DNA of 64,000 nucleotides from the human T2T-CHM13v2.0 reference genome, Homo sapiens. Shown piece by piece: positions 1 to 64,000 of the stretch. The notes below the pieces were generated by a model, which did not search any database, was not told where the DNA came from, and saw only the letters and a list, made by a program, of their open reading frames with translations. The DNA lies in NCBI RefSeq assembly GCF_009914755.1, contig NC_060938.1. One strand, 5' to 3'. The position numbers and the translations under genes were made by a program. The number at the start of each line of letters is the position of its first letter. Position 1 is the first letter of the stretch.

Positions 1-334
1 TTTTGTTTTTTAAACATAATGTGATTCTTTGTATACATATTTTATTTGCCATCCAAGTTGGTTAACTATTTTGCAACAAATAGAATAGAAAAGCAAATAT
101 TAAGGAGAGTAACATTTTTAAAATAGAAATTTAAAACTATATTATGTAATTGAAACTCCACAATTCACTGTAGCATGTTTTATTTGTATATAAGAATTCA
201 TGTTATGTCCACATGAAACTAGTTTGTTTTCAGTATGATCTAAAACCTTGTTCAAACTCAGTACCAAAAAGACATCTTGGCATACCATGAACTTCATATT
301 TATGTCTTCCCTTCCCTTTTTTCCATTTGGTTAA

Positions 335-598
<264 letters not shown>

Positions 599-767
599 TA
601 GCAATTACTGAATTATAGTAAGATAATTATTTTTAGGCTTACTTTTCTTGCATGTTTACATAAGATTGTGTAGAGAGCAAAAGGGGGATATAAACCTTAA
701 AAATAATTGTATGTAAATTAGCACTTCCTAAAAACAAGTTTTTTGTATTAAAAGAAAACTGTGTTTG

Positions 768-1091
<324 letters not shown>

Positions 1092-1110
1092 TTAAAATAA
1101 GAACTTGCAT

Positions 1111-2837
1111 TCTTTTTTTTTTTAATAGTAGTAGTTTTTTTTATTATTATACTTTAAGTTCTGGGATACATGTGCAGAATGTGCAGATTTATTACATAGG
1201 TATACACATGCCATGGTGGCATCCCACCCATCCCACCATGCATCCCACCATGCACCCATCAACCCGTCATCTACATTAGGTATTTCTCCTAATGCTATCC
1301 CTCCCCTACCCTCCGCCCCCTGACGGACCCCCTCCTTGTGTTCCCCTCCTTGTGTCCATGTGTTCTCATTGTTCAACTCCCACTTATGAGTCAGAACATG
1401 CAGTGTTTGGTTTTCTGTTCTTGTGTTAGTTTTCTGAGGATGATGGTTTCCACCTTCATCCATGTCCCCACAAAGGACATGAACTCATCCTTTTTTATGG
1501 CTGCATAGTATTCCATGTTGTATATGTGCCACATTTTCTTTATCCAGTCTATCATTGATGGGCATTTGGGTTGGTTCCAAGTCTTTGCTATTGTGAACAG
1601 TGCTGCAATAAACATACGTGTGCATGTGTCTTTATAGCAGAATGATTTATAATCCTTTGGGTATATACCCAGTAATGGGATTGCTAGGTCAAATGGTATT
1701 TCTGGTTCTGGATCCTTGAGGAATCGCCACACTGTCTTTCATAATGGTTGAACTAGTTTACAGTCCCACCAACAGTGTAAAAGCGTTCCTATTTCTCCAC
1801 ATCCTCTCCAGCATCTGTTGTTTCCTGACTTTAATGATTGCTGTTCTAACTGGCTTGAGATGGTATCTCATTGTGGTTTTGATTTGCATTTCTCTAATGA
1901 CCATTAATGATGAGCTTTTTTTCATGTTTGTCGGCCACATAAATGTCTTTTGAGAAGTGTCTGTTCATATCCTTCACCCACTTTTGGATGGGGTTGTTTG
2001 TTTTTTTCTTGTAAATTTAAGTTCCTTGTAGATTCTGGATGTCAGATGGATAGATTGCAAAAATTTTCTCCCATTCTGTAGGTTGCCTCTTCACTCTGAA
2101 AATAGTTTCTTTTGCTGTACAGAAGCTCTTTAGTTTAATTAGATCCCATTTGTCTATTTTGGCTTTTGTTGCCATTGCTTTGGTGTTTTAGTCATGAAGT
2201 CTTTGGCCATGCCTATGTCCTGAATGGTATTGCCTAGGTTTTCTTCTAGGGTTTTTATGGTTTTAGGTCTTACATTTAAGTCTTTAATCCATCTTGAGTT
2301 AATTTTTGTATAAGGTGTAAGGAAGGGGTCCAGTTTCAGTTTTCTGCATATGGGTAGCCAGTTTTCCCAACACCATTTATTAAATAGGGAATCCTTTCCC
2401 CATTGCTTGTTTTTGTCAGGTTTGTCAAAGATCAGGTGGTTGTAGATGTGTGGTGTTATTTCTGAGGCCTCTGTTCTGTTCCATTGGTCTTTATATCTGT
2501 TTTGGTACCAGTACCATGCTGTTTTGGTTACTGTAGCCTTGTAGTATAGTTTGAAGTCAGGTAGCGTGATGCCTCCAGCTTTATTTTTTTTGCTTAGGAT
2601 TGTCTTGGCTATGTGGGCTCTTTTTTGGTTCCATATGAAATTTAAAGTAGTTTTTTCTAATTCTGTAAGAAAGTCAGTGGTAGCTTGCTAGGGGTTGCAT
2701 TGAGTCTGTGAATTACTTTGGGCAGTATGGCCATTTTCACAATATTGATTCTTCCTATCCATGAGCATGGAATGTTTTTCCATTTGTTTGTGTCTTCTCT
2801 TATTTCCTTAGCAGTGGTTTGTAGTTCTCCTTGAAGA
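1111..2837 (-). mobile_element. L1PA (older, about PA7-8-like) 5'-truncated LINE-1
   Basis: L1 3'UTR and ORF2 C-terminal peptides on the minus strand (MWRFLKD...; [22 protein letters not shown]). Confidence 0.9.
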
Positions 2838-4572
2838 GAAGCCCTCCCACAGCTGGAAAACCATTGACATAGTTCTGTTTTTACTAACAGCTGTCCATCC
2901 TTTCTTTCTCTTCTCCATTTATAGCTAGACATGTGGAGTAAGCCACCTAGGTCATCTGCTTTATTTCTTTAAGACCCATCCATACTTTCCTCATTGCAGT
3001 ACTGAAATTATAGTCTTTGTGGTTGCTAATGATCATTCTAATTGCTAAATTGCTTTTCTTAAGTCTCCATGCTTTATGAATGCTACATCATTTAATACCT
3101 ATGTATACTCTTCCATTTTGATATTCTCCTCATTTTTGATCATGACTTTATACCACCCTCATGTTTCTTTCACTTTTCAGATGACTCTCTTTTCCTTTGT
3201 TGATCCCTCTTTGTTCTTTCAACTGCTTAATTTATGAGAATTCTCTAGGACTTATGTGGTTATCTTCTCGGTTTACAGTTCCTTTCCAGTGAAGTCATCC
3301 TTTTTTATTGCTTTATTTGTTGCCTTTGTATATGAGTTATTTCCAGATTTATATCTCAAAGTCTTCACCTCTTTTGCAAGCTTTAGTCCTGTGTATCTAA
3401 CAGACATTTTAAAAATAGCAAATTAATCATCTCCTGGTTAATTTTTCTTTCCCAATATCTTTGCTTTTGGCAGTGATATACCTGCTAAAAATCTTTGAGT
3501 CACTGCTCCTTCCTCCTTGATCACTAATAACAAGTAACCCAGTCCCTTTGATGACATTTAATGATTGTATATTAAAATTACTGGTTGTCAGTCTTGCACT
3601 ATACCTTTAGTGCCCTAAATCATTTAAATTCATTTTGCGGCTCTAGTGTCTCCATGGTCCAATTAATTTTGTCCACTGCTTTCAGGTTAATGTGGTTAAA
3701 TATGGAAAAGGTAAAAGGTGACAGATTTTTGCAACTAGTTGACTAGAAGAATAATAATGTCATAAACAGGGATAAGAAAGACAAGAACAGAAGCATTTAG
3801 AAGATAGGCGCTGTGGTTAAAAGAGTTTAAAGATTATCTGGAGTCAAATCTAGCCAAGGGCCAAATGCCAAACTCAGTGAGCTTGGCCCAGTATCGAATG
3901 GTAGGGTGGTGATAGATAATCCTAGTGAAATTGTATGGTATGCCATTGGAAATGAACTGAAACTTGGGAGAAAAGTCATGAGTAGGGAAGTAGCTGCATA
4001 ATACCTTCTGAACATTTTTATGGGAAGTTAATAAAATCTCTTAAAAGGATACAGCTTAACTTATTTGATTATTTTGATATGAAAATGCAGATAATATCTT
4101 TATTACAAATACCATTGAATTATTTAGTAAGCTTGGAATTTATGGGCAGAACTAGAATTGTTGTTATAAGTGAACCCCTATTATTGTATATTTCCTGAAT
4201 GAATGATGTCCTGTGAGAAATACTATACTTGTATTTAGTATACCTTAACTCCACTTGTATATAGCAATAAGCCAAACAGTAAGATGGCTCTGTCTATCAT
4301 ATGCTATTGCAGAAACTTTAAGATAGATACAAATAAATACATAATAATCTTATTTCCTGACTCTTATCAGGAAAGATTTGATATGTTTTTAATATCACAG
4401 TGACACTGGTATCTGGAGCTGATGTTTCATCTCTGGAACAGAATTATTAATATAGGTCATTTTGTGGTTGTGGAATATTTACTTAAAATCATTCATTTCA
4501 GGCATTTTGAAAGTTGGTTGTAAAATTAGCAAGACTTCAGGAGTGTAATTTGTCTTTCTGTTTCATTTTTAG

Positions 4573-4605
4573 AGTGTTCAACCAGATTCTTCTTCTCCCA
4601 GACAT
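4573..4605 (+). CDS. PCNX1: PCNX1 33-nt coding microexon B (SVQPDSSSPRH)
   Basis: tttttag| and |gtaagt; phase 0-0, joins LLK to GHNR. Confidence 0.92.
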
Positions 4606-6049
4606 GTAAGTCACTCTTAATATGGCTGTACATTATAGGTCCTTAACATTTATCATAATATTTGTGGTTTGTTTTTTGTTTTTTTGTTTTGTTTGGAATG
4701 CATCAGCCTGAACTAAAATTTATGTTATTATTTTCCTCATCTATGTTTTGACACACTACTAGAAATATAGGTGTTTTGTTAGCTTGAAATAAAATGACAT
4801 TGTACTTGTGGACTCTAAATCTTGGTTGAAAATGAGCATGATAATTCACTTTTTGATAGTCTGTTTCAGGGAGTAGACATGGTTCTTATAAACTCATGAT
4901 TATTTGTGTTTAATACATTTTGAATAATAGCTTATGAATAGGTATTGAAAATAGAATTTTGAAGTAGGAAAAACTTTATATTATTTCACTTGAGTAACCA
5001 TTAGGAGCAAGAATAAAGAAGTAATACCTGAGTCTGGTGTTAAGACCATTGAATAAAAACTTTGTTATTCACTTCGTGACTTTAGACAAAAATATTATCT
5101 GCCTAGCACTATTTATTGTGAAATGGGATCCAATTTTAGATGTAAATTGAGGTTTTAATAGAACAGAGGATATTCTATTTAAAGTAGTTCAAAAATAGAC
5201 TTCATGAATAGTTTATGATTTTTTTCCTTGAATATAATTTTTTTAATCCTTTCACTGGAATAATGAATAATGGGAATGGATGAGCAAAATAAAACAAAGA
5301 GGCAAGTGTGGTTTTTGTTTTTGACTGATTACTGTTTTGTAAGAATATTTTTGAAGTGTAATGATATATGGAAACATTGCTTTTCAACTTTTTATTTTGA
5401 CGTAATTTCAAACTTAAAGTTGGAAGGGCAGTACAAAGAATTTCAGATACTATTCATCCAGATCCCCAAGTTAACATTTATGATATTTGCTTAATCCCTT
5501 TCTAGCACATGATCATTTTTCCTTCTTTCTCTCTGCTAGCTGACATGATGCCCCTTTATCTCTAAATATCTCAGTGTGTTTCTTAGAAACAAAGATATTC
5601 CTTTATGTTAGTTAATTCAAGATAATTATCAAAATTAGAACATTAACATTGGTACAATGCTGTCTTCTAATATATAGATCTTATTCAAATAGGTTTTGCC
5701 CATTGTCTTCATTGGCAATAGAAAGTCCTTGATTATGTTTAGTCTCTTAAATCTCCTTTAATCTGGAGCAATTCTTTGGAAGCTATCTTTCATGATATTG
5801 AAATTTTTGATAGATATAGGCCAGTTATTTTATAGACCATCCCTCAATTTGAGTTTGTCTGATGTTTTTTCTTTAAAAAAATTTTTTTTTTTATTTTTCA
5901 CCCTGTCTTATGGTGCTGATGATGTTTCTGATTTGATAAGGCCGTGCTTTTTAAAGTAGGAATACTGCAAAAGTGCATCATATTAGAAAGCACATACTAA
6001 TTTATCCTGTTACTAGTGATGTTAATTTTGATCTTCTGGTTAAGGGTAT

Positions 6050-6272
6050 TGTCTTCAAGGTGTCTGAAATTTCTGCAGTATTAACATTTTGGCCAGCTAA
6101 TTCTTTGCTTGAGGGTGCGGAATGCTGTCCAATGCATTGTAGGATGTTTGGCATCCTCTACCTACAAGATGCTGGTAGCACCACTTCCCCAATTGTGACA
6201 ACAGAAATGTGTCCAGATATTCACATATGTGCACTGGGGAGCAAAACCCCCTCCCACTTTCTTAAGAACCAT
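6050..6272. mobile_element. MER20 (hAT-Charlie) DNA transposon
   Basis: Motif tgcattgtaggatgtttggcatcctctacctacaagatgctggtagcaccac...ccaattgtgacaac...aatgtgtccagatatt. Confidence 0.75.
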
Positions 6273-6961
6273 TACTCTACTGTAATGTTACTGTTTTTCT
6301 CTTACAGATAATAAATACTTAAAATAAATAAATAAATACCTCATAGAGAGATACCCTGAGATTGTATATGTGTCCTTCTCCATAAATTTCTATCCGATTG
6401 TTTTAGTATCTACTGATGTTTCTTGCCTGATTCAGTTATCATTTATTGGTTGCCAAATGGTGATTTTTCTCATCCTGTCATTCCTTCTACATTTATTAGT
6501 TGACTATTTATTAATACTATAAGGAAGAGCTTTCCCTTCTTATATATGTAGGTATGTATTGGTGTGGATAAATGGATGATTTTATTCAATGGACTATAAT
6601 GTTACTAATAGTATTTATTTTGATGCTCAAATTGTCCCTGATTTAGCCATTGGGAGTCCATCACGCAGCTTTCTGTGTCCTTTTGACATATCTCTGTCAT
6701 TCTTTAAGTACTTTCTACCTTTTTGTCACAACAATATGTTCCAGGGTCATCTTATACTTTCCCTGTTGTAGCCAGAAACCAGTCTTTTCTCTATGGAGCC
6801 CCCCCACCTTTTTTGGTAGGTAATGGTATTTATAAAGTAAGATCTAGTTGCTAGTAATCATTATTGCTAGAATCTCATTGCATCTAGGTCCTCTTAGTGG
6901 ATAAAGCTAGGAAGTGTATGTATGTATGTACATATATACACACGTATATACATATATATTA

Positions 6962-7294
<333 letters not shown>

Positions 7295-7444
7295 TCAGTC
7301 CAGTATCTCAGAGTTCATTCTGTTATTCTTCCTCCTTTCTATATTTGTTAATCCTTTCTGTGATTGTCAGAAATCTGGCTTCCATATGGAAAAAGTTTGA
7401 ATCCTTAGAATAAAGCCATCAGTGATACCAGTAGTTATTTGTGA

Positions 7445-7672
<228 letters not shown>

Positions 7673-8119
7673 TAAAGTATCTCTAATCTTAAAATTAATT
7701 TATTTGTATATCAACATTTTACTGATAAATATATCAATTATACAGCTTTAGTTTTTAATAAGCTTATTTTACTGTTATTATGTGCTCTGAGGAACAAAGT
7801 GATAGGACTATTATGAGTGAATAAAGCTAATGATGAACAAATATTATAGTAATTCTTTTGTTCTTGGAGTAGATATAATGCAGAAGATTTTTTTGGTTTT
7901 GTTATCTTAGGTTTCTATTATGTGAAAATGGTTGAAATAACTTTAAAAAGTATTGTTTATGATTGAAAAGATGTTATTTACTACCCAAGCAATTATGTTG
8001 AGAGGTATCATTTAAAATACTGTCTTTTAAAAATTGCTTAGTAGTTTATGTTAATTTGGGATTTTTAAAAATTATGACCTCTCAGTGGACACAAGAATGG
8101 ATACAGTATAATATTTTAA

Positions 8120-8320
<201 letters not shown>

Positions 8321-9996
8321 TGACCATTAAAATGCTTTTCCAGTTTTCACTTCAGGCTTGAAATTAGAAAAAAAAAAGACATTAAGTGATTGAAGACTGA
8401 GAAGCAATTAATTTGTGGATAGGAAAAAATAGTCAAGTCTGCTACTTTAGAGAAAGAGCCAGGTATAATGAAGCAGATGTTTAAGAAGTTATAAAATAAT
8501 GTCTGCAACTAAAAGTTCTAGTGAATTTACATGGAGCCTACATATACTTAAGAGGTATTCATAAAAGATCATCTATCCTGAGTAGATTGAGGTTTGATAC
8601 ATAGCATTATATTTGGATTTTAAACCAGTATGTGCATTTAGTAGGTCTTCATATTTGGTTTCAGAGCCTTGTTTTATCCTTAGAATGGTAACACCAAAAC
8701 CAGAATCTAAAAGTATTTTAGTAATAAATAAGTTTTTAAGAACTATCTCTGTTCATTGAGTAGAATATGTGGCTATGAATTGATACACTTAGAAAATCTA
8801 TTTCCATATTACCCTGGAATAGATAATGGTTTGTAGAACTTGAAAATAATCATATCAGCATACACCATGGTTAAAATATACCATTATTTAGTTTAACCAT
8901 TTAAAATTTTACTGAAAGATGAGTTTGCAACTAGAGAAAATGAAAGGGAAAGAAATTACTGTAACTTTATAGTTCATTTCTCTACACGTTTCACATTTTC
9001 AGGCCTCATTTATTTTCCAAGCATATGCATTGAAATCCTCTCTGCTGATAAAATGTCAATATTATGGCTTTCATTTTAAATAGAAACTGAGTTTTTGCTA
9101 TGTTGCTGTATATCATACTAGAGAATTTTTAATGTTTTGAAAATTTTTTGAAGGGGTATGAATTAAGACAGAACTGGTTTCATCAATCAGCATGGCTTAA
9201 TGGGTAGAAGACAGTTTGAATATTTAGGGACTATTACTGGTGTTATATTACTGTAAATACTATGGGGAGGGCTTAGTGTAGGTAATTTATGATAATGGGC
9301 TTTTGTCATACTATAATTTACAAACTTATGCAAGGTATTAGGTTTCTGATATCTCATAAGGAATTATTTCTGTAGATTTCTTTTATTATTATTAAATTAC
9401 TACTAAAGAAAATCTGTTACCCATGTTTTAAAAATAAAGTCTAGATATCTTAGCCATCCCCTATTCCTTATTACTAATAACTCCCATTGGAGTATTAGTA
9501 ATTATCTATTTCATTGTTGTTGCTATTGTTAGCAATTAGAGCTACAGTGTCTAAAGTATCTGTTATTAGATCTAAAGTATCTATTTTGTTGTTGTTATTG
9601 TTAGCAATTAGATCTACACTTTTTTTCTGAAAATTAACACATGGGCATACAGATTTACTTCTGGGGGTAACACAGGTTCTGTTTACATAGATAAATGTTT
9701 TTCAGTGAACACTTAATACATCTCCAGTTCCTGTTCAGGCCTCTGAAAACTTCATTTTTCCACATTTTTTGTTAATATAAGATATATTCTTGAAGCATAA
9801 TATAGATAAAATTTTTTCTTGCTACATATAAATGTTTATTGCTTCCAAGATGAACATATTTTATCTCGTAACAAAGACTCAGGATAGCAAATCTCTGTTC
9901 ATGTCAAAATCTTTTTGAAAGAAATAATGAAGTAACTGAATTTCTGAAATTCAGATTAGTAGATATTTAATGATAGTTGACATTATAATATTTTAA

Positions 9997-10179
<183 letters not shown>

Positions 10180-11711
10180 TAGTATGTTTTGTCTTTAAGG
10201 CTATATTTCTATATGAAGGTTGTTTTAAAATCAACTAATAATGATTTCTTCCCCTGGTATCGCTTAGCATTAATTTTCATGGTCTTCATATGTTAAACAT
10301 TATTCTCATTCTCAACTACTTTGAATTTGAAAGTAGTTTAATAGTTAACCATTACTAAAAGAAAATTATTTTTCCTGCAGTAGTCGTAGGTTAATATTAG
10401 AAACAGATTATTGAAAACTAGGCTCATCTGGTATAAGGGTAGGCATAGTAATTACAGAATATGAAATCAATTTTAAAATTCTAGTTAAGAATTTAACTAC
10501 TTTTCCTATTAGTTTTTTTAAACTTATAAAAACAAGTTCAAGGACTGCAATTTAAGATACATGCTAATAAAAAGTAATATACTGAAATTTAACGTCATTA
10601 TTGGGTTAGAAGATCTGGATGAGCCTTATGAACTTTCCTTTAAAAGATTGTCAACAAGTTGTAAACATAAAAATTTAAAAATTTTTGTAGACAGCTTTCA
10701 GCTCCTCATGCATACTTGTGGTTTATTTTTGTTTTTTGTTTGGCGACTAGTGCAAGACAATCAGAGAATGGTAGGGTTGAAAGGACTATGACAAGTGACT
10801 CACAGATCCTTCCTTGCCTCATTTAAGTAGCATTTATAGAGCATTTATGTGTACCAGGTACTATGCTAAACCATTTTCTGCTTTGAAGGAGCTTGTAGAT
10901 TAGCTATGATTAACAAGTCAGCCAGCATGTTCAAGACAGTGTAACGAAGGTTATGAAAACAGTTCTGTGGGTGTACAAATTAAGACTACTTTATTCTGCC
11001 AAAAGGGATTAAAGACAATTTTCCAGGAAGGTGATATAACCAGATTTTGAAGATCAAATAGGCATTAGCTAATTGAAACAAGAAATGAAGACCCATGGAC
11101 TTGTAAAGAAAATGTGTTGTGTAGAGGAAATGGCAAATGATTAGGAATTTCTGGAGGTTTGGGTACATGAGGAAAGATGACATCTAAGGTCATTCCTCTA
11201 AGGCTAGAAAGGTAAGCAAAGGCTGGATCATTTAGTTTTAATTTCTTCTTACCCACATTGTATGACTATATCACAGTTTACCTGCTGTGTTAGAGATGCT
11301 CATTTGAGATGTTTCTAGTTGAGGAATATTATGAATAAGCCTGCTGTGAATATCATCTTGCAAGTCTTTTTGTGGACATGTGTATTCATTTCTCTTGGGT
11401 AAATACCTAGAAATGGAATTAACAGTTTTCCAAAGTCGTTGTGCTGGACATCTTTTGGTTTTTTTAGTTTTAATTTTTATCAGAGTTGTACATTCATATA
11501 TCACAGTGTCAAATAGTTTTACAAGACTTATAGCAAGAACAGCAATCTCCTAACCTGTTTTACCTTCCTCAGACTTACTATTTTTAACTGATTCTTTTTG
11601 GCATTTACCTGTATAGATCTACCTTTCATTTCTGCTTCTTACATTTTCTGACAGCTTCAGCAGAACCTGTGGACTGCCCTTTATGAAAGTTGGAGGCTTG
11701 ACTTCCTTTCT

Positions 11712-13500
11712 TTCTTTTTTTTTAGAAGCTTGTTTAGAATGCATGTGGTCCATTTATTCCTCAGAGTATTCTAGTTTACGTGCCTAGATTAGGTTAAACC
11801 ATCCGAGAGCTGCATGTTTGGACCAGGCTGTCTGGCCACCTCTAGGGTTTCCTTGCCCACGTTTCCCTTCAGCATTATGCCTGCCATTTGCACGGAGGCA
11901 CCTTCCAAGGGTGTGTGTAAGAAAACAGCGGTCCCTTTATCATGGGGCTGTAATGTTGATGTCCTTCAATGCTTTGTTTAGTGTCCCTTCTGTAAAGACT
12001 CAATCAAGATGTTTCTTTTAAATCTTGATGACAGCCAGTTCTTGTTTGTTTTCCTAAGAAATCTAGAATGCATTTTGGTTTTGGCTTTTTGTTTTTTCCC
12101 CATATAACCAGTGTTATTTTTAAAATTTCCCTTGGCCATTAAGCAGCTCAAAGCCAAATTCCCTGCTTACGTCCAGGAATTTATGGCTTTTGTCTCCCAT
12201 ATCCCTTCCCTCATCATCATAAATGAGGTCCTGAGCAGGATGATGGTTATAAGGATATTTTGCCTTATACTAATTCAAATTCATTAAGTTATCCATTTGT
12301 TTCTGAGATTTCTTTTTTTTACATTTGTGTTATGTTTAACAACATTATTAAAGAATAGTAACAGTTCAGAAAAAGGTTGTTAATTTAAACTTTCTGCAAA
12401 CATCACTGAAAACTTCACCAAGTATACAAGACTTTTTTCTTAGCCAGAAGCCCTTCCACCAAAACTCTAAGCACACCCAAAATCACTGTGCCCAAGAGCC
12501 CTGGGTGTCTGGTGAGCTGCTACACTGCACATGTACATATCTGCGAATTAAAATGTGCAAATGTGCAAATATGCAAATGGAGAAGGGGCATTTCCTGACC
12601 AGTCAAGGGAAGCTCCCTGGAAGTGTCTGTCCCTGACTCATCTACATTCTTATACCTCAAATCCAACATCCCTTCCTAGCACTTGGTGTGGGGGACCCCA
12701 GGCCAAGTGCTGGGACAGGTGTGCAGGTACAAGGCTGAGTGGGCAAATCATCCCTCAAAGCCCAGCAAGGTGCCCAGTGCACCAACAGCATAATGCACCT
12801 GAAAACAAGGTCCAGAAGCCCTGGCACAGGACCTTCCTTCCTGCCCTCCCATTCTCCCGTCAGACCAAACAAAGAGGACAGCAGCACCTAGGGCCCCACA
12901 GGACAGCACACAAGAATGCCCCAACTTCAACAACCTCCTGAGACAGAAGGGGACTCAGTCTAATCCTGCACAATAGACTTAGGCAGCCCAGCTCTGCAGC
13001 TCAACAGCTCTGTGGGTGGGACGTCTCTCACCGTCAGTAGGTCCTGCTCACGTCTGTACATGAGCCCCAGAGCTAAGTGGCCTTTGGCCTTGAACTCTGA
13101 TGTTTTCTCTCTCACATCAACGACATTTTTGGGAAACTTCTCAGCCTCTTCCTACCAGTGCAGGGAGCCCATGCATAGCTTGGCAGCGAGGAGAGGGATG
13201 GTGGCATCGTCTGGCTTCAGGTAGACACACTGTTTCAGCACTTTCACAGCACGAGCAGATTTTCCAGCAGCCATCAGGGACAGAGCAAACTGGTACCACA
13301 GGCGGAACTCCCCAAAGGCAAACTTCATGGCTCTTTCTAGGCACTGTGGTTCATTGTCTCATGCCAAGAAAGAATTCAAGACACGGACACACACAAGGAG
13401 TGGGTTTAAGAGTGGAAAGATTAATAGACAAAGAAGAAGAGAGAGAGAGAGAAAGTTTCCTCATGCTGAGAAAGCAGGTCGCTCAAGAGAGGGTCTCCCA
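11712..13500 (-). pseudogene. Processed retrocopy of an internal TTC7B transcript (LTR-like 5' leader + TPR-coding segment + non-coding 3' segment + poly(A))
   Basis: Minus strand 13343-13032 translates [69 protein letters not shown]...EKTSEFKAKGHLALGL, recognised as TTC7B. In-frame TAG at 13154-13152. AATAAA at 11758-11753, A-tail 11723-11712. 19-bp TSD GAGGCTTGACTT(C/A)CTTTCT at 11693-11711 and 13501-13519. Confidence 0.9.
13344..13500 (-). mobile_element. ERV1-class LTR fragment (R/U5-like) forming the 5' end of the retrocopy
   Basis: Minus strand ...ctattaatctttccactcttaaacccactccttgtgtgtgtccgtgtcttgaattctttcttggcatgagacaatgaaccacag resembles 3' ends of MER4-group LTRs; family not determined. 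Confidence 0.55.
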
Positions 13501-14738
13501 GAGGCTTGACTTACTTTCTCTCACCCCAGCCTGCACTACACATGTAGCCTCTCTTGTCTCCCTCATATACCTGATGTGTTTGCTTTATTATCACTGTGTA
13601 AATGCTCTTCCTTCATATCTTTTGTTTTCTCCTATACTTTGCTTTCATATGTATTTATCTCCCTTTCATTCTCAAGCTCTTAAGATATTAACTTTCTTTT
13701 CAGTACATTCAAACATGTCAAGAGTTCACTTTCTGGCTCTGCCACTTAACTGGACAAATTACTTAAACCCTCTTCTGTGCCTTAGTTTTCTCATCTATAA
13801 ATTGGGGGGTAATAGTACATATTTTCAAGGTTATTGTAAAAATTATTTGGGAAATACAAAGATCTAAGGATGCAGCTCTACACAGTGTTCAATATGATGA
13901 TAAGGTTTTGATGTAGCTATTAAAAAAATAAAATGTCTGTGTTATGATGTGAAACAATTCCCAAGTCTACTTTTAAGTGGAAAAAAGGCAAGTTGTATTA
14001 AAAACTGCCGTTTGGGTCCCCACTCCTACCATGTTTCCTTTCTGAATCTCCAGAGAACAATGAAGGATTAGAGTATTGTCTGCCTCACAGGACATACTTA
14101 AGAACTGTTACCTGTTCCAGTTAGTGTATTGCCCATTCTCTGCCAGGTATCATGCTGATAGACTCCAGAGATGCTACAATGAGCAGAGCTCATACGGAGT
14201 GACCACGTGTGGTTGGCTTTGGAAGATAGCCTTTGTAGTATTTCCTTCTGGGTATATGCAGTCATTCATTCAAAAAACAGTTACTGAATGCCTGCTCAGT
14301 GCTGTGGAGGACATAGTAGTTTATTACATGGGCAAAGGCATCAAGAAAGTAACACACCAAATGTCAGACTTTTCTTTTGCCTAATATATCATGTGTTGTC
14401 TTTTCCTACTCTTATTATTGTATCTAAAATTTACTATGCCAAGATATCTTATTCTTCCAAAAGGAACACAGTTTACCACAAACAATAGCACTTAAAATGT
14501 GAAAGAATTGATAGCCTCATGCATCAAAAGCAAATTATTCCTCATGTATGAGTAGAGCTTTAGTGCCCTCCCCCCAAAAACATCTGTAGCTTTAGTACCA
14601 AAGACATTTAGTGGCCAGATTCTAACTCATCAGAAAGTAATAAATCTAAATTTTTCTGGAATAAAATGCAATTAATAACGTGGCTAAAAACTTTTGTTGA
14701 ATTTAAGTTCGTTGTCTTTTTCCAAAATACGTACATAA

Positions 14739-14912
<174 letters not shown>

Positions 14913-15301
14913 TAAGTGAACTCAATTGTTATTGAATTAAAAGAAATTTAAGTAAGTTGGTGTTTTTTTCAAATACCTTTGAAGATCTCTTTTTCCCAAT
15001 GCCTTTCCAAAGTGCTTTGGCCTAATCTATATTAAGTTTCAAAATATAATAATTTTGGGTTATTCAAATCAGGTTGGCTGAGAATATTAGTGTTTTCCTT
15101 CCCAATTATTGAAACTATGTTTTAATAAAAATATTTTCACTGTATGCTTATTTATGGTATCCTAAACATTTTAGAATTTCTCATTTGGTAATGATTAAAT
15201 ATACTCGAATCATTTGGTTTTCTATCATAAACTTCATTGCCCGTTTGAATTACTGGTTTTCAGATTATCTATGTATTTTCTGTTTTTTTTTCTTCACATA
15301 A

Positions 15302-15424
<123 letters not shown>

Positions 15425-16437
15425 TAGAATCACCTAAAAGACTTAAATCTTAGACAGTTGATCATGTTATATGAGGAACACTTTTTGAAAGTCATTAGTA
15501 ATTGGAGAAAAATGTATAATTATAATTTATAGGATTAGTTGTACATTGTTGATTGTCTTTATTCCAAATATTAACATATAAGAAATGCTCATTCCTCAGA
15601 CTTGGTTTGTGTGTAGAACAGAATACTAAACATTTATTTTTAGGTCAGGTGAAATTAAGTCATTTCATTGGCCATAGAATTTTTACTCCTATTTGATTTA
15701 GACTAGGATCTGAAAGATTAGCATTAACACAAATTAGATTCATTTTGTTGTTGTTGTTCATCTTGTTGTTGAAAAAAACTATGTCTCTGTAAGTCATTTA
15801 TTAGTCTTTTAGGTTGTTTTATTTCTCAAGGCCCATCTGAAAACTGTGTGTGTATTCTAGGCTGAAGGAGAGAACAATAACCTGTATTAATGTACTTAAG
15901 TAAACGCAGTAATTTTTTAAATTTTCTAATTTGGTGAATTGTAATGTTGCTTGTATTCTTTTAGTAATTATTTGAAAAATGAATTCTGTAAAATTGTGTC
16001 TATTTATGGAATAAAACAAAATCTTTTTCTCAGTTTTAGGTCATTTTCCTTTGCAAAAGACTGAATTTATGTAGATGTTGAATTAGACACATTTACTTTC
16101 AGTGCACTTGACCTGTTCACATATTTTTTTCAGAAACTTTAGAAATACAAAACTATATCAAGATATTAGAATGACTTTTTTCTAACTTTAGTTTCCATGT
16201 TGGCAGAGGATGTTTCATGTTACGTATAGTAGGATATTCTGAATCTGGCTTATAAGCATAAATCTAAGAGGTCAGTTGATGACCAAAGAGATCAAGAGGT
16301 TTCTGGTTTTTCTATGACCACTGATGGAACCAAAATCTAATAAGTAAAATAGGACTTAAGCACACAGTTTTCACATGTCAAAAGACCAATGAAGATATAA
16401 GTTATCCAAAGGGATATACCCCTATAAATGACACCGT

Positions 16438-16610
16438 GGTCAGGAGTGGTGGTGTGTGCCTGTAATTCAGCTACTTGGGAGACTAAGGCTGGAGGATCCC
16501 CTGAGCTCAGGGGTTCTGAGCTCTAGTGTACAATGACTATACCTGTGAATAGACACTGCACTCCAGCCTGGGCAACATAGTGAGACCCTGTCTCAAAAAC
16601 AAACAAAAAA
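16438..16610 (+). mobile_element. FAM (fossil Alu monomer)
   Basis: Monomeric; contains the 7SL-like cctgtgaatagacactgcactccagcctgggcaacatag. Confidence 0.7.
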
Positions 16611-16848
16611 TTACAGTAACTTAAGGTACCTTATTTCCTTTCCCCATATGTGAAAGTAAAACTTACCAATGGGGGAATAAAATCTTCATTCTAAAAGACT
16701 TTATTGCAATATGTTATACGGCATGCAGAACTAGATACGTTGTTCAATTTCTTTGGTATTACAGTGTCAAAGCCAAAATATGAGGAAATTGAGGAAGAAA
16801 ATAAGATTTTTTGTGGTTAATTATTATGTGTAAGAAATCTAGAAGTGT

Positions 16849-17271
<423 letters not shown>

Positions 17272-17407
17272 CTAGAAGTGTTAAAGTATCAATGAAAACT
17301 TCTTTTTTTTTTTCTTTAATACTGACTGAGCTAGCCAGGCAAAAAATTAATTCTTAAACTTTGCCAATTGGGAATAAAGGAAAAAGATTTTTAAAAATTT
17401 TATGTAA

Positions 17408-20626
<3,219 letters not shown>

Positions 20627-20642
20627 CAAATACTTATTTTCT

Positions 20643-21240
20643 CATGATTTCTCTGGGTTATGAATCTGGGAGTGGCTTTGCTGGATGCTTCTAGCTCAGG
20701 ATCTTTCATGATGCTAAAATCATCTGAGGTTCACTGTTTACATGCCTCAGTTCCTTCTGACTATTGGCTGGAGACCTCAGTTCCCCTCCATGTGGTCCTC
20801 ACCATAGGCTGCCTAACTGTACTCACAAAATGGCAGCTGGTTTCCCCCAGAGCAAGTGGTCCTTGAGAGAGAAAGCCCAAGACAGGAGCTGTACTCTTTT
20901 ATAACCTGGTATTGGAAATGACATGCCACCATTTCTTCCATATTCTGTTGTGCACATAGACTAACCCTGGTACATTGTGAGAAGAGAATATACTCAAGTA
21001 CAAAAGCAAGAGGCAAGGATCATGGGAAGCATTTCAGAAGCTGACTACCACAGTCCATCAGTAGACCTCCATGATCGACATCCCTTCTATATGCAAAGTG
21101 CACATACCCTCTCCTAAAACCCCGAAAAGTCTCATTCCAGTACAGTTGGAAGTCTAGAATGTTATTATCTAAATCAGGTTCAGGTATGGGTAAGGCTTCT
21201 TAGGTGTTGTTCCTTAAGTACAGCTCATCAAGGACTATGT
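20643..21240 (-). mobile_element. MLT1 (ERVL-MaLR) LTR remnant, interrupted by the L1
   Basis: MLT1-like motifs ctcatgatttctctgggttatgaatctgggagtggc..., tgccaccatttcttccatattctgttg. Confidence 0.6.
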
Positions 21241-21275
21241 CTTTCATCTGTAGGGCATGTAATTACCATGTTTAG

Positions 21276-21566
<291 letters not shown>

Positions 21567-21904
21567 TAGCTCTGAATAAGTCCTTATTTCGCTATTGGTA
21601 TTGAAAGATACTTCATTGGGTATAAAATTCTAGGATGACAGGTTTTTTCTCTTTTAGTACATGAAGATGTTGCTCCACTGTCTTCTCCCTTTTATTGCTT
21701 CTGACTGAATTTATTGCTATGTAGATAACTTTTTTTCTGTACTGCTTGAAGATTATCTTTTTATCACTAGGTTTTAGAAATTTGATTATGATGTACCTTC
21801 ACATAGTTTTCTTCATGTCTTTGTGCTTGGGGTTTATTGAATCTGTGGTTTACAGTTTTCATTAAATTTGGAAAATTTTGGCCATTATTCCTCTAAACGT
21901 TCTT

Positions 21905-24900
21905 CATTTTTTTCATAATGGGTGTATATTTTTATGGGGTACATGAGATACTTTGATACAGGCATGCAGTGTGTAATAATCACATGGTAAATGGGGTGTA
22001 ATAATTACATGGTAAATGGGGTATTCATCCCCTCAAGCATTTGTTCTTTGTGTTATGATACAGTTATACTCTTAGTTATTTTTAATGTACAATTAAATGA
22101 GCATTGACTATAGTTACCCTCTTGTGCTATCAAATACTAGATCTTGTTCATTCTTTCTACACTTTTTGTACCCATTAACCATTGCTACCTCCCCCCACCA
22201 CCCCTACTACCCTTCCCGGTCGCTGATAACCATGCTTCCTTCCACTTTCTATTTCCGTGAGTTCATTTGTTTTAATTTTTAGCTCCCACAAATAAGTGAG
22301 AACATCTGTACCAGGCTTATTTCACTTAACATAATGACCTCCAGTTCCATCCATGGTATAGCAAATGACAAAATCTCATTCTTTTTTATGGCTGAATAGT
22401 ACTCTATTGTGTATATGTACCACATTTTCTTTATCCGTTCATTCATCTGTTGATGGACGCTTAGGTTGCCTCCAAATCTTGGCTAATATGAACAGTGCTG
22501 CAACAAACATGAGTACAGATATCCCTTCAATAAAATTGATTTCCTTTCTTTTGAGTATATATCCAGCATTGGGATTGCTGGATAATATGGTAACTCTATT
22601 TTTAGTTTTCTCAGGAACTTCCAAACTGTTCTCCGTAGTGGTTGTACTAATTTATATTCCCAGCAACAGTGGAGGAATTCAGCAGTGAAGCCATCTGGTC
22701 CTGGGCTTTTCTTTACTGGGTGACTTTTTATTATGGCTTTGATCTTTTTACTTGTTATTGGTCTGTTCAGCTTTTGGATTTCTTCATTTTTCAATCTTGT
22801 TAGGTTGTATGTGTCTAGGAATTAATCCATTTTCTCTAGATTTTCCAATTTATTCACATATAGTTACTCATAGTAGCCACTAATGATACTCTGAATTTTT
22901 GCGCTATTAATCGTAATATCTCCTTTTTCATCTCTGATTTTATTTATTTGGGTATTTCTTTCTTTTTCTAGCTAAAGGTATGTCAATTTTATTTATCTTT
23001 TCAAAATGCCAACTTTTTGGTTCCTTGATCTTTTGTATTGTTTGTTCATTTTAATTTCGTTTATTTCTGCTCTTACCTTTCTTACTAGTTCCTTGAGGTA
23101 CATCATGAGGTTGTTTGAACTCTTTCTACTTTTTTGATGGAGGCATTTATTGCTACTATACTATACTATACTATACTATACTATACTATACTATACTATA
23201 CACTTCCCTTTAGCATTGCTTTTGCTATATTCCATAGGTTTTAGTATGTTGTATTTTCATTTGTATTGGAAATTTTTAAATTTTATTTTCAGTTTCTTCA
23301 TTGACCCAGTGTTCATTCAGGAGCACATTGTTTAATGTCCATTTAATTGTACAGTTTCCAAAGTTCCTCTTGTTATTTATTTTTAGTTTTATTTCATCAT
23401 GGTCTGAGAAGATAACTTTATATGATTTCAATTTTTAAAAATTTGTTGAGACTTGTTTCGTTGCATAACATATAGTCTGTCTTGGAGAATGTCCCATGTG
23501 TTAATGAGGACAGTGTGTATTTTGCAGCTATTGGATGACATAAATGTCTGCTAGGTCCATTTGTTCTGTAGTGCAGACTAAGTCTGATATTTCTTTGTTG
23601 ATTTTCTGTCTAGGTGATCTGTACAATGTTGAAATCGAGGTGTTGATGTTCCCAACTATTACTCTATTGGGGTCTATCTCATTAGCTTTAATAATATTTG
23701 CCTTATGTATCTGGGTGCTCTGGTGTAGGGTGCATGTATGTTTATAATTGTTATACCCTTTTCTGAATTGATCCCTTTATTATTATATAACGACCTTCTT
23801 TGTCTCTTTTCATGTCTTTTGACTTGCAGTTTATTTTGTCTGATACAAGTATAGCTCCGCCAGCATGCTTTTGGTTTCTGTATGCCTGGAATATATTTTT
23901 AAATTTCTTCCCTTTCAATCTATGTGTGTGTTTACAGGTGAAGTTAGTTTCCTGTAGGCAGCATATAATTGGCTGTTTTTAAAAAAAAAAAAATTTAAGC
24001 AGAGTGTATTTTTATTTATTTATTTTTGTTGACATCAGGATACACATCTGGACAGTCTATATCTTTTAACTGGGGAATTTAAGCCATTTACATTCAGGGT
24101 TTTTTGCTAGGTGGAGGCATACTCCCATCATTTTGTTCATTGTTTTCTGAATGTTTTACATATCCTTTGTTCCTTTCTTCCTCTTTTATTGTTTACTCTT
24201 CAATTTGATTGGTTTTTTGTAGTAATAACATTTGACTTAAAAAAATCATTTGTTTATCTTCTTTATCAATGTTTTTATCCTTTCCTGTGTTTTCATGATG
24301 GTGATATCATCCTTCTGCTTCTAATTATAGGACTCAATAATTTCTTGTAGAGCCAGCCTAGTGGTAATAAATTCCTTAGTCTTTGCTTTTTGGTAAAGAT
24401 GTTATTTCTCCTTCATTTTTGAAGGATAAAGCTTTTCTTGGTATAGTATTTTTAGCTGAAGAGTTTTTTTCTTTCAGCACTTCGAATGTGTCACCTCAGT
24501 GTCTTCTGGCTTGTGAGGTTTCTACTGAGAAATTAGATGTTAGTCTAATGGGGGTTTCCTTGTATGTAACTTAACCCTTTTTCTCTTGCTGTTTTCAGAA
24601 TTCTCTTTTTGTCTTTGACTTTTGACAGTTTGACTATAATGTGCCTTGGAAAAGACCTCACTGGGTGAATTGTATTTGGAAACTTTGTGCTTCCTGTGTC
24701 TAGATGTCTGTATTTCCTCTAAGACTTGGGAAATTTTCAGCTATTATTTCCTTAAATAGGCTTTCTATGCCTTTGCCATTTCTTCTAGAAACTCCAAAAT
24801 TTAAATATTTGGTCATTTTTGCACTGTCACATATATCATGTAAGCTTTTCCCTCCCTCCTTCCCTCTCTCCCTCCCTCCCTCCCTCCCTTCCTTCCTTCC

Positions 24901-25710
24901 TGGGGTTGGTTGGTTGGTTTGTTTTTTTAAGATCCATCTTAAAGTTGAGAAATTCTTTCTTCTGCTAGATCTAATCTATTGTTGAAGTTCTTGCTTATAT
25001 TTTTTATTTTATTTGTTGAATTCTTCGGTTCCAGAATTTCTGTTTGGTTCCCTTTTATGAAATATCTCTTTGTTGAGTTTCTCATTTAGGTCATGAATTG
25101 TTTTCCTCATTTCTTTGTATTATTCATATGTGTTCTCTTGTATCTCACTGAGTTTCCTTCATATCATTATTTTGAATTCTTTTTCAGACAATTCATAGAT
25201 TTCCTTTTCTTTGGTATCTGTTACTGGAAAATTATTATGTTCCTTTGGAGGTGTTACATTTTCTTGCTTTTTCATGTTTCTTGTGTCCTTACATTGATAT
25301 CTGCACATCTGATATAACAGTTTTTCCAATTGTATGGATTGTCATTTGGAAAGAAAGACTGTTTCCTTTAGATATATCTATAGTGTTGATTGGACAGGAT
25401 GCTTTGGCTTTGGTTCTGGTTGTGCACGGTAGTGTACTCTCCGTATGATTTCTTTGACTGTAATTAGTGATAGTGATGTCTGTGAATTCCTTAGTGACTT
25501 AGGCTGCATTTGTTAATAGAGGCTGTGGTGAGGCATTGCTAGGGGTACGGATGCTAGGTAGGCTAGTCCTCAGGTGCCAGTAGTGGCTGCAGTGGGTTGG
25601 GTGTGCTAGTCCTTGGTCTATGGGTTGGCATACGTGGGCGCTTGTGATGTTGGGTCTGGGCAGGCTGGTCCTTTGGTCTACAGTCGGCATACTTGGCTAT
25701 TGGTGGTAGC
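21905..25710 (-). mobile_element. Old L1 (L1MA-like 3' end plus decayed ORF2/ORF1), rearranged
   Basis: 3' end tatggggtacatgagatactttgatacaggcatg; ORF2 remnants ([13 protein letters not shown]) fused directly to 3' sequence at about 22672. Confidence 0.7.
23153..23199 (+). repeat. (TACTA)n pentanucleotide microsatellite
   Basis: About 9 perfect units. Confidence 0.9.
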
Positions 25711-25745
25711 AGGGAAGAAAAGTTTCAAGATGCATAGATCTTTCT

Positions 25746-26150
25746 AACAAATGATTGTTCTCCAGTATGAATCAGGATATGGCAGCTCAGATGGCAATCC
25801 CTGTTGAAAGTCTTGCCACAACCTTCATAGTCACAAATGGTCTCTGTCCTGTGCACTTGGACAAGTATGCATCAAGCTTTTAGGCCTTGTTGTAATTGGT
25901 GATGCAATCCAGGAAGGAACAGATGACCCTCCTGCGAAGCATGAGGGGTAGCAGTGGAGATACTGGGCTCTGCTGGCTGTGATGAACAGGTCAGTGATGG
26001 TTATAGATGACACCACCACAGTGACCAAAGCCAGCGGCTGCAGGGCACCGGGGCCTCCATGCTGTGGGACAGGCACATAACCGTGTGCTAAGCCATGTAC
26101 TGTGAAACAGTGCACTCAGCCAACTGTTCCGGGTGGACCCCACCTTACCC
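25746..26150 (-). pseudogene. GTF3A (TFIIIA) processed pseudogene, 5' fragment (N-terminus and zinc fingers 1-2)
   Basis: Minus strand gives LQPLALVTVVVSSITITDLFITAS... and [61 protein letters not shown], matching the TFIIIA N-terminus; intronless, with stop and frameshifts. Confidence 0.85.
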
Positions 26151-26505
26151 CATTATCTCTGCTGCTGAAAACAATTTAATACATTGCTCTGAACATCTCA
26201 TAGAACATTCATGTAATAGGCAATACACCTTAGGCCACTCTCTCATTATACAATAGTGTAAGACACCAGAGAAAGTAGTTAACCCGTTTCAAAATATCTG
26301 TGATGTATGAATAGTCACTAACTTTCAAGGCTGATTAGAACAAACTACATAATTTAGAAATGTTAACTGTAGAAAAATGTTTAGTTCTTATATTCTAAAA
26401 TGGACGTTGTCCATTATCAGATGGAAAATTGAACTGACAAATTAGAATTTCTACAATGAGTCTCAAAATCACTCCTAATTTTATCACTTCTATTATTTTT
26501 TTTAG

Positions 26506-26685
<180 letters not shown>

Positions 26686-28305
26686 TAATACTATGAGTTT
26701 TTCCCTTTGCTATATTGATAGATGACTGAGTTAAGTGAATATCATAACAGAACATTTGGCTTGTGTTTCTTTTGCTTAAGTTTGAAGCCGTTAATGAATC
26801 TAGTCTCTTGCAGGATGCTTTAATTTAGCTGAAATATGAGTATCAGTGCTACAGTGCCAGTTTTCCACAGAAGAAACTTACTTCTCCCCTCTCTAAATTG
26901 TTCTTCACAGACTTCTCATTGATGAATCCTCCTTTGTGTGTCCATTACTTCTCTTTCCTGACCCTACTCTTCCCCCTAATTAGTTTTCAATGCCATATAC
27001 AGGCAATCCAATCCTCTTTAAGGCCTCTCTATTTGAAATAGTTTTAACTTAATGCGTAGGGAGGAAGAAAGGTCTTTGTTCCTGTTTCTGCCAGAGACAC
27101 TGTGTCCTACCAGAGAAAAGTGTAAAAGAGTTGACAAAGTAAAAAGAAATTAAAAACATTTTTAATAGCTGTTATTAGTTCAGATTTGCAATAAAGTATA
27201 AAAGGATGGAAAAGAGGCTAGTTCACTTGCCAAGCTTTTTCCTTACCACTGTAAACCCTGACATTTCTTTCCTGTTATAAGTATTCAGTTCTTGTTCATT
27301 GGCCCCATTATCTGTAATATATTGTACTTCCTCATTTTAGAGAAATAATAAATGTTCATACCTGTGTCATAATTTATTATATACCAATGATTAAATAAGC
27401 CAACTTTTTTCTCACACTTTTTTTTTCAGTTAGCTAATTACTGTAGAGTAAATCATTCAGTTGCTTGAAGATAACTTTTTTAGAGAACTCTGAAGCCTTT
27501 GAAAGCTTCCTAATAAATAAAAATGACATGAAGCTGCATAAGAATCTTTATTGGCCCATTTATACCATCAGGAAAATAACTCAGAATGAGATATGTTTTT
27601 AATGGTGAACTATTACTGCTTTCATATATAAATGATGACACATACCTAGTTTGTTTTAAAGACCAACACTTTTCATTAAAATAAATTATTGATCTTATTT
27701 TTTAAATCTTAGAACATGTAGTCTACAAATTTTGAATCAGCATATCATTTTGACATTTATAGTACTAACAGCAAAGTTGTTTTTTTTTCTGGTACTGATT
27801 TTAGCAACTGAAAGAAAAAATATTATTTCTTAGAGAACTTCCTAAAGCCAGGTGATGCTATTTTCAGATAGCCAAAGAACCATGTTTTAAATCTTTTAGT
27901 TTATCCTAGACACTTTCCCCAATGAAATAATATTGTAGCATTGGAAAAAAATATTATTGGCAATGAAAGCTGCTCTTAAGTATGTGAATTCAAATCATAC
28001 CATATTTTTATTTATTTTGGGTGGAAAGAGCAATCTAATGATCTTCAGTAATCTTTTTTCAATAAGTTATAAGCATAAATGAGAAAAGTTATGGTTAAAA
28101 ACTGAGGTTTCAAGAATTAAAGTTGGAAACTCATCTAAATGTTAAATCATGTCTAAGTTGCAAATTTGTAAGTATCTCAGAGCTCATAGAAGTTGACAGT
28201 TGATTAAAGTACTGGCTTTTTAAAAACAGTTTATTTGTAGTTTGGTACTAAATTTGTTGTAAAATTTTTCTTTCTCATCACATTGACAAACTATACATTT
28301 GATGA

Positions 28306-28479
<174 letters not shown>

Positions 28480-29156
28480 TAAGTATAGTAGTCTTCTAAT
28501 ATTGTCTGACTACTGGGGGCTGTTATAAACAATGTCTTAAGTTGTTGATCAAATATTAAATAATTGTTTCCTTCATGCAAGGCACTGTGAGATTAAAAAT
28601 TTAGGTGACATTTTGTCCTTGACTTACCTTTTTTAAACATTTGTTTCTGCTGTTGGCATATTCTGTACTCCAGACATCTCATTGTCAATTGATATTTTAT
28701 GAGAGGACATTTTAAAATAAGGTTAATTTTTAATATTATGTGGCTATTTTGATGCACTATGTAACTTACACCATATAGATGGTCAGTTGCCTCCATAGTC
28801 ATCCGATGAGCCTGCCCAATAGAGTAGGTACCTATTGTTGAGTCAAGCATTAATATGTTTTTCATTTGCTAAATGCAGTTGGTGTTAAAGTAATAGAAAT
28901 ATTGAGAAACTAGAGAATCAGATGTCAGAATTACAATACTATTATTTTTAAAACATAGTCCTTCATATAAAGGATAAGAATCATAATGAATAGTATTAAA
29001 AGGGAATAGTCAGATACTTTCAGGATGTGATTTACCTAGCTCTATACATCATTTTTGGAAGCTTACATTTAATGTATATATTATAAGCTTAGTAAAGTAA
29101 ATGGTGAATTTTATTTTAAGTTACTGTCTCTTCTAATGTTTTCAGTCATGAGTTGA

Positions 29157-29369
<213 letters not shown>

Positions 29370-31529
29370 TGAAAGGAATATCCTTATCTATAAAAACTAT
29401 CTCCCTGGGTTATATGCTAGTCAGAATTTTTCTTATATTTCATGTGATTTATTATTGTTTAAGTAATAACTCTCTTCAACCAGTTATTTAGGAGCACATT
29501 AGAATCCCTAAACAAAGATAGTCACTGTGATTTATAAAAGATATATTTCTTGCTATAGCTAAGAAGATAAAGTTACATAAAACAATTAGAGAAACATTAA
29601 TAAGTATATTTTAAAATATATAGAATCTCTCAAAAGGTATATAGTTTTGAATAATTTTAGAAACAGAAGTGGTAATAATTGAATTGGGCTCTGGCATAGC
29701 CCAATGAAGCAGGTAGAGGCTGAGGAGACTGAGGCTAGGTGGGAGCAGTCAGAAATTAGCTTGATGTGATATTTGCAGAATACTCTGAACTTTATAGGCT
29801 TCTGCTAAAATTCATTATCCACCCATAAGATAGATGTTCTAGGCCTTTTACAAATAAGATGGTAAAACCTTGGTCCTCTGCCTCCTAACCCAAGAATCTT
29901 TTTGCTGAATCACACTACCTTTCTCAGTGAAATAGGCTGTACAGTCAGATTATTTGTCAGTGAAATAGTAATTCAATTTCATGTTAACACTGACCACATA
30001 CAAAGGACTTTGACATACATTATCCCATTTGATAGGTAACAGAGAGCTGAAGCAAATGAACAGCTACAAAACACAATGAAATTCCAGTTTTAGGGAAGTT
30101 AGCCTGGTCAGCCACATTTGGCTTCATTTGGGGAAGAGAGAACCTAAAGGTACAGAGAACAGCTTAAGCGATAATGACAGTAATTCAGATGTGATAGTAG
30201 TCTGATCTAGGATGGGGAACAGTAAAAATGGAAAGCCGTTAATTTGAGCAAAGTTTCATTGATAGTCAATTTCAGTATTGTGATAAATAGCTTCTAAAAT
30301 ATTTCAATATTATATCTGTTCAGTCACTAATTTGTATTTTTATCATTTATTTCCTCTTCTAGTGAGTATGGTTATTAACCAAAGGAGGAAGCCAGAAAAT
30401 TAATCAGAGAATTGTATAAAGAAGCATGTGGTTTCCCACAAACTCAAATATTTAGATTGAAAATTGTATTTCATCTTATACTGGTTGGAAAAAAGTGAAA
30501 GTTGCAGTAAAATATAAAGTAAATAATCTTTGAAATGTAGTTGCTACACTTAACTCTGCATTAGTTTGGATTTTCTTAATACTTTTTATTTGTTAAATAT
30601 ATTTTTTAAAACAAAAAACTGTTTTAGAACTGTTCTAGATGCTTAGGCTACACCAATGAACAAAATAGAGAAAGCTTTCCCCTTGAGTTTGTATTTAAAT
30701 TGGTCAGTAGATAGAATTTAACAATGATAATCAGTAATATTCAAGGGATTTCTTCAGATACATTTTTTACATTAAGATATCATTGTAAGGTACATCATGG
30801 ATTTAATAACCTTTTAAGAAAAATTAAATGTATACAGAAATCCCTTTGCCTACCATCCTTTACATATTGTTACATATTGTTCTTTTCTTTAATATTATAG
30901 TCAAAATTGGAATACAGTTTGTTTCACAGACTCTGAAGAGCTTTCTGAGTCATTGCTTTTAAGTCATTATAATGGCATCGTGATGATATACATGCTGCTT
31001 TTACTTACCATGATCCTGATTATATTAGTGCCGAGGATTGCATAATTTTCAGTCATGGCAAAAATAATTTTGAGTCATGGCAAAAATACTGCAGTTCATC
31101 TACATTTTTTAATTGGTTGGAGTTGTGATTTCTTTTTTAAATTGGAAGTTAAGTTCGTTTGTAAATCAGTTAAAGTATTTTAAAGGATGAGGTGATTGTT
31201 GCTTAATCATGCAGAGGCAATCTTGGACAAGTACAGCAACTCTGTTTCAGCATTGAAGAACTGTTCAACTGTGGCATATTCAACCTTAAATGAAATTAAA
31301 ATGTGTATCCTGTTTCCACTGACAACAATTAAGGTTATGAACAGATGCCTGGTATACACAACTAAATTTCTATGGAAACAGGCAGTGACAACTGTATTAC
31401 AAATGCTGTTTTTCACATTCCTTTTGACATTACATTTAAAACATAGTTTCCAAAGCACTAAAGTTTGGGGAAAATGTGTCTTAGAATAAAATAAATATAT
31501 GTATTACTTAAGCTTTGCAGACATCTTGA

Positions 31530-31681
31530 TTTTTTTTCTTTTTTTTTATTTATTATTATTATACTTTAAGTTTTAGGGTACATGTGCACAATGTGCAGGT
31601 TAGTTACATATGTATACATGTGCCATGCTGGTGCGCTGCACCCACTAACTCATCATCTAGCATTAGGTATATCTCCCAATG
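31530..31681 (-). mobile_element. Short L1PA2-like 3' end fragment
   Basis: atactttaagttttagggtacatgtgcacaatgtgcagg...cccactaactcatcatctagcattagg with poly-T. Confidence 0.85.
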
Positions 31682-31982
31682 TTTTTTTCAAGAACAGTTA
31701 TTTGGCTGCTTTCTACCTTACTTTGTTTTGCTTGTAGTAGCATAATATGGCCAGTAGAAGGCATAGAATTTTTTTTAAACAGATGAAACATAAATCCATA
31801 TATAGCTACCTATCTTTACTTATAAAGTATCTTTACTCAGAAATAAGTGCAGTGTTTAGGCAGTTGATATATCTTTTCCTGTTATGTAAATGGCAAATAA
31901 TTTCAATGCCATTTCCCTATTAGGAGAACTTCTCCTAATACATTTTACAGGGTTTTTATTTTCTAATTCAAATATCTGATAA

Positions 31983-33386
<1,404 letters not shown>

Positions 33387-33570
33387 TGAGTAAAGTAAAA
33401 CACTTGAAAAACAATTTTTATCTTTCCTACTGGGAAAAACTATTGACAGCATTATTATTAGAATTTATGGTTCATAATTTATTGTGTTGAAATATTTATT
33501 TTTGCTAAAACTTAATAAATAGTCTTAAAATTTGAAAAGTATATAAAAGAAGAGGCCAGAGGAAATTACT

Positions 33571-33885
33571 TTTTATTTTTCTTTCTTTCCTTTTTTTTTT
33601 TTCATACAGGGTCTCATTCTGTTGCCCAGGCTGGAGTGCAGTGGTGCGTCTCTGCTCACTGCAACCTCCACCTCCTGGGGGGCTCAAGTGATCCTCCTGC
33701 CTCAGCCTCCTGAATAGCGAGGACTACAGGCTTGAGCCACCACGTCGGTTAATTTTGGTATTTTTTGTAGAGATGGAGTTTGACTGTGTTGCCTATACTG
33801 CTCTCAAACTCTTGAGCTCAAGTGACCCACCCGCCTCAGCCTCCCAAAGTGTTAGGATCACAGGCATGAGCCACTGTGCTCAGCC
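33571..33885 (-). mobile_element. AluJ
   Basis: Antisense dimeric Alu. Confidence 0.85.
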
Positions 33886-34627
33886 ATTTTTTCCTACTTA
33901 AAAGATATTTTTAAACATTGTTCTGATTGAATATGTTCATGTTTATATTTTTTCTTTCAGTAATATTGAATTATTTCACATTAATAATACTCTGCAACTT
34001 TATGCTATATAATATCGTTATAACAGTCATAATGAGTTATAGTTTTCTTAGAAATACCTGGCTATTTCTAAAGCTAAATTTTTATAGGTTATTTCTGCTA
34101 TTTTGAGAAGATAAGTTTGTAATGACCATCTTTGTGCATGAAGTATTTTCTCCATTTAGGCTTAGTTCCTTGGGCTAGCTACTTAATCTGAAGCTTAGTA
34201 ACTATCCTTGTATGTAATCTCTCCAAATTTCATTTTGTTTCAGAAAGCGTTCCTAAAAGGGAACGCTTTTAGGAGTTATGAGTTATGGAGCATAAACATT
34301 TTTAAGGCTTTTAATATAAACACATTGGTTTAGAAAGAGCTTGTACTAATTTATAATTCTACTGACCATCTCCATGACTGCCTTTCTCTCTATACTTTCA
34401 CAAATTGGCATATTTAATAGGTGAAAATTGTAATCTCACCTTTTAAACAGTGGGCTAGTTTGTAGGTTTGAAACTTTTACTCTGGTCCTTTATCTAAAAC
34501 CACACATGATATTTCCCATTTTGGTGAATTTTGGTGTTATTAATTATTATTCCTCTGGACCAATTAGCCCAAAGTAATGTTCAGTGGCTGCAGTTCTTAA
34601 CTTTTTGGATTTAGAACCCCTTTATAC

Positions 34628-35048
<421 letters not shown>

Positions 35049-35349
35049 TAATATTTACTAGAGTGGAAAGAAAAACTCAAAAATTTCAAATGTTTACTTA
35101 TTAACTAATTTAAAAATAACAATGTCGTATCTATTGTATATTAGCATAAATAACATTTTAAAGTTAAGAATAACTATATTTCCACTCCCCCAAAAAATTA
35201 GTGAGAAGAGTGGCATTGTTATATAGTTTTGCAAATCTCTTAATGTCTGGGTTATTAAAAGACAGCTGGATTCTTGTATCTACCTGTACATTCAGTCAGG
35301 TGCAGTATATTGTTTTGATTGAAGTAGCTGAAAAAAAAAATTCACCTTC

Positions 35350-35457
35350 ACTCACCATGTTGGCCAGGCTGGTCTCAAACTCCTGATCTGAAGTGATTTG
35401 CCTGCCTTGGCCTCTCAAAGTGCTGGGATTACAGGCATGAGCCACCTTGCCCAGGCA
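35350..35457 (-). mobile_element. Alu left-arm fragment
   Basis: caccatgttggccaggctggtctcaaactcctga...gagccacc. Confidence 0.8.
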
Positions 35458-36856
35458 AAAAAGAAGTATTCTAATAGCCTTTTAAGACAATCATGGATAT
35501 TTTTCTTTGATCTTTCACTGAAACCCAAGAAATGGGAGCTTCTTAAAAGCTACTTGCAATATGGAATCTAAAACCATATCTGTGAACTTGTGGGACTATA
35601 TTACATCAAAATTCACTCATCTGTCTTATATCCTGAATGGATCTTTTACCCATGCATAATTTTTTAACATTTTGTGTTGGTCATTTGGAAAATACTGCTT
35701 CACTGAGTAATGTAGATTTTCTAAATGTTGATACATTTTATTATGTAGTGAATTTTAAAATATGTTCATTGGCATCACCACCAATCGGAAAGAAATTTTA
35801 ATTATTGGGAAGTTGTCAAGCTTATGGTGGTAGATAGGAGTTTCCCAAATTTTAATTTTTGCTTGAAAATTTGGATTTTTATTATTGTCAACAAGTATTG
35901 CCAGTTGTTTTCCTTGAAATAACAGGCTCACTTTCTTTATTTTTGGGAAATATCTGTTAAATGACCACATCTAAATAATCTCATAATTTTTCCATCAGTG
36001 TTAAGTAAAAATGGTGTTCCAAGAAAAAAACGCAGCTAGTTCAGCTCGGAGTTCAAGCAGTTGCACAAATACTTGCCCTCATGACAGCCGTTGTACTTCA
36101 GAAGGCAGCAGAAGTGCTTCATACGTATTTTCTCATTTTGCCATACAGAGTATTAAAAAGGCCTTTACTGTGAGTTGAGATTTATTAAGGTTAATACTTT
36201 TTATTGCTTCATTAGGGACATTTTTTTGTGAAACTTGGACTTTTTGTTTGCTTTATTGTGCAAGTGTGGCAGCGAAGGGTAGAACAGTTTGGTGCTGCTG
36301 CCTTGATTAATGCCCAGGCACCACAGTCTTACCTACCATTGCTTTAGTACCACCAGTGCAGTTGTCAACACAGTGTAAAAAGCAAATAACAGCTCAGTGT
36401 TACTTTGAAAATAGTTTTGATCTGGAAAACTGCCTGAAAGAGCCTTAGGTTCTGTGGACCACATTTTGGGAACTACTGTTCCAAAGAACATTGCATCACT
36501 GAGCATTAATACATACACCTTCCTTTGGCAAAGAATGTTCTAACCTCTTTGAATTTTTAAGAACCATATACAGTATACATTTTTTTCATCCTGGTCAGCT
36601 TTTTTCTCACAGTGCATGCCTAGATGTCTTTCCATACACTGTACAATAAAAAAAAAACTGCTATGTTCATGTGTGGTGAAGGGGGAAGAATTTTTTTTTA
36701 ATTTCCAAAAGTGTGCTAAGGCATTTTATCATTATACTAATCACAGATTTTTTCCAGAGATTTTCATAAAGTGATAACCTTTATTTTATACATTTCCTAT
36801 AGTTTCTTCCTCAGTCTAAATTGTTAAATATTTTTTAATGTAAAGAAAGTTACTAA

Positions 36857-36955
<99 letters not shown>

Positions 36956-38001
36956 TAAGGAGGCAAGACTAAGGATTTGTTTTATATATATATGTTTATA
37001 TTCACTCCTAACTTGTTGGGAATCCTCTATGAATCCCAAATATTCACTTTTAAAAACTAAATATTATTTGTTTTACTTTAGCAAAATATATATAAATTAC
37101 AGTATCTACAGTTTATATGCCCATCTTTTTATAAAATGCATCTTAAGAATGCTTATAAGAATGAAAAATTCCATTCAAAGATTGTTCTTACATAGGTTAA
37201 AATGTAGAAAAACAGTTAAAATAAAACTGGTCAGATGTTTGAAGGGTCTGCAGTCAGACTGACACATGTTTTATTAGTATGTTTCCTTCCACCCTTCCCT
37301 CAATGTTTTGGTCAATATTAATTTAATTTGATTCAGTTTATTGTTTACAGAGATGTCATCAAGTGGGAGCATATAGCCAGTCAGGATAGAGCTTCAGTGG
37401 GTGACACCTTGCTGGTGTTACCATTATCTAAAGTCTGGTTCTTAGTTTTGTCATTTGGGAAACATCATTTTATTGGCCCACCCAATAGTAATCTGTCACA
37501 GAGAATCAGAGATTAGCATATCATCCAGAACCTCAGTGTATTAATTTACTAAAATAAATATTACTCCCAAATACACTGGAATATTTGTATCCATTTGACT
37601 TACAAATTCCTTCAAATCTGATTAATTCTCAGTGATAAAATTGGACTAAGGAGAACTAGTTATTTGATACTAATGACCATCGTCATCATGTTCTGGTAGA
37701 GAAAATAAGCATTTCAGCTCTGGTATGTGCTTGTAAAGGGCTAGATTTCTCATGCTGATGATGCCATCCTGCATAACCAAAGGCCATGCCCTGAATCAGT
37801 ATATACATTTTTGTGTGTTGTGCTGACATAGAATTGATACAGCCATTTTGTTGACATTAGAATTTGGAGTTTCCCTTTCATTATTTTATTCAATTAGACT
37901 GGGTTTAAAATAATTATTAAGCTCTGAATATTTTACCATTCTCCAATACTATGCTTGGGGCATGCATTTACAGATTATCGCTTTGCATGAGTTACTTCTA
38001 G

Positions 38002-38346
<345 letters not shown>

Positions 38347-38856
38347 TATCTTAATGTCTTTTTTTAAGGTTCTCTGTTGCTATATACAGTTTATCTCTGC
38401 TTAACATTAGCCATCTCAATATGGCTAATATTGACTAACCAGCTTCTTTTTGATTGTCTTATTTGTTCAAATCTTGTATTATTTTATCTACTTCCTTTAC
38501 TAAATAGTCTTTTGTTCTTCTTCTGAATTCTTTTATTTTCCTCATTTCTCTTCCATGGTTTTAATTATAAAGCATATTTTATTGAATAATTACGAACTGT
38601 TGAAGAGGTCAAAAAGTCCTTAGATTGCTTCAAATCAAATTCTCACATTTTGTGAATGAGAACCATAGATTCCGGGAGGTTATGTGACTTCTAAATCTAA
38701 ATTCAGAAACCTTTTCCATTTTCCTGTTTTACTTTTGTATAGAAACTGTAAGGGTATGAATGTTATTTTCCTTGTCAAATAAATATAACCCCATACTAGA
38801 AGTTTTTAATATTTTTAACAATCTTGTTTGTCAAGAGGACTTAAGGTTAAATTTAA

Positions 38857-39126
<270 letters not shown>

Positions 39127-40723
39127 TAGCATACTCCTGTGGCACCTTAGTTTTACATGTTTCTATCTCAAACCAGAAGTTGTCATAGAATTAGATATTT
39201 GGGATTGTGGAATGAGAAAAGTTGTTAAAGAGTAAGTATTAGATTTTTTCACCCCACATTCCATATTCCAAGAAGAATCATGTTTGCAATATGGCTTTAT
39301 ATGTAAAGGTAGTAGCATTAGTGTGTAATTGATTTGTTTTCCTAGATATGTTGAATTTCTGTTGTTCTGTGCTTGGTCTCTTGCTGGTCCCTTTTGTGAC
39401 CAGTTGCATAAATTTGTTAGGTGGCTAGCAGCATGGAATGCTGAATTTTTGTGTGAGGCAGAATAGTTAACTGAGTTATGTTCATATAAACACCATGCCT
39501 TTGTCTTCCAACAATTTTTTTTAATTGAGGTGAAATTCACATAAAATAAAATTGATATTTAGAGCAAAGAAATCACAGGAGCGTTTAGTACATTCACAGT
39601 GTTGGGCAGCCACCACCTCTGTCTCATTCCAAAGCATTTTCATCACTCCAAAATAAAACGGTGTACCCATTAAGTAGTTACTGGCCATTCTCCTTTCCAT
39701 CAGCCCTCTACAATTTTATATACTGATAAAGTTATTTCTTTACAGAAAATCACGCATTCAGAAACATCAACTTTATGTTATCAATTCCTGTAAAACTGAA
39801 TAACATGTAAGCACAAGTAGAAACTGGTTTCACAGGATGCTTGAAGTCCTGTTACTGAATATCTTTCCAGTCTAGGAAACATTTTGACTTGAGTTTTCAG
39901 AGAGTTTTTCATCTATTCTAAGTGCTTTGGAGTAGTTTTAGTCTGGAATAGAAATAAGAAAGCATTTGACTAGAAAGAGAAGGAAGTCAGATCTATAACC
40001 CCATAGCTTTATTTTCATCCTGGTGTTGCATAAGAAGGCTTGCACCTTAGCTATGTAGTGTCTATGTTAGTGGAGCAAGTACTAGTCTAGAAGTTACACT
40101 GTTTGCTAGAAATAAATCTTTAGCTATGCAGCACTCAAATTAATGCGGAGTAAATGTTGATGTTTACTTGTGATCTGTTTATAATCCATTCATATTCTCT
40201 TTTCCTTCAAAATATCTTATTCTTGCCTTATGAATATTTGTTTCTGCCTCTCCATCAGGAGCCTAGGACCTTAACTCCATCTCTTCCAGAGTCTTAACCC
40301 CAGGCTGTTCAATCCTAATCCAACTAGGCTCATCCAAAAGTTAGCATACCCTTACCACCATTCCTGCTACTGCTGTGACTTTTAGCTTCCTTTTTAAGTT
40401 TTGGCACCTGAAGACTTCATCCTTGTTTTTTAATTTTAATTTTTTAAAATAAATGTGCATGGGAGGCTGTTTTATCTAACATTTCTACATATGTGAAATG
40501 AAAGGGGGGGTGGTTCTTCTTACCATCTGCTCACTCCATCATATTGATCAGTAGTTCTCCAAATCAGAAAAGTTATCCAGATTTTTATTCTCTGGTATTG
40601 AGTAGATTCAGATAAACTTTTGGATAAATCTTTTGCTATCTAAATGCTAATTATTTGCCAATCAAAACTCAAATTTGAAAATACAGCAACCCTTACTCTT
40701 TGAACTCCTATAGATTTGGGTAA

Positions 40724-41068
<345 letters not shown>

Positions 41069-41467
41069 ATTTTTTTAAAGACACATTTGATCATGGCATT
41101 CGCACGCTTACAATTTTTCAGTGACTTCTCATTGCATTTAACATAGAATTCAAATGCCTGAACACATCCTATGGTACTCTGTGATCTGGCCTCTGCCAGT
41201 TTCTCCATCCTCACTTTACAGCACTATCTGCACTCACTGTAGCCACACTGGCCTTCTTGCAGTTTCTTAGATGTGCTAAATTCTTTACTAAGGACTCCTT
41301 ATTGCCCTTCATTTTGCCAGAAAGTGCCAGCCATCTCTCTTTCTCCCCTAATCCTCCATCTGGCTGATTCCTTTGCCTGAATGTCCCTTTCTCAGAGAAG
41401 CCTTCTCTAGCCACCTATCCCACGTGATTATCTCACTTTACCATGTTTTTATCGTTAGATTCTTACA

Positions 41468-44400
41468 CAGTCATGGACTGCAGCAATGGACTGCACATAT
41501 CACAATGGTCCCTTAAGATTATAATGGAACTGAAAAATTCCTGTTAGTGACATCGTAGCCATTCTGTCCTATCACAAAGCATTACTTGTGTTTATGGTGA
41601 TGCTGGTATAAACAAAACTATGCTACTGGTCATGTAAAAATCTAGCACATACAATTATGTACAGTACATAGTACTAGATAATGATAATAAACAACTATGT
41701 GTTTATTATATTATGCTATACTTTTTATGGTTAGAATGTACTCCTTGTACTTAGAAAAAAAAGTTTACTTTAGAACAGTATGTCTTGTTATGCTAGTGGC
41801 AGACTCATACATCTCACATTTACTGTATCTCTTGATTGCATCATTTTCTCTGTGTTTGATTTGATCTTGTGTCATTCGATTTTATGGCCCCTACATGTGC
41901 AAAATTCACAGCTATTGTTGCCAGGAAGAGGCCACATCGAGTAGATTGACCAGGAAGCTAAATTAAAAGTGATTAAGGACTATGAAGGTGGCAAATCAGC
42001 AATGGTTGTTGTCAGGTAATTATGTCCCATTCCACCATAGCTGTGATCTTGAAGAACAAGAACAAAGTGACAGAAGCCATTAAAGGATCTGCTTCATTGA
42101 AGACAAAAAGATGAACAAAAATTTGAAAAGGGCCTAAATCATACATGGAGAAACTACTGAAGACCAGACACAGAAGCATATTATACCTCTCAGCATCATG
42201 ACAATCACAGACAAAACAAAAAGTTTGTTTGCGATATTGAAAGATAAGATTGAACACAACTACAGTGTTGAATTTTCTGCTAGCTCTGTGTGATTTTATT
42301 CAAGAATTGTTATTTATTGCATAATGTGAAAGCTGGTGAGTGGTGAGTCTGTAAATGCTGATGTGAAAGCAGCTGAAGAATTTTTGGAACTCTAGATAAG
42401 CTGATTGTGAGGAAAATTACTTCACAGGGCAAATCTTCAGTATAGATGAAAGCTTGCTATTCTGAAAACAGATACTGGAAAGGACTTTCATCCATAAAGA
42501 GGCCAAGTCAATGCCAGGTTTCAAGTTATTAAGGACAGGATAACAGTCTTGCATGGGAGAAACGTTGCAGGTTACAAATGGAAGCCCTTTGTGATCTGGC
42601 CCAGTGAGAACCCCAGGGCCTTCAAGCTTATCACTAAGCACACACTGCCAGTGTATTGCAGGAGCAATCAGAAGTCTTGAATGACCCAGCTTTTCTTCCC
42701 AGATGCCCTCCTGAATTGCTCTGCCAGCACAATGGAGAAGTACTGTTTGGAGAATAACATACCATTCAAGATTGTGCTTATTGTTGATAATGCTCCACAC
42801 ATCCTCCTTTTATTGGTGATCTTTATCCCGGTATCAAAGTGGTATTTCTGCCTCCAAACACCCACCTCTCTGATCCAACCAATGGATCAAGAAGTTGTCG
42901 CAGCTTTTCAGACCTACCACCTGAGAAGGACATTTACCCAGGCTATTTCTGCAACTGAAAAGACACTGATGCAATTCTGGAAGGATTACATCTATGACTG
43001 CATCAAGAACCTTGCTTAGGGTGATGTCACCAATATGGGTATGAATGGCATCTGGAAGAAGACACTCAAGAGGTTCATCTGTGACTTCAAAGGATTTGCC
43101 AAGGATGAAGAGATTGCAAAAATCAACATGGCTGTGGTTGGGATGGCAAGCAACTTTAACCATGGTGTGGACAAGGATGACATTGATGAGCACCTAGAGG
43201 TGGTTCCTGAGGAACTGACTAATGAGGGGTTGTTGGAACTGGAACAGGAACACATAGCTGAAGAACAGGCCAGAGAAAGGGAAACAGCTAGAGAAGAAAA
43301 AGAAGAAACCCCAAGAAAATTCACAGTGAAGGGTTTTAGCAGAAGCTTTAGCAGAAGCTTTTTAAGGAGCTCAACAAGCTCCTTAAAAAGTTTGAAAACA
43401 TGGACCATAACACCAAAAGGTTTTCATTAATAGAGAGGAATGTTCTTGCTGCATTATCTGCATACAACAAGCAAATCTATGATGAATGAAAGAAACAAAC
43501 CAAGCAAACTATTGTGGACATAATTTTTCAAAGAGTGATACCTCCTCAAGAAGAGCCTCAGGCAGGTCCTTCAGGGGGTATCCAGAGGAAGTCATTGTTG
43601 TCATAGGAGATGGCAGCTCCATGTGTGTCATTGCTTCTGAAGGCCTTCCAGTGGGATAAGATGTGTAGGTGGAAGCCAGTGATATTGATGACCCTGAGCC
43701 TGTGTAGACCTTGGCTAGTGTGTGTGTTTGTGTCTTAGTTTTTAACAAAAAAGCTTAAAAAGTAAAAAAATTTTAAATTTTAAAAATATTTAAAAATTTT
43801 TCTAAACAAATTTTTAAAAGTTTTAAAACATTTTAAAATGTTTAAAAAATTTTTTAACAAAAAAGTTTAAAAATTAAAAAAATTTTAAAAAAGCTTACAG
43901 AATAAGGATATAAGGAAAAAATATTTTTATGCAGCTATACAATATGTGTTTTAATTTAAGCGTTATTACAAAGGAGTCAAAAAGTTTAAAAAAATTGAAA
44001 GTTTATAAAGTAAAAAAGTTACAGTAAGCTTAGGTAAATTTATTATTGGAGAAAATAATTAATTTCATGTAGCCTAAGGTATAGTGTTTATAAAGTCTAC
44101 AGTAGTGTACAGTAACACCCTAGGCCTTCACACTCACTCACTACTGACTCAGTGACTCACCCAGAGCAACTTCCAGTCCTGCAAACTCCATTTGTGGCAA
44201 GTGCCCTATATAGATATACCATTTTTTATCTTTTTGCCATATTTTTACTGTACCGTTTCTGTGTTTAGATGTGTTCAGATACACAGATACCTACCATTGT
44301 ATTACCGTTAGTGACATTATTCAGTACTATAACATGCTGTACAGGTGTGTTTAACCTAGGAGCAATAGGCTATATTATATAGCCAAAATGTGTAGCAGGC

Positions 44401-44507
44401 TGTACCATCTAGGTTTGTGTAAGTACATTCTATGATGTTTGCACAACGAAATTTCTTAACAGCGCATGTCACAGAATGTATCCCCATAGTTATGCAACAT
44501 GTGACTG
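41468..44507 (+). mobile_element. Near full-length Tigger3 (Golem) pogo-like DNA transposon, decayed
   Basis: Termini CAGTCATG...CATGTGACTG; about 3.0 kb; DDE transposase remnants (FKIVLIVDNAP, TSLIQPMDQEVV, LMQFWKDY). Confidence 0.85.
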
Positions 44508-44516
44508 TTTATTGTT

Positions 44517-44725
44517 TAAAGTTTATTTTTTCTCTAGCCAAAGGGTTGGCCTACTTATTCTGTTAGGAACCAGACAGTAAATATTTTAGGGTTTGAGAGC
44601 CATACACATTCTCTGTTGCATATTCTTCTTTGTTGTTTTCTCTTTCTTTTAAATGACCCCTTAAAAATATCAAAACCATTCTAAGCTTGGATTTGGCCCT
44701 GGGCTGAAGTTGATCAATCTTTGTT
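44517..44725 (+). mobile_element. MER58-like hAT element
   Basis: ccagacagtaaatattttagggtttgagagccata...tggatttggccctgggctgaagttg. Confidence 0.55.
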
Positions 44726-45994
44726 TTAGAATATAGGCAGATTGTAAAGGGCAGGAATCACATGTACTTCATTTATCATTATGTACCCAGTACCTATCAC
44801 ACACAGCAATTAGTATATAATAAGTATTTTGTTAGTTTCGTAGACTGATTAAATAATGTAAGTGTGTAGCCTTTTCTTCTTTCTGTTCATTCCAGAGCTC
44901 TCATGAGGGATGAGTATACTCTTGCTCACATGTTGATGTGATCTTTGGTTACTTCCTTTTCTTTATAGTGTGATCCCCTGTCTCACCTACCCGTCTGCCA
45001 AATATTAATCAAAAGTGTCATTATTTTGCCAGGCAGATATTTGGATCTGCTGAGCATTTTATCTACTTTCCAAGACAGACTCCATTCAGCCAATTTATTA
45101 TTTTTAAATTTTATTTGTCTATCCTGGATGCTTACTTTTAAGTAATATTGAAACAAGTTTCTTGATCAGTTTTTATAGCTCTTAGTTAAACCCATTCATA
45201 TTTCTCATTTCCATTTTTATTTTACAGATACTCTAGATTCTTTCCATGTAAACTTTATGTGAAAAATTTGGGTTATCAGTCATTTTTTGTCTATATCAGA
45301 ATTTTCTGATTACACTTTCTTTCATGTTAATTTTTTACTGATAAGTGTAAACTGTACCAGGTACAGTTTTAGAAGTCAAACTTTACACATCAACAGTATG
45401 TTCGGCTGACTGGATTCCTTTCCATTTTTACTCAGGTTAAACATGCCTTATTTTCATGATTGTTTGTTTTATTTAGTTTTATCAGTAATATTCACTATGA
45501 AGTGACTGGAAGATTTAGGTAATCCAGGGAACAGTTGGTAATAGTTCCTCATAGAATCCCTATTAATTAATATTAATAATTGAAAACAGAATATCTCCTA
45601 GTAATACATTTTGCTCAGAAAAAAAATCTTTTTTCAATTATTAATATTGCTATAATTATTGACTTCATTTTCTGAGCAAAATATATTAGTAGGGCATATT
45701 GGGTGGAAATAGTCATGGGATTAGAATGGTAGAGTAAAAACATTCTGCTTTAATTCAGGTATCCCATTCTCCTTATTCTGCTGCTATAAACAAGGACCTC
45801 AGTTGGGTAAATGTCCAAACTTTTACATTTCCTCTTGCCATGTATGATTTCTGTCCACCACTAACAGTGATCTGCACAAAATACAGCTCTTGTGTTATTT
45901 CGTCATTTAAAAATCTTTGATAAACTTCCTGGAAAGAAAGAAAAATGAAGTAGTAACACATAAAACTAAGAAATAGTCTCAACTTCATGTTACA

Positions 45995-49287
<3,293 letters not shown>

Positions 49288-49417
49288 CAATTAAAAAAAA
49301 GGCTTTGGAAGTTTCTTCTAGAAATTTCTAATTAGTTGTAGCACATGGAGAAAAAAGCTAAATTTCTCCAAGCTTTTAAAAAACTAATGTAATACTGATA
49401 TCAAAATGTGACTAAGT

Positions 49418-50200
<783 letters not shown>

Positions 50201-50307
50201 GTTCACATAAAAAATAAGTATAGTTTAATTTTGCTTGTGCCTATAGATGCAAAAATCCTGCAATTGCAAAGTAAGCAGAAACTAGCAGTCCTTTTTTATA
50301 AGTGCCT

Positions 50308-50667
50308 ATATTAGTCTGTTCTCACACTGCTGATAAACACGTACTCGAGACTAGGTAATTTATAAAGAAAAAGAGATTTAATGGACTTAACAGTTCCATG
50401 TGGCTGGGGAGGCCTCCCAGTCATGGCAGAAGGTGAAAGGCATATCTTACATGGCAGCAGGCAAGACAGAATAAGAGCCAAGCAAAAGGGGAAACACCTT
50501 ATAAAACCATCAGATCTCTTGAGACTTACTTACTACCACAAGAACAGTATGTGGGAACTGCCCCCATGATTCAGCTATCTCCCACTAGGTCCCTCTCACA
50601 ATTATGGAATTATGGGAGCTACAATTCAAGATCAGATTTGGGTGGGGACACAGCCAAACCATATCAG
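50308..50667 (-). mobile_element. THE1 solo LTR (ERVL-MaLR)
   Basis: tattagtctgttctcacactgctgataaa...gggtggggacacagccaaaccatatca. Confidence 0.85.
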
Positions 50668-50884
50668 TATCTCTAAAAAAATTGAACCATTTTTCATTTT
50701 TAAAGTCAATTTAAATATTAGCAAATTAATAGAATTCTATTTTAAAAGGTCACTGTAGTAAAACATGATCCTCTCAAAAGATGTCAGAAGATGTTTGATT
50801 AATTTCATTTCTATTATTGGTTTAAAAGACACTTTATAATATTGCATATGTTTTTATTATGTTGAAAAACATGTGTATGTATTA

Positions 50885-53653
50885 CTGGCATACCTTGGAG
50901 ATATTGCATGTTGGGTTCAGACCACTGCAGTAAAGTAAGTATCGCAGTAAAGCAAGTCACACAAATTGCTTGGTTTTCCACTGCATATAAAAGTTATGTT
51001 TACATTATATGGTAGTGTATTAAATGTGCAATAGCATTATGGCTAAAGAAAGAATGTACTACATATCTTAATTTTAAAAATTTACTGCTAATAAATGCTA
51101 AGGATGATCTGAGCCTTCAGTGAGTTGTAATCTTTTTGCTGATGGAGGGTCTTGCCCCGATGTTGATGGCTGCTAACTGGTCAGGTTGGTGATTGCCGAA
51201 GGTTGGGGCAGCTTTGGCAAGATCTTAAAATCAGACAACAATGAAGTTTGCTACATTTATTGACTCTTTGTTTGATGAAGGATTCCTCTGTAGCATGCGA
51301 TGCTGTTTAATAGCATTTGCCCATAGTATGATTTCTTTCAAAATTGGAGTCAGTGCTCTCAAACTTTTTGCTATTGCTTTATTCATCAAGTTTATGTAGT
51401 ATTATAAATCCTTTGTTGTCATTTTAACCAAGGCTCACAACATCTTCACTTAGGAGTCAATTTCTTCTCAAGAAACTGCTTTCTTCTCAACCATAAGAAA
51501 CAACGCGTCAGCTCTTTACGTTTTATCAGGATATTATAGCAATTCTGCCACATCCTTCAGATTTCACTTCTAATTCTGCTTCTCTTGCTATTCCTGCCAT
51601 ATCTGCAATTACTTCCACCACTGAAGTCTTGAAACCCCACAAAGTCATCCATGAATCAACTTATTTCAAATTCCTATTAGTGTTGACATTTTGACCTCCT
51701 CCCATGAATCATGAATGTCCTTACTGGCATCTAAAAGGGTGAATCCCTTCCAGGAAGTTGTCAGTTTACTTTGCCCAGACTCATCAGAGGAATCCCTCTG
51801 TGGCAGCTATAGCCTTACAAAATTTATTTCTTAAGTAATAAGACTTGACAGTTGCAGTTATTTCTTGATGTACAGACTGCAGAACGGATGTTGTCTTAGC
51901 AGGCAACACTAATGTCTTGTACATTTCCATCAGAGTTCTTGGGTGATCAGGTGCATTGTCAATGAGTAGTAATATTTGGAAAGGAATCCTTTTTTTGGAG
52001 CAGAAGGTCTGAACAGTAGGCTTAAAATATCCAGTAAACCATGCTATAAACAGATGTGCTGTCATCCAGTCTTTGTTATTCCATTTATAGTGCACAGTTA
52101 GAGGAAATTTAGCATAATTCTTAAAGGTTCTAGCATTTTTGAAATGGTAAATGAGCATTTCAACTTAAACTTAGCAGCTCCGTTAGACCCTATCAAAGAG
52201 AGTCAGCCTGTCCTTTGAAGATTTGAAGCCAGGCATTGACTCCTCTCTAGCTGTGAAAGTCCTAGATGGCATCTTCTTTCCGTGTAAGGATGTTTAGTCT
52301 ATTTTGAAAATCTGTTGTTGTAGTGTAGCCACCTTCATCAGTGATCTTAGCTAGATCTTCTGGATAATTTGCTGCAGCTTTAACGTCAGCACTTGCAGCT
52401 TCACCTTGCAGTTTTATGTTATGAAGACAGCTTCTTTCCTTAAACCTCATGACCCAATCTCTACTAGCTTCCAACTTTTCTTCTGCAGCTTGCTTGCTTC
52501 TCAGCCTTCAAAGAATTGTAGAGAGTTAGAGCTTTGCTCTGGATCAGGCTTTGGCTTAAGGGAATGTTATAGTTGGTTTGATCTTCTCTCCAGACCACTC
52601 AAACATTCTCCATATCAGCAATAAGGCTTTTTTGCTTTCTTATCTTTTGTTTGTTCACTGGAGTAGCACTTTTAATTTTCTTCAAGAATGTTTCCTTTGC
52701 ATTCACAACTTGGCTATTTGGTGCATGAGGCCTAACTTTTGGCCCATCCTGGTGATACGGTTTGGATTTGTGTCCCTGCCCAAATCTCATGTTGAATTGT
52801 AATACCCAGTGTTGGAGGAGGGGTTTGGTGGGATGTGATTAGATCATGGGGGTAGATTTTCCCCTTGCTGTTCTCATGATAGTGAGTCCTCATGTGATCT
52901 GGTTGTTCAAAAGTGTATAGCGCCTCCCCCTTAACCCTATTCCTTCTGCTCCAGCATGTAAAATGTGCTTGCTTCTCCTTCACCTTACACCGTGATTATG
53001 TTTCCTGAGGCCTACCCAGCCACACTTCCTGTACAGTCTGCAGAACTGTGAGCCAGTTAAACCTCTTTTCATTACAAATTACCCTGTCTCAGGTAGTTCT
53101 TTACAGCAACACAAGAATGGACTAATGCATTTGGCTTTTGACATGCCTTCCTCACTAAGCTTCCTTATTTCTAGCATTTGATTTGAAGTGAGACATGCAA
53201 CTGTTTCTTTACTTAAACACTTAGAGGCCATTGTAGTGTTATAAATTGCCCAAATTTCAATATTGCTATGTCTTAGGGAATGGGAAGGCCTGAAAAGAGG
53301 GAGAGGTAGGGGAATGGCTGGTCAGTGGAGCAGTCAGAGTTCATACACCATTTGTCAATTTAAGTTTGCCATCTTATATGGGCATAAATTGTGGTACTCC
53401 AAAGTACTTAGAACACTAACATTAAAGATCACTGATCACAAATCACCATTATAGATACAACAGTAATGAAATGTTTGAAATATTGAGAGAATTACCAAAA
53501 TGTGATCCAGAGACAGGAAGTGAGCACATGCTGTTGGAAAAATGGTACCAATAGATTTGCTTGACACAAGGTTGTCAAAAACCTTCAATTTGTAGATATC
53601 ACAGTGCCTTCAAAGAGCAGTAAAGCAAAGTACAATAAAACAAGGTATGCCTG
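50885..53653 (-). mobile_element. Full-length Tigger1 DNA transposon (decayed) with nested LTR
   Basis: TIRs c(t/a)ggcatacct / aggtatgcctg with TA flanks; transposase remnants (WMTAHLFIAWFTGYFKP, ILLLIDNAPDHP); about 2.39 kb without the nested LTR. Confidence 0.88.
52753..53129 (+). mobile_element. MSTA-like solo LTR nested in Tigger1
   Basis: tgatacggtttggatttgtgtccctgcccaaatctcatg...gaatggactaatgca. Confidence 0.82.
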
Positions 53654-54394
53654 TATATTTTTAGGCAGTATCATATAAAATGGTCACCCACAGCATGTAT
53701 TCCTATCAGTGTCAGGTTCAAGTCAAGGGTTTTTCTTGTCAACACTATGTAACATTATTATGGAAGTGTTGGTGACAGTTATTAAACAAGAAAATGAATT
53801 AATGGAATTATTGAGGGCTATAGAGTGCTAAAGAGCACTCTGTAGCTGTGCTAAACAGCACAGCTCCTTAGCTTGGCTATAAAAACCTTTTTAGCCTTAT
53901 CTTTCATCGTACCACCACCACCATCAGCTGGGACTAGGTGTCATGGTATCAGTTTCTCTCAAAGCAGTGGTTTTCAGACATGGATGGTGTATGTATTAAT
54001 ATTACTTTTAAAGAAAAAAAATTATTGTGCAGCCTGATTTCTGTACAGTTAAGTATGATTACTTTATAGTCTTTACATAATATAAGGAATTTACAAATTG
54101 AGTTGAAACAAGACCACAGAACAAAATAAAAATTAACATTAGTGTAACAGATGGTATTTTGCTGGCACTAGATTGCTATGGGTCTCATTCTATATTTAAT
54201 CTGTTTTTGTATTTTTACTTCAATAACATTCCACTGGTTTTTGTATTTCTAAAATTAACTCAGACCTTCAGGAGATGTGCCTTTACTCTTTGGTCCTTCA
54301 TTTGATACAAACACAATTGTAAACCCATTTGAAACATTTAGAAATCAGTAAGTCAAAATTAAAGTTACTTTACCACACGAATTATCAGACCCGT

Positions 54395-54687
54395 AGTGTG
54401 AGTGCGGTGGCTCATGCCTGTAATCTCAGCACTTTGGAAGCCTGAGGCAGGCAGATCGCAAGGTCTGGAGTTCAAGACCAACATGGTGAAACCCCGTCTC
54501 TACTAAAAATACAAAAATTAGCTGGGCCTGGTGGCGCATGCCTGTAATACCAGCTCCTCTGGAGGCTAAGGCAGGAAATTACTTGAACCGGGACCCAGGA
54601 GGCAGAGGTTGCAGTGGGCTGAGATCACGCCACTGCACTCCAGCCTGGGCTACAGAGGGAGACTCTGTCTCAAAACAAACAAAAAAA
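54395..54687 (+). mobile_element. AluS
   Basis: Dimeric Alu with a small deletion in the left arm. Confidence 0.85.
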
Positions 54688-54917
54688 GCGTAGTGTGCTA
54701 ATGCTAATGCACATTGTGTTTTTGCAGGATATGAATATAGAATATGCGTGATTTCTGGAGTTTGCTACAATTTGTTAATGAATATTCTAAGGCAAATCCA
54801 TCACATACTTTCAATTGCAATAAAATATGTATTTTTTTCTAAATCTTATGTGTCCTTGCATTCATTTTTCCCACTTTCTGGTTTTCCCCCTTTGTAAAGC
54901 TCTCTCTCTCTCTCTAA

Positions 54918-55199
<282 letters not shown>

Positions 55200-55660
55200 T
55201 AGATAATCAGAGTTTCTTCTTGGGAATGACATATATAAGTATATATATATGTATATACTTTTTTTTAACGTATGCTTTGCTTCCAAGTACTTATTTAAAT
55301 TCTCTAGGATCCAGAATACTCCATAAAAATAAGCCTACTAACGTCTTGCCTTCTCTTTGTTTACTGGAATTCATTCTATTCATTCATTAATAATAATAGC
55401 TAGACATTTGTAGCTTGTGTTTTAGCTTGTGCTAAGGAATATGTACACACAAATACGCATACACACGTGTATCTTACTTAATACTGTAAAGAAGTATTTC
55501 CCTATTTTACAAATAAACAACTTAAGGATCAGAAGTTAACTTGTCCAAGATCCTCTAACAAGTAGAGTTTGGGGCTTAAAAGCCAGGCTTGTCTGACTCT
55601 TGAGCCCTTGCCCTTGACCACTGCTTTGCACTGCTTTCATTCAACAAACTGAATAAAAGT

Positions 55661-56208
55661 ATTGCAAAATTCAAGAGGTCCCTAAGACCACCCTCACTTC
55701 TGACATCAGCTGTAATTTTGGGGTCCCCAAGACCACTCATAGGGTAAGTTGCTAGAAACACCCACGGAACTCAGCAAAGTTGTCATACCCACATTACACT
55801 CATGTTACTACAGTAGAAGGACACAGATTAAAATCAGCCAAAGGAAGAGGTACATAGGATATTGTCCAGAGACACCGAATCAAGGAGCTTCCAGTTGTCC
55901 TCTCACAGTAGAGTTGTGCAGATGCCTGTTTTTCCCAGCAGTGAAGCATGGCTGTACTCACGGGCTGTTGTCCACCAAGGAAGCTTGCTCGAGCTTGGTG
56001 TCCTGTCACGTAGGCATGGTTGACCATCCACATGGCCAGCGTAAGTCTCCAGGACGTCCAGAGGTCATGCTGATACTGTGTGGCTCTAGGTCTCCAGCTG
56101 AACAAAGACTCTTTAACGGGAAGGGCATCCCAAGGCTTAGCGGTTACCCCCTAGAACCCAAGGGTAAAGGCCAAACCCCTCGTTGGGCAAGGTTAATCCT
56201 TTACTGCA
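55661..56208. mobile_element. MER21-like LTR
   Basis: ggtccctaagaccaccctcacttctgacatc...gggtccccaagaccac...ctcacagtag motifs. Confidence 0.6.
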
Positions 56209-56348
56209 CAAGATACTCTTATTTTTGCTAAAGAGTTTACAGAAATACAGTATGGTTGTCACTTAGGGGCTTCCAGGTGAAGCCAGTATTTTTAAGAAGG
56301 AAATGTGTGCTAAGCTTTAATAACCAACATCTGAATTTTTCACATCGT

Positions 56349-56665
56349 TTTTTCTTTTCTTCTCTTTTTTTTTTTTTTTTTTTTTTGAGACAGGGTTTCA
56401 TTCTGTTGCCCAGGCTGGACTACAGTGGCATGATCGTAGCTCACTGCAGCCTTGACCTCCAGGGCTCAAGCAATACACCCACGTTAACCTCCTGAGTAAC
56501 TGGGACTACAGGTGCATGCCACCACACCCAGCTAATTTTTTATTTTTTTGTAGAGATGAGGTTTCACTGTGTTGCCCAGGCTCTCAAACTCTGGGCTCAA
56601 GCAGTTCTCCCACACTGGCCTCCCAAAGTGCTGGGGTTATAGGTGTGAGCCGCCATCCCCAGCCT
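56349..56665 (-). mobile_element. AluJ
   Basis: Antisense dimeric Alu with poly-T. Confidence 0.85.
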
Positions 56666-56988
56666 GAAATTTTCATATCTTGTGTTGTTACCTCTCCTCA
56701 CGACCTTATTTGCTGATTGGGATGAACGCTGAGCCTTCCATTTTATGTTTGGCTTAACCTAACCTCAGGAAGCTAGAGATTGATTTCACAATATTTTTTA
56801 CTTGTATGTGCGTGTGGCATTTTCTATCTCTAGTTCTAAATATATATCTCTATAACTTGGCCTAGGACCACCAGATGGCCTTAATAACTCTCTATGAGAA
56901 ATTATTCAAAATAAATGCAGCACAGTAAAGTTTTTTTTACCTCTTTTGAAATATCCTAAGTTCAAAATCTGTAAAATCCATAGATTAG

Positions 56989-57290
56989 GGCCAGGCGCAG
57001 TGGCTGATACCTGCAATCCCAGCACTTTGGGAGGCCGAGGCGGATGGACCACTTGAGGTCAGGAGTTCAAGACCAACCTGGCCAAAATGGTGAAAACCCA
57101 TCTCTACTAAAAATACAAAAATTTATCTGGGTGTGGTGGCGGGCACCTGTAGTCCCAGCTGAGGCATGAGAGTTGCTTGAACCCAGGAGATAGAGGTTGC
57201 AGTGAGCCGAGATTATGCCATCGCACTCTAGCATGGGCGACAGAGTAAGACTCTGTCTCTAAATAAATAAATAATAAAATAAAATAAATA
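56989..57290 (+). mobile_element. AluS
   Basis: Dimeric Alu with (TAAA)n tail. Confidence 0.88.
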
Positions 57291-57562
57291 GAATTGTTTT
57301 GAAGTTGCTTTGTTGAATTTATGGTTGTGATTTTAAAGTATTAGATGTTTTTTCATCCAGTAAGGCCTGAGGTATATTATTATAGTATTCTTAAAATATA
57401 TATGTAGAATATTGAGGGGGAATAAAATACTTTTTAGTCAGACTAAAAAGTGTTTTACTATTTATCATTATAAATAATTGGAATTTATTTCATTGAGTAA
57501 TCTGAGTTAATTGAAATTGTAATTTAATCTGAATTCTTTTTTTTTTGTCTTGTTCATGTTAG

Positions 57563-57820
<258 letters not shown>

Positions 57821-58178
57821 TGAATCCAGGTTTTTCCAAAGATGCAAAGAATGTCCCTGTTAGTTCTTATGAGGTCAGTTTTTCAAGACCTTCCTCTTTC
57901 TGATCTTCTGGTTAAGATAACCTAACTGGTTCATTATGGTTGGGCCAAACCAGCTCTGCCAAAACAGGTTAAAGGAAGTGGCCTCCCTCTTTCTTTCATT
58001 TGCAGTGTCCCAGTCTCACTGTCCAGGTAGCACCTCCTTCATCCTGGGCATGTACAGGCATGCACATACATTCACATTCCATGCATTACCCTCCAAAATC
58101 TAGTCCTTAAGAAATTCTACCTCTGTCTGCCACACTTAAGGATAATTAAATGTCTTTGTCCCAAATAGAAAGTCTAGA

Positions 58179-58530
58179 CCAGTGCTGGCTAATGGACTTT
58201 CTGCAGTGTTGGAAATATGCTGTCACTGCCACATGTGGCTGTGAAACACATGAAATGTGGCTAGTACAACTGAAAAGCCGAATTGTAAATTTTATTTAAT
58301 TTTAACTGATTTAAATTTAGGAGCCCATATAGCTAGTGACTACCATATTAGACAGTGTGCATCTAGACCATTGATTTTCAAATGTTAATATGAGTAAAAA
58401 AGACATAGGAACTTGTAAAAATGCAGATTCCTGGGCCCCACCTGCAAGACTCTGATCTAGGTCTAGGCTGGGGATCACCCTAGGTGATTTTAATTCTGGT
58501 GGCTCCCAATCCACACATTAGGATAACATG
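58179..58530. mobile_element. MER3/MER33-like element followed by a MER5A-like element
   Basis: gccacatgtggctgtgaaacacatgaaatgtggctagt; aaaaatgcagattcctgggccccacc. Confidence 0.6.
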
Positions 58531-60225
58531 TCTTATCCTAAAAGTAAGATGAGTTAGGGACTTCAGCAACTACAGCTTTCTTCTAGGTCTCATGATTTTT
58601 GTGGTAGTATCACACCCCTGATCAGACTCCATGTAACAGAATTGCAGTGCCAAGGCCTGTGATTACAAAGCTAATTCCTACCACCACTGCTGCTTTTTAA
58701 GCAAAAGCCTTGTGTAGTTGAACCACCAGTGTCGTATGTACAGATGTACCTGCTATCATGGAGCAGTGTGAGCTACCTTGACAACTGGTGCCTTCGTCAT
58801 GGTCTAGGAGGTGCATACCGACCATCTTCACGTTTAGCACTTGGTTTAGTCCTTCCTTTGCCACCACTTAGAGTAAGACAGCCATCATATCAGCCTCTTT
58901 TTACTCCATCAATAAGAACAGGAGCATCTTGTACTTCCTTTCTGAGCAGTGGCCTTTGAGCTTTTATACTAGATGTGCAGTATATACTGAGCAGAGTAGT
59001 ATATCTTAAAAGAAGGGATAGTGAGTTGGATAAAATAACCTCACAAAAGGTTCAGAAGACCAGCAGACAGTGGCTAGAAGTAGAGGACCTCAAAGCTAAA
59101 CTTCTTTCTTCCAAACATATAATAAATAGTTTTATTTTTTCATAAATAAAATACACTTAAAATACTTCGCGTACTGTTCTCAAATCCTTGAACTGACTTT
59201 TGTTGGGGAGAGTAATGGGAACAGTCATGTTATTCTATATCTCTTCTTTGGCTTAGATGATATTGGCTATTTTGTTATGAGTTAATCATGATGTTTTGGG
59301 CTAGGAGTTCACAGTCTACCCACTCAGGAACAGGGTTCCATCCTACCTTAAGGACCTTTCTCTTAGAGATTATTGCTGAAGTCATGAACATGGCTCAAGG
59401 AAGTCCTCCTGATTGGTAATAAATCATATATTCAAAAGGTTTACCTCTAAACTTGGGTATCCCCAGTCTCATCAGGTAGCTTATTTCACTAATCCTGGTC
59501 TGTTTTGTTTTCTACTCTTACAATCTGTTTAGAAAAAAATTATCAGTTGTATTTTTCCAGCTATATAGTCTTCCCATCTGCTCTAGTTTCTCTTTTAAGT
59601 TGAACAAGATTATCTTCATCTCCTTAAGATCTTGCATGCTATTCCCTGAATCAACATTCCCAGAATAACCTTTTCCTGGGGACATTAATCAGGCCAGACT
59701 TGCTGACTCCAAACTGTAGTGCCCTCATCTGAATGTTTAAAAGCTGCCTCAGACCCTTCTTCCATAGTTTCCTTTCAAGATAGTGTAAGATTGATCCTGA
59801 ACTAACTGCATTAAAATTACCTTCAATGGGAAAATGAAAAGATTCATCTCAGCTTCTTTCTCCTACTTTTCAAACGATAAGTATTTCTTTCACTTTGTTG
59901 TTAGTATTAGCAAGAATTCTTGGTGAGAATTTCTAATGCAATTTAGGGACTAGGGCACACGCCTTCTCCACCAGTAACAAAATAGTGCTACCAGGCTTGA
60001 ACTAATTTTTTTCTTTCAGCAAATTAAAGATGTTGCTATACTGTCTTCTGGCTTGCATTGTTTCTGATGAGAAGTCTGCTGTCATTCTTTTCTTTGTTCC
60101 TCTGAAAAAAATGGTAGGTACAATATAATATCTTTTTTCACTGGCTGCTTTTAAGATTTTCTCTTTATTACTGGTTTTAAGCAATTTAAATATGATGTGC
60201 CTTAGTGTAGTTTTCTCATGTTTCT

Positions 60226-63200
60226 TTTTTAATTATTATTATACTTTAAGTTCTGGGATACATGTGCAGAACATGCAGGTTTGTGGCATGGGTATACACA
60301 TGCCATGGTGGCTTGCTGTACCCATCAACCTGTCATCTACATTAGGTATTTCTCCTAAGCTATGCCTCCCATAGCCCCCTACACCCCGACAGGCCCCGGT
60401 GTGTGATGTTCCCCTCCCTGTGTCCATGTGTTCTCATTGTTCAACTCCCACTTATGAGTGAGAACATCCAGTGTTTGGTTTTCTGTCCCTGTGTTAGTTT
60501 GCTAAGAATGATGCTTTCCAGCTTCATCCATGTCCCTGCAAAGGACATGAACTCATCCTTTTTTATGGCTGCATAGTATTCCATGTTGTATATGTGTCAC
60601 ATTTTATCTAGTCTATCACTGATGGGCATTTGGATTGGTTCCAAGTCTTTGCTATTGTGAACAGTGCTGCAATAAATATACATGTGCATGTGTCTTTATA
60701 GTAGAATGATTTATAATCCTTTGTGTGTATACCCAAAATGGGATTGCTGGGTCAAATGGCATTTCTGGTTCTAGATCCTTGGGGAATCGCCACTCTATCT
60801 TCCACAATGGTTGAACTAATTTACACTCCTACCAACAGTGTAAAAGCATTCCTATTTCTTCACATCCTCTCCAGCACCTGACTTTTTAATGATCGCCTGA
60901 CTTTGTAACTTTTTTTTGTTTCCTGACTTTTTAATGATCGCCATTCTAACGGGAGTGAGATGGTATCTCATTGTGGTTTTGATTTGCATTTCTCTAATGA
61001 CCATTGATGATGAACTTTTTTTCATATGTTTGTTAGCCACATAAATGTCTTCTTTTGAGAAGTGTCTGTTCATATCCTTGACCTACTTTTGGATCGGGTT
61101 TTTTTTTCTTGTAAATTTAAATTCCTTGTAGATTCTGGATATTAGCCCTTTGTCAGATGGGTAGATTGCAGAAATTTTCTCCCATTCTGTAGGTTGCCTG
61201 TTCACTCTGATAATAGTTTCTTTTGCTGTACAGAAGCTTTTTAGTTTAATTAGATCCCATTTGTCAATTTTGGCTTTTGTTGCCATTGCTTTTGGTGTTT
61301 TAGTCATGAAGTCTTTGCCTATGCCTATGTCCTGAATGGTATTGCCTAGGTTTTCTTCTAGAGTTTTTATGGATTTAGGTCTTACATTTAAGTCTTTAAT
61401 CCGTCTTGAGTTAATTTTTGTATAAGGTGTAAGGAAGGGGTCCAGTTTCAGTTTTCTGCATATGGGTAGCCAGTTTTCCCAGCACCATTTATTAAATAGG
61501 GAATCCTTTCCCCATTGTCTTGTTTTTGTCAGGTTTGTCAAAGATCAGATGGTTGTAGATGAGTGGCATTATTTCTGAGGCCTCTGTTCTGTTCCATTGA
61601 TCTATATATCTGTTTTGGTGCCAGTACCATGCTGTTTTGATTACTGTAGCCTTGCAGTAGAGTTTGAAGTTAGGTAATGTGATGCCTCCAGCTTTATTCT
61701 TTTTGCTTAGGATTGTCTTGGCTATGCGGGCTCTTTTTTGATTCTATAGGAAATTTAAAGTAGTTTTTTCTAATTCTTAGAAGCAAGTCTGTGGTAGCTT
61801 GATGGGGATAGCATTGAATCTGTAAATTACTTTGGGTAGTATGGCCATTTTCACAATATTGATTCTTCCTATCCATGAGCATGGAATGTTTTTCCATTTG
61901 TTTGTGTCCTCTCTTATTTCCTTGAGCAGTGGTTTGTAGTTCTCCTTGAAGAGGTCGTTCACATCCTTGTAAGCTGTATTCCTAGGTATTTTATTCTCTT
62001 TGTAGCAATTGTGAATGGAAGTTCACTCATGATTTGGCCCTCTGTCTGTTATTGCTGTATAGGAATGCTTGTGATTTTTGCACATTGATTTTGTATCTTG
62101 AGACTTTGCTGAAGTTGCCTATCAGCTTAAGGAGATTTTGGGCTGAGACAGTGGGGTTTTCTAAATATACAGTCATGTCATCTGGAAACAGAGACAATTT
62201 GACTTCCTCTCTTCCTATTTAAATACCCTTTATTTCTTTCTCTTGGCTGATTGCCCTGTCTAGAACTTCCAATACTGTGTTGAGTAGGAGTGGTGAGAGA
62301 GGGCATCCTTGTCTTGTGCCGGTTTTCAAAGGGAATGCTTCCAGTTTTTGCTCATTCAGTATGATATTAGCTGTGGGTTTGTCATAAATAGCTCTTATTA
62401 TTTTGAGATAGGTTCCATCAGTACCTAGTTTATGGAGAGTTTTTAGCATGAAGGGCTGTTGAATTTTATTGAAGGCCTTTTCTGCATCTATTGAGATAAT
62501 CATGTGGTTTTTGTCATTGGTTCTGTTTATGTGATGGATTACGTTTATTGATTTGCATATGTTGAACCAGCCTTGCATCCCAGGGATGAAGCCAACTTGA
62601 TTATGGTGGATAAGCTTTTTGATGTGCTGCTGGATTCTGTCTGCCAGTATCTTATTGAGGATTTTCTCATTGATGTTCATCATGTATATTGGCCTGAAAT
62701 TTTCTGTTTTTGTTGTGTCTCTGCCAGGTTTTGGTATCAAGATGATGCTGGTCTCATAAAATGATTAGGGAGGAGTCCCTCTTTTTCTGTTGTTTGGAAT
62801 AGTTTCAGAAGGAATGGTACCAGCTCTTCTTCGTACCTCTGGTAGAATTCAGCTGTCAGTCCGTCTGATCCCGGGCTTTTTTTGGTTGGTAGGCTATTAA
62901 TTACTGCCTCAATTTCAGAACTTGTTATTGATCTATTCAGGGATTCGACTTCTTCTTGGTTTATACTTGGGAGGGTGTGTGTGTCCAGAAATCTATCCAT
63001 TTCTTCTAGACCTAGTTTATTTGCGTAGAGGTGTTTATAGTATTCTCTGATGGTAGTTTGTATTTCTGTGGGATCAGTGGTGATATCCCCTTTATCATTT
63101 TTACTGTGTCTATTTGATTCTTCTCTCTTTTCTTCTTTATTAATCTAACTAGCAGTCTATTTGTTGATCTTTTCAAAAAACCAGCTCCTGGATTCATTTT

Positions 63201-64000
63201 TTGAAGGGTTTTGTTGTATCTCTATCTCCTTCAGTTCTGCTCTGATCTTAGTTATTTCTTGTCTTCTGCTACCTTTTGAATTTGTTTGCTCTTGCTTTTC
63301 TAGTTCTTTTAATTGCGATGTTAGGGTGTTGATTTTAGATCTTTCCCACTTTTTTTCTGTGGGCATTTAGTGCTATAAATTTCTCTCTAAACACTGTTTT
63401 AGCTGTGTCTCAGAGATTCTGGTATGTTGTGTCTTTGTTCTCATTGGTTTCAAAGCACTTATTTATTTCTGCCTTGATTTCATTATTTACCCAATAGTCA
63501 TTCAGGGGCAGGTTTTTCAGTTTCCGTGTTGTTGTGCGGTTTTGAGTGATTTTCTTAATCCTGAGTTCTAATTTGATTGCACTGTGGTCTGAGAGACCGT
63601 TTGTTTTGATATCTGTTCTCTTGCATTTGCTGAGGAGTGTTTTACTTCCAATTATGTGGTCAGTTTTAGAATAAGTGCAATGTGGTGCTGAGAAGAATGT
63701 ATATTCTGTTGATTTGGGGTGGAGAGTTCTGTAGACATCTATTAGGTCTGCTTGGTCCAGAGCGGAGTTCAAGTCCTGAATATCCTTGTTAATTTTCTAT
63801 CTCGCTGATCTAATATTGACAGTGGGGTGTTAAAATCTCCCACTATGATTGTGTGGGAGTCTGAGTCTGTTTGTAGGTCTCTAAGGACTTGCTTCATGAA
63901 TCTGGGTGCTCCTGTATTGGGTGTATATATATTTAGGATAGTTGGCTCTTCTCGCTACATTGATCCCTTTACCGTAGCTTTTCTTTGTCTTTTTTGATCT
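60226..64000 (-). mobile_element. L1PA (older, about PA7-8-like), continues beyond the window; adjoins an older L1M ORF1 remnant (about 60000-60225)
   Basis: 3'UTR and ORF2 fragments back to the endonuclease domain ([21 protein letters not shown]). Confidence 0.92.

What the first reader, a model, noticed from the sequence alone, without database searches (positions are those of the whole stretch)
11693..13519. Retro-fossil of a non-canonical, LTR-initiated and intronically polyadenylated TTC7B transcript
Seen: one TSD-bounded insertion (19-bp TSD, 1 mismatch). On the minus strand it reads about 157 nt LTR-like leader ending ...GAACCACAG, then TGCCTAGAA... (TTC7B CLERAMKF...), about 310 nt of intronless TPR-coding sequence, ...ACTGACG|GTGAG (a retained donor at 13031), about 1.3 kb non-coding sequence, AATAAA and poly(A). 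From recall of TTC7 gene structure, the coding block begins and ends on exon boundaries and spans about three exons. Inference: the source RNA was not TTC7B mRNA but a short internal isoform started in an intronic LTR, spliced to internal exons and cleaved at an intronic poly(A) site. It must have been expressed in germline or early embryo. Its GCCATGAAG start could encode an isolated about 100-aa TPR peptide of a PI4KA-complex scaffold.
Basis: partly seen in the sequence, partly recalled or inferred. Interest (0 to 1): 0.85.

Follow-up and report, generated by a model that had tools for sequence, protein, structure and literature searches.

The report
Chimeric TTC7B retrocopy from three sources
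This is a dead, roughly 50-million-year-old retrocopy in a PCNX1 intron that joins an endogenous-retrovirus LTR leader, three spliced TTC7B exons with part of the next intron, and the polyadenylated tail of an unrelated chromosome 18 transcript; it is a tidy example of a known kind of genomic fossil and shows no sign of function.

Summary

- **Leader: supported.** It is the R/U5 part of a low-copy ERV LTR. It ends exactly at a cryptic U5 donor (..CAC[A/G]G|GTA in the copies) and joins exactly at the TTC7B exon acceptor. This is a true splice junction.
- **Source LTR: not found.** No copy of this LTR family lies anywhere from that exon to 28 kb upstream of TTC7B exon 1 in this genome.
- **Intronic polyadenylation: refuted.** Only 806 nt after the retained donor are TTC7B intron. 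After a 4-nt filler, the last 498 nt, with AATAAA and the cleavage site, map uniquely to chr18:57,148,056-57,148,557 (minus strand). That locus looks like a genuine genomic poly(A) site.

The best reading is one L1-mediated insertion of a chimeric cDNA. Reverse transcription began on a chr18 transcript and switched to a partly spliced TTC7B RNA carrying an LTR-derived first exon. The copy has a stop codon and a frameshift, is unannotated and lies antisense in a PCNX1 intron. It is a new member of a known kind, of modest interest.

The parts
13501..13519 (-). 5' copy of the target-site duplication (AGAAAGTAAGTCAAGCCTC)
   Evidence: Read. It is 18 of 19 identical to 11693-11711.
13344..13500 (-). 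Leader derived from the R/U5 part of an ERV LTR in sense orientation. It carries a decayed ATTAAA (ATTAAT) and ends at the LTR family's cryptic U5 splice donor.
   Evidence: One search shows dozens of dispersed copies at 80-89% identity. The alignment with 7 copies is. Mean identity is 85.7%, and GTA follows the leader end in 6 of 7 copies.
13260..13343 (-). TTC7B exon, 84 nt (probably exon 10), starting exactly at the acceptor cag|TGCC
   Evidence: Maps to C14:84883454-84883537 with 81 of 84 identical. PDB TTC7B match.
13155..13259 (-). TTC7B next exon, 105 nt (probably exon 11); the intron has been removed
   Evidence: Maps to C14:84882324-84882428.
13032..13154 (-). TTC7B third exon (118 nt in the gene, 123 nt here; probably exon 12). 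Its first codon is TTG in the gene and the stop TAG here (13154-13152). A net +5 nt indel lies near its end.
   Evidence: Maps to C14:84880143-84880260. PDB TTC7B residues 449-481.
12226..13031 (-). Retained 5' part of the following TTC7B intron (806 nt here, 768 nt in the gene), beginning with the GTGAGA donor
   Evidence: Contiguous with the third exon on C14:84879375-84880142; p = 0.125, K2P = 0.138.
12222..12225 (-). 4-nt filler (CATT) at the junction between the two sources; it matches neither
11724..12221 (-). 3' end (498 nt) of a chr18 transcript, with AATAAA at 11753-11758. The homology stops at the cleavage site.
   Evidence: The only other genomic match is C18:57148056-57148557 on the minus strand, at 84% identity. 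chr18 has no A-tail and a TGTGTTTCT stretch just downstream.
11712..11723 (-). Remnant of the poly(A) tail (A9 then GAA)
11693..11711 (-). 3' copy of the target-site duplication (AGAAAGGAAGTCAAGCCTC)

Best explanation
This is one L1-mediated (target-primed) retro-insertion of a chimeric cDNA, lying antisense in the PCNX1 intron between the exons at 10073-10164 and 14802-14911.

**Inferred order of synthesis**
1. Reverse transcription was primed on the poly(A) tail of a transcript from chr18:57.148 Mb (minus strand). It copied the last 498 nt of that transcript.
2. About 4 untemplated nucleotides were added. The enzyme then switched template to a nuclear, partly spliced TTC7B RNA, landing 806 nt into the intron that follows the third exon of the block.
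3. It copied that intron piece and then three already-spliced exons.
4. It finished with a 157-nt first exon derived from the R/U5 part of an ERV LTR. That exon had been spliced from a cryptic U5 donor onto the normal acceptor of the first TTC7B exon.

**What is shown**
- The four source assignments.
- The splice-precise LTR-exon junction.
- Removal of two introns and retention of one.
- A single TSD pair, and a tail only at the 3' end.

**What is inferred**
- That the chr18/TTC7B join arose by template switching during reverse transcription rather than in an RNA chimera formed beforehand.
- That the LTR once lay in cis in TTC7B. The likeliest version is a then-young ERV insertion, possibly never fixed, in the 18-kb intron upstream of the first exon, which is absent from this genome today.

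The copy is a pseudogene, with a stop codon and a frameshift, and shows no sign of function.
For: - **Sources.** maps the element (numbered from window 13519 on the minus strand) as follows. Positions 22-173/176 hit many dispersed LTR copies. Positions 174-260, 258-365 and 365-1294 hit three TTC7B pieces on C14. Positions 1299-1796 hit C18:57148056-57148557.
- **chr18 piece.** It has only that one other match in the genome. On chr18 the homology ends at the cleavage site, 29 nt after a conserved AATAAA. There is no A-tail there, and a GT-rich stretch follows.
- **TTC7B gene structure.** AG and GT bound all three exons in the gene, and the third exon runs straight on into its intron.
- **LTR-exon junction.** The LTR copies read GAACCA[C/T/-][G/A]G followed by GTA in 6 of 7 copies (L008: CACAG|GTAAAT). 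The element switches from LTR to exon exactly there.
- **TTC7B identity.** PDB matches at E = 8e-36 and E = 2.6e-10.
- **Single event.** One TSD pair flanks the whole, and there is no A-run at the internal junction.
- **Same age for all parts.** K2P is 0.138 for the intron part and 0.157 for the chr18 part; p is 0.068 in the exons, where the parent is constrained. The leader is 85.7% identical to the LTR copies, which are 83.7% identical to each other.
- **Mechanism in print.** Bipartite and tripartite chimeras flanked by one TSD pair are attributed to L1 template switching in PMC2104539 (passages read).
Against: - No LTR of this family lies in C14:84870001-85070000. Nothing from the stretch beside a copy of the family, which I took for proviral interior, matches there either. 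The cis origin of the leader is therefore unproven.
- A 27-mer from the LTR, searched with up to 3 mismatches, hits 83 places genome-wide. The chr14 hits are at 7.09 Mb, 31.16 Mb and the element itself.
- The first-strand nick site implied by the TSD (..ACTTTCT/CTCA on the primed strand, read) is T-rich. It is not the canonical TTTT/AA, which I recall rather than tested.
- Template switching cannot be told apart from RNA ligation or other RNA-level joining using this sequence alone.
- The chr18 transcript is not identified, and no expression data were available.
Confidence: 0.78

Rival explanations
1. One reading: one TTC7B-locus transcript that started in an intronic LTR, was spliced to three internal exons, and was cleaved at a poly(A) site inside the next TTC7B intron.
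For: The LTR-exon splice junction, the exon block and the retained donor are real.
Against: - The last 498 nt, with AATAAA and the cleavage site, map to chr18. They do not map to the 9.4 kb of TTC7B intron fetched downstream of the breakpoint, nor anywhere else in the 200-kb locus.
- chr18 lacks an A-tail, so it is a source locus and not a sibling retrocopy.
- There is no LTR of the family in the locus.
Confidence: 0.03
2. The chimera existed as RNA before reverse transcription. The LTR exon was joined to TTC7B exon 10 by trans-splicing from an LTR elsewhere in the genome. The TTC7B-intron/chr18 join may also have been made by RNA ligation. L1 then copied one chimeric RNA.
For: - The leader-exon junction uses genuine donor and acceptor positions, yet no cis LTR exists today.
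- Law and Burns (bioRxiv 10.1101/2025.02.02.635956; abstract and section 32 read) propose trans-splicing for spliced gene-exon/L1 chimeras. In 15 of their 17 gene loci there is no intronic L1.
Against: - The TTC7B-intron/chr18 junction lies at no splice site. chr18 upstream of the breakpoint is A-rich with no AG acceptor, and there is a 4-nt filler. That join, at least, is not splicing.
- Trans-splicing in mammals is rare (general knowledge).
- A lost or unfixed cis LTR explains the same facts. The family was amplifying at about that time.
Confidence: 0.15
3. The leader was added by a second template switch, making a true tripartite template-switch chimera, and not by splicing.
For: Double switches are described in PMC2104539. 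The three bases CAG at the junction occur both at the end of the TTC7B intron and, in one of 7 copies (L008), in the LTR; the other copies read CGG, TGG or AGG there. They could therefore serve as microhomology.
Against: This needs two coincidences. The switch would have to leave TTC7B within 0-3 nt of the exon's 5' boundary, and land exactly on a GT-flanked donor position in the LTR. No normal RNA species has a free 5' end at an internal exon start.
Confidence: 0.04
4. Two or more separate events: nested retro-insertions, or capture of cDNA fragments during repair of a DNA break.
For: None specific. The L1 nick site is non-canonical.
Against: - One 19-bp TSD pair flanks the whole element.
- There is a single A-tail, at the 3' end only, and no A-run or second TSD at the internal junctions.
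- All parts lie in the same orientation.
- The parts have similar divergences.
Confidence: 0.03

Closest known systems
Chimeric retrogenes / retropseudogenes formed by L1 reverse-transcriptase template switching (Buzdin and colleagues; Gogvadze et al. 2007, PMC2104539)
   Same: Copies of unlinked transcripts are fused head to tail in one orientation. One TSD pair flanks the whole, a poly(A) tail sits only at the 3' end, and the junction lies at a non-splice position without extended homology (passages of PMC2104539 read).
   Different: The classic human cases have a small nuclear or other abundant RNA (U6 and similar) as the 5' part and an L1, Alu or mRNA as the 3' part; this is recalled and partly seen. 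Here both partners are Pol II transcripts. The acceptor template is an intron-containing, partly spliced pre-mRNA that also carries an LTR-derived first exon.
Processed pseudogenes as fossils of non-canonical isoforms, including semi-processed, intron-retaining retrocopies
   Same: Two introns are removed and one is retained. The 5' end records an alternative first exon. The retrocopy review PMC5470649 (passages read) notes that intron-containing retrocopies exist and are easily overlooked.
   Different: The retained intron is not carried to a poly(A) site of its own. It is cut short by the switch to another template, so it more likely records a nascent, unfinished RNA than a stable isoform.
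LTR-initiated chimeric gene transcripts (ERV LTRs acting as alternative promoters spliced to downstream host exons)
   Same: The leader is sense-oriented R/U5. It starts about 30 nt after a TATA-like box and is spliced from a U5 donor to a host exon acceptor.
   Different: The promoter LTR is not present in the host locus of this genome, so the defining cis arrangement cannot be shown.
Spliced gene-exon/L1 chimeric insertions attributed to trans-splicing (Law and Burns 2025, bioRxiv 10.1101/2025.02.02.635956)
   Same: The junction is splice-precise although the upstream partner is absent from the downstream partner's locus (for the paper; here).
   Different: No L1 sequence is part of this chimera. 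[quoted passage not shown]
LTR-mediated retroposition (Tan et al. 2016, PMC5131818; only the search listing and the start of the abstract seen; described in PMC5470649)
   Same: LTR sequence is attached to a copy of a cellular transcript.
   Different: Those copies are flanked by LTR sequence on both sides and are made by the retroelement's own machinery. Here LTR sequence is on the 5' side only, joined by splicing, with a poly(A) tail and a 19-bp TSD.

Membership tests
L1-mediated retrocopy (processed or semi-processed pseudogene) | Target-site duplication of about 7-20 bp flanking the insert | tested here: met
   19 bp, 18 of 19 identical (13519-13501 and 11711-11693).
L1-mediated retrocopy (processed or semi-processed pseudogene) | Poly(A) tail at the 3' end, downstream of a poly(A) signal | tested here: met
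   AATAAA at 11758-11753 and A9 then GAA at 11723-11712. Homology to the chr18 source stops where the tail begins.
L1-mediated retrocopy (processed or semi-processed pseudogene) | Loss of parental introns at exact exon-exon junctions | tested here: met
   Two introns, of 1,025 and 2,063 bp in the gene, are removed exactly. The third intron is retained.
L1-mediated retrocopy (processed or semi-processed pseudogene) | Nick site resembling the L1 endonuclease consensus TTTT/AA (consensus recalled) | tested here: inconclusive
   The implied primed strand ends ..ACTTTCT/CTCA. It is T-rich but lacks the /AA. The TSD boundary is ambiguous by a few bases.
Template-switch chimeric retrogene | Parts derive from unlinked loci | tested here: met
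   C14:84.88 Mb (TTC7B) and C18:57.148 Mb, each the only match in the genome.
Template-switch chimeric retrogene | Parts in the same orientation, one TSD pair around the whole, no internal poly(A) | tested here: met
Template-switch chimeric retrogene | The join was made during reverse transcription rather than in RNA | not testable with these tools
   The junction is at no splice site and has a 4-nt filler. That fits a switch but does not exclude RNA ligation.
LTR-initiated host-gene isoform (alternative LTR promoter) | Leader is the sense R/U5 of an LTR, starting at a plausible transcription start | tested here: met
   The leader starts about 30 nt after a TACAAAA-like box, which reads TACAAAA in 4 of 7 copies and is variant in the other 3. 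A CCAAT motif lies further upstream, and ATTAAA lies inside the leader region of the copies. The promoter reading itself is inference.
LTR-initiated host-gene isoform (alternative LTR promoter) | Splice donor in the LTR joined to a host exon acceptor | tested here: met
   GTA follows the leader end in 6 of 7 copies. The exon starts right after the gene's cag acceptor.
LTR-initiated host-gene isoform (alternative LTR promoter) | The LTR lies in cis, upstream of the exon, in the host locus | tested here: not met
   No match to the leader or to six extracts covering whole LTR copies in C14:84870001-85070000, apart from Alu in one copy's flank and two short CT-rich or borderline matches. Exon 1 is at 85041785-85041910. 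Only this one genome was tested.
Intronic polyadenylation isoform of TTC7B | Poly(A) signal and cleavage site lie in the TTC7B intron | tested here: not met
   The signal and the site belong to chr18 sequence.

The most novel reading that the evidence does not exclude
The leader may be the only surviving record of something no longer in the genome. One possibility is an ERV insertion allele in the TTC7B intron upstream of exon 10. It would have driven a germline-expressed truncated TTC7B RNA about 40-60 million years ago and was then lost. The bolder possibility is genuine trans-splicing of an LTR-initiated RNA onto TTC7B pre-mRNA, caught when L1 reverse transcriptase switched onto that nascent nuclear RNA. 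[quoted passage not shown]
Probability: 0.15. Interest if true: 0.55.

Novelty: new member of a known kind. Interest (0 to 1): 0.3.

Why it matters
The main value is as a worked example. A structure that looked like one exotic TTC7B isoform turns out to be a chimera of two unlinked transcripts plus an LTR exon. This matters for anyone who uses retrocopies as fossils of past transcript isoforms: 3' ends and poly(A) sites in such fossils can come from a different gene.

Two points are of moderate specialist interest:
- The acceptor template of the switch was an intron-containing, partly spliced pre-mRNA.
- The spliced LTR leader has no cis source today. That gives a concrete, datable test case for a lost ERV allele versus trans-splicing.

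Nothing suggests a function for PCNX1, TTC7B or PI4KA biology.

Tried and rejected
- **Source LTR in TTC7B.** BLAST of the leader, of six extracts covering whole LTR copies and of about 1 kb lying beside a copy of the family, on the side I took for proviral interior, against 200 kb of the locus. I found only Alu from one copy's flank, one short CT-rich match and one borderline short match.
- **Source LTR with the leader's apparent 31-nt gap.** A 23-nt junction pattern with up to 3 mismatches gave 7 hits against 3 for the control pattern. The only exact hit is the element itself and none is an LTR copy.
- **Genome-wide 27-mer of the LTR.** 83 hits, none near TTC7B or near the chr18 locus.
- **More flanking DNA.** An LTR more than 28 kb upstream of TTC7B exon 1, and the chr18 transcript's structure, were therefore not examined directly.
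- **Naming the LTR family or ERV class.** Pfam on two ORFs in that same stretch beside the LTR gave 0 families. Rfam over 11500-13700 gave 0 matches. No repeat library was available, so the family is left unnamed. I built no consensus of the LTR.
- **Is the 9-nt identity between the TSD end and the LTR's U3 meaningful?** By sampling, 0.24% of window 9-mers occur in the last 100 nt of the seven U3s and 1.8% occur anywhere in them. I treat it as probable chance.
- **LINC-ROR as the chr18 source.** I rejected this on position. The TXNL1 PITH exons lie at C18:56.816-56.820 Mb. Together with recalled hg38 coordinates, that places the locus inside WDR7, antisense. This rests on recall.
- **Literature on a TTC7B pseudogene.** 0 papers. 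The one paper in the 15 listed rows of the wider search that mentions TTC7B concerns an unrelated retrocopy inside the TTC7B 3' UTR (PMC5010893, one passage).
- **Search for 'genomic fossil' papers.** One search listed nothing directly relevant.


Full report
**1. What is in the sequence**

On the minus strand, window 13519-11693 is bounded by a 19-bp direct repeat. The copies are AGAAAGTAAGTCAAGCCTC at 13519-13501 and AGAAAGGAAGTCAAGCCTC at 11711-11693, with one mismatch. Inside, reading 5' to 3', lie:
- a 157-nt leader (13500-13344);
- 312 nt of TTC7B coding sequence (13343-13032);
- a GT at 13031-13030, followed by non-coding sequence;
- AATAAA at 11758-11753;
- an A9 then GAA tail remnant at 11723-11712.

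**2. The coding block**

The two open stretches of the block match PDB chains of human TTC7B. The matches are E = 8e-36 (residues 384-447 of the 843-residue chain) and E = 2.6e-10 (residues 449-481).

The window's own genome could be searched. The block maps to three separate pieces of C14, at 84883454-84883537, 84882324-84882428 and 84880143-84880260. In the gene these pieces are bounded by ..ccaaccag|TGCC and AAAA|gtgagt, by ..ttgccaag|TCTG and CTGG|gtgagt, and by ..tttttcag|TTGG and GACG|gtgaga. They are therefore three consecutive exons with two introns (1,025 and 2,063 bp) removed exactly.

Nine exon-sized matches to the TTC7 N-terminal family PF19440 lie upstream on the same strand, up to 85041785-85041910. 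The three exons are thus probably exons 10-12, although small exons could have been missed.

The copy is dead. The first codon of the third exon is TTG in the gene and TAG here. A net +5 nt indel lies near the end of that exon.

**3. The 3' non-coding part is composite**

The third exon runs on into its own intron for 806 nt (768 nt in the gene, down to C14:84879375), with p = 0.125. At 12226 the TTC7B homology stops. The gene continues ..GGAGCT|AGAACCTTGCC, whereas the element reads ..GGACCT CATT TATGATGATG.

After four bases that match neither source, the remaining 498 nt (12221-11724) match C18:57148056-57148557 on the minus strand at 84% identity. That is their only other occurrence in the genome.

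On chr18 the similarity ends exactly where the element's A-tail starts, 29 nt after a conserved AATAAA. chr18 continues without any A-run into TAGTGCTCTGTGTTTCTC. This is the look of a genuine genomic poly(A) site, so chr18 is a source and not a sibling retrocopy.

Upstream of the breakpoint, chr18 is A-rich with no AG acceptor. The junction is therefore not a splice.

BLAST of the element against 200 kb of the TTC7B locus, including 9.4 kb of intron beyond the breakpoint, finds nothing for this segment.

**4. The leader**

Element positions 22-176 match many dispersed copies at 80-89% identity. I aligned seven of them with their flanks. The family is an LTR of about 620 bp, and the leader corresponds to its last quarter, short of the final 30 nt or so.

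Several copies occur as same-strand pairs 5-7 kb apart. The chr8 pair is 81.4% identical over 668 aligned columns. This is the arrangement expected of the two LTRs of a provirus. No repeat library was available, so I leave the family unnamed. I built no consensus.

Two positional facts matter:
- **The leader's end.** The leader ends ..GAACCACAG. The copies read GAACCA[C/T/-][G/A]G followed by GTA in 6 of 7 (L008: CACAG|GTAAAT; L004 has ATA). The leader therefore stops exactly at a GT-flanked donor-like site in U5, and the next base is the first base of the TTC7B exon, right after the gene's cag acceptor. A junction that is splice-precise on both sides is best explained by splicing. A template switch would need two positional coincidences.
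- **The leader's start.** The leader begins about 30 nt downstream of a TACAAAA-like box and about 85 nt downstream of a CCAAT motif in the copies. The copies carry ATTAAA about 75 nt into the leader region. This fits a start at the U3/R boundary. The promoter reading is inference.

**5. Where is the LTR?**

I fetched C14:84870001-85070000, which runs from below the third exon to 28 kb beyond exon 1. Three queries were run against it:
- the leader, which gave nothing beyond a 26-nt CT-rich match and two roughly 21-nt matches to the tail;
- six extracts covering whole LTR copies, which gave only Alu hits from the flank of one extract, one 32-nt CT-rich match and one 33-nt match at the E-value cut-off;
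- about 1 kb lying beside a copy of the family, on the side I took for proviral interior, which gave no hits.

A 27-mer from the LTR, with up to 3 mismatches, hits 83 places genome-wide. On chr14 the hits are only at 7.09 Mb, 31.16 Mb and the element itself. On chr18 they are at 48.4 and 53.0 Mb. This pattern would miss the more diverged copies.

The LTR exon is therefore spliced to TTC7B, but no cis LTR exists in this genome. Three possibilities remain:
- an ERV insertion in the 18.1-kb upstream intron that was later lost or was never fixed;
- trans-splicing;
- much less likely, a very distant upstream LTR.

**6. Timing**

| Comparison | Divergence or identity |
|---|---|
| Intron part vs TTC7B | K2P 0.138 |
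| chr18 part vs chr18 | K2P 0.157 |
| Exons vs TTC7B (parent constrained, so change is mostly on the copy's side) | p 0.068 |
| Leader vs 7 LTR copies | mean identity 85.7% |
| LTR copies vs each other | mean identity 83.7% (21 pairs) |
| chr8 LTR pair | identity 81.4% |

All parts are thus about equally old, at roughly 7-8% change per lineage. The retrocopy formed at about the time the ERV family was inserting.

Using recalled primate neutral rates, this is of the order of 40-60 million years. Ortholog checks are needed to confirm it.

The timing makes an unfixed ERV allele in TTC7B a reasonable source, because most new insertions are lost.

**7. Mechanism**

There is one TSD pair, one tail and one orientation, and no internal A-run. 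These indicate a single L1-type target-primed event that copied two unlinked RNAs. Bipartite and tripartite chimeras of exactly this layout are attributed to template switching by the LINE reverse transcriptase in PMC2104539 (passages read).

I infer that synthesis began on the chr18 transcript's tail and added about 4 untemplated bases after 498 nt. It then continued on a nuclear TTC7B RNA whose two short upstream introns were already spliced but whose next intron was not. That pattern fits a nascent pre-mRNA better than a stable intron-retaining isoform.

RNA-level joining before reverse transcription cannot be excluded. Law and Burns (bioRxiv 2025; abstract and section 32 read) argue for trans-splicing in spliced gene/L1 chimeras whose gene loci lack an L1. 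That is the closest published parallel to the orphan LTR-exon junction here.

The implied nick site is T-rich but not canonical (the consensus is recalled).

**8. The chr18 source**

I could not name the transcript. The TXNL1 PITH-domain exons lie at C18:56,816,391-56,820,100. Together with hg38 coordinates that I recall, not test, this places the locus inside WDR7 on the opposite strand, and not at LINC-ROR.

**9. Function and novelty**

The element lies antisense in a PCNX1 intron. It is not in the RefSeq table supplied with the finding, matches no Rfam family and has a broken frame. Searches for a TTC7B pseudogene in the paper library returned nothing. The only paper among the 15 listed rows of the wider search that mentions TTC7B concerns a different retrocopy, inside the TTC7B 3' UTR (PMC5010893). 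I could not consult retrocopy catalogues or supplements.

**10. Verdict**

This is a new, apparently undescribed member of a known class, the chimeric retropseudogenes. It has one curious feature, a spliced LTR leader with no surviving cis LTR.

Noticed in passing
window 13501-13509 (end of the 5' TSD) compared with LTR copies L004-L010: The last 9 nt of the TSD (TCAAGCCTC) are identical to an LTR segment that lies about 31 nt upstream of the leader's start, just before the TACAAAA-like box. MAFFT therefore aligns the TSD to the LTR with a 31-nt gap. This could be microhomology at the 5' junction from an RNA that extended into U3, or it could be chance. By sampling, 0.24% of window 9-mers occur in the last 100 nt of the seven U3s and 1.8% anywhere in them. 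No genomic LTR copy has such a gap.
   Followed up: partly
G000 C8:111958288-111964084; also C6:32939169/32945801, C3:165209330/165214622 and C5:28117668/28120795: Same-strand pairs of this LTR lie 3-7 kb apart, which suggests proviruses of the family. The chr8 pair is 81.4% identical over 668 columns. Two ORFs in the stretch beside one chr8 LTR, which I took for proviral interior, matched no Pfam family.
   Followed up: partly
L003 (C18:57146556-57150057), just upstream of the breakpoint on the minus strand: The chr18 source has an A-rich stretch, with a GTAAAAAG motif about 29 nt upstream of the point where the copied segment begins. If that point is the RNA's real 5' end, the first template was a short RNA of about 500 nt and the switch was an end-to-end jump. 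This is speculative.
   Followed up: no
window 13351-13482 (minus strand): The LTR leader holds upstream ATGs, including one that opens a 37-codon frame ending just before the TTC7B part.
   Followed up: no
window 25748-26013, and 66771-67250 just outside the window (annotation supplied with the finding): Two other annotated processed pseudogenes, GTF3AP2 and PTTG1P1, lie in or near the same PCNX1 region on the minus strand. The TTC7B-derived element is not in that table.
   Followed up: no
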